Shown here piece after piece: positions 1 through 64,000 of a stretch of DNA of 64,000 nucleotides; the first letter of the stretch is position 1, and each line of letters opens with the position of its first letter. Source of the stretch: a virus (taxonomy: Duplodnaviria > Caudoviricetes); IMG/VR virus record IMGVR_UViG_3300010163_000006, positions 91,672 through 155,671 of that record. One strand, written 5' to 3'. The position numbers and the translations under genes are program-made. The notes under the pieces are model-generated. The model made no database searches. It saw only the letters and a program-made list of their open reading frames with translations, and had not been told where the DNA came from.

Positions 1-121
1 GCGATGATTTTGCCATGAGCAATACCCAATCAGGTATTCTCATCAGCCATTTCGACGTTGCGGTTCTTACTTTTTCCGCTGTACGCAACATCTTTGAAAT
101 TCTGGTCCTTAACTTTTTCAT
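1..121 (-). CDS. Hypothetical protein, partial (runs off the window start)
   Basis: ATG at 121 with AGAAAGGA upstream; open frame MKKLRTRISKMLRTAEK... to the window edge; early-type promoter at about 183-214. Confidence 0.45.
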   Translation of the reverse strand, partial: MKKLRTRISKMLRTAEKVRTATSKWLMRIPDWVLLMAKSS

Positions 122-182
122 GGACCACCACATTCCTTTCTGGACAAGGTGATTTGAAATTATTCTTTTCATTTGTCCAATT

Positions 183-214
183 AAATAATATATGTATAGA
201 ATGTTAAAATAATA
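183..214 (-). promoter_or_regulatory. Phage early-type promoter copy
   Basis: Plus strand aaataatatatgtata...aaataata; same bipartite motif as the other copies upstream of minus-strand genes. Confidence 0.6.
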
Positions 215-247
215 GAAGCTGTAGCATACAAAAAATATTAATTAAAC

Positions 248-274
248 AAAAAAAAGAGGACGCTATGCGTCCTC
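248..274 (-). terminator. Intrinsic terminator
   Basis: GAGGACGC-tat-GCGTCCTC stem with an A-tract on its left (U-tract on minus). Confidence 0.75.
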
Positions 275-283
275 ATAATTTCT

Positions 284-991
284 TTAATGGGTTTTCTGTT
301 GTTGTTTCTTTTTCGCACGTTTCTTCTGTTTTCGCGACCTGGTTTTCTTCCGTCGTTTCTTCTTCGGAGGATTCTTCTGTTGTCCCATACCGTCGTGTTC
401 TACTGCCGTTTCATCTGTTTTGAGATTTTCTCCATTTGTCTCGGGTTGATCTGCTTCTGTGTTTTCTCCCTCTATTTTATTGATTTCTCTAACGAGGTTA
501 TCTTGCGTTTTATAGATAAGAGACATTGCGTCGTTTTCAATACAATTAAATTGTTTCGTAAGCTCTACTGTAAAACGAGATATCTCAGTATCGGTTAACG
601 GTCGATTGTTCAGTTTAAAAGAACCCAGGATGACGGCCTGAATATGTGCCTTCATATCAACCGTGTTAAAATCAGGAGGACTGGGGTCCTCGTTTGACGA
701 ATCGTCGGATGACACATCATCATCCTCTGCATCAGGTGTGTCTGTTGTTGCAGGAGGAGTTGTGATGTTCTCGTTGTTGTTAGCAGCCTTTGCAGCTCTC
801 TTTGCAGCAATTGCTGCAAATCCATGCTTAGCAGACTTACAAGCTGTTGTTGCCATTGCTGTTGCAGCAATACCAGTGATAGCACTACCAATTCCAACAG
901 CGGCAACGGGGTTCTTCTTGGCTACCTTTGACGCTTTCTTAACGATTCTCTTAGAGGACTTGTTAATCTTCTTAACAAATGTCTTTTTCAT
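284..991 (-). CDS. Hypothetical membrane-anchored protein (basic N-term, one hydrophobic helix, acidic middle, Lys/Arg-rich C-term)
   Basis: ORF 284..1054; start moved to ATG 991 (MKKTFVKK) behind GGAGAAGGAG. Confidence 0.7.
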   Translation of the reverse strand: MKKTFVKKINKSSKRIVKKASKVAKKNPVAAVGIGSAITGIAATAMATTACKSAKHGFAAIAAKRAAKAANNNENITTPPATTDTPDAEDDDVSSDDSSNEDPSPPDFNTVDMKAHIQAVILGSFKLNNRPLTDTEISRFTVELTKQFNCIENDAMSLIYKTQDNLVREINKIEGENTEADQPETNGENLKTDETAVEHDGMGQQKNPPKKKRRKKTRSRKQKKRAKKKQQQKTH

Positions 992-1073
992 AAGTATTCT
1001 CCTTCTCCCTCTATATGTATGAGGGTATAAAATTATTTGAATAATTTGAAACACTATATTTCTTTTTATTCAA

Positions 1074-1119
1074 TATAATAATATATATTTAGAGGATTGA
1101 AATAATAGGTGGTAGCATA
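1074..1119 (-). promoter_or_regulatory. Phage early-type promoter, long form (46 bp identical to 34171-34216)
   Basis: tataataatatatatttagaggattgaaataataggtggtagcata present at both positions. Confidence 0.75.
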
Positions 1120-1134
1120 GAAAATATACTGTAT

Positions 1135-1160
1135 AATGGGGAGGGATATCCCTCCCCATT
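1135..1160. terminator. Hairpin terminator
   Basis: Perfect palindrome aatggggagggat/atccctccccatt just after the stop of 1164..1403. Confidence 0.7.
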
Positions 1161-1163
1161 AAA

Positions 1164-1403
1164 TTAGTCTTTCTCAAAAGCCAATGCATCATATTCATTG
1201 GCTACATCTACTACGGCATTACTCATTATTTTATCATGGGATTCAATAATCCCGTTTATAATTGTTTGTGACTCCGGAGATGATTCCAATAATCTCTTTT
1301 TAACACGATCAAGATTACCAGCTTCTTGATCGTATATTGTTACAAATAATACAGCAAGATTGTTTATTTCTTCATTTGTTAATTCTGTATTCATACACTT
1401 CAC
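1164..1403 (-). CDS. Hypothetical protein
   Basis: 79 aa ORF with AAAGAGG RBS, followed by a terminator. Confidence 0.65.
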   Translation of the reverse strand: MKCMNTELTNEEINNLAVLFVTIYDQEAGNLDRVKKRLLESSPESQTIINGIIESHDKIMSNAVVDVANEYDALAFEKD

Positions 1404-1416
1404 CTCTTTTACTTTA

Positions 1417-1451
1417 CAAAAAATAATCCCCCAAATATTTGGGGGATTATT
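1417..1451 (-). terminator. Intrinsic terminator closing pentamer array A
   Basis: Palindrome aataatcccccaaat/atttgggggattatt with a left-hand A-tract. Confidence 0.75.
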
Positions 1452-1456
1452 GTCTC

Positions 1457-1930
1457 TTCACCAAGCATCACAAGACTGAACCAAGCCTCACCATGACAGA
1501 ACTAAAATAAACTATACTTAGCTTCACCATCACTCTACATGACGTTGCCTCACCAGTACCAAACAACACAATACCTGACAATATCATACCATGACGATAC
1601 TTGGCTGAACCATCACGTTAATATACCCGACACCACTCAACTTTACCAATACACCACCCACTTCAATACACCTGACAACACTCTACCAATACATGACGGG
1701 ACTGAACGATGCCACACCAACACATTGCATCACCCCACGAAACATGACAAAGCCTTACATTCACTTAACTCTGCAACACTATGCGTAACCTTAACGTTAC
1801 TGTGCAACTCACAGCTATGCCTTTACTGAACATCAGGTCATGTAATACTATATACATACCATCACATGACCTGACTACACCACACTTTAATACGCCACAC
1901 TTCACTTTACCATGGCTGTGATATTTGTGG
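1457..1930 (-). repeat. Pentamer-periodic array A (NNNGY steps with NNNGGY punctuation), putative guide-RNA array
   Basis: Plus strand parses as gcatc acaag actga accaa gcctc accatg / acaga actaa aataa actat actta gcttc accatc ...; lies between the RAMP-like gene stop and a terminator. Confidence 0.85.
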
Positions 1931-1934
1931 CTGA

Positions 1935-2567
1935 TTAGTGTTCTGAAGCATTACCCCCGATTACATTTCCGTCGGCATCAAGCTCTTCCCAGACAAATTT
2001 ACCCTTTCCACTGTTGCGCCACTGACCCGTTCCGTGGTAGAATCCATAGTCCAACCATTCACGAACGAGTGTTTCATCTTCATCCACCATACACAGTACG
2101 GTGAATTCGTTAGTGGAGCCGACCGGCACGGTTTCTGAACATGCCAGTGAAACACGTTCACCCTGTGGTGTGTTGGCTCTTAACGGTCTCTGACACAACG
2201 TTATCTCACCATTAACGTTGATGACGGATTTGCGTTCCTTGATAAAGATCAGACCGTCTATCTGTTTCTTAAACGCTTTGATCTTTGATGAAGCGGTACC
2301 TTTAACCTTTTTGAGGAAACTACAGGTCTCCTTGAAGTAACCTCGCCACTGATAGTCGTAAATGATCAGATTTCCGTCATCGTCTCTCGGGAATACGGTT
2401 GTTCCCTTTTCAACAGTCGGATCAACACCGACAGATGCTACCTCATCATCGATTGTGGTTGCATCGGGTGACTTCGAAGCGATGTAGCTTCTGTAGATTT
2501 CCTGGTCATTGGTTGCTGTGCCAAGCAGCTCCTCGATAAATGTTACGCGTACTCTGATTTCTTTCAT
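1935..2567 (-). CDS. Stand-alone RAMP/Cas7-like RNA-binding protein
   Basis: N-terminal strand IRVRVTFIEELLG, YQWRGYFKE helix, SETVPVGS strand, and C-terminal glycine-rich loop GTGQWRNSGKGKF (GxGxxRxxGxGxF, RAMP signature); start ATG 2567 behind AAAGGAGGT. Confidence 0.75.
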   Translation of the reverse strand: MKEIRVRVTFIEELLGTATNDQEIYRSYIASKSPDATTIDDEVASVGVDPTVEKGTTVFPRDDDGNLIIYDYQWRGYFKETCSFLKKVKGTASSKIKAFKKQIDGLIFIKERKSVINVNGEITLCQRPLRANTPQGERVSLACSETVPVGSTNEFTVLCMVDEDETLVREWLDYGFYHGTGQWRNSGKGKFVWEELDADGNVIGGNASEH

Positions 2568-2670
2568 AGAAATCAACCTCCTTTAGATAAATAATAAGTA
2601 GTTTATGGATATCTCATTTCTGATATATCCATAATAATTAAATATATTTCAAAAATAAGAAAAATAGAAA

Positions 2671-2691
2671 GTCCGGGGATAATCCCCGGAC
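2671..2691 (-). terminator. Hairpin terminator
   Basis: gtccggggat-a-atccccggac. Confidence 0.7.
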
Positions 2692-2706
2692 ATGAAATTC
2701 TTCTAT

Positions 2707-3093
2707 TTATGGAGCCGGATATATGACAAAAGTTTTCAGACCTTTGATCTTGAACCCGCCGTCTTCTGTCGGTTCTCCGAACACTCTTGGGACGGCAATC
2801 AATTTGGGATTGTTTGACACAAATTCCTTGATCATTTTGTCAGATTGGTCAAATTCAACATCTATCCACCCACCAACAAATCCCATATCATAACCAGTTA
2901 TCACTCCTATGATATCATTTATATCAACTCTCAAATGTAAAATATCTACTGTTTTACAGTCTGTTCCCTTCACAACCTTCATACCAACCAAACCATGTGT
3001 AGATATATGTTTGTATAAGTCTTTAAATGATAGACATTCGTTGATTCTGACGGGAATGGTTTTCCTGATCTTCTTAGGGATCCTGACTTTCAT
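2707..3093 (-). CDS. Hypothetical protein between the RAMP-like gene and array B
   Basis: ORF 2707..3114; likely start ATG 3093 behind GGAAAGGAG. Confidence 0.65.
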   Translation of the reverse strand: MKVRIPKKIRKTIPVRINECLSFKDLYKHISTHGLVGMKVVKGTDCKTVDILHLRVDINDIIGVITGYDMGFVGGWIDVEFDQSDKMIKEFVSNNPKLIAVPRVFGEPTEDGGFKIKGLKTFVIYPAP

Positions 3094-3117
3094 TAATTTA
3101 TCACTCCTTTCCATATA

Positions 3118-3157
3118 ATAAAAAATAACCCCCGTAAGGTGGGAGGAGGTTATTTTT
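3118..3157 (-). terminator. Imperfect terminator closing array B
   Basis: aaaaataacc...ggttattttt inverted repeat around a GC-rich core. Confidence 0.5.
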
Positions 3158-3171
3158 CTTTAAGATATGTC

Positions 3172-4700
3172 GTTACCATTACTCTACAAGACCCAACTTT
3201 GATGAACCATTACTGAACCAAACCGCGCTTTGCCTTACAACACTTGGCATCGCCGCACCGTAACACCGCTATACTGGGCTGAACTATGCCTTTACGCAAC
3301 AGCACTATTCGACGCTACACCATAACTTCACAATACCCACGCGGTACAATGCGTTACAGGACATAGCCTTTACTGGTACCATTCGACACCTTACCTGCAC
3401 ATGACATCGCCACCTATCACAACACAACACCAATACAGAACAATACCGAACGCCACACTACCTTTACGATACATACGAACACGAAGCTCAATATTACTAT
3501 ACTTAACATTACCCGTTACGTGACCATGCGGCACCTGACCTTACCAAAACATTACTCTACGCCTCCTGGCTTTACCCAAACATTACGCTCGCAGCATTAC
3601 TGCACCATCACAGCACCATACGTAAACTGACTATACATTACCGATACAATACGAATCAGTACGGAACATCACGGAACCCATTACGTAACGTAACGCCACT
3701 TGACCGAACTGCACCCTCACAAAACTATCCCATACTGTACCATTAATGTACACTGCGTGACTAAACACGACTCTACCTGTACTTTACTATGAGCAACGTA
3801 TCTCCGCTCCGCTTTACCTTTACTAAGCATTACCTGGTATTGCTTAACCTTGCCTATACGATACCAAGCGTGGCATTTCTTCACCGCACCGTTTACTCTA
3901 CATTACTCGACTTCACTCCAACATTACCCTCACATGGCATCATAAGACCACACTTTACCTTTACGACACCTCACAGAACAGGACCAAACCATGCCTGAAC
4001 ATTACCTTTAGATCACAATACGCGACGATACTTCACCTTACCATTACCAGAGAAAACGTCACCATACCGATACCGCAACCATGCTTCACCTTACTTAACC
4101 CTTACTTGGCTTGGCGGAACAAAACTATACTATACCGTTACATAATCATACCGCACCCGGCCTTACCCATAACATCACAAAACTTTTCTGTACACTTCCT
4201 TTGCGGAAACTATGCCCGACACAGCATCACGACACTATACCGGAACGCCACGTCACTCTACGGTACACCACCATGCTATACCAGCACAGTGCATTACTTG
4301 ACATTGCTTTACCTTACCAATGCTGTACATCACAATACCATTACGAAACAATACCAGACTGCAACTCACCGCGCATCACCTATGCTAAACATTACGTTCA
4401 AGACCCCGCTTTACTGAACCTTGACAAAACCAAACAGTGCCTCACCGAAGCATTACTTGACATTGCTTGACCATACTTCACATCACCTTTACTGAACGTT
4501 ATGAGACAAAGCGTCACCTCACAGCACCATTACTTGGCAAAACTTCACGTGACACGACGATACTTCACCTTACCATTACCCAACATGACAATATGACACC
4601 ATGCGTTGCCGTTAGCCATACATAACACAACATGCCCTCACAACGCAATACCTTTACAGAACATAAAAGCTCAGCACTACACTTCACCGATACGTCACAT
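3172..4700 (-). repeat. Pentamer-periodic array B (about 1.5 kb), putative guide-RNA array
   Basis: Minus strand 4577->4532 reads AATGGT AAGGT GAAGT ATCGT CGTGT CACGT GAAGT TTTGC CAAGT; the same register recurs throughout; no convincing protein-like ORF. Confidence 0.9.
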
Positions 4701-4701
4701 A

Positions 4702-6006
4702 TTATTGTTGAGATAAAATGTCATAATATCGAGAGACGTCAAATCCCAGTTTGTTTAGCTTGTCTATAAATTCCTTATAAGACTTCCGACCCAGATTTCG
4801 TATCTTCATTATATCTTCAGGAGCAGTAGATAATATATCACCAATTGTACGGATTCCTCCGCATTTCAGGGAATTGAAAGTCCTGACACTTAAGTCGATT
4901 AAATCTATATCCGTATCCTCTGTAAATTCAGGTATCTTCCCATCAACATCGAGAGAAATTTCTTGTGTTCGCAGTACCCCATACTTAAGAATCATCAACG
5001 CTCTTTTGTCCGCGATAATAGCGTTCGATATTTCTTCAACTGATTGTCTGGTATCAATACCCAAAATATGGATCAGAAATTCGACAGTCTCGACGTCACA
5101 AAGGTTGTCATCGAGATATCTCATGTTGTATATGTTTTCATACACACGTCTACCCAAGCGTGTAGAATTCTTTTCAACAAGATGCCGCAGCTTGTTTTTG
5201 TGTTCTCCATAAACGATAGTCCTTAGTGCTCGGGCTTCTATTTGTCTTATTCTATCCGGAGTAAGATTGTATTCATTTGCTATCTCTGTCAGAGTCATGT
5301 GATCAATAAACCTCTTGTCAAGTATATCAATATCTCTAATTTGTCTAATTGATCTTTGAATAAAGAGCTCGATATCTGTAGTATCTGTTCCGATAATTTC
5401 AAGATCATCTGAAAAGAAATCCATACCGTCTACTGCTGCAGCGATTAAGTTCCATGGATAGAGACTATATTGCACGGGGTATATGTTGGATATCATCTTT
5501 TCCATCCGTGTGAAATAAGGATTCTCTTTGTAATGGTAGATCTTTGCACAAGCGATTATGTTCGCAAGTTCACGCACGGTCTTGTAGATGTGGTTGTTAT
5601 TTATCACCATCTCAAGTAGGTCTGGTTCTAACCATAATCGTGAGATTGTGACGTCGGGAGAAAACTTCGATAAACGGATATCCTCAGTTTTCCAGAACTT
5701 TGATTTCAGCTTATCGGTAGGGATACTAACCCTTTGGGATACTAATGTCATTCCTGTATGTTCACTAATTGATTTCGGAGAAACTCCTAATATATTCCTA
5801 TAACCAAAAGCGATTAATGTGTCGTCACCGATGGTTGACAAAAGATCGTCAATCTTTTTCATGAGTTTATCCTCATTGATTTCTTCAATATCATTCAGAG
5901 ACAATCCCGGGAGAAATCCCTTCTCGATCAATCTCGTTATGATTGTTTTCACATCGACACCGGCTTCGAATACGTGGTTGTTAATAACTAATTCGCTAAA
6001 CTTCAT
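4702..6006 (-). CDS. Protein with sigma-70 region-4 HTH and C-terminal RNA polymerase alpha-CTD domain
   Basis: MTLTEIANEYNLTPDRIRQIEARALRTI (sigma 4.2) and IDLIDLSVRTFNSLKCGGIRTIGDIL...IRNLGRKSYKEF (alpha-CTD); GGAAGGAG RBS. Confidence 0.8.
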   Translation of the reverse strand: MKFSELVINNHVFEAGVDVKTIITRLIEKGFLPGLSLNDIEEINEDKLMKKIDDLLSTIGDDTLIAFGYRNILGVSPKSISEHTGMTLVSQRVSIPTDKLKSKFWKTEDIRLSKFSPDVTISRLWLEPDLLEMVINNNHIYKTVRELANIIACAKIYHYKENPYFTRMEKMISNIYPVQYSLYPWNLIAAAVDGMDFFSDDLEIIGTDTTDIELFIQRSIRQIRDIDILDKRFIDHMTLTEIANEYNLTPDRIRQIEARALRTIVYGEHKNKLRHLVEKNSTRLGRRVYENIYNMRYLDDNLCDVETVEFLIHILGIDTRQSVEEISNAIIADKRALMILKYGVLRTQEISLDVDGKIPEFTEDTDIDLIDLSVRTFNSLKCGGIRTIGDILSTAPEDIMKIRNLGRKSYKEFIDKLNKLGFDVSRYYDILSQQ

Positions 6007-6097
6007 AACTTTCTCCTTCCGAACCTATCACAGGTTCTGCTTATTAATTATTTTAAGTATGAATAATATGAAAGCAACCACTTTCTTCTTATTCGCA

Positions 6098-6130
6098 TAA
6101 ATAATATATATTTATAAAATATAAATAATA
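6098..6130 (-). promoter_or_regulatory. Phage early-type promoter copy
   Basis: aaataatatatattta...aaataata upstream of 4702..6006. Confidence 0.6.
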
Positions 6131-6164
6131 ACCAGCATAATAGAAAATGAAAAAGAAAAATGGA

Positions 6165-6183
6165 GCCGGGCATTATGCCCGGC
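6165..6183 (-). terminator. Terminator at the end of the tRNA cluster
   Basis: gccgggcat-t-atgcccggc with an A-rich left flank. Confidence 0.65.
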
Positions 6184-6237
6184 GTTAGAGAAAGAATTAG
6201 TAGGATAAATTTGTTCCGTAGTTTGTAGAACACGGAG

Positions 6238-6293
6238 TGGTTGTGGTAGAGGAATTCGAATCTCCGGAATGACAGAGTCAAATCAATACCACA
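6238..6293 (-). pseudogene. Truncated tRNA-Gln(UUG)-like element lacking the D arm
   Basis: Acceptor TGTGGTA/TACCACA plus ACCA, TTCGAAT T-loop and TTTGAC-TCTGT anticodon 3' half; about 20 nt missing. Confidence 0.6.
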
Positions 6294-6369
6294 TGGTTGG
6301 GATGCCCAGATTCGAACTGGGGGAATTACGGGGTCAAGGCCCGCCGCATTACCGCTTTGCTACACCCCA
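6294..6369 (-). tRNA. tRNA-Gln(UUG)
   Basis: Cloverleaf: TGGGGTG/CATCCCA-ACCA, anticodon arm GCGGG-CCTTGAC-CCCGT, TTCGAAT. Confidence 0.8.
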
Positions 6370-6442
6370 ATTTACTTCCCTTTTGTATATTGGTTGCCTT
6401 TAAACTTATGACCCATTGCGTTTTGACGATACCACAATATTT

Positions 6443-6517
6443 TGGTGACGCGTATGAGGATCGAACTCACGTCACCGCCGTGAAAGGGCGGTGTCTTAAC
6501 CACTTGACTAACGCGCC
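6443..6517 (-). tRNA. tRNA-Glu(UUC)
   Basis: GGCGCGT/ACGCGTC-ACCA, CCGCC-CTTTCAC-GGCGG. Confidence 0.9.
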
Positions 6518-6521
6518 AGTT

Positions 6522-6596
6522 TGGAGGTCCCGTCCAGAGTTGAACTGGAGATCGTGGTGTTGCGGACCACTGTCTTAACCTCTTGACTACGGGATC
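6522..6596 (-). tRNA. tRNA-Cys(GCA)
   Basis: GTGGT-CCGCAAC-ACCAC anticodon arm, U73 discriminator (TCCA end). Confidence 0.8.
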
Positions 6597-6598
6597 AT

Positions 6599-6722
6599 GT
6601 GGATTAGATGTGTATTTTTAATGGACCGTTATATTCCACATTACCTCCTCCGTTGATACAGAGCTGCAGTGTGTCAACTTCTGGTGTTCTCGGATTTTAA
6701 ACTAATGATACACATAATCCAC
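6599..6722 (-). ncRNA. Unknown structured RNA, copy 1
   Basis: Terminal stem, 9-bp/9-nt hairpin at 6652-6678, sequence blocks shared with 7201-7307. Confidence 0.6.
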
Positions 6723-6724
6723 TT

Positions 6725-6802
6725 TGGTGGGATATGCTGGATTCGAACCAGCGTCATAACGCCGTGCACAACGTATACTTTTCCCCGCTAAAATAATATC
6801 CC
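6725..6802 (-). pseudogene. Degenerate tRNA (UGC/Ala-like loop)
   Basis: GGGATAT/ATATCCC-ACCA and GCTGG-TTCGAAT-CCAGC intact; anticodon loop irregular (GTGCAC); no G3:U70. Confidence 0.55.
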
Positions 6803-6805
6803 ATT

Positions 6806-6881
6806 TGGTGGATGGTGATGGAGTTGAACCACTATTCTCATTATCGTCGTGATAATGCACTTTCCTTAAGCTACATGCGTC
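6806..6881 (-). pseudogene. Highly degenerate tRNA-like element
   Basis: CCA end, GTGG-TTCAACT-CCAT T-arm-like hairpin, CATTATC/GATAATG hairpin; acceptor stem poorly paired. Confidence 0.4.
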
Positions 6882-7200
6882 ATTTTATATTTATACGTCT
6901 GCCAAGGGATCTACATACGGTGTACATGGAAATAGATCAAATATCCCTTTGTTCCAGTCATCAAACAGATCGTCTTTACTGATTGTCGGATTGCCTTCCC
7001 TTGCCATGATTGTTGAAAGAGAGCAATTGGTACACTATACGCATCCTATTACATATTTCTTATCTCCTTTTGACACTTCGCGTGTTACATATTTTACTTT
7101 ATCGGCAGAATTACACCGAGGACATGGATTGATATTCATGTATGCCATCCTTTACCAAGACATCTTTATGTAGTATGAATTTAAAAATATATAATAAACA

Positions 7201-7307
7201 AAATGTGTATCGGGGCTCGGGAAGCGACCCCTCCTCCTCACTCAATGCATAGCCATGGTACATTGAGGTCTGGTGTTCTCATTAACTTTAAACTATTAAC
7301 ACATTTC
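7201..7307 (-). ncRNA. Unknown structured RNA, copy 2
   Basis: Terminal stem aaatgtgt/acacattt, 9-bp/9-nt hairpin at 7241-7267, blocks shared with copy 1. Confidence 0.6.
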
Positions 7308-7387
7308 ATTTATTATTGTAATCGCCAACCCAGACGATCACCACATTCGCCACACCTGATGGTCTCCCTATCGAATGCATTCCTCGT

Positions 7388-7472
7388 TGGTGACTGAGGT
7401 GGGACTCGAACCCACATACCTTTCGATACGGGTACTTGAAGCCCGCGCGTCTGCCAATTCCGCCACTCAGGC
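7388..7472 (-). tRNA. tRNA-Leu(CAA)
   Basis: GGCGGAATTGGCAGAC D arm, TTCAAGT loop, long variable arm, GTGGG-TTCGAGT-CCCAC, ACCA. Confidence 0.85.
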
Positions 7473-7689
7473 AAATGGGACGCATCATGGCCTTTACCTA
7501 ACAACGAGGGAAGCCTCCTATGATACGTCCATTTATAGAGGTCAACACACCATCACTCTTCCAATGACGATGTGTATATTACTGTAATAATATTATCTAA
7601 AAATATTTGGTGTTAAATGACCTTCCTTTACTGCAAACAGTTTATACATGATAAATCTCCTTATTTATTCATCTGATAACAGATCGAGA

Positions 7690-8301
7690 TTATCCGTATC
7701 TTTTGAATACATAGCCTGCTTTGATTAACTTATTGAAAAGGTCGGACGATATTTGTATCTTTGTCACTTTTCCCTTGGTAAATACCAGCACTTCAAAGAT
7801 GGTAGGATCTTCGATAACCACCATGTAATCACAATTGACCATGATATCGATGATTCGTTCATCTTCTTTTGTCAGCACATGTCTATTCCAAGTAGCAACG
7901 TCAAGTCTATACAGTCCCGGAAGAGTCAAACCAAGTGACACGATTTTCATTTGTTCGGCTAAATGTTTCTCATTTACGATCATAAACGGTTTTGAATACT
8001 TTGTACAGATATCCATCTCAACACAACATCCATGAGAGAGCTCGTATTTTGAGTCAAACAGAACAATGTCGGCTTCCGACATACATTCCATTATTCCTCT
8101 TCCGAGGAAATACAACGATGCATCCTTGTGTATGTCTTCGATGTCTTTGTCGTCAGATTTCATATTAACGAGCCATTCAACATTACCATACTTCTTTGTG
8201 AAGTAAGGACCATAAGTGTTCTTTATCTCGTCGATACGGGTTTTAATTGCTTCTTCTGTTCTGCCTGACATAGGCAGGCAGATCATTACCTTAATAATCA
8301 T
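7690..8301 (-). CDS. DUF4406-like (nucleoside deoxyribosyltransferase-like fold) protein
   Basis: KVMICLPMSGRTEEAI...LYFLGRGIMECMSEADIVLF...SHGCCVEMDICTKYSKP pattern. Confidence 0.6.
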   Translation of the reverse strand: MIIKVMICLPMSGRTEEAIKTRIDEIKNTYGPYFTKKYGNVEWLVNMKSDDKDIEDIHKDASLYFLGRGIMECMSEADIVLFDSKYELSHGCCVEMDICTKYSKPFMIVNEKHLAEQMKIVSLGLTLPGLYRLDVATWNRHVLTKEDERIIDIMVNCDYMVVIEDPTIFEVLVFTKGKVTKIQISSDLFNKLIKAGYVFKRYG

Positions 8302-8383
8302 TTGATCATTTCCTTTCTCGTTATTGGTGGTAAATCTGGTGGTGGTGCCTCACAATCATCAGGACACCACATCGACCATACCT

Positions 8384-8641
8384 CTAAACTCGTAAACCTA
8401 AGAAGTAACTGGTACCTTGTAGAGTAATTATCCTAACATCTTTCTGCTGCATACAATACTTGACAGTATCATCCATGTAACTGAGATACGGGATAATGAG
8501 GTAATCAATTCCTTCAGGATCATTGTAATCCCTAACTATAAATCCTTTGAATTCGAGCTCATGTAGTAGACTCGAGCATGATTTAAGGGGTTCAACAATC
8601 CCAACATGTGGGAGTCTTTCTCTGCAGTCATTGTCTGTCAT
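8384..8641 (-). CDS. Hypothetical protein
   Basis: AGGAGGAG RBS; promoter copy at about 8691-8710. Confidence 0.65.
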   Translation of the reverse strand: MTDNDCRERLPHVGIVEPLKSCSSLLHELEFKGFIVRDYNDPEGIDYLIIPYLSYMDDTVKYCMQQKDVRIITLQGTSYFLGLRV

Positions 8642-8716
8642 TACTATCTCCTCCTAAGTATAATTCAAATGGAATCCCATTTGTTCATAAAAATAATATA
8701 TGTATATAAAAATGAA

Positions 8717-8744
8717 ATTCAGGGGGTGTTAACACCCCCTGAAT
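8717..8744 (-). terminator. Terminator after the RNAP/DNA polymerase operon
   Basis: Perfect palindrome attcagggggtgtt/aacaccccctgaat. Confidence 0.75.
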
Positions 8745-8753
8745 ATTATATGA

Positions 8754-10148
8754 TTAAGAAGACATAAGTCCAAGACAGATGGTCGACCAATCCATCAGAG
8801 GTAATTCGATCTTTTCGGTAACGTAGTTAGTTACACAAGAGAAGTGGAACTTTTCGAAATGCTGAACGATTCCATCTTCTTTACATCCAAGGAATAAAGT
8901 ATTCAGTTGGTCTCCATCAAAGTCCGCATTAAAACCGGGAAGTGGTTCTGGAGGTAAACTGATCGTATCATCATTTACCTTGAAACGACGTATCTTTGCA
9001 ATCTCAATAGAAGCAAAGTTGTTTGTCGGTTCTCTAAGGATCATGATCCATTGTTCTTTGTCGAGTATCTCTTGAAGGATATCGACTACCTCGGGATGAA
9101 TCTTATAATCTCTGACATACAGATATGCCTGTTCAAGAGTGAAGTTATATCTGACAGATAAGATGTGTGTTATCTTGTACTGGAATGCGGTAATACACAT
9201 TGGCAATGGCAGATCAACTTCATCGACGTTCAATGATATATCGAGGGTGATTACCGCACGACCAGAGAATGAAAACGTACCACCAACAATCTCTGATCTT
9301 ACGAAACCATCCTTCTTTGAAACCTCATTCGTTATCAGATGCTCAGCAGCTTCAACCCAATAATTCTGAATAAAGTTCAATGCCTGAATCGTTTCGATTG
9401 GTAAAGCCATGTCTTTCAACTTGCATTGAATCGAAACGATTTGTGAAAACCATTTATTGATCTTCGGGTAGAACATCGTCTCTGATGTCTTAGATACAGG
9501 ACGGAATGCTGTTGAGTAGATCGGGATCTTCGAAGTGAACACAGCTTCTTTCTCTTGGATCAATGTCGCAAGTTCCTCTGTTGATTTACCACAAGCGGTC
9601 AATACCTCTTCGAATCTTTGGTAAAATACATCGTGTCCAAGACCTTCGTAAATCTGTTTCGACTTGGGTATTTTCTTCCTGATATATGCGATGTCGTTTT
9701 GTGCAATACGACCTGTTTTTCGGTTCTTTTTGTTCTCTGCAAAGTTCGTATCATTCTCATTATAAGGAACAGAGAAATCGGCCTTATAGTCTCCGAGAAT
9801 ATATTTCAACATATTTACAGACAATACTCTCTTGAGCATTGAATAATAGATTGGTGATATAACTTTGTGTGGAGATATATCAACCCATCCAGTATATTTA
9901 AAGTTCAATGAGCGAAGAGTGATCTCAGAGTTACAACGTGGGCATACTCGGCCAATGATATCTTGACCGATGAATGCACCACAGTCGCATCTGTACTCAA
10001 CGTCCATGAACTTGGAAGAATTGATCAGTTGATCAACATTTACTGGAGCATACATATCTTCCTCTTCGTTGATTAAAAACCCATTGTGGGTAATCATGTC
10101 GATGATATACTCGTTCTCCAGATTTATTCTTTCAAGTGTGACGCCCAT
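8754..10148 (-). CDS. Phage multisubunit RNA polymerase beta' N-terminal subunit (catalytic)
   Basis: Zn-binding CDCG...CPRC, FSGRAVI, REP and catalytic FNADFDGDQL motifs. Confidence 0.9.
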   Translation of the reverse strand: MGVTLERINLENEYIIDMITHNGFLINEEEDMYAPVNVDQLINSSKFMDVEYRCDCGAFIGQDIIGRVCPRCNSEITLRSLNFKYTGWVDISPHKVISPIYYSMLKRVLSVNMLKYILGDYKADFSVPYNENDTNFAENKKNRKTGRIAQNDIAYIRKKIPKSKQIYEGLGHDVFYQRFEEVLTACGKSTEELATLIQEKEAVFTSKIPIYSTAFRPVSKTSETMFYPKINKWFSQIVSIQCKLKDMALPIETIQALNFIQNYWVEAAEHLITNEVSKKDGFVRSEIVGGTFSFSGRAVITLDISLNVDEVDLPLPMCITAFQYKITHILSVRYNFTLEQAYLYVRDYKIHPEVVDILQEILDKEQWIMILREPTNNFASIEIAKIRRFKVNDDTISLPPEPLPGFNADFDGDQLNTLFLGCKEDGIVQHFEKFHFSCVTNYVTEKIELPLMDWSTICLGLMSS

Positions 10149-10160
10149 GCTATGATCCTC

Positions 10161-11822
10161 CTATTTCATAAGCTCAAATAATTCAACAACCATGTCCAAC
10201 AACAACAAGGTCATGTTTCCTGATTCATAGATCAATGGATTGTCCAATAACGATTCATCATTATGATTGACGATCGTGTATGAAGACAACACACAATTCA
10301 TGATGTTCTCAACAAACACATTTACGTTCTTTTCAGAAAGCAAATATTCCTTAAGATTGTTGAGTTTAACATATTTCTTGATACCATTGATGTCCTTCTG
10401 TGTCAATGATCTCGTTGTGGTTGAAACCGTTTTTCCCATAAGGATATTAATGATGGGACTGTTGAGAGTGTCCTCTTCTGACAGACCATAGATATCCATT
10501 ACGAGATGTCTGACATACAGCAACAGGATATACTTCTGCCTCATACTCAACGTGTTTGTTGAAATTGATGAATGGAACTTGTTGTACAATACCGTGTCAA
10601 CAAGAATCTTCGAAAGATCATTCATTTGTGGTATGTGCTCGAGATAATAGTCGACAGGACTTACATCAATCTCCAACGCTATATGAGCGATGATGATATT
10701 CAAGTCCTTCAGCATACAACTGTATTCACCGGGGTTAAATGAACGGATCATTGATATAGGTGAATTGGAACTGATGTTATCGGATAAGAGTTGTGACACA
10801 TCATCAACATTCACAAGCGAATATCTTAATTGACGTTTTCTCGTCAAGAACGATGCCTGCATGATGATTGCCTTTATCAATCCGACACATGAGTACGTCG
10901 GACGTTTATTGATCTTATCCCATGCTGAAGCAAATGTGAGCTTAATGAGTCCATCACACAAAAGGATTTTTCTCATGACGAATTGTGTTGTTGTTGGCGC
11001 AGTAACACCCTCAACTGCCTGCATATCGTAAATGTTTGCATTTGATGATATGCTCTGAATAACATTCTTGTTGACATAGTTATACAACAGAATGTACATG
11101 TGTGGGTTGATTTGATTCATCGCATATGAGAACGCACGAGCAAACAACTCATACATATTCTTTGGGGAGTTTCCTGTTAAACCAATAAAATGTTCAATAA
11201 AGATATGCATAACCTTTATCATGAATGATACGATATACATGTCTCTCAAGAAGTCCAAAGGGAACAATCCGACTGTATCATCACCGACATCGTTTTCCTC
11301 AACCATTTTTTTGATCTTGTCCATTGTCTTATCAGGAAACAGTATCTCATAGAGTTGCTTATAATACTCTTCAAAGGTTGCAATAGTATAAGTTTCACTG
11401 TCCGTGATATACTTTGCAATGAGCATTGAAGTGATGAGATCATTGTCATCATCATACAATGCCGTGAAGAAATTTATCTGTTCACAGATATAATTCTGCA
11501 AATCAACTCTTTTGGCTCTAAGTTGAAATACTTGGATGGAAGGATCGATAACATCATCCGGGAACAATGCCATGAAATTCACGAATATTTGAGAACCGTT
11601 GTGACGGATGATTATATCTTCCGGAATGGGTTCCCAATCAATGAATCGGGTTTTCTTGTATTTCCTTCCGTGCAAACCTGTTGGAAATCCATTATAAGGA
11701 TATTCGGTGCCATGTTTTGCATTGTACGTATACGTCGCATCAGGGTCATACGTATACGTGAGTGTCTTGGAAGATGGTTCTTTTTTGGCCATGACTCCCG
11801 TAACCTCCTTTTTTCTTTTCAT
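10161..11822 (-). CDS. Hypothetical helical protein; possible non-virion RNAP accessory/specificity subunit
   Basis: 553 aa ORF co-oriented directly upstream of beta'-N; function inferred from context only. Confidence 0.55.
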   Translation of the reverse strand: MKRKKEVTGVMAKKEPSSKTLTYTYDPDATYTYNAKHGTEYPYNGFPTGLHGRKYKKTRFIDWEPIPEDIIIRHNGSQIFVNFMALFPDDVIDPSIQVFQLRAKRVDLQNYICEQINFFTALYDDDNDLITSMLIAKYITDSETYTIATFEEYYKQLYEILFPDKTMDKIKKMVEENDVGDDTVGLFPLDFLRDMYIVSFMIKVMHIFIEHFIGLTGNSPKNMYELFARAFSYAMNQINPHMYILLYNYVNKNVIQSISSNANIYDMQAVEGVTAPTTTQFVMRKILLCDGLIKLTFASAWDKINKRPTYSCVGLIKAIIMQASFLTRKRQLRYSLVNVDDVSQLLSDNISSNSPISMIRSFNPGEYSCMLKDLNIIIAHIALEIDVSPVDYYLEHIPQMNDLSKILVDTVLYNKFHSSISTNTLSMRQKYILLLYVRHLVMDIYGLSEEDTLNSPIINILMGKTVSTTTRSLTQKDINGIKKYVKLNNLKEYLLSEKNVNVFVENIMNCVLSSYTIVNHNDESLLDNPLIYESGNMTLLLLDMVVELFELMK

Positions 11823-12445
11823 AAAATACCTGCTGATATTATGCTGGTAAAACGTAAGAAGATGTTAGGCAAAGCCTTCAACTTCTCGTCTACTTTGGAA
11901 TTAAATATTTCTGAAATGTATAAATAATCGTCACATATGACCAAGCATACAGGAGCTTTTAAATTTTCGCAGCTCTTAATATTATCTACTGATGAAGTGA
12001 GATAAGTAAAGTTGGGATGCTCATTTAAGAATTCAATGATATTACCATGAACATACTGAATTCCGGGGAAACCATATGATCCTGTTGCTTGTTCGACAAT
12101 TGGGGAATAATTGTTCGAATATATGTAAAGAGTATTTATGTTTTCATCATGGGATGCAGTAAATACTTTATATGAGTACAATAAATTGGGTTGCATCGTT
12201 AAGAAAGACGTTAACATATCATCGGGATTAATTAAAATATCAAATTCTTTTTTTAACCATTTTGAATAATCTTCGTCTTCCCGATTAATGTAGCTCAACA
12301 GCACATCCTGTACGGACATGCTGTCAAGTTTATCAGAAACACCTTGTTTCCTAAATGCTTTAGCTACATTAAATCCGATCATCGAAATTATGTCCTCATA
12401 TTGTATTATAATCCCAGATTTTCCAATGTCTCTGAGATCAAACAT
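11819..12445 (-). CDS. Hypothetical protein
   Basis: 208 aa ORF tightly packed in the operon. Confidence 0.7.
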   Translation of the reverse strand: MFDLRDIGKSGIIIQYEDIISMIGFNVAKAFRKQGVSDKLDSMSVQDVLLSYINREDEDYSKWLKKEFDILINPDDMLTSFLTMQPNLLYSYKVFTASHDENINTLYIYSNNYSPIVEQATGSYGFPGIQYVHGNIIEFLNEHPNFTYLTSSVDNIKSCENLKAPVCLVICDDYLYISEIFNSKVDEKLKALPNIFLRFTSIISAGIL

Positions 12446-12453
12446 AATCAGAT

Positions 12454-13029
12454 TCAGATAGGCAGATCGTCATCGTTGCCATTGTCTGTACCTACAGCCA
12501 TTGCAAACTCATCAGGATCAAGCTTGTTCGTAAGAGCCTTTCTGTATGCAATCTTCAGGTACTCACAAAGATTTATGAATGCAGCATGAACGTTCTTGTT
12601 ACCCATAGCAACAGAGTCAAATGTAATTGTTCTTGAACCGTTCTTAGCAGAATCGATCGTCATCTTGATTGTACCACCCTGACCAACAACAGTGAGTTTG
12701 CTATTGTTACCCTTGTCGATCACAAATGAAAGTGAACCGTAGTCCTGAGCACTTTCAACAGTAACGAGGAACGCCTTAAGAAGATCGAGGTTCATAAAGA
12801 ATCCGGGAAGTTCGCTGGGCATTCTCTGTTCGAGCATCGGTGCACCTGTAGAAGGATCTTTGCCAGCAATTGACTTGATGCGAAGGATTGCACGAGCACC
12901 TGTGGGAGGAATCCACATAGAAACCACGAGCTGACCATCCGATCCCCACAGTTTACCAATCGGGAAGTTTTCCTTCTTCTTGTCTCCGTTGTTTGAGTTG
13001 TTAAAATTGTTATTCTGATTGAAAGCCAT
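12454..13029 (-). CDS. Putative single-stranded DNA-binding protein
   Basis: Start MAFNQ behind AAGGAGG; beta-rich body; C-terminus DNGNDDDLPI resembles the SSB acidic tip; next to the DNA polymerase gene. Confidence 0.5.
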   Translation of the reverse strand: MAFNQNNNFNNSNNGDKKKENFPIGKLWGSDGQLVVSMWIPPTGARAILRIKSIAGKDPSTGAPMLEQRMPSELPGFFMNLDLLKAFLVTVESAQDYGSLSFVIDKGNNSKLTVVGQGGTIKMTIDSAKNGSRTITFDSVAMGNKNVHAAFINLCEYLKIAYRKALTNKLDPDEFAMAVGTDNGNDDDLPI

Positions 13030-13086
13030 AACAATTTCCTCCTTTTCAATAATAGTAAAATTTAGTTCCAATATAGGAACTTTATA

Positions 13087-13644
13087 TTATGATTCATCTT
13101 CGTCCAGTTGGGCGAAGTAATCATCCCTGATTGCTGTTACGGTGAAACTCAAGTTCGTAACATCGTTTTCATGAAGACCCAATACTGTCACAAATGGATT
13201 GTCTTCGTCGTCATCCTCAACGAGATATGTGTTAAACAAATCTTTCTCAAGAATTTCATCAAGAGAATTTGATTTTAACATCTCTACCAGTTGACCGATT
13301 GTGTACAGCTGTTGCTCAAGTTCATCAAAGTTACTGATATCTTCCGTTTCAATATTCAATTTTCTTTTAATTGAATTGATGTTTGATACCAGTTCGCCAA
13401 GAACATATGACGCAACAAACTTTTTCAGATCATTTTTACTTGGCATATCTTCACCAAGGAAATGTCCATATTCCTCGATACAATCCAATGCATCTTCCAG
13501 ATTGTCAAGAATACGAGAAACCGTATTATTCCATCTGGTAGGATCAATGAAAACAGTATCACCTATTATGACATCGATGTCCTCAACAAAGTCATATGAT
13601 ACACCAGCGAACTGTTCGAAGAAATTATATATTTCTGGCCACAT
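13087..13644 (-). CDS. Acidic hypothetical protein
   Basis: 185 aa, AAAGGAGGTG RBS. Confidence 0.7.
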   Translation of the reverse strand: MWPEIYNFFEQFAGVSYDFVEDIDVIIGDTVFIDPTRWNNTVSRILDNLEDALDCIEEYGHFLGEDMPSKNDLKKFVASYVLGELVSNINSIKRKLNIETEDISNFDELEQQLYTIGQLVEMLKSNSLDEILEKDLFNTYLVEDDDEDNPFVTVLGLHENDVTNLSFTVTAIRDDYFAQLDEDES

Positions 13645-13676
13645 GATCTATATCACCTCCTTTCATGTTGAGTTAA

Positions 13677-15605
13677 TTATGGGAATACCATTCTCGAAGG
13701 TCTGAAGCCTCCGGGAACATCCGCAACATACACATCAAATGCATTAAACAATTGACGGAATGGTATCAGCAATTTATCAGCCGCATAATCGATATCGATT
13801 ACCGGACGAATCCATTCTGGTATATCATGATAATGTTCAGGTATACATATATAAGGATCCGTTTTCTCATCCGCATTATCAACTAATGACAACCTCAGTA
13901 TCTCTGATGTTTTGGAGAAATCATTTGCATGTTGCTTTAATAGATCAAATGATAACGGAATTACCCTTACACGGTCCATTGGAAGCATTTCTTCATCATG
14001 CATTATATTATTCCAAACAATCGCACCACGCATCTGTGCTGGTAATACTTTTGTGGGATCATATGCACTGATGTCCTTGATAGACAAAACCTTGTAATAT
14101 GAAGGATCCGAACCTATCTCATTGATAAGTCGATTCCTCAGATTGTTGTATTCATCTAATACACCCGAAATGGATATCTGATCAGCTGTTAGTATATATT
14201 TATCGTATATATCGATCATTATCGGTTCAAGGAATTCTGCCGAATCTCGTTTCTTAAATGACAAACCTGATACGGCAATATCATGTGGGTTACGAGGTTT
14301 TCCTTCCTGAACGAACATAGATGAAGCATACATCTTCTTCGCAATAAGAGCCATTGATAAGAATGCGAACTCATTCTTGAACACGAACTTCGATCTATAG
14401 TATTCATCATTTATATTACAATACATAGCAATGTAACCTACCATTGTCGGTATGATATGTTCAATAAATAAACGCATACCAAAAGCAGATGCAACAAGAC
14501 ATGATGACAGGAATGATCCAACATATGATTGGAAGTCATTTATATAACTTGCGAACTGAACCATGAGTGAATCTGTATCTGTAACACATACAATGACTCT
14601 TTCCATATTAGCCGCTCTGATTTCACAATCATTCGGTATAAAAGGATAAACACAATTGTCAACAATAACCTTGCTGACATACTCTATCAATGATACTATC
14701 TCCTCGGGTGCTTTAACACCGTAACCCCATCTATGAAGAGTCTCTTCTGATATATCATTGATATCGAATTGATTCTCCTTGAGATAATCCGATATTGTCT
14801 TTATCTCATTTACGAGATATTTTCTCATGATAAGTCTCGGATTAAACGCCAACATGAGCTTCGTCAATTCCTCATTTGACAATGTGGACAAATACATTTG
14901 AAGAGTTTCTATATCTCTTCCTGTGATGTTGTTTGTCCTTGATAATAACCATTTGAGGACATCATTCACACGATAAGTATCGTTAATCAATACCCTATCT
15001 TCACGAGTATCCTCAAGTACGATAAAGATCATGTCAAACAATTCATTCACGTTATTTAACTTCGCCCATTGGTTGTTATTCCCGGAAATGAACTCCAAAC
15101 AGCAGATTAAGCTCGTCGTTATATTCTTTGCACTTCCGGTGGTAGCCGGGGGAATATAACACGAAAAGAATGGTGACAGTCGGGTGCCAGACCCACCGTA
15201 GTCAGCATTCATAATGACCTTAATAGACATCTGGGCAACATTTGCATTCGTGTATTGGATCGTACCTTTCCCATATGTGTACATTTCCTTCTTTTTCTTT
15301 TTACGGTCTTTTTGTAATTTTTCCAACATTTTAACAGTAGGAGCCAAATACTCCTCATGTTGTTTGAAAAACGTACCGTTACCTGAGATGATGGGATTGC
15401 GTTGCCCTATCCAGTCAAACACATCGATCATTGATGTGTTTTTCAATTCCTGTGTGATGTTATTATGCATCGTACACGGAATGTTACGAATTCTTTCATT
15501 CGTAAGTTCATCGATGAGTGATCGTACTAAATTCAGATTAGCATTAGGATGTGTTTTCATATACATCTCAACAATCTGATTCTGATATCTTTCTACGACA
15601 TTCAT
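13677..15605 (-). CDS. Family B DNA polymerase, palm/fingers fragment of a split phiKZ-type enzyme
   Basis: KVIMNADYG (motif B), VTDTDSL (motif C), FKNEF and AKKMY; no recognisable exonuclease domain or motif A. Confidence 0.8.
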   Translation of the reverse strand: MNVVERYQNQIVEMYMKTHPNANLNLVRSLIDELTNERIRNIPCTMHNNITQELKNTSMIDVFDWIGQRNPIISGNGTFFKQHEEYLAPTVKMLEKLQKDRKKKKKEMYTYGKGTIQYTNANVAQMSIKVIMNADYGGSGTRLSPFFSCYIPPATTGSAKNITTSLICCLEFISGNNNQWAKLNNVNELFDMIFIVLEDTREDRVLINDTYRVNDVLKWLLSRTNNITGRDIETLQMYLSTLSNEELTKLMLAFNPRLIMRKYLVNEIKTISDYLKENQFDINDISEETLHRWGYGVKAPEEIVSLIEYVSKVIVDNCVYPFIPNDCEIRAANMERVIVCVTDTDSLMVQFASYINDFQSYVGSFLSSCLVASAFGMRLFIEHIIPTMVGYIAMYCNINDEYYRSKFVFKNEFAFLSMALIAKKMYASSMFVQEGKPRNPHDIAVSGLSFKKRDSAEFLEPIMIDIYDKYILTADQISISGVLDEYNNLRNRLINEIGSDPSYYKVLSIKDISAYDPTKVLPAQMRGAIVWNNIMHDEEMLPMDRVRVIPLSFDLLKQHANDFSKTSEILRLSLVDNADEKTDPYICIPEHYHDIPEWIRPVIDIDYAADKLLIPFRQLFNAFDVYVADVPGGFRPSRMVFP

Positions 15606-15642
15606 CAGTTACCACTACCTTTCTTATGATGGAGGGAAATTC

Positions 15643-15792
15643 ATGAATGATTATAATGAACTTGAGAATCGTCCAACAATCAACGGAGTTGAACTTACCT
15701 CCGACATGGATCTTTCTGACATAGGAATACTCGAAATGACTGCCGAAATGGTTGATGAGATATTTCTCGAAACTTTCGGATATCTATTGTAG
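15643..15792 (+). CDS. Small virion-type protein (49 aa; not in the ORF track)
   Basis: GGAGGG RBS; MNDYNELENRPTINGVELTSDMDLSDIGI... resembles the YNxLxNKPxINGVEL motif of Firmicute phage tail proteins. Confidence 0.6.
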   Translation: MNDYNELENRPTINGVELTSDMDLSDIGILEMTAEMVDEIFLETFGYLL

Positions 15793-15889
15793 AGTATGAC
15801 TAATCAGTAGATTTCGGACTATTATGTCCGTGATCAATAAAATGATATATTTATATCAAAAAGAATATTTGAAAAGGAGTTCTGATTAT

Positions 15890-18499
15890 ATGCTTGATTA
15901 TATTAGACGGCAACTTCAGCCTCAGAAATCACAACCTACCAGTATTAAACCTGAAGATGTGCCCGATGAAGCAATACTTGAATATGCACAACTGTTTCAG
16001 GAGCTTGATGATCTTTCTGTTGAAGGTACTGATGCTGGTAAAGAGAGATCTCTGGGAATTGATATTCCGCTGGAAGATGATCTTGAAATTGAAACAGTGG
16101 AATTCAATCTTAATGACGGAAGAATCAGTGATGTCCCCGGCGATGCAACTGTTGTTGAAGGGTACGAACATGTTAAATCATACGATTCTTTCTATGAGGA
16201 AGCTGTTGAAATGGTACACAGATTCACGAGGGAATCTGACTCATCTTACGATAAACGTGTCAGACAAGTCGCTGACAAAATGTATGCAGAATACTGTGAT
16301 GAATCCACTGAGCTCGGTTTGAACGGCTTCGGTGAAATCAATATCTCAAATGATAAGATTCCTTCAAAGGCAAACATAAACTTTGGTCCTTATATGGAAA
16401 ACGGTGATACTGCTTTCATCGGAAGACTCCAAGTTTTCTTTGCAACAGATGGGGATCACAACATCACAAAGAAACAGCTTGATTCATTCAAACTTGTTCA
16501 GGAAGGAGCATTTACGAACATTGGTCCTTCTCTCAAGGCATACATGGAAAGCAATTACGACGTTCCTGAAGGATCGAACGTATGGGATCTTGTATCTCCA
16601 CAGAGGCTATTTGTTCCCCGTGGAAATGGTGATTCTTTCTGCGTTGTTCTCGAATACGCTAATGAGCTTACTGGCAAGAAAGAATACTTCGGCTGGACAC
16701 GTCCGACAAATAAATCCGACGACAGCGGCAGCATAGAAAACTGTGAAAAAATAAATATGGAATCATTTGTTAATGCTGACAGGTATGAGAACCATGCTAC
16801 ATTCATTCAGGAAAGTGAATCTATCGCAAGAAGAGAAAGACTCTCGAGAAGACCCTTGTCCCGTTTCGTCCAGGAGGCAATCGATTTCGGCGGTGGTGAC
16901 GATGGTGGTGATTCTACTGATGTTGGTTCTGGTGATGTTGGAAACGATATGCCTCCGACCGACGATAATGCTGCTGATAACACTGGTGGTTCAGATACTG
17001 ACGTTAATACTGACAATGATACGAGTAATTATACTGAAAACAATGAAGGCGGGGATGAAGACAAGGAAACTGCCGCTGTTAATAATGTATCAGATGCAAT
17101 TGCAGAAAAGGTAGCTAACCAGACCCAGGCTGACGCGGTTGATTCGGGTGATGGCGATACTAACGTAACATTTGATGATGATACATCAGATGATTCAAGT
17201 AATGGTGCTGATAACGAACCGTCTGTAGATGATCAGCTCGATGATCTTGATAGTTCACTTGGTGGCGGTTATGGTACCGATAGCGATGCTGATGTTGATG
17301 CTTCTGAAAATACCGAAGGTGATGAAATGTCGGATGGTGAGGATGGAGAGATCGATATCAACAATATGACTATCGATGATCTCATCGAGCAGGGTTCGGA
17401 GAAGTTGAAGGGTATGACAATCGAACAGATCAAGAACTTCATATCATCAAACAATCCTGATGCTGTTCAGGAAGCGTTCATTCTTACTCCCAAGAATATC
17501 AATAAAGAAATTGATGTTTCTCTCAGGAAATGTTTGGGAACTTTGAATGACAACAAGATGAACATTGATAAACTGATCTCAAAGTTCAAACTCAATGGAC
17601 GTCATCTCAACAGAGTTCTTTCTAAGGCTGCTAAAATGCCAAAAGCATTCAGCACCGATGAAATCGAGTCCATCAAGAAACTCAACCAGAGTCTCGTTAA
17701 CCTCATGATGTCTCTCAAGAAGTCAAAGGATCAGAGTCAGGTTTCAACAATAAAAACAAACATTGCTGCATTTACTTCTGCAAGCAAGGTTGTTGCAAAG
17801 ATTGTTGAAACAAAACTTGCTAACCCGAAGGTCAAGGTTCAACAGGAAGCATTCCTTCTCAATAATATCAAGGACAAGATTACAAATGCCCTTATCCCCG
17901 TAAAGAGTAATATGGAGGAACTCAAAAAGATATATGATGAAGGAAACCTTACACGAGGTAGAATCATAAAAAGATATTCTGCAAAATCAACAAATGCATA
18001 CATTAACTTCGGTACTTCTGCAAAGAGTGCAAATATGCCCGGTACCGATCACGGATACTCCGGTTATGCTAAATACGCCATTAATATCGACACAGCTCTT
18101 AAGCTTCTCAACAAAGCCATTCGAAAGAAAGGTGTTGATGACATGGAGCTCATAACAAAATTGGCGGATAAGCTTGATCTTATTTCGGACTATATCGAAA
18201 CGGTCATTGATGATCATGTTGAAAACAAGGAAATCATCAAACGTATAGGAATTCTTTCCGGTGAAATCATTGATACCATTAATGAATTCATCAATACCGG
18301 AGATGAGGCAGCTGCTACCACTATGAACAATGAACCGACTCCGGATACTCCGTCGGTACCGGAAGATACCGAAACAACTGAAGTATCCGATACTGATATC
18401 CCGGATTTCGATGATGACGATACAGATACATCTGATGATAAGTCTGATGAAGCATCATCGGATGATGATACAGATGATACAAAGGAAGGTGAAGAATAA
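15890..18499 (+). CDS. Large acidic putative head/internal virion protein
   Basis: Start MLDYIRR behind AAAGGAG; D/E/G-rich linkers; repeated xQE[A/S] motifs. Confidence 0.65.
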   Translation: MLDYIRRQLQPQKSQPTSIKPEDVPDEAILEYAQLFQELDDLSVEGTDAGKERSLGIDIPLEDDLEIETVEFNLNDGRISDVPGDATVVEGYEHVKSYDSFYEEAVEMVHRFTRESDSSYDKRVRQVADKMYAEYCDESTELGLNGFGEINISNDKIPSKANINFGPYMENGDTAFIGRLQVFFATDGDHNITKKQLDSFKLVQEGAFTNIGPSLKAYMESNYDVPEGSNVWDLVSPQRLFVPRGNGDSFCVVLEYANELTGKKEYFGWTRPTNKSDDSGSIENCEKINMESFVNADRYENHATFIQESESIARRERLSRRPLSRFVQEAIDFGGGDDGGDSTDVGSGDVGNDMPPTDDNAADNTGGSDTDVNTDNDTSNYTENNEGGDEDKETAAVNNVSDAIAEKVANQTQADAVDSGDGDTNVTFDDDTSDDSSNGADNEPSVDDQLDDLDSSLGGGYGTDSDADVDASENTEGDEMSDGEDGEIDINNMTIDDLIEQGSEKLKGMTIEQIKNFISSNNPDAVQEAFILTPKNINKEIDVSLRKCLGTLNDNKMNIDKLISKFKLNGRHLNRVLSKAAKMPKAFSTDEIESIKKLNQSLVNLMMSLKKSKDQSQVSTIKTNIAAFTSASKVVAKIVETKLANPKVKVQQEAFLLNNIKDKITNALIPVKSNMEELKKIYDEGNLTRGRIIKRYSAKSTNAYINFGTSAKSANMPGTDHGYSGYAKYAINIDTALKLLNKAIRKKGVDDMELITKLADKLDLISDYIETVIDDHVENKEIIKRIGILSGEIIDTINEFINTGDEAAATTMNNEPTPDTPSVPEDTETTEVSDTDIPDFDDDDTDTSDDKSDEASSDDDTDDTKEGEE

Positions 18500-19290
18500 T
18501 GCCAAACGATGTTAAATCATTACTCGATTCGATTATCGATGATACTGACAACTCATATCCCAAGGGTAAAGGTGGTCATACATCCATCGGTCCCGTTGGT
18601 TCACATAGCCATCCGCAGACATTCGATTCGGGTAAGTTCCGCGAGAAGCTGAGCCTTTATGTTCTTCATGATCTCGTTGTTGCAATGATGCATGATGAGA
18701 CTAAAGATCTGGATGATATGATCGATCATTCTATAATGAGACATATAAATCAAGAGTATAACGGCTCTTGTTATGGATACCTGTGTGGTGCACGTGATCG
18801 TCTGAAGTCGCCCCTGTTCAGCGACATTATCCAAGAGATTGATGATAAGACCGATAAGGTTAAAGACGAAATCAAGGAAACGAAGGATGATGAAGAGGCG
18901 CTTAACGGCGAGATTAATATCCAGGACATCTTGAAAAATGTTACCGACTATGAAGAGTTCAGAGATAAGCTCAAGGAAGTTGTTTCGAACAAGGTTGTTG
19001 ATGATGTTGCGGGAGTAATCACAAAGAGAAATGATGCTCCTACATTTGATGACCTTGACGAAGTAATGGTAAAAAAAGATGCCGATAAGGTCAAGGAAGA
19101 AGATACTACACAGGAATCCGTTATATTAAGACTCTGTGGCGCCATCGTAACAGAATCGGCTATTAACAATGAACCAATTTCTACCGAACAGGGTTTAAAT
19201 ATGGCAATCGTTGAATATTGTCTGAACCAGATGGATTTCTTATGTAAGGCAATACCAAAAAAATCGATGTACGACAGGTACCGTATCTGA
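18499..19290 (+). CDS. Hypothetical (putative virion) protein
   Basis: Translationally coupled (TAATG) to the upstream gene; TQESV motif. Confidence 0.7.
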   Translation: MPNDVKSLLDSIIDDTDNSYPKGKGGHTSIGPVGSHSHPQTFDSGKFREKLSLYVLHDLVVAMMHDETKDLDDMIDHSIMRHINQEYNGSCYGYLCGARDRLKSPLFSDIIQEIDDKTDKVKDEIKETKDDEEALNGEINIQDILKNVTDYEEFRDKLKEVVSNKVVDDVAGVITKRNDAPTFDDLDEVMVKKDADKVKEEDTTQESVILRLCGAIVTESAINNEPISTEQGLNMAIVEYCLNQMDFLCKAIPKKSMYDRYRI

Positions 19291-19311
19291 TTAAAGAAGA
19301 AAAATATAATT

Positions 19312-19334
19312 GTCGGGGGCGCGAGGCCCCCGAT
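19312..19334. terminator. Bidirectional terminator
   Basis: tcgggggc-gcgag-gcccccga between convergent genes. Confidence 0.7.
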
Positions 19335-19337
19335 ATA

Positions 19338-19733
19338 CTAACTTTCTTTTGTTTCTTTGTCGGATTGTTTATTTGCTGTAGATTCGATTACTTTGTCAAG
19401 CTTCGAATCTATTGTCGACAGGTTGAGCTTGTTGATTCGATCTGTCAACTCATTAACTCGATACATCAGCGCGGCTGTTGTTTCATCCGTGAGCTGCTTA
19501 GCTCTTTTGTACTCTCGTTTCCAGATATATGATTCAAGAGCACTGACACCCGTACCAAGCAGTGTTAACACCTCTAAGCTTGTGAGCTCAATTCGCTGCA
19601 TCTTCAATGCCTTTTGTATTGCTGAAATCTTGCGGTACGTCATCATATGAGCACTGGCTCCAAGCGCCGATGTGGCAAGCGTGTAAATACCCACAATAGT
19701 AACATCAATCATTGTTATCTTCAACCTCCTCAA
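19338..19733 (-). CDS. Hypothetical membrane/coiled-coil protein
   Basis: ORF with hydrophobic segments; true start may be the internal MIDV. Confidence 0.6.
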   Translation of the reverse strand: MRRLKITMIDVTIVGIYTLATSALGASAHMMTYRKISAIQKALKMQRIELTSLEVLTLLGTGVSALESYIWKREYKRAKQLTDETTAALMYRVNELTDRINKLNLSTIDSKLDKVIESTANKQSDKETKES

Positions 19734-20046
19734 AGTTGTTAAACAAGTCCCCGCCTGTCTTCACCGACGGTTCCTCAGGAATTTTCTCCGGCAGGTCTGT
19801 GATGTACTTATGCATCTCTTCCAGCTGCATCGACAGGTCTTTGACCGACTTATCATATACGCTTCTAATGGACGACGTGTGCTTTTTAGCGACGAGTACC
19901 GATGCAGCCAATGTCGCAACAATACCACCGCCACCAATGACGGCGTTACGCTTTGCTTTTCTTTTGTACTCTTCCGCTTTCTTCGCGTTCTCGTTTGCGT
20001 GGATAACATTTGACGCGGTTTTTTTCATTTTTTCCCATGTAGTCAT
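19705..20046 (-). CDS. Hypothetical single-TM protein
   Basis: AGGAGGT RBS; promoter copy at 20097-20126. Confidence 0.7.
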   Translation of the reverse strand: MTTWEKMKKTASNVIHANENAKKAEEYKRKAKRNAVIGGGGIVATLAASVLVAKKHTSSIRSVYDKSVKDLSMQLEEMHKYITDLPEKIPEEPSVKTGGDLFNNFEEVEDNND

Positions 20047-20166
20047 AGATATGACCTCCTATAAATAATTCAAAGAGTCAATTCCCTTTGTTCATAAAAA
20101 TAATATATATTTCTTTTAAAATAATATTAGATATATATTTTATTAGTGTGAAAGGAGGAATGGTAT

Positions 20167-20769
20167 ATGGGAAATATATCATTGGAAGATGCCAAAGCAA
20201 TGGTATCCGATGAATCAATTACAAAGCTCAAGAGTATGGTAGACCCAAGACCGATCATCAATACTGATGCGAAAGTCAACAATGATATTATCATGGCTGC
20301 GTTATGTGATGCAGTGACAAAGGGCGTCATAAAGATGACATCATTGAATGACCGTCTCGTAAAACTACTTAACTCTGGAACGAACACTTTGTCTGCTGTT
20401 AAGGTTGGGAATATATTAACGCATTTACGACAGTACCAACCAAACATGTGTTGTGTGGTATCGCTTAAAACAGCAGACATGACCAATGTCGTATCCGAGT
20501 GGGTTTTTACAGGACCTACGGTGTACTTCAATAAGATATTCGAATTCGTCATTGAGTATTTTAAGATTACACCAACGCTCATCAGAAGCAAAATGACGGA
20601 GTTTCTCAAGACAACTATTGTGAACAATGTTGCTCAGCTGGTTGCGAAGTACAATAGCCTTGAGAATGAGGAAGAGAAAAAGAAATTGACGATATCAATA
20701 TCGACAGTAACCAGACTGGTTAACATGTCAGGGCATATTCTGTTAGCGGAATTCAAAGAGATTGTATAA
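20167..20769 (+). CDS. Hypothetical protein
   Basis: AAAGGAGG RBS; terminator at 20774-20794. Confidence 0.7.
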   Translation: MGNISLEDAKAMVSDESITKLKSMVDPRPIINTDAKVNNDIIMAALCDAVTKGVIKMTSLNDRLVKLLNSGTNTLSAVKVGNILTHLRQYQPNMCCVVSLKTADMTNVVSEWVFTGPTVYFNKIFEFVIEYFKITPTLIRSKMTEFLKTTIVNNVAQLVAKYNSLENEEEKKKLTISISTVTRLVNMSGHILLAEFKEIV

Positions 20770-20802
20770 TAAGCGCGGGGGATAATCCCCCGCGATATTT
20801 TT

Positions 20803-21072
20803 TTACTTCCTGGCTTCGATAAGTATTTTACGTAGCTTTTCAACGAATTCGTTGAGTTGATGAATCTCATACTTCGTCAAATCCGTTAACTGTTCCGATG
20901 TTAATTCAACACCGGTATGTTCTTTGATGGTCCTGAATAACAGTTCTACCCTGAAAGGTATCGGATCCTTAGCAGGATTGTAGATCACTGGGTTGTATTC
21001 TTCGAGTCGATTAGTTATATCACTAAGACACACGAACCTATCAAAGTTAGCTCTCTTGAACATCTTTATCAC
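20803..21072 (-). CDS. Hypothetical protein
   Basis: 89 aa ORF ending at a bidirectional terminator. Confidence 0.6.
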   Translation of the reverse strand: MIKMFKRANFDRFVCLSDITNRLEEYNPVIYNPAKDPIPFRVELLFRTIKEHTGVELTSEQLTDLTKYEIHQLNEFVEKLRKILIEARK

Positions 21073-21199
21073 CTACTTGGACTGATTTGTAATTGTCAAC
21101 ATCTGATTCATCTTCAGATTTCTTTCGACAATCACAAGATTCACCAGGGTCTAAATTTGCCTTGCAATAAGGACATGTCCAATAATATGTTTCACTCAT
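21047..21199 (-). CDS. Small zinc-binding protein (50 aa; not in the ORF track)
   Basis: AGAGGTG RBS; MSETYYWTCPYCKANLDPGESCDC..., a CxxC-LDPGE-CDC pattern familiar from Firmicute phages. Confidence 0.7.
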   Translation of the reverse strand: MSETYYWTCPYCKANLDPGESCDCRKKSEDESDVDNYKSVQVGDKDVQES

Positions 21200-21255
21200 T
21201 TAATCACCTCTTTCTTGATAGTTGATAAATCTTACAAAAAAAAGGAGAATGTACC

Positions 21256-24200
21256 ATGTTTTACCAAGAAGCTGCAGTAGATCTTTCACGCGGTACGAAT
21301 TTCTTACCTCAAAGGACGAGATACCGTTTACCGATGCAGAAGGCTGATACTTCGATATATTTGTTGTCAAACTCATTCGAATATGATATCGAAATGATAA
21401 AAAATATGCCAACCCCTAAATTGGATTATAAGAATATTATAATTCCGTATCGTGTAATGGATAAGATCGGTGTTAAACCATTTCGATACAATAGTTCCAT
21501 GAACGACTTCAATCGCAAAGTTTCTTATATTCTCAAAAAGAAACTTATGCCGAATGTTAATCCATTGAGATTCCCTTATCCGAAAACAATCAAGGATAAT
21601 CTTTACATATCAATGTCAGAGATTATCCCGATGGTCACACCATTCATGAGAACGTTTTCGAAACAATACATCCAAGAACACATCTTTGATTTGTTTAACA
21701 AAGTGATGGGCTTCTTTAATTTTTCAAAAAATAAGATTCTCATTATCGACATCCGGCATTACAAGATCTATCAAACATTAACTCTCGATACTTTCATGTC
21801 AGACCTGATAAATGCATTATTGACTGCATATATCATGAATGATCCCGCTAAGATCAAGAAGCTTGATTATGTAATAATCTTTAGAGCCCCTGATGCTGAT
21901 TACAAGTTTGATTTATCGTTGTTCGAGAAACGCGATGTTCAACGGATGAAAGCTATGTTACGAAAAATAGGAGTACCTTCTGAAATGACTGCAACTACAT
22001 CCGAAGAAGCGGGTGAAAGTTTTGATTCATTTACGAAGAACTCCGAACCAGAATTACCGGATCTTGCTAATATTAATGACGATGCTGATGATTCGGAAGA
22101 TAAACCTGAGGTAGACGAAGAGGTTAAAAACCTTCAAAAAGTGAATAACAATGAGACTAAATCAATCAAAGACACGATCAGTCAATTGTCTACTCAGTAT
22201 GGTAAGGTAAAAAACGATGACAAAGCACCTGATGAAAATCGGGAATTATATAATGTCAAAACAATGGATATCAACGCCCAGTTGATAAAACGGATTAATC
22301 CTGCAACCGAAGTTGTTTCGAATTATAAGAAACTCTCTGATTCAATGGTTGCTGGTGGTTCTAATACCGTTGAAAAAGACATAATGAAAGATGCTGCAAA
22401 GACGATGTCTTCGGAAGTTGAACCGTCGAATGTAAAAACTGTTATGAATGCAACATCATCAGCACGAGAGCGTGAGATACGAGAAAAACTTGGTCAGGTC
22501 AAATTGAACAATGTAACATTCAACACATTGACATCAATTACAGATGTTCCTAAACCTAAGCCGGTCAGACCAAGAAATCTCACAACCACAAATCCAGGAG
22601 CTCTTCATGGTTCATCGTTTGCACACATTGCAGAAGAGTACGAAGACAAACTACTCGACAGAGACATAGTTGCAACATTCATGAATTTCTCCAAACTTCC
22701 GGATGGTTTCTATGTTACCAACGTTGAAGTGACAGACATTTCAACGGTAACAAGTTTGATGAATAACTGGAAGGTTACACTTAAAAACAAAGAATCTGAT
22801 CGTCAATCAATTATAAACATCAGAGTCCCCCGAGTTATCAATGGTCGATTCTATAACAACGGTGTTTGGTACAACATCGGAAAACAAGACTTCCCAATAC
22901 CGATTCTGAAAATCAACAAGAAAACTGTTATGTTGACAAGTAACTATAACAAAATTACCTGCACAAGATACGACACAAGATCGCTTGTTGACCTTGGTAT
23001 GTTGGTTAAAGTAATCGATAAATTGACTGATGATAATGGAAAAAATAAATATGTAAGAGTTGGTAATTCTTCCAATACCAATTCCCGATATGTATCGACA
23101 ATTGAGTACGATGAGTATGCAAGGAAGTGGGTTCATTTCATTAACAAGGAAGCTAATTTACAAATATATTTTAACCGTTCACAATGTGACAAGGCATATT
23201 CGTTTGTTACTGTACAACCAAATGAGTTCTGTTGTGGAATGATAAATCAAGTTCCTATTATCCTGAATACCGATACTGGATTAACAAGAGACGGTAACAC
23301 TATAACGGATACCATATTAAAGACCTTACCGGAAGACATAAGGAATGCATATCGTAAACAGAAACCAGGTAAGATGTCAATGTATTCTGAAATCACTATA
23401 GGAGTTACAATTCCCCTTGGAGTTGCTATTGCTGCATGGGAAGGAATGGGTTCTTTATTAAAGAAGAGCGGTGCAAAATATCAGTATGTTGATAAGAACT
23501 TTGATGACATACGATACTTCGTTATGCCATTTAAAGATAAGAATCTTGCGATCGAAAGCTCCGTTGCGAACCAGTTGATCTTCAACGGTTTCTATCGAAT
23601 TAATACGAAATCATACATGGCATCGGAATTCGAAACACCGATTATGAATTCAAATTCGATCTATGTTGATATATTCAACCAGTTATTCTTCAAGCAATAT
23701 TCACAGCTTACAACGTTTATCACATATTATAATTTCTTCGTTGATGCAATAACGGCGGATGTATGTGATCACTATCATATTCCAAATGACATTGCCGGAA
23801 TGTTGATATATGCCTCTAATCTGTTGGCTGATAACAATCATACTTCAGAAAACAATGCTGCATTGTACAGACTACGCTCATCGGAAATTATTCCGGCCAT
23901 CATACATTACAGATTAGCGTTTGCAATATCAAAATACAACAATAGTGTCGGATCCAAAACAAGAGGGCATTCAATCGCATTCAACCCGAATGAAGTAATG
24001 AATGAATTGTTAGCGGTTAATAATGTAGAGCCGATGTCTTCATTAAATCCTATAAATGAATTACATGCCAGAGAGAATGTAACAAAGAAAGGCTTCAAGG
24101 GAGTTAACTCAGATCGTTCATACACACAGGACAAACGTACCTATGAGGATTCCATGATTGGAAAGATGGCATTATCATCTCCTAATAATGGAACCGTAGG

Positions 24201-25527
24201 CGTTACACGTCAGCTCGTTGCGGATCCAAAGATTGAATCTGTTCGTGGTTATACATCAACAGATGGCCCTGAATCCGATTTCAATGATCTCCAATTGGCA
24301 TCTTTCTCGGAATTACTCACACCGGGAACAGTCACCAGAGACGATGCTATCCGAACTGCAATCGCAACATCCCAAACATCGCACATCGTATCAACCGAAG
24401 GCGCTCAACCAGTATTGGTATCCAATGGTGTTGATGAGATTGTTCCTGCGTATTTGACGGAGGAATTTTCGTATGTTGCGAGAGAAGATGGTGAAGTAAT
24501 CGACATGAATGAGGATTACATCATTATCCAATACAAGAGTGGAAAAAAGAAAGCGATTAATATCAATCACAAACAATCATTCAATTCTGGCTCAGGTTTC
24601 TTCGTTGATAACAAACTCACATCTAATGTTGAGATGGGTGACAAGTTCAAAGAAGGAGATATCCTTGCATATCATGAGAAGTATTTCTCAAAGGATTGTG
24701 ATGGTATTGTCAGAATGAACATAGGACCTCTTGCAAAGGTTGCATTCGCTGGATTGTATTCAACATATGAAGATGCTGGTCTTATCACAACCAAGATGTC
24801 TAAGAAACTTGGCACAAAGTATTCAATGAAACAACAAATCAAAATCAATGCAATGGATGATGTAGAAAGTATCGTCAAGATTGGTGATGAGGTTGAGGTC
24901 GGTGACCCATTAGTTGTATTCGGCATGGGTGGTACAGGAGATAAGGCAGTAGACAATTTCCTTAAATCATTTGGTAAGGATTCATCTGATGATGTCTTAA
25001 ACAAAGCAAAGAGGGTAATTAAAGCCAAGAATGCAGGAACTGTTGTTGACGTCAAAATGTATACGACCAAGAGTATGGATAAACTGTCACCATCATTATT
25101 CGATATCTTTGATAAGTATTTCAAAGATAACGTTAAACGTCGTAAAATATTGGACAAACATGACAAAACTAATTCCGTGTATAAAATGGATACGTTGTAT
25201 TCATTACCAACAGAACCTCTCAAGGGTACAACGATCAAGGGTATAACATGTGATGTGTTGGTTGAGATATTCATCGAACATGGTGATGAAGCATCTATTG
25301 GTGACAAGCTGGCCATCTATGGTGCATCAAAACAGGTTCTTTCGGAAGTAATACCTGAAGGACTGGAACCGTACTCCGAAACACGACCCGAAGAAGAAGT
25401 AAGTATCTTCGTTGCTCCGAGCTGTATCTTGAAGAGAATGATCCCATCACTCATTATCACTGCCTCGGCGAACAAAGTACTTGTCGAGCTAAAACGCAAA
25501 GTGAAGGAACTGTGGGAACAAGGATAA
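21256..25527 (+). CDS. Phage RNA polymerase beta subunit, probably virion-packaged
   Basis: SSPNNGTVGVTRQL, DDAIRTAIATSQ, STYEDAGLIT, IGDKLAIYGASKQV and PSCILKRM correspond to conserved beta regions. Confidence 0.85.
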   Translation: MFYQEAAVDLSRGTNFLPQRTRYRLPMQKADTSIYLLSNSFEYDIEMIKNMPTPKLDYKNIIIPYRVMDKIGVKPFRYNSSMNDFNRKVSYILKKKLMPNVNPLRFPYPKTIKDNLYISMSEIIPMVTPFMRTFSKQYIQEHIFDLFNKVMGFFNFSKNKILIIDIRHYKIYQTLTLDTFMSDLINALLTAYIMNDPAKIKKLDYVIIFRAPDADYKFDLSLFEKRDVQRMKAMLRKIGVPSEMTATTSEEAGESFDSFTKNSEPELPDLANINDDADDSEDKPEVDEEVKNLQKVNNNETKSIKDTISQLSTQYGKVKNDDKAPDENRELYNVKTMDINAQLIKRINPATEVVSNYKKLSDSMVAGGSNTVEKDIMKDAAKTMSSEVEPSNVKTVMNATSSAREREIREKLGQVKLNNVTFNTLTSITDVPKPKPVRPRNLTTTNPGALHGSSFAHIAEEYEDKLLDRDIVATFMNFSKLPDGFYVTNVEVTDISTVTSLMNNWKVTLKNKESDRQSIINIRVPRVINGRFYNNGVWYNIGKQDFPIPILKINKKTVMLTSNYNKITCTRYDTRSLVDLGMLVKVIDKLTDDNGKNKYVRVGNSSNTNSRYVSTIEYDEYARKWVHFINKEANLQIYFNRSQCDKAYSFVTVQPNEFCCGMINQVPIILNTDTGLTRDGNTITDTILKTLPEDIRNAYRKQKPGKMSMYSEITIGVTIPLGVAIAAWEGMGSLLKKSGAKYQYVDKNFDDIRYFVMPFKDKNLAIESSVANQLIFNGFYRINTKSYMASEFETPIMNSNSIYVDIFNQLFFKQYSQLTTFITYYNFFVDAITADVCDHYHIPNDIAGMLIYASNLLADNNHTSENNAALYRLRSSEIIPAIIHYRLAFAISKYNNSVGSKTRGHSIAFNPNEVMNELLAVNNVEPMSSLNPINELHARENVTKKGFKGVNSDRSYTQDKRTYEDSMIGKMALSSPNNGTVGVTRQLVADPKIESVRGYTSTDGPESDFNDLQLASFSELLTPGTVTRDDAIRTAIATSQTSHIVSTEGAQPVLVSNGVDEIVPAYLTEEFSYVAREDGEVIDMNEDYIIIQYKSGKKKAININHKQSFNSGSGFFVDNKLTSNVEMGDKFKEGDILAYHEKYFSKDCDGIVRMNIGPLAKVAFAGLYSTYEDAGLITTKMSKKLGTKYSMKQQIKINAMDDVESIVKIGDEVEVGDPLVVFGMGGTGDKAVDNFLKSFGKDSSDDVLNKAKRVIKAKNAGTVVDVKMYTTKSMDKLSPSLFDIFDKYFKDNVKRRKILDKHDKTNSVYKMDTLYSLPTEPLKGTTIKGITCDVLVEIFIEHGDEASIGDKLAIYGASKQVLSEVIPEGLEPYSETRPEEEVSIFVAPSCILKRMIPSLIITASANKVLVELKRKVKELWEQG

Positions 25528-25728
25528 TAGGTGGTACAACATAGAAAAAATAAAACGTATCACTATACTTTAATTCTTCCAGGAATAGTTTCTAATGGAT
25601 TATCCACCTCAATCTGTTAAGAAACACCCTCTCTAACGAAATGAAATTGAAGAAAAATGGATGTCTGGGCGGTCAAAACCCAACATCAACCTACCAGGAA
25701 TTGGTTTTTGTCTGGAAGAAGAAATTAA

Positions 25729-25753
25729 ACACCGGGGCATATTGCCCCGGTGT
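25729..25753. terminator. Bidirectional terminator
   Basis: acaccggggca-tat-tgccccggtgt. Confidence 0.7.
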
Positions 25754-25776
25754 TATGTTATTTTTTTGCTTATTCA

Positions 25777-26679
25777 TCATTCATCGAGAGATTCTATAAT
25801 GGCTTCGACAGCGTCATCGCCATATTTCTCTCTCATTTTGTCGAGACGCTTCTTGCATCTTTTTATACTTCGTGAATATATACGATAAATCCGCGTCAAT
25901 TCCTTAGGTTTATTTCGGAGGATTTCCCTCCATACGTTTTCCGTAGCTTTTCTTGTTTGCTCTTCAGCAAGTTTCTCTTCGGCGACATTTTCAATGTTGA
26001 CTACGTCTATGGCTTCGTGTACCATACTTGTTAAGAAAGGAGCAAATATGTTCACCCATTTAGTGGCAGCATAAGAAGGGAATAACTCTTTTGCTCTTCC
26101 TTCCATTAAATTTATTTGTTCTCTGATGTCTTTTAACAAATTCTGTGTGGAATCAAACATGAAATCTTTTAGTGATTGGTCCTTCAGGAAGTTACACTTT
26201 GTTCTTATGGACGCACAGTCGTCCATAAAGGCTTTAATCGAACCAGGCATTTCATTAGACTTATAGGCATCACGATACTTTTCGAAGAGTTCGTTAAGTA
26301 TATCTAATAATATGCGTACAGTCATGAAATCATTGGTGTACACAGGAGCCAAGATAGAAATGATTCTGGCCCCTTCTTCACCAATTTTAATTGCTTCATT
26401 GATGGAGGTTTGTGTGAATGGACCTATTCTTTTCATGTAGCACAATGCGAAGTCACCGAGAAATCTCTTTGATGTATCACATATGTCGATATCATCGACC
26501 TTGATGTAATCCTGAAGAGGATTGTTCAACAAACCGGATTTGTTGAATAGGTCCTCTGCGGATGATGAAACGCATATGAACATGTTTAAATATCCTTCAG
26601 GGGATATTGTAAATACGGAATTGATTCCGTAGGGAGGCATAGCCAGCATGGGAAGCATGTTGAAAAATGTATCTTTCAT
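25777..26679 (-). CDS. Hypothetical protein
   Basis: Start MKDTFF behind GGAAAGGA; promoter copy at 26726-26756. Confidence 0.7.
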   Translation of the reverse strand: MKDTFFNMLPMLAMPPYGINSVFTISPEGYLNMFICVSSSAEDLFNKSGLLNNPLQDYIKVDDIDICDTSKRFLGDFALCYMKRIGPFTQTSINEAIKIGEEGARIISILAPVYTNDFMTVRILLDILNELFEKYRDAYKSNEMPGSIKAFMDDCASIRTKCNFLKDQSLKDFMFDSTQNLLKDIREQINLMEGRAKELFPSYAATKWVNIFAPFLTSMVHEAIDVVNIENVAEEKLAEEQTRKATENVWREILRNKPKELTRIYRIYSRSIKRCKKRLDKMREKYGDDAVEAIIESLDE

Positions 26680-26814
26680 TTTTAAATTTCCTTTCCGGAC
26701 AATGGGATTTTGTTTTTGTCCATATAAATAATATATATTTACAGAATGAGAATAATCAAAAACGCCAAGGTAAGCTTCTATTAATTTGAAATATAAAGAA
26801 AGGAATGATGTTTT

Positions 26815-29800
26815 GTGATTATGAATTACAATAAATGGTTCTATAATCAACATAAGTATCTGAAAAACATCCGCGATAACTCTGAGGGTTTTAATGATAC
26901 TAAGTGGGTTACTATCAACAAGCGTTACCAAATACTTGACGATATGAAATCCGAATTGCTTTCACAAGGACTATTGGTTCATGGTAACAATACTGGATTT
27001 GATAAACTTATTGATTTGATGGGTAGATCTAATTATACATTCGAAGATATCAATGATTCTTTAATTGATACATACAGGGTTTCATTGCATTTTGCAATGA
27101 GTAGAAACCTTGTTAATACTCATGCGGTTATGTTTCATTGTACCAATATGGATACCAAGAATGTTACTGCGGAGAAGTTCACTCATTACAGAATAATTGA
27201 TGCGCCTTTTAATCAATTACACTTTGGACACCGTGATGAGTTCATACGTCAAAAGCTCCAGGAAATGCATAATATCAGTAATGGTAATTATGTTGATATG
27301 CCCCGATTTAATTCCACTCAATTCACCAAGATCCTTGATTTCTCAATCATATGCACAGTCAATGGTTATTTTTGTAACGATTGTAAAGTTGCTATTGATG
27401 ATAAAGGTTTTAAATTCAAAGTAGGATGGCCTTATGCTTCGGATGTTGATTTCATTGTATACAAATTGGATCATGGTAGAATGATTTCCAATAACATATC
27501 ACCAGATTATGTTAAGAAGGGATTGATTCCTTATGACGTACTTGGTGGTGTTGGTAAAGAGATGCTCGGATTAAAATGCATCATAAATGTGTTTGATCCT
27601 TTGTTTATCAAGACAACTTCATCTGTTCCTAACTTCGGTATATTCACCGAAAAGGGATTGGAGATAAGGAACTTACAAAGAGCCACATCTGATATGATTG
27701 ATAGATTGTCGTCATCAAATGTGACCGTTGATGTATATGCCTTGAAATTCTTTCATGAAATACCCAACTTGTATCCCGCTATCAATTATTACGATATAAT
27801 GGATACAAGGAATGTGTATGACGAAAAGAGCGAAAGCATTAAAACAACCGAGGGACATAACGTTGTCGCAACACCATCGAAGAACATAAACAAACTTGAA
27901 GTATGTACACCACCGATATGTCTTGATCGAGATGTATCATATTCATTTGATATCATCACAAGGTGTTTATCCATGTATGATGACATGATGTCATATGAAA
28001 GTGATTTAATCCGTGTTGGACAAGAATTGCTATATGGCAACCAAGATTCCTTCATGGATACATTCAAACCTATATTGCAGAAAATCTATTCTGGATTGTT
28101 GTCAATGTATAAGATCTATGAACAAGGAAGCATCATAACTTCATTGATTGAACCAGAACAACTTGGGCTGTTCTCCGACCTTTTGTCAAAAGTCCATAAG
28201 ATTTCAAACATGACAGACTTCCGTCATTCTCAGAATTATTCCTTCGATGAATTATACGGAGAAAATTATAGAAACACGGTTAAGACTATAACAGACCCAT
28301 TCAGGAATACAGCATTACTACCATTCGCATGCATGAAATCAATCAAGAACAATTTCTTTGTTGATAACAACACAACTCGATTCAATCGACCAATATCGGA
28401 GCAGTGTTTCATTGCACTCCGATACCATACAAATGATGGTTGTTGGTTGTTTGATTATCCGGACATCAAACATTTCCATGGGATCGGAAACACATTCTAT
28501 GTCGATTCGAATCTCAAGGGTGATGAGATATTCAAGTTCTTTGTTCTTTACAGTGATACCGAAGCTCCTGATGAAAAGGATATTGAACATATGGATCTTA
28601 ATACCGTATTGGATTTTGATTTGTTTTCTAAGGAAATAGAGAAACATATCGGGATGATTCGTTACTGGGATGCGGAATGTCGGTTGATGAAGTTATCAAA
28701 AATCATGTATAAGAAATACAATGATGAGACATGTGTTCAAGTATTATCAAAGATTCTTAAACGGAAAATATCCGGAGATAACATTCTCAAATTATATCCT
28801 TCTGATATAAACTATGAAGAATCAAATGTCTCTTCAGATAGTTGGGAATCTTATGATGAAAACACTGAACGAGGTCCTTTCTCAATAAATTTCCTGTTTT
28901 ATACCCTCTCTTTATTGAATAATAATGAGGATAAACTCCAATCGTATTTCTATAGATATCTTACTCATAATAAGTATCATAATAGATATACTGATATTGA
29001 TATCTCGTCCATCATTGACAATGAGAGATATCCCATCAGTTATTCTCAATACACAATATCTCCATCAAGAATCCCCGACAGTTGTGCGAAACCGGATGTA
29101 AAGATATTCGCATATTATGGATTACCATTGATATTGGATTCAAAAGGAAGTAATCTGTATGAACCGTACCGATATGTCTTGAACGTTTATGATCCAGATA
29201 CTAAGTATCCCATGATATCCGAAAACGATATTGATGGGTCTTTCTATGTTCAATATGACAATATCACAGATTATGCTGGACGGGTTGTTTCTTATCATAA
29301 CAATATTCAAATCGGACATCTGATGACATTATACCTGACAGATCTTTACAACTACATTTCTGAATTACAGACAAATTACAAAACAACATTCAACCAGTCA
29401 ACCGTGATTGAGTCTGCTATAAACACAATGAACGAACGAATTTCAACCATCAGAACACATATACTTGATAACGGACTTGATGATATTGATGGGGTTTCAT
29501 CTTTTGGTAATGCTGTTGATATCGTTATCAATGATAATGAATTTATTCGTAAATTGAATGAAATGAAATCATTGATTGATTCAATCGATGTAATCAGGTA
29601 TAACAATACAAATTCATCAATTCGCGTGTTCATAAATACGCATGTACTTGGTACGTTAAAACGTGCGTACGTTAATTTTGGTTTCAATAACAATATTAAC
29701 AAACGTGCACGTATGCTGTACATACACCTGAAGAAGATCAATGAACCAATGAATGCATACACATTCAAGAAATGGTTAACTGATATAGATCTTCATACAT

Positions 29801-32800
29801 TAACAAACCTTGATTCATTGGTTTCTAATAATGAAAATTATGACATCGGCAACAATGTCTTCAAAATATTGGGTAATGCTTTATCTGCTTATATTGACAA
29901 TGCTGTCGGTTTACTTAATGAATTGGATTCATCAATTGAGAGCTTGTCTGGTGATTTCAAGACAGATCATATTACACCCATTGCAACATTATGTGATGAT
30001 GTAATAAACAAAATCATATTCGATATGTACTCAATGAATTCAGTTGAGTATGATGCTTCTATTAAGTATGAATCAAAACCAATGTTCGTGGTTGTAGCTA
30101 TCCCTGATACACAACACACAAAACCACCGATCGGTGTTATAATATCTGGAACACGAAATCTCATATTCCAACCTATCACGCATAAAACCAATAATGGATA
30201 TATGATAAGATCATTAGCAAACACATGTGAATATGTGTTCTTCGATGGTACACCATTAACAGGTTTGACAATGACTATACTGGACAAAGATGGTATTGTT
30301 ATAGGTACACAAAATGTTTCGATGACATTTAACAGAACATGTTCTACCGCAGATAGAGTGAATGAATTCACCATGATTCCAAATGGAAAAACCACCGCAA
30401 TTGATTTCGAAAATGGTCATGAATCATTTGATGTTGTAAATGGTTTGATTGTAAATGAGAAACATGCAGACATGAATTATGAGATGTTGATTGGAAATCA
30501 TTTCACCCAACTCGATCATGAGATTGAATATGTATTGGAACCAACAACATGGCTACAGGGTTCCATCGATAGAATATACATTGAAAACCAGATGATCAAT
30601 CGTATGGCAATAACTGATTTTGGTCATAAGGTATGTTCTAATGTATTCTTTAAACCCGTTCAGGTTATGCATATTCCATTGAATGAGAATGGATCAATTG
30701 ATTCTGTAAATGGTAAATACTTTGAAGGTGAGACCATCTATCTCCAAACAAATGATGGTATGACAATATTCCCGGTTGTAATAACCAAAGTCGATCATTC
30801 TATAAACAAAGGATTCATTGAAGCTCGTGTTGACGATTGGAATTCTAAATGGTTTGAAATTACCGATCCAAATATGATTTCTAATTATCTTTTGAATGAG
30901 ATCGAATGTTCTGTTATTGATGACAACATGCGAAACTTCCTTGATGAGTTCTCTGATAGTGATATGCCGATATATTCAAATCCCACCAATCAAGTTATCG
31001 ACATAAGTAATATCGACAATTGTTACGACTTGCCAGGTGATCCAATGTTTGTTTCATCAAACTCAAATATTCTCCATAGAAGATTGAAGTGGATATTCAA
31101 TGAAGTCGTACCAAATAGATTTATTGATGATGACCACAAGAAGTATCGTTTTGTATACATTGCAAATGGATTCATCATGAATGATAATGACGAGATCAAA
31201 ATCAACATGATCAATCATGATTTCAACAATACAACCATACCGGAAAGATATCCTATCTTAAGAAGTGAACCAAACGACCACACAATTTGGGATAGGGAAT
31301 TGAATCTGTTCCGTGACGAACAATTGCATTCTCATATGAGAGAGAACACTTATTATCGCAATTATAACAACGCGATGTATGCATATTCTCAAGCGAAAAC
31401 AATCCATGAAAAAGAAGTTGCTCTGTTAAACGTTGATAAAGAAAAACGGAAAATGCAACGGGAACAAGAATACCAAAAGAGAATGGAACAATATTCCCGT
31501 CAACTCGAAACACCGACAACGTGGTATAATGTTCATTCATATGAAGCATCACTTGTATACATTTCAAATGGTCGTGCTGATAGATTCTCTCCGAGTTTCG
31601 TTTCTAACATAAGAGATGTTGTTTATTCAAATGAATTAGAAGTGTTCTTATATGATTGGCAACACAAGAAATGGTTAGATCCTTCATCATATGACGTGTC
31701 AATCAAAATGGTTGATAATGTTCGTATTGATGAAAATGATGACTACACAACAAACCGTGTTCTTCATACATTGACAATCAAACCGAAGGAAGGATTTTCT
31801 TTTTCCAATAAGATACTCATTTATTTCTCATACGAGAAATCAAATGTATTCAATTCAATTGAGATGAATGAACCAAACTGTTTTGTCCGGTTCAAACCGT
31901 TATTATCTATTGATAATGAGATAACGGATTACGATCCATATCGTGATATACGTATAAGGAAACACTTCGATGGTTATGAAAAATACAAGGTAGATGGTAG
32001 TGATATCCATATTAAGAGAGTAAATCGTAACGGTAAATACACAAATACCCCAGTATTCAGAGTATGTGATATGAAGATAACCGACATCAATGGTGAACAC
32101 ACATTTGATGATATCGATAAATTCTTGGTGCGGACGCCATTCAAGGACATAACAACCACCAGAACATTCCATACTCCGGTATACAACACAAAAATATGTT
32201 CGGAGATTGATTCATTCGTTCCCGACAAGGAAATCAAACTCATATGTATTTCAAATAATGAGATCAATTCATATGATGGTAATATCTCGTCTGTTATGTT
32301 CAATGCAACAACCGCGTATGATGATGAAGGAAACCAAACAATCTTAATTACTAAATCCACATTGCCAAACTATGTTTCTGGTAAGTTCATATGCACAGTA
32401 TTCCAGGATGACATGTATAACCCTGTAGGTGGAGTTATAGAAGTAGAAGTATCTTCCATTGAAGATACTGTTTACGAAGGAGACTGGTTGCAGGTTCCAT
32501 TGTCATACATGAAGTATCGTGAGATTCCTGAGGAATTCAAAATCATTATGAAAAATCCAACAGAAGGAATCGTTGAAGTTACATTGGAAAATAAGTACAT
32601 CAAACGTACTGATGACATCATAGACATCGATAACAGCAACTTGATGAATCCTTTCGAATACTATTATGACAATAAACACTTTACAAGATTACCTATCTCT
32701 GATGTCAGAACTAATTCCAACAACAAACGATTTGTTATTGATGAAGACATCAATCCCAACGTTAGTATTGTCAAATCTCCATATATTGGAATATGTAGAT

Positions 32801-33735
32801 ACTCATTGAATAGGATTCCTACTGACGGTATGATAGACATGACAGGATATCTGCCTACACCGTTATCACGGGACAGATATGAATTCTGGGTTAATGGTAG
32901 ATGTGTCATTAATGATAAGGATATAACGATACTTTCACCAACATCTATTCAGCTTCGTAACATGAAATCATTAAGGAACTTTGAGGCAATCGAACTCGTT
33001 GATGATTTCAATACGGGAAATGAATTACTGGATGAAGGAACCGTATATGTTGATATCAACGGTAATAGTTATTCTAATTATAGACTGGCTATGTTAAGCA
33101 ATTCTAAGATTCGCAATCAGGATATAATGTTTACATTCAATACAAATGTCCATAGGCCAATCCATGATTACACAAAAAACATTACTCCTTCGGCAAATAA
33201 TCACGACATTGAAGAGGATATCCTTGATCATGTTTCATTCGATGAAACCATTAAGGATTACAACAAACTGTACAACATTCCATCAATAAATGGAGTAACA
33301 TTATTCCATACTAAATTACAGGGATTGGGTCTTTCGGAAATACCGAATGAAAAAATAATCGAATCCTTTGATAAAATATGGAAAATTGAAGAGACCACAA
33401 ATCCGTTATTTATGAGGACACATCGTTCTATGATAAACAATGAGAAGCTTCGTATATGTGCTAAACAATTGACAGAGCCTCATTGGAATAAGTTATCTGT
33501 TACAACGACTGGTATGTTCCTCGTTTATACATTAGGACCTGTTGAGAAATACTTCTCTTTTTACATCTCAAAGAAACCGGATGGATTGATTGATGACGTA
33601 AAGAATACTGTTAAGATTATTCCATTTATCACTTCGGGTGTATATGTCCTGATTGATAAAAAGTACCAGGGAATGTGGTTGCATTCAACATACGAAAAAA
33701 CAAAGCCAATTCATCTAATTGGGAATACAAGATAA
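26815..33735 (+). CDS. Very large (2306 aa) putative virion structural protein
   Basis: Uninterrupted ORF on the virion-gene strand; no recognised catalytic motif. Confidence 0.65.
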   Translation: MIMNYNKWFYNQHKYLKNIRDNSEGFNDTKWVTINKRYQILDDMKSELLSQGLLVHGNNTGFDKLIDLMGRSNYTFEDINDSLIDTYRVSLHFAMSRNLVNTHAVMFHCTNMDTKNVTAEKFTHYRIIDAPFNQLHFGHRDEFIRQKLQEMHNISNGNYVDMPRFNSTQFTKILDFSIICTVNGYFCNDCKVAIDDKGFKFKVGWPYASDVDFIVYKLDHGRMISNNISPDYVKKGLIPYDVLGGVGKEMLGLKCIINVFDPLFIKTTSSVPNFGIFTEKGLEIRNLQRATSDMIDRLSSSNVTVDVYALKFFHEIPNLYPAINYYDIMDTRNVYDEKSESIKTTEGHNVVATPSKNINKLEVCTPPICLDRDVSYSFDIITRCLSMYDDMMSYESDLIRVGQELLYGNQDSFMDTFKPILQKIYSGLLSMYKIYEQGSIITSLIEPEQLGLFSDLLSKVHKISNMTDFRHSQNYSFDELYGENYRNTVKTITDPFRNTALLPFACMKSIKNNFFVDNNTTRFNRPISEQCFIALRYHTNDGCWLFDYPDIKHFHGIGNTFYVDSNLKGDEIFKFFVLYSDTEAPDEKDIEHMDLNTVLDFDLFSKEIEKHIGMIRYWDAECRLMKLSKIMYKKYNDETCVQVLSKILKRKISGDNILKLYPSDINYEESNVSSDSWESYDENTERGPFSINFLFYTLSLLNNNEDKLQSYFYRYLTHNKYHNRYTDIDISSIIDNERYPISYSQYTISPSRIPDSCAKPDVKIFAYYGLPLILDSKGSNLYEPYRYVLNVYDPDTKYPMISENDIDGSFYVQYDNITDYAGRVVSYHNNIQIGHLMTLYLTDLYNYISELQTNYKTTFNQSTVIESAINTMNERISTIRTHILDNGLDDIDGVSSFGNAVDIVINDNEFIRKLNEMKSLIDSIDVIRYNNTNSSIRVFINTHVLGTLKRAYVNFGFNNNINKRARMLYIHLKKINEPMNAYTFKKWLTDIDLHTLTNLDSLVSNNENYDIGNNVFKILGNALSAYIDNAVGLLNELDSSIESLSGDFKTDHITPIATLCDDVINKIIFDMYSMNSVEYDASIKYESKPMFVVVAIPDTQHTKPPIGVIISGTRNLIFQPITHKTNNGYMIRSLANTCEYVFFDGTPLTGLTMTILDKDGIVIGTQNVSMTFNRTCSTADRVNEFTMIPNGKTTAIDFENGHESFDVVNGLIVNEKHADMNYEMLIGNHFTQLDHEIEYVLEPTTWLQGSIDRIYIENQMINRMAITDFGHKVCSNVFFKPVQVMHIPLNENGSIDSVNGKYFEGETIYLQTNDGMTIFPVVITKVDHSINKGFIEARVDDWNSKWFEITDPNMISNYLLNEIECSVIDDNMRNFLDEFSDSDMPIYSNPTNQVIDISNIDNCYDLPGDPMFVSSNSNILHRRLKWIFNEVVPNRFIDDDHKKYRFVYIANGFIMNDNDEIKINMINHDFNNTTIPERYPILRSEPNDHTIWDRELNLFRDEQLHSHMRENTYYRNYNNAMYAYSQAKTIHEKEVALLNVDKEKRKMQREQEYQKRMEQYSRQLETPTTWYNVHSYEASLVYISNGRADRFSPSFVSNIRDVVYSNELEVFLYDWQHKKWLDPSSYDVSIKMVDNVRIDENDDYTTNRVLHTLTIKPKEGFSFSNKILIYFSYEKSNVFNSIEMNEPNCFVRFKPLLSIDNEITDYDPYRDIRIRKHFDGYEKYKVDGSDIHIKRVNRNGKYTNTPVFRVCDMKITDINGEHTFDDIDKFLVRTPFKDITTTRTFHTPVYNTKICSEIDSFVPDKEIKLICISNNEINSYDGNISSVMFNATTAYDDEGNQTILITKSTLPNYVSGKFICTVFQDDMYNPVGGVIEVEVSSIEDTVYEGDWLQVPLSYMKYREIPEEFKIIMKNPTEGIVEVTLENKYIKRTDDIIDIDNSNLMNPFEYYYDNKHFTRLPISDVRTNSNNKRFVIDEDINPNVSIVKSPYIGICRYSLNRIPTDGMIDMTGYLPTPLSRDRYEFWVNGRCVINDKDITILSPTSIQLRNMKSLRNFEAIELVDDFNTGNELLDEGTVYVDINGNSYSNYRLAMLSNSKIRNQDIMFTFNTNVHRPIHDYTKNITPSANNHDIEEDILDHVSFDETIKDYNKLYNIPSINGVTLFHTKLQGLGLSEIPNEKIIESFDKIWKIEETTNPLFMRTHRSMINNEKLRICAKQLTEPHWNKLSVTTTGMFLVYTLGPVEKYFSFYISKKPDGLIDDVKNTVKIIPFITSGVYVLIDKKYQGMWLHSTYEKTKPIHLIGNTR

Positions 33736-33738
33736 AAA

Positions 33739-33769
33739 ATATGGGCGGAGGGTTATCCTCCGCCCATAT
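33739..33769. terminator. Bidirectional terminator
   Basis: atatgggcggagg-gttat-cctccgcccatat. Confidence 0.75.
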
Positions 33770-33771
33770 CC

Positions 33772-34071
33772 TTACTTCGTAGAAGTAGGATCAGGAAGCT
33801 CAGGAATCTTCTTAGACAGAATTGCATTAAGCAACTTCACGTCAGAATCGGTAAGCTTGTCAGACATAGACTGATAAGCGGGATCACCGATTATCTTGGC
33901 TAAGAAGAGACCAATCTCTGTAGACTGTACCGCAGCGTCATTGTTAAAACGAATGATCTTGCAGAGGTCTTCAATATCAGCAACGCCATCAAAAGATGTG
34001 TTGGTAGGAAGACTTTCTTCGATCTGTTTCATACGTGCCATGACAAATTCCAGTGCTTCTTTGAATTCCAT
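33772..34071 (-). CDS. Hypothetical protein behind a long-form promoter
   Basis: Start MEFKEA behind GAAGGAG. Confidence 0.7.
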   Translation of the reverse strand: MEFKEALEFVMARMKQIEESLPTNTSFDGVADIEDLCKIIRFNNDAAVQSTEIGLFLAKIIGDPAYQSMSDKLTDSDVKLLNAILSKKIPELPDPTSTK

Positions 34072-34170
34072 ATATACTCCTTCTACGTGGGTTTGATACG
34101 CAGTTATTCCTTCTGCGTAATATGTAATTTGAATAAGTCGAAAGTGAGTGGAACCTTTCTTTTTATTCAC

Positions 34171-34216
34171 TATAATAATATATATTTAGAGGATTGAAAT
34201 AATAGGTGGTAGCATA
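34171..34216 (-). promoter_or_regulatory. Phage early-type promoter, long form
   Basis: Identical to 1074-1119. Confidence 0.75.
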
Positions 34217-34877
34217 CCAAATCCGATAGCATAGAAAAATGAAAAGAAAAATATAATTAATCCCGGGCCGAAGCCCGGGATATTATTTCAATAATTTTAT
34301 CAATCGAATGATCCGGAAATCCATGAGGGTGTGGTTTGTCCATATGGCGTCAGAAAGGACAATTCATGAATGTTCCCGGATCTGATTGATAATATCTGGG
34401 AATGTAAAAACGAAAGGAGGTTCCGTAATCTCAGCAGGAATCGATGATCTATTCTCACGATCATAATTGTTGTATCAACAGGTCCTTCCCAAATATTAAT
34501 CACATGTTACATGACGTGCAAAATAAATATTCATTTCCCGGGGGTCATGTGACCCCCAAGTTATGAATATTTTTAAAAGAAAAAAGGAAGATACAGGACA
34601 AACATGTGCAGGTTATTTGTCCTATAAAATGGATATCCCAATATGATTATCCAATGTAGTTTCCCCCTTACATTGAATTATCCTTAAGTAAAATCAATAT
34701 TAAACAAAAATGACACTTTCATTACCGGGGCTGCAGCCCCGGTAATTACTTGTGTAGACGAGAAAGAAACAAACACAATATATTGTTCCATACACTCGTC
34801 GCATTTTGGAACTTAAATTTTACGACGAGGAACATTCATAGCACTGACTATACTACAAATATTACAATTATGTGATT

Positions 34878-36098
34878 TTATTTCATAGGATTATTCATCC
34901 TGATTGTGTCATACAATTCCCGTTCTATTTTCGCAGCATCTTCATTATAATTGAAACTATCAACGGGAGGTTGTAGATAATTCGGAAGCGTATAATCATA
35001 TCCGCCTGTTTGTAATGCCTCTGTCTTCATGCTATTAAGGAACTCTCCAGCATTGCCATATACCGATGAATCAAACATTCCACCGTTATCACTATCAACA
35101 CTTCTAATGAGGTCGGTCGTGGATGGCTTACGACATTTCACGAGATCATAGTATTCAGCACCTGCACCTTCTCGCATCCAATCAAACAGAATCGGTTCTC
35201 CATTCGAATCCAAATTGTTGAGAGGGTCATTCTTTAAAAACGGCGACATCTTGGGACTGTAAACAGTTGACTTATATCGGATGATAGCTGACAACGGTGT
35301 ATCATATCCCTGACGATGGGCTGCAACCATTGCTGCATACTCGTCATCTCCAGTGACTGTGTATTTAACATGTACAGGTCTGCTATCGCCATTCTTCCGT
35401 TTCTGTTCAGTTTTCTCTTCGTGTCTGTTCTTAAGAACTATGTCTCCAGATATAACACCTTTGAGAATCTCTGGATCCGTGATTATCTGCGAATGGTTTA
35501 TATACAACTTAGGGATTTCACAGTATTTGAATTTAATATTACCCGCATTAAATTCCCTGACTGCCTCCTCATAAGTTAACCACGGATAATCACCCGAGCC
35601 ATATTTACCAAGAGACAATTCAATGGCATCCGTGATTATCTTGATCGCATTGACATAATCGGTCTGATTGTAATAACAGTTTCTCAAACCTTTCAATCTT
35701 TCACGAATCAACTGGGCTTCCTTGTTTTCGTTTACCTGTGAATCGGGTAGATTGTACGGATCGTTTGGATCAGGTCTGACGATCGAGCACGACATCTCTT
35801 CTCTGATCTTTGCTTTTTGTTCATCAGAAATCTTGAGCTCAATAACATCTCTACGGGATGCTTTCCTCTTATCGTTCTCAATCGATTTTTTGATTGCTTC
35901 ATGATGTTGTCTTAACAGAGCAGCATCAACTTCATCTTCGTCCTCGATTCCGAACTCTTCTTTCTGCCGTTCTTTCCATCGAAGTTTTACCTCCAATTCC
36001 ATTTGGTCATCCAGCATTGGTTGAATTCCATTCATCATTTCTTCAATGATTTTATCCAACTCTTCAACCGGATATACGTATTCGTATTTTTCTGACAT
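34878..36098 (-). CDS. Hypothetical protein
   Basis: Start MSEKYE behind AAGGAGGT. Confidence 0.75.
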   Translation of the reverse strand: MSEKYEYVYPVEELDKIIEEMMNGIQPMLDDQMELEVKLRWKERQKEEFGIEDEDEVDAALLRQHHEAIKKSIENDKRKASRRDVIELKISDEQKAKIREEMSCSIVRPDPNDPYNLPDSQVNENKEAQLIRERLKGLRNCYYNQTDYVNAIKIITDAIELSLGKYGSGDYPWLTYEEAVREFNAGNIKFKYCEIPKLYINHSQIITDPEILKGVISGDIVLKNRHEEKTEQKRKNGDSRPVHVKYTVTGDDEYAAMVAAHRQGYDTPLSAIIRYKSTVYSPKMSPFLKNDPLNNLDSNGEPILFDWMREGAGAEYYDLVKCRKPSTTDLIRSVDSDNGGMFDSSVYGNAGEFLNSMKTEALQTGGYDYTLPNYLQPPVDSFNYNEDAAKIERELYDTIRMNNPMK

Positions 36099-36129
36099 GG
36101 TTGATACCTCCTTCTGTCTAATTATATAT

Positions 36130-36441
36130 CTATTGGATTTCGAAATGTTCCTGTATCGGAATAACGGGTCCATGATCAATATTGATCTCCCTTATCTTCA
36201 AACAGACAACATTGACAGGACTATTGAGGAATGTGTGCCATCCATATGCGTTTGTTGCAATGTGTTTGAAGTCAGAGTATCTATACGTATGATCAATCCA
36301 TTTCTGATCCTTCTTGTTGAACATATATCTCTTGAATTGATAAACGGCATCATCAAGATTATTTGTGTATACTATCACAGCTCCAAAACCATATGCATCA
36401 TCATAATCATATTTAACGATATATGGAATCATATTATACAA
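36130..36441 (-). CDS. Hypothetical protein
   Basis: AGGAGGT RBS before a TTG start. Confidence 0.6.
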   Translation of the reverse strand: MYNMIPYIVKYDYDDAYGFGAVIVYTNNLDDAVYQFKRYMFNKKDQKWIDHTYRYSDFKHIATNAYGWHTFLNSPVNVVCLKIREINIDHGPVIPIQEHFEIQ

Positions 36442-36465
36442 AACCTCCTAACGTGGTTTTTGTGG

Positions 36466-36735
36466 TTATTCTTCTTCGTCTTTAATATCCTCCTTATTAT
36501 CTTCATTGATATTTTCATCAGTCGATGTTGTGTCAGCCTCTGTAACTTCTTCCGTCACATCAACATCATCAACGGTGTAACTTTCTCCGTTGGTAAACAA
36601 ACCACCGTTCACCATGCTTCCAAAAGACAACAAATCTAATACCATCTTTGTTCTTTCGGAAATATGGGGATTGTTATTAGTGATCTGACCATGTTCACCA
36701 ATCGAATACTTATTAACGTTTTTTCTGCGTTTCAT
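36466..36735 (-). CDS. Hypothetical protein with acidic tail
   Basis: Likely start MKRRKN behind GAAAGG. Confidence 0.6.
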   Translation of the reverse strand: MKRRKNVNKYSIGEHGQITNNNPHISERTKMVLDLLSFGSMVNGGLFTNGESYTVDDVDVTEEVTEADTTSTDENINEDNKEDIKDEEE

Positions 36736-36760
36736 AATATCAGAACCTTTCTCTATTAAT

Positions 36761-37195
36761 TTAATGAATAACATCATTTGTATGATATAGTATTATGTCA
36801 TCATTAATCAAAGTATTATCAAATTTCTTGATTAATGATGCCTTGACATGATACTTCTCATACTGACGCGGGATTTTCCGATCATTTGATATTCCTCTGA
36901 TCGTTGCATCGGCCGGTGAAGTAAATTTGTCAATCATACAAACATTCGTCATTTTCCTCAACTCTAAGTAGGCTTCTTTTCTGTCTTCGTTGACAACGAC
37001 AATGTTGCCATACATGCCAGTACCATAAGCGATTTGATAGATAACACATATCTCTGTTGCAGAATCAGAAACCTCGATCTCATCAACATGGATTTTCTCG
37101 GTCGAAGAAATGGCTTCATATGTTACCATTACTGGTAATACTGTATCTGTTCCATTCTCACCTTTCCTTATCTGTGATAATAAGTACACTTTCAT
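36761..37195 (-). CDS. Hypothetical protein
   Basis: AGGAGG RBS. Confidence 0.65.
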   Translation of the reverse strand: MKVYLLSQIRKGENGTDTVLPVMVTYEAISSTEKIHVDEIEVSDSATEICVIYQIAYGTGMYGNIVVVNEDRKEAYLELRKMTNVCMIDKFTSPADATIRGISNDRKIPRQYEKYHVKASLIKKFDNTLINDDIILYHTNDVIH

Positions 37196-37669
37196 CCTTA
37201 TTTCCTCCTATGTGTAATTGTTTGGTTATTCGTATTAACTGGATATCTATAGGATATTAAAATAACTTTACCTATCTATTACCCACGTCAATATTATTAT
37301 ATATAGATTTAGAAAAAGAAAAAATAGAAAATTCGTTTAGAATACAAGAAATAAGTTATGAGTAATATGGGGGCTTTACGCCCCCAATAAGTGTACGGTT
37401 ACCCTCCTGGTAACTATAATCGCAATACACTATCAATCAATTCTGTTTAGTTAAGTTTAAACATCCTTGCAGATAACATTATATCTCATGTGTGTTACAT
37501 CCGTAAGTATTGACATCTTTTTTAGATAGAATAAAACATAAAATTTGACACACAATCGACCCGTATTGCATATAAATAATATATGTTTTAAAAGTCAAAA
37601 TAATAGATACAAACCGAATCATAAGGTTCCTATTGGGATATTTATTATTATTTATCCATTTAATACAAA

Positions 37670-38968
37670 ATGAAAGTAGGTGATATTATGTCGGGATTAG
37701 TGTATGATGAACAAGCACTCGTTGATGGTCAAGTGTATAAGTATGATCAATATCTTCATTCTCGTGTAAACAAGTACACTGGAGCAGGAAGAACGATCGT
37801 AAAGTATTGGAATATTAATGATGCCCATACAACATCTTCTCTGGGTTTTAATACCCATTACCAGGTACTTGGAAACGATTCTCCATTGAGATATGATGAG
37901 ATTGATAACATGGTATTGCTTGGATTCTCTCCATTACAACCGGAAGAAAAACAAGCATCAACAACCACCGCAAGAAACTACGGATTGTCGGGAGAGGCAT
38001 TTATAATACCGGGAACGATAATGCCAAAGGAGAATGACTTCTTCATAGTGAAACATCTTAACATGAACCATCTATTCCGAGTTACCCAAGTAACCCAGGA
38101 TGGTTTAAATACAGATGGTTCATACAGGATAAACTATGAGTTGTTTTCTACAAATCCCCCAGAGATCAATAAGATATACGATCAGACTGTAGGGCATTTT
38201 ATAATGGATCTCCAAACAATAGGTGGTGAGGACCTTACACCTATAATTGGAAAGGAAGATCATGAACTTCGATCCAGGTTGATATCTATGGTGAATGACA
38301 TGACGGAAAACTATGTTGCTCGTTATTATGATAATATTCATAACTGCTTCCTTCTTCATTTGAATGGAAAAACATTGTTTGATGTCTGCGGAAATATGTT
38401 TATGGCAAAACACGGAGTCATGATCAATGATGGGAAAAACGGCAATATTGTTCTTAATCCTAATAAGATACGTGATGCCCGTATGGATTTCCTGTATCAG
38501 AAATCTCCTTATAAATGGATTGAAAGAGATGCTCCTGCCAGATATCTTGATTCCTTCAAATACCATATACTCGGTGAATGGTGTTATCCTGATTCGTCAT
38601 TTGCAATGTATGGATATCCGGTTGATATAATGATACCAATTGATCCTTGGTGCACCTCTTCTCAATGTGAGAAGTATTTCCCAGATGATGCTTTGGCTAT
38701 ATTCGAGAATGAATTAGACACCAGGACATGTAGATGTGAAGATTGTAGATGTTGTGAATATAACGGGTGTTGCAATAAACATTACAAATGTCAAAGGTTC
38801 GATTACATATCTATCATTCATGATTTCATGTATGGTAAACTGACTGACATACACAAGCTGTCATTGTATACAGGAGACCAATTGTTTGATAATGCTGAAT
38901 GGCGAGAGATCTACCTGTGGACTCCTATCGTCATTTACATCATAAAACAAGTTCTAAAAATCAAATAA
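37670..38968 (+). CDS. Putative virion structural protein with Cys-rich C-terminal part
   Basis: First gene of the plus-strand tail cluster; IIPGTIMPKENDFFIV beta-rich segment. Confidence 0.6.
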   Translation: MKVGDIMSGLVYDEQALVDGQVYKYDQYLHSRVNKYTGAGRTIVKYWNINDAHTTSSLGFNTHYQVLGNDSPLRYDEIDNMVLLGFSPLQPEEKQASTTTARNYGLSGEAFIIPGTIMPKENDFFIVKHLNMNHLFRVTQVTQDGLNTDGSYRINYELFSTNPPEINKIYDQTVGHFIMDLQTIGGEDLTPIIGKEDHELRSRLISMVNDMTENYVARYYDNIHNCFLLHLNGKTLFDVCGNMFMAKHGVMINDGKNGNIVLNPNKIRDARMDFLYQKSPYKWIERDAPARYLDSFKYHILGEWCYPDSSFAMYGYPVDIMIPIDPWCTSSQCEKYFPDDALAIFENELDTRTCRCEDCRCCEYNGCCNKHYKCQRFDYISIIHDFMYGKLTDIHKLSLYTGDQLFDNAEWREIYLWTPIVIYIIKQVLKIK

Positions 38969-38986
38969 GAAAGGAAGAGATATGAA

Positions 38987-40606
38987 ATGAAACCATCATC
39001 CTTGCGTCCAACTTGTGACTGTGGTCCGGATGGAAGACCCCATATACCACCGTCATTTATGCCACTCCCGCCTCCTCCACATCATAATCCATCATATCCG
39101 TATATGGTACCTTCACATGATAGCTACGATGGCTGCTGTGATTGTAATCATCATCCTGTTCCACCCCCTCCGCCGGTAAAGTTTCCCACTGATGGATTCT
39201 TCATCGGATCTGGATTCGTATTGGAAGATACATATCCATACATTGTCGATACTTCATTTACAAAGTACGGTAAATTTATCCATTATGCTGAAAGCGTAAA
39301 TACAAAGGTTACCCAGAGAAACGATCCGTCATGTATAAATCTTACTGCTACACTCGATATGACCGACAGCACCATGACAAACATCGTCAGAACAAACTTC
39401 TTGGAGAAGTATACTGCGAGAAAGCATGAGGACCTTCATGGAGTACTTCCTATCATCAAGACCCCCCTTAAGTTCAGGATAAATTATACGGTTAATGACA
39501 GAGATGGCGGTGCTGTTCATGAGGGAAGTATTGAGGAATTTGTATATGATAATTACTTCCACTTCACAGATATAAGAGATGTCTATATTCAATCTGCAAA
39601 GGGAGTAGTTATTTCCAATATTCCCCAGATGACATTCCAGGGATTGTATACAATAACAATCAATACAGTTGATGTATTTGTTGGTGTTATTGATACAGCT
39701 GCTCATATCTTGGATGATATGAATCCTTACTACACATTCGTCGAGAATAACATGCGCATTCTCCTTCAGCATGAATCGATCGAATCAGTACGTCCGGATT
39801 ATGAGATAATGCTCGCATCATGTGAAGTTAACAGATCATTCGAATATCATGCTAATATTACAACACGTTTCAGAATGTCATTCGTTGCCTTCCTGTCAAA
39901 AATGATCGTTCCTCCTAATACTGAAGGCATGTGGTCTGCGTTGAATGATTGTAGTGGTGTTGTGATCGATCAGCTCGTTAGGGAAATGGAGATCATGAAG
40001 GAAGAGATCCATGACCTTAAGGCAAAACATCTTTGGGCGAAAGAAGCTATCTCAATGATCAACTCTGATATTGAGACCATCAAGACGAATGTGGAAGCAA
40101 ACACGACGAGCATCGACGATATTAAAACCCAGATATCGAATATCACGGTTAAGATTGATGCTATTGAAGATCAGCTCGAACGGGGTACTACTGGTGCACC
40201 TGTGGATGCATACACTAAGGAAGAAGTCAATAACCTGCTGCTTCAGAAGGTAGACAAGGAAGAGGGTAAGGGCCTTTCATCCAATGACTATACCGATGAA
40301 GATAAGCAGCTGTTGCAGACGCTCGTAAACAGCGGACAGATCGTATTTGATGTTAGAGCCGCATTCCCGGAGACGGGCGTTTCTGGAATACTCTACGTCG
40401 CAACTGATCTGCAACTGACATATCTTTGGGATACAACAACCCAAACATATGTAAGTCTCAACAACATGGACGTTGAGGAAATTAAGCCTATTATCGAGAA
40501 CGAGGTTATAAAGGCAATCAATGCCAGTGAAACCGTTAGTCAGCTGAATGTTCGAGTTACAACTCTTGAAAACCAGGTTGATTGGAATAATCTCGGTAAT
40601 AAATAA
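38987..40606 (+). CDS. Tail-associated protein with coiled coil
   Basis: Pro/His/Cys-rich N-term, heptad region, KVDKEEGKGLSSNDYT and FPETG-x-LYVATD tail-protein motifs. Confidence 0.65.
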   Translation: MKPSSLRPTCDCGPDGRPHIPPSFMPLPPPPHHNPSYPYMVPSHDSYDGCCDCNHHPVPPPPPVKFPTDGFFIGSGFVLEDTYPYIVDTSFTKYGKFIHYAESVNTKVTQRNDPSCINLTATLDMTDSTMTNIVRTNFLEKYTARKHEDLHGVLPIIKTPLKFRINYTVNDRDGGAVHEGSIEEFVYDNYFHFTDIRDVYIQSAKGVVISNIPQMTFQGLYTITINTVDVFVGVIDTAAHILDDMNPYYTFVENNMRILLQHESIESVRPDYEIMLASCEVNRSFEYHANITTRFRMSFVAFLSKMIVPPNTEGMWSALNDCSGVVIDQLVREMEIMKEEIHDLKAKHLWAKEAISMINSDIETIKTNVEANTTSIDDIKTQISNITVKIDAIEDQLERGTTGAPVDAYTKEEVNNLLLQKVDKEEGKGLSSNDYTDEDKQLLQTLVNSGQIVFDVRAAFPETGVSGILYVATDLQLTYLWDTTTQTYVSLNNMDVEEIKPIIENEVIKAINASETVSQLNVRVTTLENQVDWNNLGNK

Positions 40607-40634
40607 ATAATTTATCAAAGGAGGTTATTAACTT

Positions 40635-42137
40635 ATGGCTCACATAATTTTCAATTATGGTACCCAGGCTCAATTCAATGCGGTTGCGGCTAAGGACGTT
40701 GATGCATTGTATTTCATTACAGATACACAGAGAATATATAAGGGCGAAACCCTTATCTCTGATGCAACGGTAAGTCCTATTGAATTCGTGGATACAACTC
40801 CTACTGCTGAAACCGCGGTAGAGGGTAAGCTGTATGTTGTACCGAATGGAACAGATTCCGTATCTCTCTACACAAAGAAAGACGGGGAAATTATTCCCGT
40901 GAGCAGCGACGAAGTTGGTGACGGTGCCATCAAGAATCTTGATGCGTTTGCTGACGGAGTAATTCAAACATCAACTACGGAAACCGAAACGGGTGATCAA
41001 AAGATTCCCACGGTTGCTGCTGTTGAAGAAGCCATATCTACTCAACTTGCAGATTATGATTCTGCAATAGTTGACGTTGTGGCAACAAGAGCGGATGATA
41101 ATTCCGGAACCGTTCTTAAGTTCACCGCCAAGGATAGTACAGAAAAGTCTGTGACTATTGCTGATCTGTTCTTATCATCGGCATCGTATGATCCAACAAC
41201 CCACATCCTCTCACTCTCTGTTACTGGAGTAGAAACACCTGTTGAGGTGGATCTCGGCGATCTTATTCCAACATCTGCAACAACGTCAACCGTTGCTATG
41301 GCGCAGAATATAACAGTAACAACTCCTGTCGGAAATTTTAAGAAGGGTGATGTTATAGATATTACAGCTGTGACAAACCTTCAGGATTTCCTCACAAAGA
41401 TGCTTTGTCAGGATAGTAATCCTGTTGCCACACAACCATCTGCAACAATTACATTGACTAATGCTGGAGCTAAGGAAGTTGGTACAACATTTACTCCTTC
41501 ATGGGCCGTAACTCTTAATGCAGGTAAGTATGTAGCTAATGGAACGACGCAAGCATCTGGAGTAACTGCAACGGCATACACTGTTACCGACAATGATTCA
41601 CATTCTGCTGCAACGGCAACAGGATCTTTCGAAGCATTCACTGTACTTGATGCAACAGATTATTTTGTATCATGTTCAGTTGCTCATTCGGATGGTGATG
41701 TACCTAAGACATATCTTGGAACGGATTATCCCGCTGCACAGATCAAGGCCGGTACCAAGTCAGCTTCATCTACACATGTTACTGGATTCCGCCAGGGATT
41801 CTACGGTGCGCTTACATCCAAGGATGGAACTGTTGACTCTGCTCTCGTAAGAGGTCTTGTTGGTAAATCGAACAAGAAAGTTGCTAAAGGTCAGAAGTAC
41901 ACGATATCCGTTCCCGCAGGAACGTTGCGTGTCGTATTAGCATATGAGGCTTCTGTTGGGGCTGTCGCATCAATTACATCTGCTGAAGAGTTTGGATCTG
42001 AAATTAAGGATTCATTCGTAATGTCGGTTGTAAATGTTCTTGATGCTTCCGGCGATAATGGCAAGGATTATAGTGTTTATGTTAAGGACCTTGCCGGTGC
42101 ACAAGGTGCTACAACGACATACACTGTTACTATCTAA
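40635..42137 (+). CDS. Tail fibre/appendage protein
   Basis: N-term YGTQAQFNAVAAKDVDALYFITD module; Thr/Ala-rich beta C-term. Confidence 0.7.
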   Translation: MAHIIFNYGTQAQFNAVAAKDVDALYFITDTQRIYKGETLISDATVSPIEFVDTTPTAETAVEGKLYVVPNGTDSVSLYTKKDGEIIPVSSDEVGDGAIKNLDAFADGVIQTSTTETETGDQKIPTVAAVEEAISTQLADYDSAIVDVVATRADDNSGTVLKFTAKDSTEKSVTIADLFLSSASYDPTTHILSLSVTGVETPVEVDLGDLIPTSATTSTVAMAQNITVTTPVGNFKKGDVIDITAVTNLQDFLTKMLCQDSNPVATQPSATITLTNAGAKEVGTTFTPSWAVTLNAGKYVANGTTQASGVTATAYTVTDNDSHSAATATGSFEAFTVLDATDYFVSCSVAHSDGDVPKTYLGTDYPAAQIKAGTKSASSTHVTGFRQGFYGALTSKDGTVDSALVRGLVGKSNKKVAKGQKYTISVPAGTLRVVLAYEASVGAVASITSAEEFGSEIKDSFVMSVVNVLDASGDNGKDYSVYVKDLAGAQGATTTYTVTI

Positions 42138-42149
42138 GGAAAGGAGTAA

Positions 42150-43139
42150 ATGAAAATGGCTACTGGATTTAATCCTTCTCAAGTTAAATCAAAGCTTGGT
42201 TGGTCAAACTCGTTTGATCGCAATGCTGCTTTCCCCCTTGATATCAGCTCATGGTTTGGAACATATGAAGAAGCTGTTGCTGCAGCGGCTACTGCTGTTC
42301 AGGTTGGATCAACCGATTCTAAATACTACTTTGGTCAACAGGTATATGTATTCGATGGAACAACCGCAAACACATACCTCATCCAGGGTGACGGTACACT
42401 GAAAGAGATCGGTAGTAACGCAACACCGATGTTGTTTGTTGCCAACGAAGCAGCTATGCTTGCTGTATCCGATGTCAAACCCGGTCAACAGGTATACCGT
42501 GAAGATACAGGTACAATATGGCTGTTTAAAGGAAATGATCCTTCGAATATAGATAACTGGACTGAATCTGCTGCACAGAATGACACTGTTTGGCAAGGTA
42601 CAGAGAACAAAGTAAATTTCTATGCCCTTACGAGATCGGCATATGACGGTATAACAACAAAAGAGTCAAATACATTGTACTTTGTAACTGACGAAGGCAA
42701 GATCTTCAAGGGAACAACACAGATGACAACGTCTATTATTCCCGTTGAAACTATGCCTACATTAGACGATGCGGTTGCAAATATCATGTATCTCGATACA
42801 AAGACATTCTGCATTCAGGTGACATTTGACAATCAGAAATGGTATGTAATGTCACCTGGATATTTGACAGACGGAGCTAACTGGGCAAGTGCGGATTCAA
42901 ACAGATTTGCAACAATTGGACTCATCAAAGCCGGTATTACCGAGGCTTTAACTAACAAGGTCGACAAAGTTGTCGGAACTGTCGACAATCTCGTTGCATT
43001 CGATGCCGATGGAGCAATCAAAGATTCAGGTGTTAAGGTAGGAGGTGCTACATTTGCCGCGACACCTGATGAAAAGACATTGGCAACCGAAGCTGGTGTT
43101 GCAGACATTGTTTCATGGAAACAATTACCCAATGTCTAA
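42150..43139 (+). CDS. Tail fibre/appendage protein
   Basis: Internal TRSAYDGITTKESNTLYFVTD module; KVDK...DSG fibre motif. Confidence 0.65.
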   Translation: MKMATGFNPSQVKSKLGWSNSFDRNAAFPLDISSWFGTYEEAVAAAATAVQVGSTDSKYYFGQQVYVFDGTTANTYLIQGDGTLKEIGSNATPMLFVANEAAMLAVSDVKPGQQVYREDTGTIWLFKGNDPSNIDNWTESAAQNDTVWQGTENKVNFYALTRSAYDGITTKESNTLYFVTDEGKIFKGTTQMTTSIIPVETMPTLDDAVANIMYLDTKTFCIQVTFDNQKWYVMSPGYLTDGANWASADSNRFATIGLIKAGITEALTNKVDKVVGTVDNLVAFDADGAIKDSGVKVGGATFAATPDEKTLATEAGVADIVSWKQLPNV

Positions 43140-43166
43140 TAAATTATAAAAAGGGGATGATTTAAT

Positions 43167-45335
43167 ATGCCTAACACGAATTCAGTTATTCAGTTTAAGT
43201 ATGGTCTTCAGACTAACTTTGACGCAATCGCAGCCAAGGACGCCAACACTGTATACTTCACAACCGATGAACAGAGAATGTTTGTTGGAGACGTAGAATA
43301 TACACGTCCCGTTGGTCACGGCGATACTCTTCCTACGGGATACAATCCTCCTAACTCAATCTTCATTAAGGAACTTGCATCCGGTTCTCGCGAGCTTTAT
43401 TACAGCAAGGACGGTGCTGGTTGGGAACTGATAAGTTCTCTTCCCGCTGCTATTGCTGCTGGTGTTGTCGGTGCCAATGCATCTACTACACCTGCTCACG
43501 GCGGAAACATTACTATTCCTAAGATCACTTATGATGCACATGGTACAATCACTGATGCTGAAGATCAGACAATCAAGCTTCCGGGTGAAACGGCTGTAAG
43601 CGTTACAGCAGGAACAGAACCTACATCTGCAACAGCACTTACACATGGCGGGACTTTCACTGTTGTATCCGATGTGTCTAAGGGCTCCGGTTCACATACC
43701 GTTGTTGAGAAGCTTGCGAAGTTCCAGCTTCCTGAAGAGACTGGAATTACGGTAGATTCTCCTGCTGCTACAGCTGGTGGTGCTCTTACACATGGTGGTT
43801 CCATCACAGTTGTTACCGGTGTTACAAAGGGTGATTCTTCACACAATATCGATATCACAACTGAGACCTTTACACTTCCTACGGAAACAAGCGGAACTGG
43901 TTCTGTTACAGGCAGTGCAACATCATTTGTTAAAACTGTATCACTGGGAGGTCATAAGCTCTCTGGTACTGTACAAGCTGCTGATACGGACATTAAGACA
44001 GGTACAGGTATTCCTACAACTGCTGCTGTCAAGAACTACGTTGATGGTATCGTCGGTGCAAATGATGCAATGATATACAAGGGCGTCCTTGCGGCTACAG
44101 CTTCTGGAATCTATACACCTGCAGCTAATTGTGGTGACACATATAAAATATCTGCAGCAGGTAAGATAAATGGTCAGAACGTTGAAGTCGGTGACATGAT
44201 TATTTGTACGACCGATAATACTGCTGCAGCAACATCTTCCAATGTATCAACAATCAACGCTAACTGGAATATCATTCAGAAGAACATTGACGGTGCGCTT
44301 ATTAAGAGCGGTGCTTATACATCTGGACATGTTCTTATTGCCGATGGAACAACTGGTTCCGTTAAGGATTCTGGATTTACTCTTGGAATGAGCGTTCCTG
44401 CTGGTTCTAAACTTACTGATACTACTTACACACTCGCTGGTGCCCTCCAGTCTGATGGTACATTCAAGTCCACACTGACACCCAGTAATGGTTCTGCTAC
44501 TTCGGTAACCATTCCTATTATGACTGCTGCATCCGCATCTGCTGCAGGTAAGAGCGGTCTCGTTCCTGCTCCTGCTTCTGGCAAACAAGCATCATTCCTC
44601 CGTGGTGATGGAACATGGGCAACTCCTGCAAATACAACATACACCATTTCAGGAGCTAATGCTGATGCTGGATACACAGGAACCTTGAAACCCAGTAGCG
44701 GAAGCTCAACAACATTCACCATTCCGATTATGGGTGCCGCTACAGCTGATGCAGCTGGCACACAGGGTCTCGTTCCTCCCCCTGCTGCAGGTAAGCAGAC
44801 GGCGTTCCTCAGAGGAGATGGTACATGGGTAGTTCCTACTAATACAACATATGCTGCTGATAGAGGCATCTCTCTTGTAAGCGGTAAGTTCGGACACTCC
44901 AATGCCGCGATTACTGCAAATACATCAGGTCTCAATACAGCTAAGACTCTTGAATGGGGTAAGGCGGTTACACTTAATACCATAAAATATGATGCATATG
45001 GTCATATTTCTGGTACAGCAACTTACACACTTACAATGCCCGCTAATCCTAACGTCGATACAAAGGTAACGTCAACAGCTGCAACTACAGGTACACTGTA
45101 TCTTACAGGTGTTGCTGCTGCAGGAAACGGTGGTGTATCAATTGTAAATGCATCAGGTAAGGCCGTATCAGTGAACGCAGCAACCGGTGCTGTAACTGCT
45201 GGTGGTGGATTCGTTGGTAATCTTACAGGTAAGGCAACAAAGGCAACACAGGATGCCGCTGGAAATGTTATCACTGAAACATATGCGACGAAGGATGAAC
45301 TTACCGACGTTGCACTCGTATGGGGAAGTTTTTAA
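43167..45335 (+). CDS. Tail fibre protein
   Basis: Repeated GLVPAP...FLRGDGTW and YDAxGxI fibre motifs. Confidence 0.8.
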   Translation: MPNTNSVIQFKYGLQTNFDAIAAKDANTVYFTTDEQRMFVGDVEYTRPVGHGDTLPTGYNPPNSIFIKELASGSRELYYSKDGAGWELISSLPAAIAAGVVGANASTTPAHGGNITIPKITYDAHGTITDAEDQTIKLPGETAVSVTAGTEPTSATALTHGGTFTVVSDVSKGSGSHTVVEKLAKFQLPEETGITVDSPAATAGGALTHGGSITVVTGVTKGDSSHNIDITTETFTLPTETSGTGSVTGSATSFVKTVSLGGHKLSGTVQAADTDIKTGTGIPTTAAVKNYVDGIVGANDAMIYKGVLAATASGIYTPAANCGDTYKISAAGKINGQNVEVGDMIICTTDNTAAATSSNVSTINANWNIIQKNIDGALIKSGAYTSGHVLIADGTTGSVKDSGFTLGMSVPAGSKLTDTTYTLAGALQSDGTFKSTLTPSNGSATSVTIPIMTAASASAAGKSGLVPAPASGKQASFLRGDGTWATPANTTYTISGANADAGYTGTLKPSSGSSTTFTIPIMGAATADAAGTQGLVPPPAAGKQTAFLRGDGTWVVPTNTTYAADRGISLVSGKFGHSNAAITANTSGLNTAKTLEWGKAVTLNTIKYDAYGHISGTATYTLTMPANPNVDTKVTSTAATTGTLYLTGVAAAGNGGVSIVNASGKAVSVNAATGAVTAGGGFVGNLTGKATKATQDAAGNVITETYATKDELTDVALVWGSF

Positions 45336-45436
45336 TTAAGAAAAACTGAACATACGCTAATTATAATCCAGGGTGGTCCCCGGCAAGGGGACCATCTTGA
45401 TATTATAAAAATCTTTAGGGAGGTAAAATAATAATC

Positions 45437-48400
45437 ATGGCTAACGAAAAAGTCATATTTAAAAGAGGTCCATCATCGGCTCTTCCAACAACAAAAGTCG
45501 CTGGAACAATTCTGATTGACACAACAACTGGAAACGCATACCTCGATGATAGTTCAACCTCTCGAATTCAGTTAAAGGACAGCACAAAGTTACCCGTCAA
45601 TGGTAATGCTGCGTCTGCCACTAAGTGGAATACAGCACGTAATATCAATGGTTTATCCATTGATGGAACAGCAAACAGAACCAATTATGGAACGTGTTCT
45701 ACTGCGGCTGGTACTGCCGCTAAAGTTGTTGCATGCACTGGATTTGCTCTCGTGACTGGCGCTGAAATAACGGTAAAATTTACTGTCACAAATACAGCAC
45801 CATCTCCAACTTTAAATGTTAATAGTACTGGTGCAAAAGCCATATATTACAGGGGGGCAGCAATTTCTGCCGGATACCTCGCCGCCAATAGGACATATAC
45901 ATTCCGTTACAACGGAACACAATACGAACTCGTAGGCGATATCAATACAGATAGTAATACCACATATTCAGCAGCAACACAATCTGCTGCAGGTCTTATG
46001 TCTGCTGCTGATAAAACCAAACTCGATGGAATCGCTACAGGTGCAAATAAATACACCCATCCAACCACCGCCGGAAACAAGCACATTCCTGCGGGTGGAT
46101 CCAGTGGACAAATTCTCAGATGGAGTGCTGATGGTACTGCCGTATGGGGTAATGATAATAATACAACATATACCAACTTTGTTAAATCTGGTAGTGGTGC
46201 AAAGGCGGGTCTTGTTCCGGCTCCATCTACTACTGCTGGTACAACGAAGTACCTTAGAGAAGATGGAACATGGTCAGTTCCTCCCAATACAAATACAGAT
46301 ACTAAGGTCACACAAAACAATGTAACGGATGCAAATGATTACAGAATATTGCTATCTAATTCTGCTAATGATACAAACGAAACAAACGTTGCAAAGAAGT
46401 CGACCAAGCTACAATTCAATCCTTCTACCGGAGCTCTGTATTCTGCTGGTTATAACAGAATCAATATAACCGATAAAACAGTTGACGTAAACACTTATAC
46501 CCTCGCAAGTGGTGAGCCACATATCCAGCGTTATATTAATATAACAAATGCCGGTGCCACAAATATTACCAATATCCCTGTTAAAAATTTACCTTTCATT
46601 TTGGATGTTGAATTGATTCGATGGGCTTCTGCGACTGATTATATTACAAGACAGACATTTAGAAATGTCAATTCGGAATATGAAAGAACATATTCATCAG
46701 GAACATGGAGCGCATGGACAAAGAAAAAATTCACTGACACAACATATACAGCATTGAAGAATCCCTATGCTATTACTATTCAGGGAAATGGAACTTCATT
46801 AGGAACATATGATGGTTCTGCCGCAAAAACAATAAACATTACTCCTGAATCAATTGGTGCATCTGCTACTTCACATACCCATAGCTATTTACCATTATCC
46901 GGCGGAACAATAACTTCTTCAAACTTCGGTCCATTGATAATAAAAAGAACAACTAAAAATTTTGCGTCTCTAAGGTTTGAAAACTCCAATGGTGTACTCG
47001 GTTCGATAGGAATGAGTGATGTTGATGGTGACTTATACAAACACCCATCTGCACAAACCACAGCATCTTATAAAATACTTGATACGTCTAATACTTCTTT
47101 CACATCAACACTTACAAGTGGAACCAAAATAGGAACCCTTAAGATTGGTGGAACTTCGACAGATATCTATTGTCAAACGAATACTAATACAGATACCAAA
47201 GTAACACAAAGCAACATCACAGAAAACTATGATTTTAGGTTGATATTATCCAATGCAGCAAACGATACAAATGAAACAACTGGTGTTAAGAAATCAGCGA
47301 AATTCAAAGCGAACCCATCAACGGGAAATCTCACCGCTACTAAATTTACAGGATCTGGAGCAGGTCTGACGTCTTTGAATGCTTCTAATCTGTCATCAGG
47401 AACGGTACCGATTGCACGTATACCTACCGGAACATCATCAGCATCTGTTGCTTTAGGCAATCATACTCACAGTTATTTGCCTCTGGCCGGTGGCACTATG
47501 ACAGGACAAATCAAGTTTAATACCGGAACAAAAACATCTATACCAGTCAAAGTTGTTGATGGTGATGCAAACGGACAAATGCTTGTCATAGGTGGTACAG
47601 GAGGATTAACACTTGTTGGTGGCGGTGAATCTGCTGCCAGTCTTGAAGGTCTTGTAACATCTGAGGCAGGTTTACCTTCACCTGTAAACGCATCATCCAA
47701 GATTAGTAAAACGACAGAAAGCTTGATACTATCGGGTGATTCCGATGTATGGATCATGACCAACTGTAATACGATCGCCAACAGGAAGGCTATGGTGTTC
47801 ACATCAGGAGGTCATTTTTATCCATGCACAACTAACGCGAGCAGTTTAGGTACATCAACATACAAATGGGCTAATGCATATGCTACGACATTCCATGGTG
47901 CGTTAGATGGCAATGCAAGCACAGCATCATCTGCTGCTAAGCTTACAACGGCAAGGAATATAGATGGAGTTTCATTCAATGGTTCAGCAAGTATAATTCA
48001 TTACGGCACATGTTCTACAGCAGCCGCTACGGTTGAAAAGGTGGTTGATTGTCCGGGGTTTGTTATTCTTTCAGGTGCAAAAATAACTGTAAGATTCTCA
48101 GTCACAAATACTGCAGCAAATCCTACGCTGAATGTTAATGGAACTGGAGCAAAACCAATCTATTATAGAAATGCTGCTATAAGCGCTGGATATCTTGCAG
48201 CGAACCGAATATACACATTCGTGTATGACGGTGCTCAATATGAACTCGTTGGCGACGTCAATACCAATACTGACACTAAAGTGACAGCAACCAATCTTAA
48301 CGTAACATCATCTTCGAATTATGGTATCATAAGGCCGTTATTGATTGCAGCGTCTAATGCAAATCCAAGTAATACTACTGGTACTGTTGGTGCTATCCCA

Positions 48401-49003
48401 AACGCATCAACATGTACAACATATACCGGTGGTGTGAATATGTGTGGTGGTCTATATGTTAAAACTAATTATTGGACCAATGGTGGAAGCGGTTCATACT
48501 GTGAGTTACATGTTCCAAATGGAACAGTAAATGCCCGATATCTCAACGGTATTGCAAGCAGCGCGTCAAAGCTTAATACTGCAAGAACGATTAATGGAGT
48601 TTCTTTCGATGGAAGCAATAATATAACACTGACAAAGTGTTTATATAGTGGATCGGGATCTAACAAGGTTGAGTTAACGGATGATTGGACAAATTATGAT
48701 TCTCTTATCATCATATGTGACCCATATGGTGGTGCTACGCGTGTGACATTATTCCATCACATCTCAAATGGGTCAGGCACAAACATATATGTTCGTCATC
48801 CGTTTGTAACATATCCAAACCCGTCACAAAACGGATCAACCTCGGTCTCGTTAGGAAACGTATTAACGTCATTATCGGGCACGAATACCGTTGGTATCAG
48901 CGCGTCAGATGTTTTGATGACCGCAAAGGGTTCAACAGCAAATGCATCAGCTGTTGCTTATTCGCCCAAAATCTACGAAGTTTATGGTTTGAAGTACTCG
49001 TAA
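45437..49003 (+). CDS. Long tail fibre / receptor-binding protein
   Basis: TARxIxGVSFDGS, GLMSAADKTKLDGIA, HTHSYLPLxGGT motifs and two internal domain duplications. Confidence 0.85.
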   Translation: MANEKVIFKRGPSSALPTTKVAGTILIDTTTGNAYLDDSSTSRIQLKDSTKLPVNGNAASATKWNTARNINGLSIDGTANRTNYGTCSTAAGTAAKVVACTGFALVTGAEITVKFTVTNTAPSPTLNVNSTGAKAIYYRGAAISAGYLAANRTYTFRYNGTQYELVGDINTDSNTTYSAATQSAAGLMSAADKTKLDGIATGANKYTHPTTAGNKHIPAGGSSGQILRWSADGTAVWGNDNNTTYTNFVKSGSGAKAGLVPAPSTTAGTTKYLREDGTWSVPPNTNTDTKVTQNNVTDANDYRILLSNSANDTNETNVAKKSTKLQFNPSTGALYSAGYNRINITDKTVDVNTYTLASGEPHIQRYINITNAGATNITNIPVKNLPFILDVELIRWASATDYITRQTFRNVNSEYERTYSSGTWSAWTKKKFTDTTYTALKNPYAITIQGNGTSLGTYDGSAAKTINITPESIGASATSHTHSYLPLSGGTITSSNFGPLIIKRTTKNFASLRFENSNGVLGSIGMSDVDGDLYKHPSAQTTASYKILDTSNTSFTSTLTSGTKIGTLKIGGTSTDIYCQTNTNTDTKVTQSNITENYDFRLILSNAANDTNETTGVKKSAKFKANPSTGNLTATKFTGSGAGLTSLNASNLSSGTVPIARIPTGTSSASVALGNHTHSYLPLAGGTMTGQIKFNTGTKTSIPVKVVDGDANGQMLVIGGTGGLTLVGGGESAASLEGLVTSEAGLPSPVNASSKISKTTESLILSGDSDVWIMTNCNTIANRKAMVFTSGGHFYPCTTNASSLGTSTYKWANAYATTFHGALDGNASTASSAAKLTTARNIDGVSFNGSASIIHYGTCSTAAATVEKVVDCPGFVILSGAKITVRFSVTNTAANPTLNVNGTGAKPIYYRNAAISAGYLAANRIYTFVYDGAQYELVGDVNTNTDTKVTATNLNVTSSSNYGIIRPLLIAASNANPSNTTGTVGAIPNASTCTTYTGGVNMCGGLYVKTNYWTNGGSGSYCELHVPNGTVNARYLNGIASSASKLNTARTINGVSFDGSNNITLTKCLYSGSGSNKVELTDDWTNYDSLIIICDPYGGATRVTLFHHISNGSGTNIYVRHPFVTYPNPSQNGSTSVSLGNVLTSLSGTNTVGISASDVLMTAKGSTANASAVAYSPKIYEVYGLKYS

Positions 49004-49021
49004 TGAAAGGAATGAAAATAT

Positions 49022-49912
49022 ATGTATATCAGAACAGACGATGATCACAATATCGTTGAATTGATATTTATCGGTGGAATGCCTGAGAATAATGGGTTTG
49101 AAATCGATGATAATATTTCCGAGGATATCATTAATGATATCCTCGATTATAAATACATCGATGGCAAATTCATTCATCGCGAACCAATCGACCGATATCA
49201 GGAAAACATCGAAACAATTCGTTCAATCAAGATAAATCAAATGAGTTCGATTTGTCATTCTCTTATCGAACAAGGTATCGATGTCAACGGTTCCCATTAT
49301 TCTCTTACAGCAAACGATCAGATTGAGTTGATTAAACTTGAATCGATTGCAAGAATGTCCCCAGAGACACCAATTTTCTATCATGCTGACGGAGAAAAAT
49401 GTAGAATGTATTCAGCTGAGGAATTCCTTCAGATTTCTACAACCGCTCTTGGTTGGATTACGTACAACAGAACGTATTTCAACCTGCTTAAATCCGAGAT
49501 AAATGAGTTACAAAACGCTCATGATATCATCGCGATCAACTATGGAAACCCACTTAATGAAGCTAATAACAATACATTGACCACAATAATGGGTGGGGTA
49601 ACGATCAGTTGCCCAATAGTAAATGACGAATTCGATTACGATTCGTTATTCATGAAAGTCGATATAAGTTCACTTCCGCGAGAACCAGTTCCTGAGCCTG
49701 TATTGGAAGAAGAGAATCCCATTACAGATCAGCCGGTAATTCCTGATGCAAATGATGACACACCTGCAGAACCCATTATTCCTGATGAAACTGGAGAAAC
49801 GATAGAAACCGAACAACCAATCATGCCTGACATAAATGATGGAACAACAGATTCATCTGTTGTTGATAATGGTGGTGATAACAATGAGGAAGTCAATAAC
49901 AACGCTTCTTAA
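49022..49912 (+). CDS. Tail fibre assembly/chaperone-like protein (DUF4376-like)
   Basis: Follows the fibre gene; HYSLTANDQ...YHADGEKCRMYS...TYFNLLK pattern. Confidence 0.6.
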   Translation: MYIRTDDDHNIVELIFIGGMPENNGFEIDDNISEDIINDILDYKYIDGKFIHREPIDRYQENIETIRSIKINQMSSICHSLIEQGIDVNGSHYSLTANDQIELIKLESIARMSPETPIFYHADGEKCRMYSAEEFLQISTTALGWITYNRTYFNLLKSEINELQNAHDIIAINYGNPLNEANNNTLTTIMGGVTISCPIVNDEFDYDSLFMKVDISSLPREPVPEPVLEEENPITDQPVIPDANDDTPAEPIIPDETGETIETEQPIMPDINDGTTDSSVVDNGGDNNEEVNNNAS

Positions 49913-50324
49913 GGAGATAATCTTATTCTGTTTAGGAGGATTCGTTTATGTAGGCATCGAATTGCTTGCGCGAGGATTTTCCCATTGGTCGATGTTTATT
50001 GTCGGTGGACTGTGTTTCATCTCGATAGGTTTGATTAATGAACACTATGAATGGGATATACCGATTCAATGGCAATGCCTGTGGGGAGCATCGATAATAA
50101 CGTGGTTGGAATTAGAATCCGGTCTCATAGTAAATATAATCCTCCAATGGAATGTGTGGGACTATTCAGATCGGCCATTTAATTTGATGGGTCAGATATG
50201 TTTACATCATTCAATTTGTTACTGGATACCCCTATCATTAGTCGCTATCATTGTTGATGACCTTATTCGATATATGTTCTTCAATGAAGAATTCCCACAT
50301 TATTGCCTAAAGAAGAAAAAATAA
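49884..50324 (+). CDS. Membrane protein, putative ABC-permease-like (DUF1113/CmpB-like) family
   Basis: GGFVYVGIELLARGFSHWSMFIVGG...VWDYSDRPFNLMGQICL. Confidence 0.7.
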   Translation: MRKSITTLLKEIILFCLGGFVYVGIELLARGFSHWSMFIVGGLCFISIGLINEHYEWDIPIQWQCLWGASIITWLELESGLIVNIILQWNVWDYSDRPFNLMGQICLHHSICYWIPLSLVAIIVDDLIRYMFFNEEFPHYCLKKKK

Positions 50325-50332
50325 TAACATAA

Positions 50333-50358
50333 TATGACGGGGCAATTGCCCCGTCATA
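50333..50358. terminator. Bidirectional terminator
   Basis: Palindrome tatgacggggcaa/ttgccccgtcata. Confidence 0.75.
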
Positions 50359-50369
50359 ATTTATTTAAA

Positions 50370-51755
50370 TCAAATCTCTATAAGCTCAAAACCATTCGGT
50401 TGCTCGGCAAATACGGTACCGAGACATGGTGTGTTAAGGCCTTTGACGTAAAGACGCCATAAAGTATCAAAACCGACATATATCATACCCGGATCAGTTC
50501 TCACGGAATTAATATGTGTAACCGCACAACAACGTACACACTTTCTTGGAACATGAGAACTGGTGATATATGCAGTCTCACCCTGTTTCATTCCAGAAAC
50601 AAAACATTCATTTTCTTTTAAATCTCTTACCCCTATAATTAATGCCGCTGATGCGTAGAGAGGTGTATCTAAGATAAGTTCATCTAAGATCGGTTTCGCA
50701 TCCTCCGTAGTTATCTTGGTATTGGTGTCTGTAATCCATTTTGTGGTAGGTGGTGCAATATGATATCCAATCACTACTTTGTCCGAGTCCGTGGCTTTCA
50801 AACCTTCAAGTCCTTTCCCGGTGTTCCCAGGTTGAACTGGATTTACTGGTGGTTGTGGATCATCTCGGTCAATTAAATAACTATCCAGAATAGAAATTAA
50901 CTTTTGTTCATCTTCCTTGGGATAGCTAAAATCACCCAAATGTGAATTTCCTTCTGTAGATTGAATTTTAATGCCATGTTTCTCACCAATCTCGTTAACC
51001 ATTAGCTTCATGTCTCTATGTTCAGCCAGTTTTTTGAATAGCTTTCTCAGGGTATCGTATTTATCTGCAAGAGACTTCATATCAGCAAGCATTTCTTTTA
51101 CTTGTTCATCTGTTAAGACATACGGACTTGGTTTGTCTTTGACTGTTCCCACGGTATTTTCTCCCGGTATATGATTTCTATCGGGAAATTTTAGAATCAA
51201 CGAGTTACCGTACTTGATTGATTCACCACCGGGGATCTTGTTGTCATTGTTGATAACAAGTTTCGGGGGGAGTTCAGTAACCATTTTAATGGCGGCCTTG
51301 GCGAATTGTGTGAGATTTTTTCGGAATTCAGATGAGGATGGAAAACGCAAAGGAATAACACGAACAAGCAAAGATTCACATAGCATACCCACATGATTCA
51401 TTATGTTCGTAATCAAACACTCAAAATCATGAACGACCGACATCTCATCTCGGAGTTGTGACGTTTTTGTATAGAGCGCATCGACAATATTGACCTTAAA
51501 CGTTTCTTCCGCAATGTGACTTAAGCCGATAAATTTTTCAACATCATACAATTTCCCATCCGATTTGACGTATACCATACTACGATATCTGATTTTGCCG
51601 GTGTTTTGATGTTGGAATATTCCCAGGAGTATTCCATATTCAAGCCAACATTCATTGGTTTCAGTGTCGTATAATCCCATTGGGATTGATACGATGCTAC
51701 CATCCACATCTTTGCGATTCGAATCGATCCTGTGTTCGAGTGTAATTATTTTCAT
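50370..51755 (-). CDS. Hypothetical protein
   Basis: 461 aa, GGAGG RBS. Confidence 0.7.
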   Translation of the reverse strand: MKIITLEHRIDSNRKDVDGSIVSIPMGLYDTETNECWLEYGILLGIFQHQNTGKIRYRSMVYVKSDGKLYDVEKFIGLSHIAEETFKVNIVDALYTKTSQLRDEMSVVHDFECLITNIMNHVGMLCESLLVRVIPLRFPSSSEFRKNLTQFAKAAIKMVTELPPKLVINNDNKIPGGESIKYGNSLILKFPDRNHIPGENTVGTVKDKPSPYVLTDEQVKEMLADMKSLADKYDTLRKLFKKLAEHRDMKLMVNEIGEKHGIKIQSTEGNSHLGDFSYPKEDEQKLISILDSYLIDRDDPQPPVNPVQPGNTGKGLEGLKATDSDKVVIGYHIAPPTTKWITDTNTKITTEDAKPILDELILDTPLYASAALIIGVRDLKENECFVSGMKQGETAYITSSHVPRKCVRCCAVTHINSVRTDPGMIYVGFDTLWRLYVKGLNTPCLGTVFAEQPNGFELIEI

Positions 51756-51806
51756 GATTTTCCTCCATTATATTATTTATGATAAATAGACATCTTTGAC
51801 GTAGAA

Positions 51807-52946
51807 TCAACTGTACCATTTGTCTATGGCATCCCATTTCTCAATAACTAAAGCGTACCCGAGTTTTGTCAACAGATCACACAACACTTGATCAGCCTTA
51901 ATATGTGCTGATTCAATGTCACTCTTTATCTCTACATCCGACGCAATCTTTTCCAGTTCCTTGATTGCTTCTTCACTGTGTATCGGCAATAAACCTTTGT
52001 AATCTGTTATGTCGGAATAATCATCTGTATCGTTATCAGAACCATCATCAGGTTTTCGATATCTCATAACCCTGGCAAAGGCATCACCTTCGTTATGGAC
52101 TGAAACGGAATGATCCGATATATTCACCAAACTATTGGAAGCTCCGGGATGGGGTGTTGGTTTGTCTAACAGTATAGGATTTCCATCCTCATTCATTCCC
52201 CAATTTTCAAAATCCTTAAACGGGTGAATCTTCTGTCCACATGTTTCAATAACAACGCCATATTTATCTGACAAAGACTTCAGATCAGAAATAATACCCT
52301 TTGTTTCCTCAGGTGTCAGAAGTTCTTGTTTTTTATATGAAGGATATTCGGTCTTCTTATTAACAGAAGAAATTTCCCGAAGAATAAAGTCATCCGGGAT
52401 TTTGGGATTTGGTACATAATACCTGAACTGTTTACGTTCCTCTTCTGTGAAGCTGTTACATAGAGATATGTCGCCCGGTTTTCTAACCATATTAAGTAGA
52501 TAATCGGCATCACTGTATATGGGCTCATATTCAGTATCAGGTGTAACGACCGACCGGTATAGATCGACTGAAGGCAGATAGTCGATCTCAAATCCGGGTT
52601 GTTCAATATGTTGCTCTACCCACATCATTACAAGAGCTGCATACGCCCATACTCCGATATACATGTTGAACGCTTTCAACACATCACATACATGAGCGGG
52701 ACACCAACAATGATCACCCTGTAAAACGCAATCATTCCAGATACGTATGAATTCCGGTGAGAATGTATTCGAGCGGGAGGGAGTGGCATTTACCTCATTC
52801 TCTATATTGAAGACTTCATGGTCCTCAGTAACGAGATACAGCGAGTTCCATTTGTTATGTTTCTCAACAGACACACAGGGATACTTTGTTACTGCATCAA
52901 AATCAGATACCAAATCTATATCCCTGTCAGATTTCAATATTTTCAT
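51807..52946 (-). CDS. Hypothetical protein
   Basis: 379 aa; shares LTxEx(5)xDxKSLxDKY with 50370..51755. Confidence 0.7.
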   Translation of the reverse strand: MKILKSDRDIDLVSDFDAVTKYPCVSVEKHNKWNSLYLVTEDHEVFNIENEVNATPSRSNTFSPEFIRIWNDCVLQGDHCWCPAHVCDVLKAFNMYIGVWAYAALVMMWVEQHIEQPGFEIDYLPSVDLYRSVVTPDTEYEPIYSDADYLLNMVRKPGDISLCNSFTEEERKQFRYYVPNPKIPDDFILREISSVNKKTEYPSYKKQELLTPEETKGIISDLKSLSDKYGVVIETCGQKIHPFKDFENWGMNEDGNPILLDKPTPHPGASNSLVNISDHSVSVHNEGDAFARVMRYRKPDDGSDNDTDDYSDITDYKGLLPIHSEEAIKELEKIASDVEIKSDIESAHIKADQVLCDLLTKLGYALVIEKWDAIDKWYS

Positions 52947-53173
52947 TTGACATGTTCCTTTCCTTTCAGAGATGATCTCCGATTCTTTTTTATCATCTTG
53001 GTGATGACATTAACCTTTTCAAGAACGACGAGTTTCTTCCCAGATTTTAATTCAACCAGTGAGTTTCCGTTACCCTCGAAAATAGAGACATCCTCGATAG
53101 AAGATATATCATCAATATTGATGATTATGTGATTCTTCTGGATTGCATTTGTGAGTTTTATGAAATTTTTCAT
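52943..53173 (-). CDS. FlbD/SwrD-like small protein
   Basis: FIKLT...IIINIDDISSIE...VELKSGKKLVVLEKVNVI resembles the FlbD pattern. Confidence 0.5.
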   Translation of the reverse strand: MKNFIKLTNAIQKNHIIINIDDISSIEDVSIFEGNGNSLVELKSGKKLVVLEKVNVITKMIKKNRRSSLKGKEHVK

Positions 53174-53459
53174 TTTGCATATCCCCTTACATGATAATAA
53201 TTATGATATCAAGAATCAGATACTTGAGTGGATGTTCGTGTGGGAATGATTATGTAAAATCATTCATTAATCGTGTTTAATTAGCCCCGGGATGGAGGGC
53301 TAATCTCTATCGGTTTCCAGATGATTCTGCCGTCGGGCAGTCTTTTACCAATACACAATGTGTGTTTATCCATGATATCAACTCCTTTCGATTTACGAGT
53401 TCTGATTCTTGTTGTCATGATAATAATATATATATGATTTATAATTAATATAGAAAGGA

Positions 53460-53750
53460 ATGATCATAATGAAAGTGGAAGTTAAAGGCGGAGGCATGTC
53501 AAAAGAAGAGCGTGAAGCATACATAAAATACGCCAAGGAGAAGTATCCAGATGATAAAATATCAGCCTTGATAATTCGGATTGACGGCGATTATGTAAAT
53601 CTTGAAATCCACAAAGCCGCTGTTCCTTTCGTGAGAATCCGTCGTGTCACAGGTTACCTTGCTGGTGATCTTACCAGATTCAATAATGCTAAAAAATCAG
53701 AAGAAAAAGATCGAGTGAAACATGGTGTTCCTCAAACAGATGATGAATAA
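53460..53750 (+). CDS. Small protein carrying the NrdD (class III RNR) glycyl-radical C-terminal motif
   Basis: RIRRVTGYLAGDLTRFNNAKKSEEKDRVKH. Confidence 0.75.
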   Translation: MIIMKVEVKGGGMSKEEREAYIKYAKEKYPDDKISALIIRIDGDYVNLEIHKAAVPFVRIRRVTGYLAGDLTRFNNAKKSEEKDRVKHGVPQTDDE

Positions 53751-53782
53751 TTAAACCGGGGCAATACGCCCCGGTTTAATTA
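53748..53782. terminator. Bidirectional terminator
   Basis: taattaaaccggggc-aatac-gccccggtttaatta. Confidence 0.75.
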
Positions 53783-53789
53783 ACATTAA

Positions 53790-54782
53790 TTATTTGAAGA
53801 AGTAATCGCTTATGATGGCGTCAACCTTCTTATTTATCACCAAAAACACATGATCCGGTTTTGGATTTATCCCCCATTTCTTCATGCAGTAGTTGGTTAA
53901 CCGAGCGATCTTCTTTTTACCTACATGACTCACGGCATCTGCGATCATAATCGAGACATCGAAGTCCGGCAAAACCATTGGTACCGAACATCCTCCGTTA
54001 ACAACAGCAACACGGAGTGTGACCGCATTAACGAGATCGGTTTTGTCGATTAGTTCGTTTGCTTCTCTACGATGATTAAACCATTCCTGTACCCACCAGT
54101 TGGATTTCTCTAATTCATACATCAGAGGTAACCATGTCTCCTTGGGTATGCCATTCATTACTTTGTTGAATTTTTCCATATCGGATATTTCGATTGGTAA
54201 TTTATCCATAGATGGTATCTTTGATTTTACAACACCATCAACAAAGTCAAAATAGTTTGGAGATATCTTTTTGTATGTATCACCTCTAATGAGTCGCAGA
54301 ATATTCTGACGGTTTATTTTGAGTGTCGCACTCGCTATGTTACTCGCCTCTGTCAAAGGGCGTCCGTTACATTTCCTCGCGATCCATTCACAAACAATGG
54401 CAGCATCTTTAGGATCAATCTTTCCTGTTTGAGATAACACAATATCATCAATGTCATCAGTGTTGTCATCTGATTCTGCTTTAGCAGCTTCTTCTGCTAC
54501 AGATTTTTCAGGCTTTTCTATACCGGGTTTTTCGTTGAGTACGTTGTCCACGAAGTCACCAACTTCATCAACTATTTCATGTACAGCAATGATATTATTG
54601 ACCTCGGGTATGAACATGAACCAATCTTTTATCTTCTGAATTGATTTGTCAACATCAGGAACAAGTAACCCGATTTCTGAAATATCATCCATTGTTATTC
54701 CTGTTTCACGAATGACCTTTGTAAATGACTTTACTTCCATAGCCATATCAACGATATCATTCAGACATCTAATGTCAATCAT
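53790..54782 (-). CDS. Hypothetical protein, partial paralogue of 54798..55919
   Basis: Shared xC-x2-I...NG...I-x2-I-x7-IS-x2-F segment. Confidence 0.65.
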   Translation of the reverse strand: MIDIRCLNDIVDMAMEVKSFTKVIRETGITMDDISEIGLLVPDVDKSIQKIKDWFMFIPEVNNIIAVHEIVDEVGDFVDNVLNEKPGIEKPEKSVAEEAAKAESDDNTDDIDDIVLSQTGKIDPKDAAIVCEWIARKCNGRPLTEASNIASATLKINRQNILRLIRGDTYKKISPNYFDFVDGVVKSKIPSMDKLPIEISDMEKFNKVMNGIPKETWLPLMYELEKSNWWVQEWFNHRREANELIDKTDLVNAVTLRVAVVNGGCSVPMVLPDFDVSIMIADAVSHVGKKKIARLTNYCMKKWGINPKPDHVFLVINKKVDAIISDYFFK

Positions 54783-54797
54783 TAATAAGCCCCTCCT

Positions 54798-55919
54798 TTA
54801 TCTTCCAAACATCTTGGCCACTTCGGAGTTGTAATCATTCCTAATCTGGTCAATGATATCGTATGGGATAGTTACACCAAACTGATCCTTCACAACCTTG
54901 GATATCTTCTGAACATCAGGAAGATGCTTTCCACCGATTATATCGATTGTGATGAATACAATGATGGTCTTCTCTACGAGAGATAATTCCTGTTTTGCCT
55001 TTATTTTATCCCTCAACAAAGCAGCCGAAGTTTTTCTGTCATTTGTTGTCAAGAAGAATCCACCAACATCAAATGATGATGATGGTTTGTTTTGGCAATC
55101 ATTTAATTCCGCTCCATACGGAACAATATCGTTATTTACCACCGTAAAGAACTTGTCCGAGATATTCGAATGAAGTTCTTTGTTAATTATTGCAATAATG
55201 GCGTTACGTGTTACAACAGGCTTGCTGTTTTTGTATCGAGTCAAAATGACATCCACGTCACCGTTATGCTCAATGATTCTACGACAAATGTCTTCGATGA
55301 GTAGAAGACTCCATGAAGAAGTCGGTCTACTTTCTGATGATACCCAATAAAGATTAGACACAGATAAGTTACGACGATCTCCATCCATAAACGCAATAAC
55401 ATAGTCACCATTGCGATTTGCCGAATGGATCTGGAATGCCTTGGCTACGAGCACGGATGCTCTTTTAATATCGTTATCATCATCACCAATCTGAACACGA
55501 AGATCACCATCAATGAAATAGGGTTCCAAGACATTATGTTTCTCTATGGAGTATATTGTTCCATTTTCCGAAACCATAAGATTCAGATCATTGATCTTTC
55601 TCCACTCCGCATAAGGTTCGACGTCCAACTCACTACTGTAGAATTGCGGTTCTACATTGTTTGTTGTAGTGGGTATTGCCGGTTCGACCGGCAATACCTG
55701 TGTGGGTTCATCTTTGGATGCATCTGTGTGTGTGTCGTTTGCTGGTAATAAACATTTACCAGCAAGCCAATCCCTTGCGAATTTGATATCTTCACCAAGG
55801 GATTTGTCCAGTTTGGACAACATCATCACGTGGTCAATTTTTATTTCAGGACAGTTCTCTATTCTGTGAACAAAAGCATTGAACGTAGAGATTGCCCTGA
55901 TTGCTTGTTTTAGTTCCAT
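54798..55919 (-). CDS. Protein with degenerate NUMOD4/HNH-like domain
   Basis: EWRKI...VSENGTIYS...LVAKAF...FMDGDRRNLSVSNLYWV; usual catalytic His absent. Confidence 0.6.
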   Translation of the reverse strand: MELKQAIRAISTFNAFVHRIENCPEIKIDHVMMLSKLDKSLGEDIKFARDWLAGKCLLPANDTHTDASKDEPTQVLPVEPAIPTTTNNVEPQFYSSELDVEPYAEWRKINDLNLMVSENGTIYSIEKHNVLEPYFIDGDLRVQIGDDDNDIKRASVLVAKAFQIHSANRNGDYVIAFMDGDRRNLSVSNLYWVSSESRPTSSWSLLLIEDICRRIIEHNGDVDVILTRYKNSKPVVTRNAIIAIINKELHSNISDKFFTVVNNDIVPYGAELNDCQNKPSSSFDVGGFFLTTNDRKTSAALLRDKIKAKQELSLVEKTIIVFITIDIIGGKHLPDVQKISKVVKDQFGVTIPYDIIDQIRNDYNSEVAKMFGR

Positions 55920-56143
55920 AGAACTTTCTCCTTTCGTTTTTACATAATATCACATCACGCTTTCGACGATATCATTCAGATCGTCGTACGTCATATCATC
56001 GTCATCATCACCACCGTCATTGTTGCATCTGATGAAATTAAGCATATTCTTTAGACCTCCTTTTAAATAATCAGACAAATGAACACTCATTCTTTGTCCG
56101 TATAAATAATATGTTTATAATTTATTAAAATAATAGAAAGGTT

Positions 56144-58057
56144 GTGAATCATAAAATGGCTTCCCTTGCAATGGATAAAATACTCAATGCAGATATAAAA
56201 GATATAACGAAGACATTTATAGAGGACATGTTTGCAGCTTATCACGATAAGGAAACTGGTGAATTCCACCAAGCAAACTTCGACCCAACCGATGAAATTG
56301 TTTTGACAAAAAACGACTATCAATGGGTTAATGGAAAAGTTGATACGACATTGGGTATGTTAATATTCAATAGATATATCTTGGAAAGGCCAGGAATAAT
56401 ACAGTATCTTGGATACTGGAATACCCCAATCGATGCGAAGGGATTAAAAACTCTCAATGCAGAGATAAATAACCTTGCAATATTAGATAAGACAACAATT
56501 AATCAGCTTGGAGACTATATAGATTCCAGAGATAGATTGGGATTTTGGTGTGCTGCATTTTTGTCAGTTTCTATATCTCCAGCATTGGTGCGTCCTATGA
56601 ATAACGTTAACCAACGAAAGGCAGAATTGTTTAAACAATATCAGGCTGACTTGAATTCCGATAACCCAGTAACACAGATAATGACCGTTAACAAAATACA
56701 AGATGAGTTAATGGGTATTGTCCGTGGTAATTTAAAAGATGATCCCGGATATGATCTCTACAGATCTGGTGATGGTAATCTGGACAATAACTACAAGACA
56801 ATCAATGTCATGAGAGGTGCCGTATACAATAACAGCACCAAAAAATATGATGTTGTTGAAAATTCACTCATGAATGGTATTAAGAAGAAAGACATTACGG
56901 CCTTTGCTAACTCGGTACTTGCCGCCGCATATCCATCTGCCGTTGGTACTGCTGATGCGGGTTACATGGCGAAGATCATACTCGCACTGCTTCAATCCGA
57001 ACACATTGATCCTGATCCTGATTCGGATTGTGGAACAACATCGACGATTCCATTAACAATAACAAAGAAGAACACGAAGTATGCATTATTTAGATATATC
57101 AATGATAATGGAAAACGTGTATTGACAGATCTTCATAATATAAACAATTACATCGGAAAGACAGTTCAACTGTATTCTCCACAATGTTGTGAACATGATG
57201 CTATTTGCGGTAAATGTGCAGGAAGAGTTTTCCATAATCTGGGTGTAACGAATGTTGGTTTGCTTGTAACTCAGGTAACACAGAAAATCCTCAACCTGAA
57301 ACTGAAAGCAAAACATGACCTGTCACAGAATGCCGGTGTTATTCCTGAGGAGTATTTGTTCTTGGACAGAAATAAGTTCTGTACAATCGAAAATGGTAAT
57401 CTGATAAACAAAACAAAGGTTAAATTCCTTATTCCTCGATTACTTGAAGAATTGGATGGATTTGTTCGTGAGCCTACCAATGTATCGTGTATGGGAATTT
57501 TCCCTGTTGAATTTTATGATAAGAATGACAATAAGATATTGTCAACGAGCATGGTTGTCCCTGCTGTTCTTAATTTCAATATATACGATGATATTCAAGA
57601 GGACCCGGATAATTATATAATAACATATGAACCGGGTTCAAATATATGTTCTCTCGGTATACAGAAGAATGTCACGAATGTTGAGTACTTCATCAACCAA
57701 ATCTACCTCTATTCCAAGTCACCTCAGATACCATATAACATGATGACTGAAATGATGTTTAGATGTCTTGACATCAATGGCATTGATCTTACGGGTCCTG
57801 CAATCACTTATGAATTACTGGCGCGCCGTGTTTGTCGGTCTGGTGATAGATCATTTGCTGCGGTATACGGTAAGGACGCAAATGTAGATCAAATGGGTTA
57901 TTCGAAATTACGTTTCCGTGATGCCGTACAACAGTCAGGAGTTCTTCAAGGAATTCTGTTCCAAGACATCAGCCGAAGCATGACAACTGGGCTTGCGCAA
58001 ACATTGAATGGTAAGGAACCAACGACAACTCCGTTGGAAAAAATAATCAAGGCATAA
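56144..58057 (+). CDS. Phage RNA polymerase beta' C-terminal subunit
   Basis: Bridge helix AVGTADAGYMAK, DCGT, Zn site SPQCC...ICGKCAG, trigger-loop-like NVGLLVTQ...LKAKH. Confidence 0.85.
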   Translation: MNHKMASLAMDKILNADIKDITKTFIEDMFAAYHDKETGEFHQANFDPTDEIVLTKNDYQWVNGKVDTTLGMLIFNRYILERPGIIQYLGYWNTPIDAKGLKTLNAEINNLAILDKTTINQLGDYIDSRDRLGFWCAAFLSVSISPALVRPMNNVNQRKAELFKQYQADLNSDNPVTQIMTVNKIQDELMGIVRGNLKDDPGYDLYRSGDGNLDNNYKTINVMRGAVYNNSTKKYDVVENSLMNGIKKKDITAFANSVLAAAYPSAVGTADAGYMAKIILALLQSEHIDPDPDSDCGTTSTIPLTITKKNTKYALFRYINDNGKRVLTDLHNINNYIGKTVQLYSPQCCEHDAICGKCAGRVFHNLGVTNVGLLVTQVTQKILNLKLKAKHDLSQNAGVIPEEYLFLDRNKFCTIENGNLINKTKVKFLIPRLLEELDGFVREPTNVSCMGIFPVEFYDKNDNKILSTSMVVPAVLNFNIYDDIQEDPDNYIITYEPGSNICSLGIQKNVTNVEYFINQIYLYSKSPQIPYNMMTEMMFRCLDINGIDLTGPAITYELLARRVCRSGDRSFAAVYGKDANVDQMGYSKLRFRDAVQQSGVLQGILFQDISRSMTTGLAQTLNGKEPTTTPLEKIIKA

Positions 58058-58062
58058 ATATG

Positions 58063-58089
58063 ATATCCGGGGCATATTGCCCCGGATAT
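58063..58089. terminator. Bidirectional terminator
   Basis: atatccggggca-tat-tgccccggatat. Confidence 0.75.
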
Positions 58090-58095
58090 TTATAA

Positions 58096-59097
58096 TTACT
58101 CGAAAATGAGTTCATAAAGAACCATACCTGCGGCATGTTCATGACCACCGGCTGATACTGCGTGATTTCGTGATGCAATCTCTTGAACGAGTTTGGATAC
58201 GTCCGCGCCGTCTTCTTTTGAATACATTGAATAATGCCAATGATTTCCATCATAATGATAAACACACACGGCATCATATGAATCGACCTTATCACCAAAC
58301 ATAGCAGAACCATGTATAGGTGAATTCACACACAACAGTTTCAGACCATCATTATACGTAAACTCGTATGCTGAATTCATGAATCTCTTGTAAAGGTTTT
58401 CCTTATAGCCCTCGATATGACGACCAGCGGAAATAATCTCAGCAACTGCTCGAGGATCGTTGTCATATACGAGTTTGTTCCAGATATCCGATAAAGGATG
58501 TTTGTCTTTAACAGACTCCAATCCAGCATGGAAATACTTTGTTTCACGCAACAAGAACGTCCATAGATCATAATCTTCAATGTAACGGACAGCATGAGGA
58601 ATATGGTATTCTCTCATCAAAGAGGGATTTTCTTCATTGAAATTGATTGCGACATGTGTGAACTCTTGCGCAAATTCAATTGGTACTTCAGTCGCATGTT
58701 CACGTTCCTCTTCTGTCATGTATGTGTAAATCCATGAGAGTAACGTACCAGAAGTTCCTACTTTAAAGAACCTCCTGTACTTGTCAGATGTCCTGAGAAT
58801 TGATTCTTCAGGTAACTTCATCCAGTACTCAATTCCTGTTTTGTGATGATCGATGTGAACAACTTTGGCACCATTGTTGAGACATGTGGTAATGAAGTTC
58901 TCTATAGTTGAATCTAAGGCGATATCAACTATAAAGACCGGCTCATTGGGTTTGAGCTCTGGAGTAACAAGCTTATCTCCATGAAAGTATCCAACAAAAT
59001 CGTCTTTACTCATCGGATCGAATATATTGTTGAATTCTCTATGGATGATGGCTGCCGCACAACGACCATCATCATCCTTATGGTATAATATCTTCAT
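58096..59097 (-). CDS. DHH/DHHA1 phosphoesterase
   Basis: YHKDDDG, IVD, IDHH, DYDLW and GGHEHAAG motifs; start MKILYH. Confidence 0.9.
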   Translation of the reverse strand: MKILYHKDDDGRCAAAIIHREFNNIFDPMSKDDFVGYFHGDKLVTPELKPNEPVFIVDIALDSTIENFITTCLNNGAKVVHIDHHKTGIEYWMKLPEESILRTSDKYRRFFKVGTSGTLLSWIYTYMTEEEREHATEVPIEFAQEFTHVAINFNEENPSLMREYHIPHAVRYIEDYDLWTFLLRETKYFHAGLESVKDKHPLSDIWNKLVYDNDPRAVAEIISAGRHIEGYKENLYKRFMNSAYEFTYNDGLKLLCVNSPIHGSAMFGDKVDSYDAVCVYHYDGNHWHYSMYSKEDGADVSKLVQEIASRNHAVSAGGHEHAAGMVLYELIFE

Positions 59098-59101
59098 TTG
59101 A

Positions 59102-59809
59102 TTAATCCTTCCTTTCCCAGTCAAGATGATTCTTGGTCTTGGTCGCGTATTCGGTGTCATAAGTTACAATACCATCAATATAGCCTTTGAGTCGCTTCTC
59201 ATAGAACTCCTCATCGTAAGGGATGTTCTCGAAGAAACAAGGCAACTTATCTTTCATCTCAAGTAAGAAAGGTATTGTTAACTCCTTCATATAAGGATGA
59301 GCTGCCTTGTCCGCACGGAGCTTAAAGAAACTCATCAGCTCTCTGAGATTCTTCGTAACATAGATCTCCGTCTTAACACCGTTATTCAACACCTGCCGAG
59401 CTATCTGTGGAGCAGCTCCTGCTTCGAGAAGTCTGTTATATGATTCCTCACAATGTTCATACTCCTCACAGAGGATATGCTGCATCGGATCATTGATATG
59501 TTTGATAAATACAACATCGTCGTCGTACTTACAGTACCTGGTTGATTCCTGTGAATATGATGCGATTCTGTGTCTTACCCACTCATGAGAAATTCCGCGG
59601 TCTGTTATAACACGGAATGATATGGAAACATGTTCCGTAACTGATGTATGTCCTCTCTTGATGATGTTACGGATGAACTTCTCGGGATCGGTAATCTTTT
59701 TGTCATCGACCGACTGGTAGCATGTTCGAGCCGCCAGTTCGATCTTCTTGAGTATTTCTTCCGGTTTAAAGGGATCCACAATTCGGATCCCGGGTTTAAC
59801 AAGTTTCAT
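59102..59809 (-). CDS. thyX: FAD-dependent thymidylate synthase
   Basis: GHTSVTEH and RHRIASYSQESTRY signature; start MKLVKP behind GAAGGAG. Confidence 0.92.
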   Translation of the reverse strand: MKLVKPGIRIVDPFKPEEILKKIELAARTCYQSVDDKKITDPEKFIRNIIKRGHTSVTEHVSISFRVITDRGISHEWVRHRIASYSQESTRYCKYDDDVVFIKHINDPMQHILCEEYEHCEESYNRLLEAGAAPQIARQVLNNGVKTEIYVTKNLRELMSFFKLRADKAAHPYMKELTIPFLLEMKDKLPCFFENIPYDEEFYEKRLKGYIDGIVTYDTEYATKTKNHLDWERKD

Positions 59810-60671
59810 TGTTATTGTCTTCTCCTTCTTCGATAATTGCGTCTTCGTCAGAATTATCATACTGATCTTCTGCATCATACCTTTCGTGTTCAAGGTGTTC
59901 ATCTACCAGCAGTTCGGTGATGCTTTCCGCATCGCCGCCTTCCTTGAAACTTTTCAATGCGATTTCTGACGCTTCTTCTGGGCTGGATGCTGGAATGTAT
60001 ACTGTATATCTGTCCTGGCCGTCGTCATCGACAACACCGACTTCATCAGGTTTCCAATCATCTGTCTCTTCTACAGATAGGATAGTTGGTTCACCATCAT
60101 CCTCAGCGAACTTTACCGTTACGCAGTACATCGGTACATAATCGAATCCGTCCGGATATTCATTTTCGTCATCCATCGATGACTTCGCTTCCATTGATAG
60201 CAGCATGAATACCATCGTGTGATGTACCATTGTTCTCGTTATGTTGTTTGCATCGAATATCATAATCAATGCGATCTCAACATCAGTCGCTCCGGGATAA
60301 GCTTCTCTGTAATTTATGCGGATTTGATATCCTGAAAGGTAGTCCGCAACCGCATCGATTGTATCCTTGATGAACTTATCAGCACACAACTTCGCTTCGG
60401 GAGATGTATCGTGTGATGCATTTATGACGTTCTTAGCCATTCTTCTGAATTCTGCTTCGTTAGCAGTCATCTGTCCAAGATTTTCAGCGGCCCTCCCCCA
60501 ATCAAACGTATTGGGATCAACAAGGAAAGTATCTCCTGTTGACAGTTCCAGCCTGATCGAGTTGGCTTCTTCATCGGGGTTGGGGAAATTGTTTTCCACG
60601 GGTGTTTCAGCATTGTCTGTTGTTTCAGTCATACCTGCAATGACTGAATCCATAAAGTCTTTGTGATCCAT
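59796..60671 (-). CDS. Acidic hypothetical protein
   Basis: 291 aa, AAAGGAG RBS. Confidence 0.7.
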   Translation of the reverse strand: MDHKDFMDSVIAGMTETTDNAETPVENNFPNPDEEANSIRLELSTGDTFLVDPNTFDWGRAAENLGQMTANEAEFRRMAKNVINASHDTSPEAKLCADKFIKDTIDAVADYLSGYQIRINYREAYPGATDVEIALIMIFDANNITRTMVHHTMVFMLLSMEAKSSMDDENEYPDGFDYVPMYCVTVKFAEDDGEPTILSVEETDDWKPDEVGVVDDDGQDRYTVYIPASSPEEASEIALKSFKEGGDAESITELLVDEHLEHERYDAEDQYDNSDEDAIIEEGEDNNNETC

Positions 60672-60920
60672 AGTTCTTCTCCTTTTTCTTAAATCGGTTT
60701 ATTTCTTGTGGTTCTTTGTGTCTTTCACAGCTGTCATTGGATCGTATGTTGGTTCTTCAACGAACTCAACCTTGATCTCATCGTCATTGTCAACGAACTT
60801 ATTGTCCGGACATGGTTCGGTTGGATGCACAAATTATACCTCCTTTTCACTTAAATGTAATGATTGGTTATTACCTTTCATTCATTAAAATAATATATAT
60901 TCAGAAAGGAAGAAAATTAT

Positions 60921-61331
60921 ATGTTAGAATTTTCTATCATTACGATCACATCATTCGTGACACTGCTTAACGAATGTACTAAGACCATTGCGAAGCTCAC
61001 TGTTAAGAAAGATGTATCAAAGTACATACCCGCATGTTCAATCGTGTTCGGTATCATCCTCGGTATTGCAGGATACTATACGACAGGTGTTGATATGGGC
61101 AACAACATTGTTGAAGCAATCTTCATCGGAATCTCTGCGGGTGCTGCAGCAACAGGCATTCATCAGGTTGGTAAACAGCTCAACAAGACCGACGAAGCTC
61201 ATGGGTTGAGTCCTGAAGAAATGATTAAATTCATTGGGGACTCAATAAACGTATGTGATGGGACATCTGATGAAGAAGATGTATCAGAAGATGTTGTGTC
61301 AGAGATCGAAAACCCCGGCAGCGAAGAATGA
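60921..61331 (+). CDS. Phage holin
   Basis: Three hydrophobic segments; KYIP...AIFIGISAGAAATGIHQVGKQL. Confidence 0.75.
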   Translation: MLEFSIITITSFVTLLNECTKTIAKLTVKKDVSKYIPACSIVFGIILGIAGYYTTGVDMGNNIVEAIFIGISAGAAATGIHQVGKQLNKTDEAHGLSPEEMIKFIGDSINVCDGTSDEEDVSEDVVSEIENPGSEE

Positions 61332-61380
61332 AAAAGAAGAAAAACAGGATCGGGGGCATATGCCCCCGACCATCTGTTCT

Positions 61381-61617
61381 TCATGCTGTGTATGTACGAT
61401 ACTTAACTACCCCATCTTTGATGACAGTAAACGAATCTGTCAAGATTCCGGGGTTACCAAATATTTTTCTAATGTCTTTCTCGTAGTTCGGATTACAGTA
61501 CGCTGCTAACACGTTCCTTTCAGACCGTGATAACTTAGCGCGTGTTCCATCCGCTTTTATTGCAGAAACATAACCCTTGGTTATTTCCACTCTATCAATC
61601 TTGTCACACTTTTTCAT
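61381..61617 (-). CDS. Hypothetical protein
   Basis: GGAGG RBS; terminator at 61349-61370. Confidence 0.6.
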   Translation of the reverse strand: MKKCDKIDRVEITKGYVSAIKADGTRAKLSRSERNVLAAYCNPNYEKDIRKIFGNPGILTDSFTVIKDGVVKYRTYTA

Positions 61618-61641
61618 CAGTAATCCTATCCTCCAATGTTA

Positions 61642-62682
61642 TTATGAAAAGTAGTTTTTTGAACCGTCTCCATAGAATTTCGTATAATGCGGAAACATGG
61701 ATTGGTTCTCAAAGTAGTATTCAACTGCTGATATGCAGCTGTCGGTTACATTCGAGTTATATGACGAATTTGCATAATATGATGCGAATTGTCCCGGAGC
61801 AGTTATGACATTATAGATAGTATTGTCTCTGCCATAACCCTGCCAACCTCCGTCATAGTACCTGTTCATTACAACGGCAACAACACATGCCTTGTCGTAC
61901 TGGCTAACCCAGTCGCTACCGTATTCTCCACCCACAACGTTGCACAACATAATTCTCTCGGTTTCAGTAATATAATTGAGAGATGTTGTACCACTCGTGT
62001 TTGTTACCGGCTGCGTTGTAACAGGTTCTACGTACTGTTCAACAATCTCAATGTCAGGATCGCATTCAGTGCATTTACGTGATTCGATTCCCTCGGTTGA
62101 ATCAATCTCATAACATGAACTGTCTGTCCATCGACATGTTGATCGGTGAACATATTTTGTTGAGGGTTTGTACACGATATATTCTTCTACCGGAGTATCG
62201 TCTTCCTCATATGTATCAACATCAACAGCCGCAAAGCATGCTACAGCATAATCATCAGTGGGAATATCTGCATCATTATATTCCTCTGTATAATCACCAC
62301 TGTTACATTCAGCAACCGTTGTGTTAGCCTCAGTCTTTACCTCAGTTGTCATTTTCAACGAGGATGATGCCGTTGTCTTAACAGTTGTAGTCTTAGTAGT
62401 TGCGGTTGTTAAAACCTTTGCCGATTTTAGAGATGTGGTAGACAACTCCGTTGTTGTACATGTTGTGGTAGTTATTGTTTCCGGAACAGCCGTTCCATCA
62501 ACCGACGGAGCCGTTGTTGCTCCAAATACTGTAATGGTTGACAATGCAATTACAGCAACCATTCCAAGTATTACACCAAGACATGTATCTTTTCTGTAAC
62601 GGAATATGTCAGCCAATCTCTTTCGACTGACACCCTTCTTGTTATCGTTCTCCTCGTTATAAAATTTCTTCATTTTAAACAT
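61642..62682 (-). CDS. Membrane-anchored SleB-like (Hydrolase_2) cell wall hydrolase
   Basis: N-terminal TM, Thr-rich linker, H-x3-C...CxxC module, LCNVVGGE...VVAVVMNR...TIYNVITAPGQF. Confidence 0.8.
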   Translation of the reverse strand: MFKMKKFYNEENDNKKGVSRKRLADIFRYRKDTCLGVILGMVAVIALSTITVFGATTAPSVDGTAVPETITTTTCTTTELSTTSLKSAKVLTTATTKTTTVKTTASSSLKMTTEVKTEANTTVAECNSGDYTEEYNDADIPTDDYAVACFAAVDVDTYEEDDTPVEEYIVYKPSTKYVHRSTCRWTDSSCYEIDSTEGIESRKCTECDPDIEIVEQYVEPVTTQPVTNTSGTTSLNYITETERIMLCNVVGGEYGSDWVSQYDKACVVAVVMNRYYDGGWQGYGRDNTIYNVITAPGQFASYYANSSYNSNVTDSCISAVEYYFENQSMFPHYTKFYGDGSKNYFS

Positions 62683-62975
62683 CCTTTCTTGAAGTTGGGG
62701 TTTACTCGTTTACGACGTTGGATATATAAATTTGGATTTACCCAACGCTTAGACCAATTGGACCTTTCCGTCTCGTCTGGCGTTAAAATGCACATACACA
62801 TTTAAAACTGATAGGATTACCTGGTTTCAATGAGCTTTTATGCTCACAATCCACCATATCTTATTGTTATGAGATCCAGCTCTTTTATTCAAAACACGAT
62901 GGTAAGATGTGATGTTATGAGGCACATTGGAGCCTGCATAAAATCAATCAAATAATAGGAAAGGAAAAGTGAATT

Positions 62976-63440
62976 ATGGATACCGCACAAATGATTATCG
63001 CTATAATCACTGCAGTACTGGGCTCTGGTGGAATTGCAACAGTCGTAACATCTCTGATTAGTTCAAAGAAGTATAAAGCTGAAGCAAGCATGCTTGAACA
63101 GCAAGCAGAGTCTGCCCGGAAAGAATCTGAACAGAAAATGAATGAGTACATACGTACCCAATTAAAAGAACTTTCCGACACACATAAGCAGGAGTCAGAT
63201 GAACTCCGCCGACAAAACAGAGAACTTGGGGACAAGATAGCAGTTCTCAATAACAGGATCAACCAGTTGATGTCGTGGGTTGTTGTTGATAACAACTCAT
63301 ACAAAAATTGGTTGGAAAATGAATTGAGAAAACTGAAACCCGATATCGAATTCCCAAAATGTCGTCCTGCTCCTGGATTTACAGGTACTGAGTTTAATGA
63401 TGAAGAACATCATATAGAATCCTCAGATGACGATCAATAA
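62976..63440 (+). CDS. Membrane-anchored coiled-coil protein (possible lysis accessory)
   Basis: N-terminal IITAVLGSGGIA helix followed by heptads. Confidence 0.6.
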   Translation: MDTAQMIIAIITAVLGSGGIATVVTSLISSKKYKAEASMLEQQAESARKESEQKMNEYIRTQLKELSDTHKQESDELRRQNRELGDKIAVLNNRINQLMSWVVVDNNSYKNWLENELRKLKPDIEFPKCRPAPGFTGTEFNDEEHHIESSDDDQ

Positions 63441-63471
63441 TTTACATAAGCAGGGGCATTTTGCCCCTGCT

Positions 63472-63792
63472 TCATTTGTTCTTTTGATCTCTGATTTCTT
63501 CAACCGTCTTTAGTATATTATCGAGTTGCTCTGTATTACAATAACGATGTCGCTTAAGTTGTGTAGCTATCTCATATGCATCATCTACAATTGCATCATT
63601 CAATTTCTTCATGGTGATTTTATAAGTAAACCACAATATTGCAATCATAAAAATCAGCACACATACATCTATGAACATTACTACAAAATTGATTTCTTCA
63701 TCTACAGTAGATATTATCGTAAATAATACGAATGCTATTATAAATGTAATTAAGTACGTTTTGAATAGCCTCTTTATTGTTTTCATTCTCAT
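63472..63792 (-). CDS. Hypothetical two-TM protein
   Basis: AAAGGAG RBS; promoter copy at about 63849-63870. Confidence 0.65.
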   Translation of the reverse strand: MRMKTIKRLFKTYLITFIIAFVLFTIISTVDEEINFVVMFIDVCVLIFMIAILWFTYKITMKKLNDAIVDDAYEIATQLKRHRYCNTEQLDNILKTVEEIRDQKNK

Positions 63793-63885
63793 AGATACAT
63801 CTCCTTTCTTTTTATTTGATGGATTCGGGTTCCTGATTCCATCTTATGAATAATATGTATATTAAAATTTAATATATTATGAGTT

Positions 63886-63958
63886 ATTTTTCTATGCTAC
63901 CTTATTATTTATGCTACAATTCCTATTATTTTAATTCTTCAAATATATATTATTATAG
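63886..63958 (+). promoter_or_regulatory. Phage early-type promoter, long form, pointing out of the window
   Basis: ttttctatgctacc...cctattatttt...aaatatatattattatagtg is the reverse complement of the 1074/34171 motif. Confidence 0.7.
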
Positions 63959-64000
63959 TGAATAAAGGAATAGCAATATGCTTCCTTTAACGAAATTACC

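What the first reader, a model, noticed from the sequence alone, without database searches (positions are those of the whole stretch)
1417..4700. Candidate non-CRISPR RNA-guided system: lone Cas7/RAMP-like gene plus pentamer-coded RNA arrays
Seen: a 210-aa protein with a RAMP-type Gly-rich loop (GTGQWRNSGKGKF) is followed immediately, on the same strand and before a terminator, by about 470 nt of 5-nt periodic sequence. A second array of about 1.5 kb with the same grammar lies 600 nt upstream. On the transcribed (minus) strand each step is NNN-G-Y: GY is nearly fixed and the rest varies, so the arrays carry information rather than being a satellite. No CRISPR direct repeats, cas1/2, cas5/6 or nuclease genes occur in the window. 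Established: Cas7-family RAMPs polymerise along guide RNA with a fixed nucleotide step. Inference: each subunit grips the conserved GY and displays the variable bases, giving a discontinuous targeting code, probably nuclease-free silencing of competing phages/MGEs or host genes. From memory this resembles recently reported VIPR-type systems (Cas7-like protein with GGY/NN repeat RNAs); I cannot verify that here, and this locus has a looser NGY consensus.
Basis: partly seen in the sequence, partly recalled or inferred. Interest (0 to 1): 0.97.

Follow-up and report, generated by a model that had tools for sequence, protein, structure and literature searches.

The report
Phage VIPR guide-RNA system, punctuated arrays
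This 155-kb phage carries a VIPR system, a CRISPR-related RNA-guided DNA silencer first described in 2026 preprints: one small Cas7-like gene plus two very long arrays of five-base guide units. It is a new example of a known kind with an unusual guide format.

Summary
A 210-aa gene (1935-2567, minus strand) is followed by a 474-nt array and preceded, 598 nt upstream, by a 1536-nt array. Both are 5-nt units G-Y-N-N-N on the gene's strand. They are the only strongly periodic tracts in the 155,671-bp phage genome.

The protein models as a single-domain Cas7-type RAMP. Its family aligns over its full length with the family of the published SUSP1 Vipr (hhalign E 2e-5). Of 80 homologous loci, 78 have a 5-nt periodic array abutting the gene.

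VIPR is described in bioRxiv 10.64898/2026.04.26.720920 and .720927, and relaxed YNNNG/NNNNG repeats and "staggered" arrays are mentioned there.

Points added here:
- The arrays have no 3' tails. A semi-conserved 6-nt delimiter (G-Y-R-A-N-G) cuts them into about 65-70 modules, mostly 31 or 36 nt.
- The G-loop residue that reads the first G in SUSP1 (Asp177) is Gln here, matching the loss of that G.
- The variable dinucleotides have the composition of codon positions 1-2 in sense orientation.
- The fifth base evolves fastest.

No target was validated. This scan has already noted VIPR-like loci in over 100 other genomes. Verdict: a new member of a known kind.

The parts
1935..2567 (-). vipr gene: 210-aa single-domain RAMP, with G-loop GTGQWRNSGKG at residues 179-189 and a thumb hairpin at about residues 123-147
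   Evidence: ORF. AF2 mean pLDDT 83.7. Foldseek top hits are all Csm3/Cas7, E about 1e-7. VIA-align Z up to 11.2. hhalign to the SUSP1 Vipr family gives E 2e-5 over 183 columns.
1452..1925 (-). Array 1: 92 units of G-Y-N-N-N directly after the vipr stop codon, probably co-transcribed with it, in about 14 modules
1833..1874 (-). 19-bp imperfect hairpin inside array 1, the only place in array 1 where the GY pattern breaks
   Evidence: Inverted repeat I2 and the MFE fold. Function unknown.
1422..1451 (-). Intrinsic-terminator-like hairpin closing the vipr plus array 1 unit
   Evidence: Perfect 15-nt arms followed by a T run.
3165..4700 (-). Array 2: 296 units of the same grammar in about 53 modules. 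It starts directly after the stop codon of the upstream 434-aa gene.
3129..3146 (-). Terminator-like hairpin closing array 2
2707..3114 (-). 135-aa ORF between array 2 and vipr, with its own ribosome-binding site and terminator (2691-2671). Membership in the system is not shown.
   Evidence: No Pfam, PHROG, NCBIfam or PADLOC hit. No homologue in 85 other family loci. The Atlas model resembles a prohead-protease-type domain, TM 0.63-0.66.

Best explanation
The locus is a VIPR (Viral Interference Programmable Repeat) system of a divergent, mostly gut-Clostridia-phage clade.

Proposed mechanism, inferred by analogy with the SUSP1 system:
- The two arrays are transcribed from the vipr strand. Array 1 is transcribed with vipr. 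Array 2 is its own unit or the 3' part of the upstream gene's transcript.
- Vipr protomers polymerise along the RNA, one per 5-nt unit. Each clamps the G and the pyrimidine with the G-loop Trp183/Arg184 and the thumb.
- The base that is the first G in canonical GGY is not read, because SUSP1 Asp177 is Gln182 here and His17 has no aligned equivalent.
- The two following bases are displayed to pair with DNA, with every third target base skipped.
- The displayed dinucleotides look like codon positions 1-2 in the sense orientation. The guides would therefore match the coding strand of protein-coding genes and pair with the template DNA strand, not with mRNA. The outcome would be nuclease-free transcriptional silencing of a rival mobile element or of host genes.
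- A semi-conserved 6-nt unit (G-Y-R-A-N-G, extra G) delimits modules of mostly 5-7 units. These are most likely the individual guides or filament boundaries of a tail-less 'staggered' array.

Shown here: the fold, the family relationship, the array grammar, the family-wide gene-array linkage, the delimiter and its conservation, and the composition signals.

Inferred: transcription and processing, RNA binding, the skip rule, silencing, and the identity of the targets.
For: - **Fold:** Foldseek and VIA-align both place the AF2 model among Csm3/Cas7/Cmr4 backbones. A profile search of PDB sequences hits the Csm4 G-loop at E 0.004 and a type VII Cas7 at E 0.09.
- **Relationship to Vipr:** I located SUSP1 Vipr (KT454805 28474..29061) by its flanking GGYNN arrays. 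The window family and the SUSP1 family align collinearly over 183 columns, E 2e-5, probability 77%. They share G-x-G-[D/Q]-W-R.
- **Linkage:** 78 of 80 homologous loci in genome contigs have a 5-nt periodic tract abutting the gene. The 80%-identical relative has a 1.5-kb array of identical grammar.
- **Delimiter:** 6-nt units make up 12-20% of units in nearly all family arrays. The extra base is G in about 0.9 of cases. The delimiter's N5 is A in 0.72 against 0.32 elsewhere. The extra base is the most conserved position in homologous array segments, 2% substitutions.
- **Position classes in homologous segments:** G 4%, position 2 12%, N4 15%, N5 17%, fifth base 21%.
- **Codon-like composition:** N4 and N5 base frequencies match the phage's codon positions 1 and 2. 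The NN dinucleotide spectrum correlates at r = 0.89 with sense codon positions 1-2 against 0.39 for antisense. It fits that model about 24 bits better than genome dinucleotides.
- **Natural contrast:** locus L023 carries both a Q-type vipr with a punctuated array and a canonical-type vipr (G-loop GIGEWRPE; E 2.9e-13 to the SUSP1 family) with an unpunctuated GGYNN array.
- **Context:** an IMG/VR virus record with direct terminal repeats, no Cas1 and no CRISPR-like repeats. The arrays do not match the phage's own genome above shuffled controls, as the preprint reports for its own systems.
Against: - The profile-profile link to published Vipr is moderate (probability 77%). A single-sequence comparison is weak (E 0.05), and the family profile found nothing in the SUSP1 genome.
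- There is no conserved structured 3' tail and no conserved accessory (vap) gene, unlike the characterised type II systems.
- Modules of 5-7 units specify only 10-14 bases, which is short for unique targeting in a bacterial genome.
- No target was validated. Two 10-unit patterns gave no IMG/VR hit. The few hits obtained stand alone on their contigs, and one lies in an ecologically implausible phage.
- No expression data could be obtained.
Confidence: 0.85

Rival explanations
1. The arrays are not panels of many short guides. They are long scaffolds on which the protein forms extended filaments, for example a decoy or sponge that soaks up a rival element's Vipr, or a structural or regulatory ribonucleoprotein. 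The variable bases would then carry little targeting information.
For: The arrays are 0.47 and 1.5 kb without tails or obvious processing structures. No target was found. The third VIPR preprint describes vrRNAs being used as decoys between elements (abstract and passages).
Against: N4N5 show a codon-like, strand-specific composition. They evolve more slowly than the fifth base. This argues that they carry selected information. The delimiter is conserved across the family, which suits unit boundaries.
Confidence: 0.07
2. It is an orphan CRISPR-type Cas7 that binds RNA targets, as type III backbones do, rather than double-stranded DNA.
For: The closest solved folds are type III and type VII Cas7 subunits, which bind RNA targets.
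Against: There is no CRISPR array and no Cas1, and the gene stands alone. The family is closer in profile to Vipr (E 2e-5 over the full length) than to any Cas protein (a G-loop-only hit at E 0.004). The guide dinucleotides resemble the sense strand of codons, so they would be identical to mRNAs, not complementary.
Confidence: 0.05
3. The tracts are DNA-level features, such as a satellite, protein-binding iterons or a recombination hotspot, that happen to sit beside the gene.
For: Segmental duplications occur inside the arrays. This is typical of tandem-repeat DNA.
Against: Only two of five positions are fixed and the rest are information-rich. The fixed G lies on the gene's strand in 70 of 93 family arrays. 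Each array is closed by a terminator on that strand. Linkage to the gene holds in 78 of 80 loci across very different phages.
Confidence: 0.02

Closest known systems
VIPR systems (Vipr protein plus vrRNA), described in bioRxiv 10.64898/2026.04.26.720920 with structures in 10.64898/2026.04.26.720927. The variants with YNNNG/NNNNG repeats and 'staggered' arrays are mentioned in the methods and in the fig. S18 legend.
   Same: A small stand-alone single-RRM RAMP with G-loop and thumb. Phage-borne. No cas genes or CRISPR array. Flanking arrays of 5-nt units with a fixed G-pyrimidine core and hypervariable bases. No self-targeting detected. Codon-like guide composition consistent with the published wobble-skip logic.
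   Different: The first G of GGY is free. There is no conserved 3' tail. The arrays are 0.47 and 1.5 kb, about 388 units, rather than vrRNAs of 9-16 units. A 6-nt G-Y-R-A-N-G delimiter occurs every 5-7 units or so. I could not see the preprint's figures or tables, so I cannot tell whether this clade is one of its seven types or whether its 'staggered' arrays are the same thing.
Type II VIPR of Escherichia phage SUSP1 (Vipr = KT454805 28474..29061; vap1 = 28031..28471)
   Same: Collinear profile alignment. G-loop G-x-G-[D/Q]-W-R, with Trp and Arg conserved. The gene is flanked by guide arrays on its own strand.
   Different: SUSP1 has strict GGYNN units, 11-15 units per vrRNA, a roughly 45-nt pseudoknot tail and a vap1 partner. 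Here Asp177 is Gln182 and His17 has no aligned counterpart. There is no tail and no conserved partner.
Non-canonical VIPR arrays found by entropy periodicity (bioRxiv 10.64898/2026.10.21.760802: WGT/NN, TGH/NN and similar motifs)
   Same: The window's units read about W-G-T/NN when phased as in that paper. Vipr-like folds sit next to the arrays.
   Different: That text, as far as I read it, does not mention delimiters or kilobase-long arrays.
Type III / type VII CRISPR Cas7 backbone subunits (Csm3, Cmr4, type VII Cas7)
   Same: The best structural matches, and the same G-loop signature.
   Different: Those bind 6 nt per subunit on crRNAs cut from CRISPR repeats, and they work inside multi-protein effectors. 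None of that context is present here.

Membership tests
VIPR | Vipr protein: a minimal single-RRM RAMP with a glycine-rich loop and a thumb | tested here: met
   AF2 model, pLDDT 83.7. Foldseek top hits are all Cas7/Csm3, probability 1.00. VIA-align Z 11.2-8 for 25 RAMP chains. G-loop at residues 179-189. Beta-hairpin at 123-147.
VIPR | Sequence relationship to published Vipr proteins (the SUSP1 / X1U2U4 family) | tested here: met
   hhalign of the 36-sequence family alignment against the 27-sequence SUSP1-family alignment: E 2.1e-5, probability 76.8%, 183 collinear columns. This is moderate, not strong; against the single SUSP1 sequence E is 0.05.
VIPR | Tandem pentanucleotide repeats with a fixed GGY-type core and variable NN, flanking vipr on its strand | tested here: met
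   G 0.87-0.95 and Y 0.96 in 388 units. This is the relaxed YNNNG form named in the preprint's methods. The linkage holds in 78 of 80 homologous loci.
VIPR | Not part of a CRISPR-Cas locus; viral context | tested here: met
   No interspaced repeats and no Cas1. The record is an IMG/VR virus record with direct terminal repeats, with phage RNA-polymerase and tRNA genes nearby.
VIPR | Residues that clamp GGY in SUSP1 (H17, D177 for G1; R138, W178 for G2; R179 for Y) | tested here: inconclusive
   W183 and R184 align with W178 and R179. D177 aligns with Q182, which is nearly invariant in this family. H17 falls in a gap. The thumb alignment is unreliable. The pattern fits loss of G1 reading, but it rests on a profile alignment.
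VIPR type II (SUSP1-like) | vrRNAs of 9-16 GGYNN units, each ending in a conserved structured 3' tail | tested here: not met
   There is no recurring tail. Repeat families inside the arrays are only 60-80% alike and lie in register with the pentamers. Modules of mostly 31 or 36 nt are bounded by a 6-nt unit. SUSP1 control arrays show the tails.
VIPR | Accessory vap gene in an operon with vipr | tested here: not met
   The 135-aa and 434-aa neighbours have no homologue in 85 family loci. Clustering of neighbouring ORFs finds no gene shared by most loci. The preprint says that some systems are stand-alone genes.
VIPR | Arrays expressed as small RNAs that co-purify with Vipr | not testable with these tools
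VIPR | DNA recognition by NN pairing with a 1-nt skip | tested here: inconclusive
   No skip rule gave an excess of matches over shuffled guides in the phage genome or in 723 kb of family loci. Indirect support: NN matches sense codon positions 1-2, and the fifth base is the least constrained position.
CRISPR-Cas class 1 (type III/VII Cas7) | A CRISPR repeat-spacer array and partner cas genes (Cas5/Cas10/Cas6, Cas1-Cas2) | tested here: not met
   No Cas family was hit by the locus neighbours that I scanned.

The most novel reading that the evidence does not exclude
This Q-type clade uses a guide format not yet characterised. It has tail-less, kilobase-long arrays in which a minimal 6-nt delimiter (G-Y-R-A-N-G) replaces the structured tail and chains some 65-70 very short guides (5-7 units, 10-14 read bases) head to tail. 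A G-loop Asp-to-Gln change has freed the first repeat position. If so, this would be the most compact guide-array design known. It would also give a direct residue-to-repeat rule for re-engineering Vipr specificity.
Probability: 0.2. Interest if true: 0.55.

Novelty: new member of a known kind. Interest (0 to 1): 0.33.

Why it matters
VIPR is a months-old discovery, and only type II systems have been characterised in detail.

- This locus and its roughly 5,700 metagenomic homologues show that a very abundant gut and rumen phage clade uses a relaxed repeat, no tail and a short delimiter.
- It packs an unusually large repertoire, about 388 units, into one phage.
- The Asp-to-Gln change in the G-loop goes with loss of the first G. 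One prophage carries both a Q-type and a canonical system, each with its own array type. Together these give a testable structure-to-code rule.

None of this changes the concept. The class, the relaxed motifs and probably the array style are already in print.

Tried and rejected
- **Curated libraries:** Pfam, PHROGs, NCBIfam and PADLOC do not recognise the protein, and NCBIfam and PADLOC do not recognise SUSP1 Vipr either. The family profile found nothing in the SUSP1 genome.
- **Self-targeting:** windows of 7 and 10 units under skip rules 0-3 gave no excess over shuffled guides in the 155-kb genome.
- **Cross-targeting among 85 family loci plus this genome:** exact 6-8-unit seeds gave no excess.
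- **IMG/VR pattern scans:** two 10-unit NN-skip patterns gave 0 hits. A 9-unit pattern gave 2 hits, in giant-virus-like contigs, about the number expected by chance.
- **Contiguous 21-mer, first attempt:** a 21-mer from the module at 4573-4539 hit one contig in frame and in sense orientation. That contig is a 53% GC phage whose nearest matches are environmental and Gammaproteobacteria-type phage records. Apart from one weaker 6-unit match expected by chance, no other module matches it. I treat the hit as probably chance, with about 0.06 expected per query by my estimate.
- **Contiguous 21-mer, second attempt:** the paralogous module gave 0 hits.
- **Metagenome scan:** a 10-unit pattern gave 4 hits, about as expected by chance. 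One lies in a RecB-like ORF of a 38% GC contig, with 6 of 10 fifth-base matches. No other module converges on it.
- **Fifth base as a copy of the target's wobble base:** TAA/TAG depletion has the same odds ratio as the genome-wide trinucleotide bias (0.53 in both). Only TGA depletion is array-specific, 0.58 against 1.02. The fifth base evolves fastest. I rejected this as the main reading, and the TGA signal is unexplained.
- **One extra nucleotide per six-subunit helical turn:** unlikely, because module lengths range from 11 to 51 nt.
- **The 135-aa neighbour as a vap:** no support. The single-sequence AF2 model was unusable, pLDDT 39.6.
Full report
**What is there**

On the minus strand the order of features is as follows.
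- A 434-aa gene lies at 6006-4702. It is a fusion of sigma-70 region 4 and the RNA polymerase alpha C-terminal domain.
- Array 2 follows at 4700-3165, starting directly after that gene's stop codon.
- A terminator-like hairpin lies at 3146-3129.
- A 135-aa ORF lies at 3114-2707, with its own ribosome-binding site.
- A second terminator lies at 2691-2671.
- The 210-aa gene lies at 2567-1935.
- Array 1 follows at 1925-1452.
- A perfect 15-bp hairpin terminator lies at 1451-1422.

The record is a 155,671-bp IMG/VR virus genome with direct terminal repeats and 38% GC.

**The arrays are real**

- Lag-5 autocorrelation is 0.43-0.44, against about 0.25 in flanking genes.
- In the whole genome only these two tracts are strongly periodic; one further 250-nt window is borderline.
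- Segmentation gives 92 and 296 units of G-Y-N-N-N. G is 0.87-0.95 and Y is 0.96, mostly T. The other three positions are variable.
- About 15% of units are 6 nt long, nearly always with an extra G. These units cut the arrays into modules, most often 31 or 36 nt long.
- The 6-nt unit is itself semi-conserved. In the window it reads G-T-A-A-W-G, followed by G-T-R. Over 1,262 instances across the family it reads G-C-R-A-N-G, followed by G-[C/A]-R. Its fourth base is A in 0.72, against 0.32 in ordinary units.
- There is no recurring tail sequence. Array 1 has one 19-bp hairpin where the pattern breaks.

**The protein**

- It has no hit in Pfam, PHROGs, NCBIfam or PADLOC.
- It has about 5,700 metagenomic homologues in the 90%-clustered search, and 1,680 clusters at 50% identity. 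None of the listed homologues has a functional name.
- With a 27-sequence alignment, AlphaFold2 gives mean pLDDT 83.7.
- Foldseek against the PDB returns only Cas7-family chains at the top: Csm3, type VII Cas7 and Cas7-11, at E about 1e-7.
- An independent all-against-representatives structural search gives Z 11.2-8 for 25 RAMP chains.
- A sequence profile hits the Csm4 G-loop at E 0.004.

**Link to published VIPR**

VIPR is described in three 2026 preprints. Their main points are as follows.
- A roughly 20-kDa Vipr RAMP polymerises on vrRNAs made of GGY/NN pentamers.
- The NN bases pair with double-stranded DNA, skipping every third base.
- The systems are mostly phage-borne and silence rival elements.
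- Seven types are named, with relaxed repeats (NNNGG, YNNNG, NNNNG) and with staggered or ribozyme-interspersed arrays.

I located the SUSP1 locus from its annotation and confirmed its GGYNN arrays with tails. The SUSP1 Vipr family and the window's family align collinearly over 183 columns, at E 2.1e-5 and probability 77%. This is far better than any Cas match.

In that alignment SUSP1 W178 and R179, which hold G2 and the pyrimidine, correspond to W183 and R184. D177, which reads G1, corresponds to Q182, which is nearly invariant in this family. H17, the other G1 contact, falls in a gap. That fits the free first position of the repeat here. This is an inference from an alignment, not a test.

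**Family-wide linkage**

- Of 80 homologous loci from GTDB genomes, 78 have a periodic tract abutting the gene, usually starting at its stop codon. Most are Oscillospiraceae, Ruminococcaceae and other Clostridia MAGs.
- The two exceptions have the gene at a contig end.
- Arrays in these loci are typically 300-900 nt.
- The 80%-identical relative, on a 243-kb contig, has a 1.5-kb array with the same grammar and delimiters.
- More distant members relax the second position too, giving G-[C/A/T]-N-N-N. They keep the delimiter at 12-20% of units.
- No neighbouring gene is conserved across the loci. The window's 135-aa and 434-aa genes have no counterpart elsewhere.
- Locus L023 holds two systems side by side. 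One is a Q-type gene with a punctuated array. The other is a canonical-type gene with a GGYNN array almost free of 6-nt units. Its G-loop is GIGEWRPE, and it matches the SUSP1 family at E 2.9e-13.

**What the variable bases say**

- The base composition of unit positions 3, 4 and 5 closely matches the phage's codon positions 1, 2 and 3.
- The N4N5 dinucleotide spectrum correlates at 0.89 with sense codon positions 1-2 and at 0.39 with antisense.
- It fits the sense model about 24 bits better than genome dinucleotide frequencies.
- In 38 homologous array segments, the substitution frequencies are: G 4%, position 2 12%, N4 15%, N5 17%, fifth base 21%, delimiter extra base 2%.

The fifth base is therefore the least constrained position, and the delimiter is the most constrained. 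I read this as support for the published logic: NN is read and the wobble base is skipped. It also supports DNA rather than mRNA targets, because the guides resemble the coding strand.

A partial depletion of stop-like triplets is mostly explained by genome-wide trinucleotide bias. The exception is TGA, which I leave unexplained.

**Targets**

None was validated.
- There is no self-match above controls, and none among family loci.
- Five pattern scans of IMG/VR and one of JGI metagenomes gave zero hits or chance-level numbers.
- The two most suggestive hits stand alone on their contigs. One is a 21/21 in-frame match in a 53% GC phage with environmental-type relatives. The other is a 20/20 NN match in a RecB-like ORF.
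- Expression data could not be obtained.

**Verdict**

The system belongs to a kind that is already published, including its relaxed repeat. This scan has logged similar loci in more than 100 genomes, among them a 277-kb phage with the same GY+NNN format. The features specific to this clade are the tail-less kilobase arrays, the conserved 6-nt delimiter and the Gln G-loop. They are worth a line in a VIPR survey and suggest clean experiments, but they do not make it a new class.

Noticed in passing
window 6294-7472 (-): A tRNA cluster (Gln, Glu, Cys, Leu). ARAGORN also calls a tRNA at 6725-6802 with an 8-nt anticodon loop ('tgca'), and Rfam also scores it as a tRNA (43.6 bits). It could be a frameshift-suppressor-like tRNA or a miscall.
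   Followed up: no
window 4702-6006 (-): A 434-aa protein that fuses sigma-70 region 4 with an RNA polymerase alpha C-terminal domain. Its stop codon abuts array 2, so the array may be the 3' part of its transcript. It has no homologue beside other family vipr genes.
   Followed up: partly
window 8754-10148 (-): A 464-aa ORF with the NADFDGD motif of the RNA polymerase beta' subunit. The phage appears to encode its own split multisubunit RNA polymerase.
   Followed up: no
L023:4001-6950 (Eubacteriales MAG contig JAZNPB010000108.1): Two different VIPR systems in tandem in one prophage region. One is a Q-type gene with a punctuated relaxed array. The other is a canonical-type gene (G-loop GIGEWRPE) with a GGYNN array without delimiters. 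An HNH-like ORF overlaps the end of the first gene.
   Followed up: partly
L097:3951-3979 (-), metagenome contig Ga0315905_10006823: The 10-unit module at window 3258-3208 matches a RecB-like ORF in frame at all 20 NN positions and at 6 of 10 fifth bases. The number of hits in that scan was about what chance predicts, and no other module matches the contig.
   Followed up: partly
window arrays and L004:6935-8088: Segmental duplications occur inside the arrays. In the window, 4579-4550 resembles 4047-4018 and differs at a fifth base. In L004, two blocks of about 60 nt are duplicated. The arrays seem to grow by duplication and divergence.
   Followed up: partly
family arrays (98 arrays, 6,390 clean units): A after TG at the fifth position (the triplet TGA) is depleted in the arrays (odds ratio 0.58) but not in the surrounding genomes (1.02). 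This is unexplained.
   Followed up: partly

Follow-up and report, generated by a model that had tools for sequence, protein, structure and literature searches.

Between two minus-strand genes of a phage genome, the window (the whole stretch of 64,000 nucleotides analysed here) contains a tract at 3172–4700, C/A-rich on its plus strand, that keeps a five-nucleotide register and slips from it by one base at recurring hexamers. What does this tract encode, and what are the slips for? The original prediction was that the hexamers cut the tract into guide-sized units and play the part of CRISPR repeats. The reading favoured here, with a probability of about 0.7, is that this tract and a second one nearby are vrRNA arrays of a phage VIPR system, that the gene between them encodes its Vipr protein, and that the 6-nt steps punctuate the guides.

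VIPR is a CRISPR-related, RNA-guided silencer of DNA described in 2026 preprints (bioRxiv 10.64898/2026.04.26.720920), and the following holds as far as the accessible parts of their text go. The system consists of a lone RAMP protein, Vipr, and of vrRNAs made of pentanucleotide repeats, found mostly in phages (10.64898/2026.04.26.720920). Type II vrRNAs carry 9–16 YNNGG repeats and a structured tail each (10.64898/2026.04.26.720920). One protomer sits on each repeat and buries GGY; the NN bases pair with DNA, passing over every third base of the target, and rival mobile elements are silenced (10.64898/2026.04.26.720920, 10.64898/2026.04.26.720927). In SUSP1 Vipr, H17 and D177 read the first G, W178 the second G and R179 the Y (10.64898/2026.04.26.720927). 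[quoted passage not shown]

Two arrays around a lone RAMP gene

The plus-strand dinucleotide AC, which is GT on the minus strand, recurs at a lag of 5 nt at 3.1 times expectation, with echoes of 2.5 at lag 10 and 2.0 at lag 15 and a leak into lag 11. A lag-5 scan of the 64-kb window and of the whole 155,671-bp genome, whose contig ends overlap by 70 bp and which is classed with direct terminal repeats, finds two tracts only, at about 1440–1925 and 3172–4700. They are called arrays A and B here (Table 1). Array A begins directly after the vipr stop codon and array B 1 nt past the stop codon of the gene upstream of it. The vipr gene lies between the two and is the sole copy in the genome. Each tract thus has a stop codon on one side and a hairpin with a T-run on the other, and the flanking genes of both are all on the minus strand, which is why the tracts are read as minus-strand RNA. 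Array A would extend the vipr transcript at its 3' end and array B that of the sigma-like gene, and both would stop at intrinsic terminators. The sigma-like gene probably supplies the array B transcript, with B as its 3' untranslated region.

Table 1. Features of the locus and the SUSP1 gene used for comparison (window positions unless an accession is given).
Feature	Position	Strand	Description
Putative vrRNA array A	1452..1934	-	about 93 units; 12 hexamer-headed modules
Intrinsic terminator closing array A	1422..1451	-	13-bp stem, then T-run
vipr (candidate)	1935..2567	-	210-aa lone Cas7/Csm3-like RAMP; G-loop GTGQWRNSGKG
Terminator-like hairpin and T-run, between the 135-aa ORF and vipr	2671..2691	-	
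135-aa ORF between array B and vipr	2707..3114	-	not a recognisable vap
Intrinsic terminator closing array B	3120..3146	-	stem 3146-3129, then T-run
Putative vrRNA array B	3172..4701	-	about 297 NNNGY units; GG-containing 6/7-mers give about 46 modules
Upstream gene	4702..6006	-	434 aa; sigma-70 region 4 (PF04545, 2e-8) and RNA polymerase alpha C-terminal domain (PF03118, 4e-17)
SUSP1 vipr	KT454805.2 28474-29061	-	type II VIPR, 195 aa

Searches of the arrays for other elements were negative. No tails, ribozymes, internal promoters or terminators were found between modules, TRF and a repeat finder detect no CRISPR-like repeats in the window, and Rfam at a permissive threshold returns no array match, just tRNAs and two sub-threshold chance matches at the terminator. 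Two partial resemblances occur within array B. The modules at 4021–4047 and 4555–4581 share AATGGT and the first three to four units before they diverge, a partial duplication, and those at 4292–4320 and 4450–4478 share a four-unit block (AATGT CAAGT AATGC plus flank) at different offsets from the hexamer.

The neighbouring genes offer little that is familiar from CRISPR loci. Cas models run against them give no match, and the sole Cas-related gene is the one with the Cas7-like fold; no ToxN-like gene was found beside the arrays. The 135-aa ORF has no match in Pfam, PHROG or PADLOC and no homologue in the 84 related vipr loci; its Atlas model superposes on part of the phage prohead proteases S77/S80 (TM 0.63–0.66 by query). 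The fusion of sigma-70 region 4 with an alpha C-terminal domain in the upstream gene is unusual, and the same phage encodes a piece of a split multisubunit RNA polymerase (8754–10148, phrog_2987). Farther upstream, ARAGORN calls a minus-strand tRNA at 6725–6802 that it leaves unassigned, with a four-base anticodon (tgca), an enlarged loop and an Rfam tRNA score of 43.6 bits; it lies within a cluster of five phage tRNAs (Gln, Glu, Cys, Leu).

Punctuation of the arrays

Segmentation of both arrays used a Viterbi-trained unit model on the minus strand. Array B resolves into 244 units of 5 nt, 45 of 6, 5 of 7 and 3 of 4, and array A is dominated by 76 units of 5 nt and 15 of 6. The unit is NNNGY: its fourth position is G in 93% of cases, and its fifth is T in 78% and C in 18% (Y 96%). 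Steps of 6 nt make up about 15% of all steps in the two arrays. The parse offered with the original prediction as an example, running from AATGGT GCTGT to AATGC, was reproduced exactly.

Base identity, even spacing and sequence context together show that the hexamers are not random slips. A G stands directly before GY in 52 of the 57 canonical hexamers of the window but in 58 of 280 pentamers (Fisher p = 2.1e-24), and the extra base of the 6-nt step is G in 91–95% of cases. When random single-base insertions were simulated and segmented in the same way, NNNGGY appeared in just 23% of the called hexamers (maximum 40%). The recurring NNNGGY slips on which the original prediction was built are therefore a property of the arrays, as is their regular placement. 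Gaps between GGY hexamers are mostly 6–8 units, that is 31, 36 or 41 nt, and some are of double length (14–16 units). Their coefficient of variation (B 0.43, A 0.35) lies below the 0.83–0.89 obtained for an equal number of randomly placed hexamers; in permutation such spacing arose in 0 of 5000 trials for B and with P = 0.0016 for A.

The motif is also asymmetric. Over 85 hexamers from four arrays, RAWGGY is followed by a biased unit, RNRGY, and the units upstream of the hexamers resemble interior units. The three N positions of the hexamer and the unit after it are constrained, and they behave as a handle rather than as guide information.

Array B contains 41 strict GGY hexamers, or 46 boundaries once GG-containing 7-mers are added, and array A contains 12, close to the forty or so and the dozen that had been anticipated. 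The modules they bound span 26–46 nt, with modes at 31, 36 and 41 nt and a median of six free pentamers each, and fall inside the range of roughly 26–50 nt first read from the parsed stretches. On this count B would hold about 46 guides and A about 12, each typically of five to seven free pentamers.

The putative Vipr protein and the SUSP1 parallel

The product of the gene between the arrays has no match in Pfam, PHROG or PADLOC. It belongs to a family of 5,675 clusters at 90% identity (1,680 representatives at 50% identity), and searching the PDB with the family profile finds Cas7 of type VII CRISPR (E 6e-5). Its AlphaFold model has a pLDDT of 92, and the best Foldseek matches of that model are Csm3 and type VII Cas7 (prob 1.0, TM 0.5–0.58). 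The hhalign alignment of the family profile with SUSP1 Vipr (prob 78%, E 1.8e-5) extends over 169 columns, approximately the full length, and has the G-loop in register (GxG[D/Q]WR; GVGDWR in SUSP1 pairs with GTGQWR in the window). A plain HMM search of the SUSP1 genome with the family HMM finds nothing, so the homology is remote and visible at the profile level only. In the same alignment the W178 and R179 of SUSP1 are kept as W183 and R184, whereas H17 and D177, the residues that contact the first G, are aligned with T17 and Q182. This substitution may correspond to the absence of a fixed first G in the repeat.

The SUSP1 locus (KT454805.2) could itself be found from sequence, as GGT-NN arrays that flank genes of 195 and 146 aa at 27.5–29.5 kb. 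In all four of its vrRNAs, which the preprint delimits by RNA sequencing, a single 6-nt step (ggtNN-G-ggt; ggtGT-G-ggt or ggtAT-G-ggt) ends the repeat tract just before the pseudoknot tail, and in two of the four, within 27500–29511, a 7-nt step follows the 6-nt one. The accessible preprint text has no mention of this end step. In the window and in SUSP1 alike, the hexamer amounts to a pentamer with one more G in its G-run.

Homologous loci and module turnover

The nearest relatives of the window's Vipr, 80% and 71% identical, are on contigs of 243 kb and 111 kb. In both, a GT-pentamer array starts at the vipr stop codon, ends at a terminator and is followed by a tRNA, and hexamers and spacing are alike. 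More widely, a G-periodic array of 25 units or more adjoins vipr in 83 of 84 homologue loci (58 downstream, 45 upstream), compared with 3 for a control on the reverse strand and 10 for a control inside the gene. The array strand is always the vipr coding strand, and across the 84 related loci no conserved partner gene was found near vipr.

Repeat flavours differ by clade, with NNNGT in the window, NNNG[C/A/T] in gut phages and NNNNG in another group, and the GG step is present throughout. In the homologue arrays 6-nt steps amount to 17–18%, and they end in GG in 75% of cases as against 22% of pentamers and 6–8% in controls. Substitutions between relatives number 21, 30 and 27 at the three N positions, which differ to a similar extent, and 6 at the G. 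A comparison of the whole locus with 50,697 phage records at the DNA level gave no match. The conservation of the arrays is one of grammar only, without conservation of sequence.

Several relatives add detail of their own. In the L008–L023 group, whose vipr is 62% identical to that of the window, the array lies upstream of vipr (L012:4700–4995) and has one fixed G per 5 nt (NNNNG), with NNNNGG hexamers such as CTATGG, AGATGG and ATATGG; downstream of vipr, L012 has 'GACAAGCC/GCAAGCC' direct repeats (5720–6010) instead of an array. In a GC-rich relative (L001:3755–6633) vipr comes after genes for a YqaJ-like exonuclease and a DUF932 protein, a recombination-type neighbourhood, and a 0.7-kb NNNGC array lies downstream of vipr (6640–7330). 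The 111-kb relative (L007:5759–7438) encodes a TROVE (Ro60-like) domain protein, by a weak Pfam match, about 2.5 kb upstream of vipr.

The comparison of related phages that the original prediction called for, a search for the gain or loss of whole units, was made among ten gut-phage arrays downstream of vipr (L028, L029, L035, L038, L048, L051, L053, L060, L061 and L063). Cut at the hexamers, these arrays are strings of shared and unique modules, as in comparisons of CRISPR spacers. Some modules are inserted or replaced from hexamer to hexamer, among them a four-module insertion and a replaced block in L060. About 15 of 19 length-changing breakpoints coincide with a hexamer or the unit that follows it, against an expectation of about one third, by a hand count of events that are not all independent. 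The arrays are polar as well: the vipr-distal modules, by the terminator, are common to nearly all, and the vipr-proximal ones are replaced or inserted. This polarity recalls turnover at the leader end of CRISPR arrays; we know of no adaptation genes for arrays of this kind. The L003–L006 arrays are identical, so that set yields no strain indels.

Targets and the reading of the variable bases

If the modules are guides, their three variable bases per unit, n1, n2 and n3, might be matched to targets. Under seven pairing and skip rules, the modules matched 1 Mb of DNA from this phage and related loci no more often than shuffled modules did. In exact IMG/VR scans, two modules read as contiguous triplets had no matches, and one module read as n1n2x had 48, about the chance number, scattered over unrelated contigs.

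The composition of n1, n2 and n3 resembles that of codon positions 1, 2 and 3 in this phage, and stop triplets in the window arrays, counted without conditioning, are fewer than expected (7 vs 15.4, P = 0.0125), with no depletion in L003 or L007. A codon reading was rejected, as the depletion is not significant given n1n2 (B: 4 vs 7.7, P = 0.06; none elsewhere).

How the guides may be delimited

By analogy with the cryo-EM structure of SUSP1, one Vipr protomer would occupy each 5-nt unit, with the constant G-Y buried and the variable bases presented. The Vipr filament would then, as in SUSP1, recognise the double-stranded DNA of rival mobile elements by a gapped code and silence it. Within such an array, the RAWGGY step and the RNRGY unit would end one guide and start the next through the +1 shift in register. 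That the hexamers delimit guides in this way is supported indirectly, by the 6-nt step at the end of the SUSP1 tracts, by the edges of module turnover and by the handle-like constraint, and also by the even spacing and by GG punctuation conserved across the protein family. The predicted likeness to CRISPR repeats accordingly divides in two. As unit boundaries the hexamers hold up on motif, spacing, family conservation, module edges and the SUSP1 parallel; CRISPR repeats they are not, being 6 nt long, or 11 with the next unit, and having neither a hairpin nor a Cas6.

A boundary may be cut or simply abutted. In the first case the hexamers would be true processing sites, and a nuclease, whether Vipr, a host RNase or another partner, would cleave the RNA at GG or next to it, freeing the guides as Cas6 does. 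For staggered arrays, the legend of fig. S18 in the preprint refers to 'boundaries of individual processed vrRNAs' (10.64898/2026.04.26.720920), and the RAW triplet ahead of GG, being rich in A, might be a site for an RNase that acts on single strands. Processing is a real prospect, if one that falls short of even. Against it, no nuclease gene linked to vipr was found in the clade, and cutting and abutting filaments look the same in sequence. The small-RNA sequencing in the accessible preprint text, moreover, confirmed only the ribozyme-interspersed and single-vrRNA layouts (10.64898/2026.04.26.720920).

The second case, delimitation by register, is a speculative proposal that we hold to be rather unlikely in its full form. 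A Vipr filament would start or stop at RAWGGY, and through the +1 shift each filament would preclude its neighbours, such that one unprocessed transcript could serve as dozens of independent guides of five to seven protomers. With the first-G pocket lost, three bases per protomer, as contiguous triplets, may be read. If register delimits the guides, they would be set apart without repeats, tails, ribozymes or a processing nuclease; if contiguous triplets are read, the code would depart from the published one of two bases and a skip.

The arrays may also belong to VIPR and yet have no boundaries at the hexamers. They would form one continuous filament in which the extra base relieves helical strain or keeps phase at a mean of 5.18 nt, and guides would be defined otherwise or the RNA would be a long multi-site scaffold. 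Several observations would sit well with this: the modules are separated by none of the elements searched for above, the mean unit length is strikingly constant at 5.12–5.18 nt in four arrays, some gaps are of double length, and a blind module-offset test does not discriminate, giving 51–56 clusters at every offset, hexamer-phased or shifted. A pure spacer, however, needs neither a specific RAWGG motif with a biased following unit nor an extra base that is so regularly G. In SUSP1 each defined guide tract finishes precisely with the +1 step, and related arrays gain, lose and swap blocks from hexamer to hexamer. A continuous filament is for these reasons improbable.

That the tracts are not guides at all, and act as a protein sponge or decoy RNA or as a structural element in DNA for a DNA-binding protein, is very improbable: two units do span about 10.35 bp, near the helical repeat of B-DNA, the searches above found no target (seven rules over 1 Mb and three IMG/VR scans), and array A RNA is no more structured than shuffled sequence (z = -1.7), but the arrays lie between stop codon and terminator with a strict strand asymmetry that matches vipr, their partner has a Cas7-type RNA-binding fold and a homologue that experiments show to be guided by such RNA, and relatives differ greatly at the three N positions around a fixed G.

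Other candidates were set aside. The 31–41 nt modules all differ and no ToxN-like gene is adjacent, which rules against the 36-nt repeats of a ToxI-like, type III toxin-antitoxin system. The RAMP fold and the VIPR literature displace the remaining ideas: a TRAP- or Hfq-like sponge, a Rho-utilisation tract on the plus strand, a DNA helical-phase element and a potexvirus-like encapsidation signal.

Significance

The system is not new: the accessible text of the VIPR preprints from April 2026 already names YNNNG repeats and 'staggered' arrays. In that text VIPR experiments have so far rested on type II, with tailed GGY/NN guides. The present locus is one of the largest tail-less examples, with about 58 guides in 2 kb of a 155-kb phage that has its own RNA polymerase. 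What it adds is a grammar, RAWGGY and RNRGY every 6–8 units, together with a family-wide GG step, module turnover and the T17/Q182 substitutions. Taken with the 84 related loci, it indicates that the GG step is common to the family, that arrays evolve by module turnover, and that the loss of the first-G contacts from the protein matches that of the first G from the repeats. From it follow testable rules by which guides could be called in arrays of this type, and it raises the question of how short guides with 15–21 variable bases achieve specificity.

Comparison with known systems

Csm3 of type III-A and Cas7 of type VII, the best structural matches of the Vipr model, have RAMP folds that polymerise along a guide RNA, with a thumb that kinks the RNA periodically. 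The resemblance to class 1 CRISPR-Cas ends there. The window has no CRISPR repeats or spacers and no Cas5, Cas6, Cas10 or Cas1-Cas2, its system is phage-borne, the period is 5 nt instead of 6, and the guide information is non-contiguous. CRISPR-Cas itself is ruled out: the sole recurring element is a motif of 6, or at most 11, nt, and no cas gene accompanies it other than the Cas7-like fold.

With the type II VIPR of SUSP1 the window shares a homologous protein of about 200 aa with GxGxWR, a 5-nt repeat, arrays on both sides of vipr, and the single 6-nt step, which in SUSP1 stands at the end of each repeat tract. The differences lie in the guides. SUSP1 repeats are GGY/NN with two variable bases, and those of the window are GY/NNN; the canonical GGY/NN (YNNGG) form is not what the arrays contain, as a G precedes G-Y in 21–22% of pentamers. 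SUSP1 vrRNAs are separate, about 100 nt long, with 9–16 repeats and a conserved pseudoknot tail, whereas the modules of the window number 4–8 repeats, lack a tail and follow one another head to tail. SUSP1 also has vap1, and the window has no recognisable vap. A structured 3' tail of the type II kind would appear as an invariant segment between modules; none is present, and only the hexamer and the biased next unit recur, which fits the tail-less 'staggered' layout and not type II.

It is this staggered YNNNG form of VIPR that the window most resembles. As far as the available text goes, at the level of a legend, the published description is without the RAWGGY and RNRGY grammar, the size of about 58 modules in 2 kb and the cassette-like turnover. 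The locus has a RAMP homologous to published Vipr by fold and by a remote profile alignment, an adjacent pentanucleotide array on the vipr strand with fixed G/Y and hypervariable N, and a viral genome without a CRISPR array or cas operon at the locus. In both, a lone phage RAMP stands beside long intergenic pentanucleotide tracts with consecutive, tail-less guides, and only G and Y are fixed, NNNGY being YNNNG in another frame. The arrays of the window are thus a probable instance of the preprint's 'staggered', tail-less layout.

What the first reader, a model, noticed from the sequence alone, without database searches (positions are those of the whole stretch)
6599..7307. Two copies of an unrecognised ncRNA with covarying stems and palindromic loops in the tRNA cluster
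Seen: 6599-6722 and 7201-7307 share, on minus, ATGTGT...TAGTTTAAA...GAGAACACCAGA-[9-bp stem, 9-nt loop]-N-GAGGAGG...ATACACAT with the same spacing around the hairpin. The stems differ in sequence (GTTGACACA/TGTATCAAC vs CTCAATGTA/TGCATTGAG) yet both pair. The loops CTGCAGCTC and CCATGGCTA each begin with a different self-complementary hexamer (CTGCAG, CCATGG). The 5' part looks like a tRNA D arm. Inference: a tRNA-derived RNA family that may dimerise through kissing loops, with an exposed SD-like GGAGG.
Basis: partly seen in the sequence, partly recalled or inferred. Interest (0 to 1): 0.75.

Follow-up and report, generated by a model that had tools for sequence, protein, structure and literature searches.

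The report
Sealed cloverleaf RNAs in phage tRNA operon
Two copies of a previously undescribed, about 125-base folded RNA gene sit among the tRNA genes of a large gut-type phage; the fold is real and strongly conserved in a few sister phages, but its job is still unknown.

Summary
Copy A (7316-7191, minus) and copy B (6722-6599, minus) are paralogues of one structured RNA. A 15-18-bp terminal helix closes a four-way junction. The junction carries a D-arm-like hairpin, a long arm (C-G, C-G, tandem G.A, 9 bp, 9-nt loop) and a third bulged hairpin.

UAGUUUAAA, GAGAACACCAGA and GAGGAGG are identical in both copies, while the helices differ with compensating changes. One C.A mismatch sits in B's stem.

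Rfam 15 has no match. ARAGORN and the Rfam tRNA model do not call them.

I found orthologues of copy A in four related phage contigs, each directly after tRNA-Leu(CAA). Their core is 93% identical to A. The neighbouring tRNA is 72% identical, and third codon positions of the nearby polymerase gene are 47% identical.

A model built from A-type sequences alone recovers B end to end. Copy B fills the gap between two tRNA genes to within 2 nt on each side.

Best reading: a stable tRNA-derived "sealed cloverleaf" RNA, released by tRNA processing, that acts through its invariant junction strands.

It is probably not a Ro60 partner. The kissing-loop idea survives only as a weak possibility.

The parts
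7191..7316 (-). Copy A, whole RNA gene (126 nt): terminal helix, four-way junction, three inner hairpins
   Evidence: Folding z-score -3.58. R1 89.3 bits and R2 142 bits. Orthologues in L246-L249.
6599..6722 (-). Copy B, whole RNA gene (124 nt). It fills the spacer between the odd tRNA (6802-6725) and tRNA-Cys (6596-6522), with 2 nt left on each side.
   Evidence: R1 84.1 bits. Found end to end by R2, a model built without it (46.5 bits, E 2e-9). Spacer map.
7299..7316 (-). Copy A terminal helix, 5' strand. It pairs with 7208-7191: 18 bp including tandem U.G/G.U.
   Evidence: Compensating changes against B and against the L246-type orthologues.
7191..7208 (-). Copy A terminal helix, 3' strand
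7275..7295 (-). Copy A: invariant UAGUUUAAA and the D-arm-like hairpin (GUUU with GAAC, 11-nt loop)
   Evidence: RNAalifold consensus on the hand alignment. The pairs never vary, so they are untested by covariation.
7269..7280 (-). Copy A: invariant GAGAACACCAGA. It holds the 3' half of the D-like stem, then C-C which pairs with G-G, then the G-A of a tandem G.A.
7241..7267 (-). Copy A long-arm hairpin: 9 bp (one U.G) and 9-nt loop CCAUGGCUA (7258-7250)
7233..7239 (-). Copy A: invariant GAGGAGG (junction strand, partly paired)
7212..7231 (-). Copy A third hairpin: GGGG/CCCC, bulged G, UCG/CGA, loop CUUCC
6652..6678 (-). Copy B long-arm hairpin: 9 positions with one C.A mismatch, and 9-nt loop CUGCAGCUC (6669-6661)
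6680..6704 (-). Copy B: UAGUUUAAA, D-like hairpin and GAGAACACCAGA
6644..6650 (-). Copy B: invariant GAGGAGG
6619..6643 (-). Copy B third hairpin: UAAU/AUUA, bulged GU, GGA/UCC, loop AUAUAACGG
6165..7616 (-). The likely single transcription unit that carries both copies. In order: promoter-like site 7616-7587; tRNA-Leu(CAA) 7472-7388; copy A; Lar-family ORF 7139-6891; weak tRNA-like 6875-6816; odd tRNA 6802-6725; copy B; tRNA-Cys, tRNA-Glu and tRNA-Gln; terminator-like hairpin 6183-6165.
   Evidence: The promoter and terminator are consensus matches only.

Best explanation
Copies A and B are two paralogous genes for a stable, about 125-nt "sealed cloverleaf" RNA that probably descends from a tRNA.

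The long terminal helix takes the place of an open acceptor stem, so there is no free CCA end. The D arm is retained. The anticodon arm is lengthened to C-G, C-G, tandem G.A, then 9 bp and a 9-nt loop. The T arm has decayed into a bulged hairpin.

The RNA is made as part of the phage's tRNA operon transcript. It is set free by the enzymes that trim the neighbouring tRNAs: RNase P at the 5' end of the next tRNA, and 3'-end trimming of the previous one. RNase III may also cut in the long helix. The paired ends then protect it from exonucleases.

The working surface is the set of invariant junction strands (UAGUUUAAA, GAGAACACCAGA, GAGGAGG). Most likely this is a docking site for a host or phage protein that normally handles tRNA or the ribosome. 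On that reading the RNA acts as a mimic, decoy or scaffold.

Shown:
- the fold, the paralogy and the orthology
- the strong sequence constraint
- the exact fit between tRNA genes
- the absence of a match in Rfam (all 4,227 families)

Inferred:
- transcription and processing
- tRNA descent
- protein binding

My odds: about 0.8 that this is a selected, structured RNA gene family released from the tRNA transcript. About 0.35 that it works as a protein-binding tRNA mimic.
For: Fold and paralogy:
- Identical blocks are separated by helices of different sequence that still pair.
- RNAalifold gives a four-way junction.
- Model R2, built from A-type sequences only, finds B over all 124 positions at 46.5 bits.
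- Pair counts: 97.3% of cells paired, 13 pairs changed on both sides, 0 of 500 shuffles as high, slid controls 0-2.

Orthologues and constraint:
- L246, L247, L248 and L249 each carry one copy directly after the CCA of tRNA-Leu(CAA), at about 80 bits.
- The core is 93.1% identical to copy A. By comparison, tRNA-Leu is 71.9% identical, the polymerase gene 75.4%, third codon positions 47.1%, and the next 60 nt 64.6%.

Release by tRNA processing:
- Copy B is 2 nt from the tRNA on each side.
- All tRNAs are on the same strand, between a promoter-like and a terminator-like site.

tRNA descent:
- The junction spacing is tRNA-like.
- Relative L181 has a tRNA-like module that passes the Rfam tRNA cut-off (29.6 bits). 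It has a 51-nt insert, a 13-bp closed acceptor helix and a very similar D arm.
- Modules bracketed by stems of 13 bp or more are 8.6 times enriched in the tRNA clusters of this phage group. For 15 bp or more the enrichment is 32 times.

Not coding: no shared open frame, and the blocks are out of frame with each other because of a 2-nt indel.
Against: - There is no expression data; no sequencing run could be listed.
- Folding energy does not tell the two strands apart. Copy B's long-arm stem is perfect only on the plus strand, where its C.A becomes G.U. Three G.U pairs in A favour the minus strand.
- Copy B's own minimum-energy fold is not the consensus fold.
- The D-like stem and the C-C/G-G pairs never vary, so they rest on prediction alone.
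- No tRNA detector accepts the elements.
- No partner protein is identified. The genome has no match to TROVE, Thg1, RtcB, RNA ligase or RNase III.
- The high similarity to the L246-type copies could reflect recent transfer rather than constraint.
- The family is known from only six loci.
Confidence: 0.55

Rival explanations
1. Self-pairing RNA. Each RNA forms a homodimer through its palindromic loop hexamer: CCAUGG in A and CUGCAG in B. The two loops cannot pair with each other, so the paralogues would form separate dimers. This could be an added feature of the main reading rather than a replacement for it.
For: - Both 9-nt loops start with a palindromic hexamer in the same register, and positions 2-5 differ by two compensating pairs.
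- CCAUGG is kept in four orthologues although loop position 7 changes.
- Computed duplex energies are -7.8 and -7.7 kcal/mol for the self-pairs, against -3.8 for A with B.
Against: - Palindromic hexamers are not enriched in tRNA-cluster spacers of the group (99 seen against 118 expected).
- The chance estimate is only about 1 in 256 and was made after the fact.
- The orthologues are too close to A to test conservation.
- The third apparent case, GUGCAC in the odd tRNA, folds as a closing G-C pair plus a UGCA tetraloop.
- Ordinary T loops also contain the palindrome TTCGAA.
- The palindrome sits at the 5' edge of the loop, not centred between unpaired purines as in the HIV-1 dimerisation loop. 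That comparison rests on my own knowledge.
Confidence: 0.2
2. Y-RNA-like partner of a Ro60 (TROVE) protein. The long terminal helix would bind the Ro60 ring, and the inner domain would recruit another factor.
For: - General shape: about 125 nt, with a long stem formed by the two ends and a large inner domain. This matches the description of Y RNAs in PMC4201824.
- In L246-L249 the orthologue lies about 0.65 kb upstream of a TROVE gene on the same strand.
- TROVE genes are common at this locus in the group.
Against: - The window's genome has two copies but no TROVE match, by Pfam model or by the relatives' protein.
- The family is absent from 24 TROVE loci of IMG/VR, and from the TROVE-bearing relatives L177 and L182.
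- The elements have no GNCGAAN0-1G motif and no ACAGCAA, and no Rfam YrlA hit.
- A different signature, GA[UA]GCAG[UG]..[GA][UA]UACUUC, tracks TROVE instead. It gives 27 hits in 9 of 29 TROVE loci, none in 951 kb of control loci and none in this genome.
Confidence: 0.1
3. Purely cis-acting processing module. The long helices would be RNase III (or similar) cleavage sites that separate tRNAs in the polycistronic transcript, and the excised piece would have no function of its own.
For: - Helices of 15-18 bp, with an irregularity 7-8 bp from the inner end in both copies: tandem wobble pairs in A and a CU bulge in B.
- Stem-bracketed modules are enriched in the tRNA clusters of the whole group.
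Against: - A processing stem does not need 28 invariant unpaired nucleotides, or two further conserved hairpins.
- The core is kept at 93% while the neighbouring tRNA has drifted to 72%.
- The outer helix, which would be the cleavage site, is the least conserved part in sequence.
- Copy B is flanked so tightly by tRNAs that RNase P and 3' trimming would suffice.
Confidence: 0.1
4. A new small ribozyme or ligand-binding aptamer. Conserved junction nucleotides combined with freely varying helices is the usual look of both.
For: - Invariant strands sit at a multi-helix junction while the helices covary.
- Self-cleaving ribozymes are known beside phage tRNAs (my own knowledge; not checked here).
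Against: - No match to any ribozyme or riboswitch family in Rfam, even at E <= 10.
- I found no conserved pseudoknot partner for the junction strands by eye.
- tRNA processing already explains the ends.
Confidence: 0.05

Closest known systems
Phage T4 species 1 and species 2 RNAs (rnaC, rnaD)
   Same: - Small stable RNAs (139 and 119 nt as annotated) encoded on the tRNA strand at the end of the phage's tRNA cluster.
- rnaC folds with a tRNA-type T arm and paired ends.
- As far as I know their function is still unknown (own knowledge).
   Different: No sequence or model similarity: R1 finds nothing in the T4 tRNA region. T4 rnaC keeps a canonical T loop, which the window's RNAs do not. The terminal helix is far longer here.
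Bacterial and phage Y RNAs, YrlA type (Rfam RF02553; Chen et al. 2014, PMC4201824)
   Same: - Size of 80-130 nt, a long stem made by the two ends, and a tRNA-like inner domain.
- Often found among phage tRNA genes.
- Orthologues in four relatives lie near a TROVE gene.
   Different: - Not circularly permuted.
- No T arm.
- No GNCGAAN0-1G motif.
- No RF02553 hit.
- Present in a genome without TROVE, and absent from most TROVE loci tested.
Sealed tRNA-like modules in sister phages (for example L181 6947-7079)
   Same: A cloverleaf with the acceptor helix extended into a closed 13-bp stem, a similar D arm, an enlarged anticodon arm, and a position inside the tRNA cluster.
   Different: The L181 module still passes the Rfam tRNA cut-off and has a recognisable T loop. 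The window's RNAs pass neither test and share no further sequence with it: R1 and R2 find nothing in L181.
ROOL and GOLLD RNAs (large phage RNAs found next to tRNAs)
   Same: Structured phage RNAs associated with tRNA genes. They are reported to form homo-oligomers through loop contacts (own knowledge).
   Different: They are four to six times larger, and there is no Rfam hit to either in the window.

Membership tests
tRNA (Rfam RF00005; ARAGORN) | Recognised by a tRNA covariance model or by ARAGORN: 7-bp open acceptor stem, 7-nt anticodon loop, T loop | tested here: not met
   No RF00005 hit on either element at E <= 10, even when each element was searched alone. ARAGORN in standard, intron and mitochondrial modes calls neither.
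tRNA (Rfam RF00005; ARAGORN) | Cloverleaf topology with tRNA-like junction spacing | tested here: inconclusive
   The consensus fold is a four-way junction. It has 1 nt between the D-like and long arms and 3-4 nt before the third hairpin. However, there are 5-7 nt after the terminal helix and 3 nt before its return. The D-like pairs never vary.
YrlA / Y RNA (RF02553) | GNCGAAN0-1G (Ro60-binding) motif near the 5' end | tested here: not met
   Absent from both elements. The only match in the operon is GGCGAATG at 7351, in the spacer upstream of copy A; it is expected by chance about 0.7 times.
YrlA / Y RNA (RF02553) | Permuted tRNA-like domain with T and D arms; match to RF02553 | tested here: not met
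   No RF02553 hit at E <= 10. The order of arms is not permuted and no T loop is present.
YrlA / Y RNA (RF02553) | Encoded within a few kb of a Ro60/TROVE gene on the same strand | tested here: not met
   No TROVE match in the 155,671-bp genome. The feature is met in L246-L249. The family is absent from 24 other TROVE loci and from L177 and L182.
YrlA / Y RNA (RF02553) | 80-130 nt, with a long stem formed by the 5' and 3' ends and a large inner domain | tested here: met
   124 and 126 nt, with terminal helices of 15 and 18 bp.
Kissing-loop dimerisation hairpin (HIV-1 DIS type) | Apical loop that presents a self-complementary hexamer | tested here: inconclusive
   The hexamers CCAUGG and CUGCAG are present in the same register and CCAUGG is kept in close orthologues. 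There is no enrichment of palindromes in the wider class. Dimer formation itself cannot be tested here.
Kink-turn | Helix, 3-nt bulge, tandem sheared G.A and A.G, second helix | tested here: not met
   By reading: C-C/G-G, then a 1-nt bulge (A), then G-A opposite G-A, then a non-standard N.N (C.U in A, A.G in B) and the 9-bp stem. The tandem G.A arrangement fits, but the bulge is 1 nt rather than 3.
Known self-cleaving ribozymes and riboswitches (Rfam 15) | Match to a curated covariance model | tested here: not met
   Nothing at the gathering thresholds, and nothing meaningful at E <= 10.

The most novel reading that the evidence does not exclude
The sealed cloverleaf is a new functional RNA class of large phages. 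Its invariant junction would form either a catalytic or a ligand- or protein-binding pocket. Its palindromic apical loops would make each paralogue assemble with itself only, giving two separate RNA dimers that work independently of Ro60.
Probability: 0.12. Interest if true: 0.8.

Novelty: new variant of a known kind. Interest (0 to 1): 0.5.

Why it matters
Large phages carry tRNA clusters that also hold small RNAs nobody has explained; T4's species 1 and 2 RNAs have been open for some fifty years.

This family is a clean, compact example. It has a defined fold, invariant junction strands, two paralogues in one genome and orthologues in sister phages. It is conserved more strongly than the tRNA next to it.

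It also seems independent of the Ro60 protein that explains other tRNA-like RNAs at the same locus. It therefore points to a second, unknown use of tRNA mimicry by phages.

If a partner or an activity were found, it could show what such RNAs do during infection. The finding stays modest for now: six loci, no expression data and no function.

Tried and rejected
**Searches for more family members**
- Pattern scans for the invariant blocks gave only chance or coding matches. These covered IMG/VR contigs, JGI metagenome contigs and one genome per prokaryote species.
- blastn against 50,697 phage records hit only the tRNAs.
- Models R1 and R2 found nothing in five whole related IMG/VR genomes, in most related contigs, in 24 TROVE loci or in the T4 tRNA region.
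- The flanking genes are orphans, so synteny could not lead to closer relatives: the sigma region 4 plus alpha-CTD fusion and a 203-aa protein.

**Expression**

**Ideas tested and dropped**
- A general theme of palindromic loops in the spacers of this phage group: rejected.
- An antisense target for loop B: the 13-nt repeat at genome position 28,163 lies in a gene of the same sense, so it is not a target.
- Stop-codon recoding as a reason for odd tRNA-like genes: open frames under the standard code cover 94% of the genome.
- DNA-level readings (integron attC, miniature transposon, restriction-site decoy) were considered. There are only two copies, the terminal repeats differ between copies while the centre is conserved, and CTGCAG, CCATGG and GTGCAC occur at expected frequencies in the genome.

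**No phage-encoded partner found**
- No RNA-repair or RNase III gene was found in the genome.

Full report
**What is in the sequence**

Read on the minus strand, 7316-7191 (copy A) and 6722-6599 (copy B) share three identical blocks with the same spacing: UAGUUUAAA, GAGAACACCAGA and GAGGAGG. The inner 6 bp of a closing helix (AUGUGU with ACACAU) are also identical.

The combined pattern occurs only at these two places in the window and in the whole 155,671-bp virus record, and in none of 100 shuffles.

Copy A has 9 bp including one U.G. Copy B has one C.A mismatch among its nine positions. The loops are CCAUGGCUA and CUGCAGCUC.

Three further features were missed:
- The closing helix continues outward. 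It is 18 bp in A. In B it is 7 + 8 bp around a CU bulge.
- After GAGGAGG both copies have a third hairpin of the same design (4 bp, bulge, 3 bp) but unrelated sequence.
- Copy B fills the spacer between an odd tRNA and tRNA-Cys, leaving 2 nt on each side.

**The fold**

With a hand alignment, RNAalifold returns a four-way junction: terminal helix, a short D-arm-like hairpin (GUUU with GAAC), the long arm and the third hairpin. The long arm reads C-G, C-G, a bulged A, G.A, A.G, a non-standard pair, then 9 bp.

Between A and B, 34 of 35 comparable pairs form in both copies and 17 are changed on both sides. Sliding the partners by 1-3 columns leaves 1-3 such pairs.

Each copy folds better than its shuffles (z = -3.58 and -2.46). 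The plus strands fold about as well, so energy does not fix the strand. The tRNA genes, a promoter-like site at 7616-7587 and a terminator-like hairpin at 6183-6165 all point to the minus strand.

**Is it known?**

Rfam 15 gives no hit at the gathering thresholds. At E <= 10 it gives nothing meaningful, whether on the 1.5-kb operon or on each element alone. ARAGORN in three modes does not call the elements. The T4 species 1 and 2 RNAs share the setting, but neither sequence nor model similarity.

**Relatives**

The window belongs to a phage with its own multisubunit RNA polymerase and a divergent family B DNA polymerase. The beta'-like subunit has relatives at 60-87% identity on contigs of 230-290 kb.

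The stretch downstream of that gene is highly variable, and the genes flanking the tRNA operon here are orphans. Most related loci have no copy of the family.

Four Logan contigs do (L246-L249). Each has one copy at about 80 bits with the core model, starting right after the CCA of tRNA-Leu(CAA).

Their core is 93.1% identical to copy A. The adjacent tRNA-Leu is 71.9% identical, the polymerase gene 75.4%, third codon positions 47.1%, and the next 60 nt 64.6%. The changes they do carry sit mostly in the outer helix and are compensated (A-U to G-C). One further change is a U.G to C.A exchange at one position of the long arm.

A full-length model built from these A-type sequences alone finds copy B over all 124 positions (46.5 bits, E about 2e-9). 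On the resulting five-sequence alignment:
- 97.3% of cells pair.
- 13 pairs change on both sides.
- No shuffle of 500 reaches this.
- Slid controls give 0-2.

That alignment was fitted to the model, which favours the structure. The hand count and the single-sequence folds agree with it.

**Ro60?**

Many sister phages carry a TROVE (Ro60-like) gene at this locus. One scores 25.6 bits against a Pfam cut-off of 23. In L246-L249 the TROVE gene lies about 0.65 kb downstream of the orthologue, which made a Y-RNA reading attractive. It does not hold up:
- This genome has two copies but no TROVE match.
- The family is absent from 24 TROVE loci of IMG/VR and from the TROVE-bearing L177 and L182.
- The elements lack the GNCGAAN0-1G motif of Chen et al. 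2014 (PMC4201824). They also lack the ACAGCAA signature noted earlier in this scan.
- A different motif, GA[UA]GCAG[UG]..[GA][UA]UACUUC, follows TROVE. It gives 27 hits in 9 of 29 TROVE loci, always on the gene's strand, with none in 951 kb of control loci and none in this genome.

**tRNA descent**

The tRNA clusters of this phage group are full of modules bracketed by long stems. Enrichment over the rest of the DNA is 8.6-fold for stems of 13 bp or more and 32-fold for 15 bp or more.

One module, in L181, still passes the Rfam tRNA cut-off. It carries a 51-nt insert in the anticodon loop and an acceptor helix extended into a closed 13-bp stem. Its D arm reads UAGCUUAAAG..AGAGCA, against UAGUUUAAAG..GAGAACA here.

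I therefore read the window's RNAs as a further-diverged, sealed tRNA derivative. This is inference. The D-like pairs never vary in the data.

**Palindromic loops**

Both loops begin with a palindromic hexamer, and the inner four positions differ by two compensating pairs. Given the shared C1 and G6, the chance is about 1 in 256, reckoned after the fact.

CCAUGG is kept in the orthologues, but their long arm is nearly identical to A's. Palindromic hexamers are not enriched in the spacers of the group. The GUGCAC of the neighbouring odd tRNA folds into a stem plus a UGCA tetraloop. Self-pairing energies are about -7.8 kcal/mol. Dimerisation is possible but unproven.

**Verdict**

This is a real, selected, structured RNA family that is absent from Rfam. 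It most likely derives from a tRNA and is released from the tRNA operon transcript. Its function is unknown. My best guess is a protein-binding tRNA mimic that acts through the invariant junction. I class it as a new variant of the known kind "small tRNA-like RNAs in phage tRNA clusters".

Noticed in passing
whole genome G000 (window = G000:C1:91672-155671): The tetranucleotide CTAG is completely absent from the 155,671-bp genome: 0 found against about 543 expected from base composition. ACTAGT, CCTAGG, GCTAGC and TCTAGA are all at zero. This suggests very strong selection against a CTAG-specific restriction or repair system.
   Followed up: partly
window 7139-6891 (-): A Lar-family restriction-alleviation gene (Pfam PF14354, 33.7 bits against a cut-off of 28.6) sits inside the tRNA operon with an in-frame TAG at codon 35. 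The Pfam match runs across the stop. No suppressor tRNA was found, so it is either a pseudogene or read through.
   Followed up: partly
window 6802-6725 (-): A tRNA-like gene with a normal acceptor stem, T arm and encoded CCA. Its anticodon arm is replaced by a 6-bp stem capped by a UGCA tetraloop; ARAGORN reports a four-base anticodon 'tgca'. It cannot decode.
   Followed up: partly
window 6875-6816 (-): A weak tRNA-like remnant (Rfam tRNA 16.4 bits). With introns allowed, ARAGORN proposes a 158-nt tRNA-Leu(taa) with a 61-nt insert over 6963-6806, which overlaps the end of the Lar-family ORF.
   Followed up: no
L177 12283-15995; L246 12641-14760; L260, L264, L269, L273, L282: A recurrent motif, GA[UA]GCAG[UG]-N5-12-[GA][UA]UACUUC, lies next to TROVE (Ro60-like) genes and inside tRNA-like genes of sister phages. 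It gives 27 hits in 9 of 29 TROVE loci, all on the gene's strand, and none in 951 kb of control loci. It is a candidate Ro60-binding signature for this phage group.
   Followed up: partly
L177 12716-12878 and 13115-13260; L246 12472-12610: Sister phages carry tRNA genes with insertions of about 50-70 nt at the anticodon loop. These are too short for group I introns, and they contain the motif above. ARAGORN in intron mode calls two of them in L177 (tRNA-Leu i(33,71) and tRNA-Asn i(33,49)); the L246 example is read from the sequence.
   Followed up: no
L181 5990-6087 and L101 13152-13273: Another conserved stem-bracketed RNA lies directly after tRNA-Leu(CAA) in two other relatives. The two share CCAAGAGAACGGUUG .. 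CAUAGCAAC .. a canonical T arm. There is no Rfam hit.
   Followed up: no
window 4702-6006 (-): A protein that fuses sigma-70 region 4 with an RNA polymerase alpha C-terminal domain. It has no close relative among 5.8 billion proteins.
   Followed up: partly
genome ends: The first 60 bases recur 69 bases from the end, pointing to a terminal overlap of about 69 bp. That would fit a circular, complete assembly. CheckV's estimate of 58% completeness rests on relatives of about 270 kb.
   Followed up: no
window 7387-7317 (-): The 71-nt stretch between tRNA-Leu(CAA) and copy A is missing in the four orthologous loci, where the RNA abuts the tRNA. It folds into two hairpins (z = -2.39) and holds the only GNCGAAN0-1G match in the operon.
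   Followed up: no
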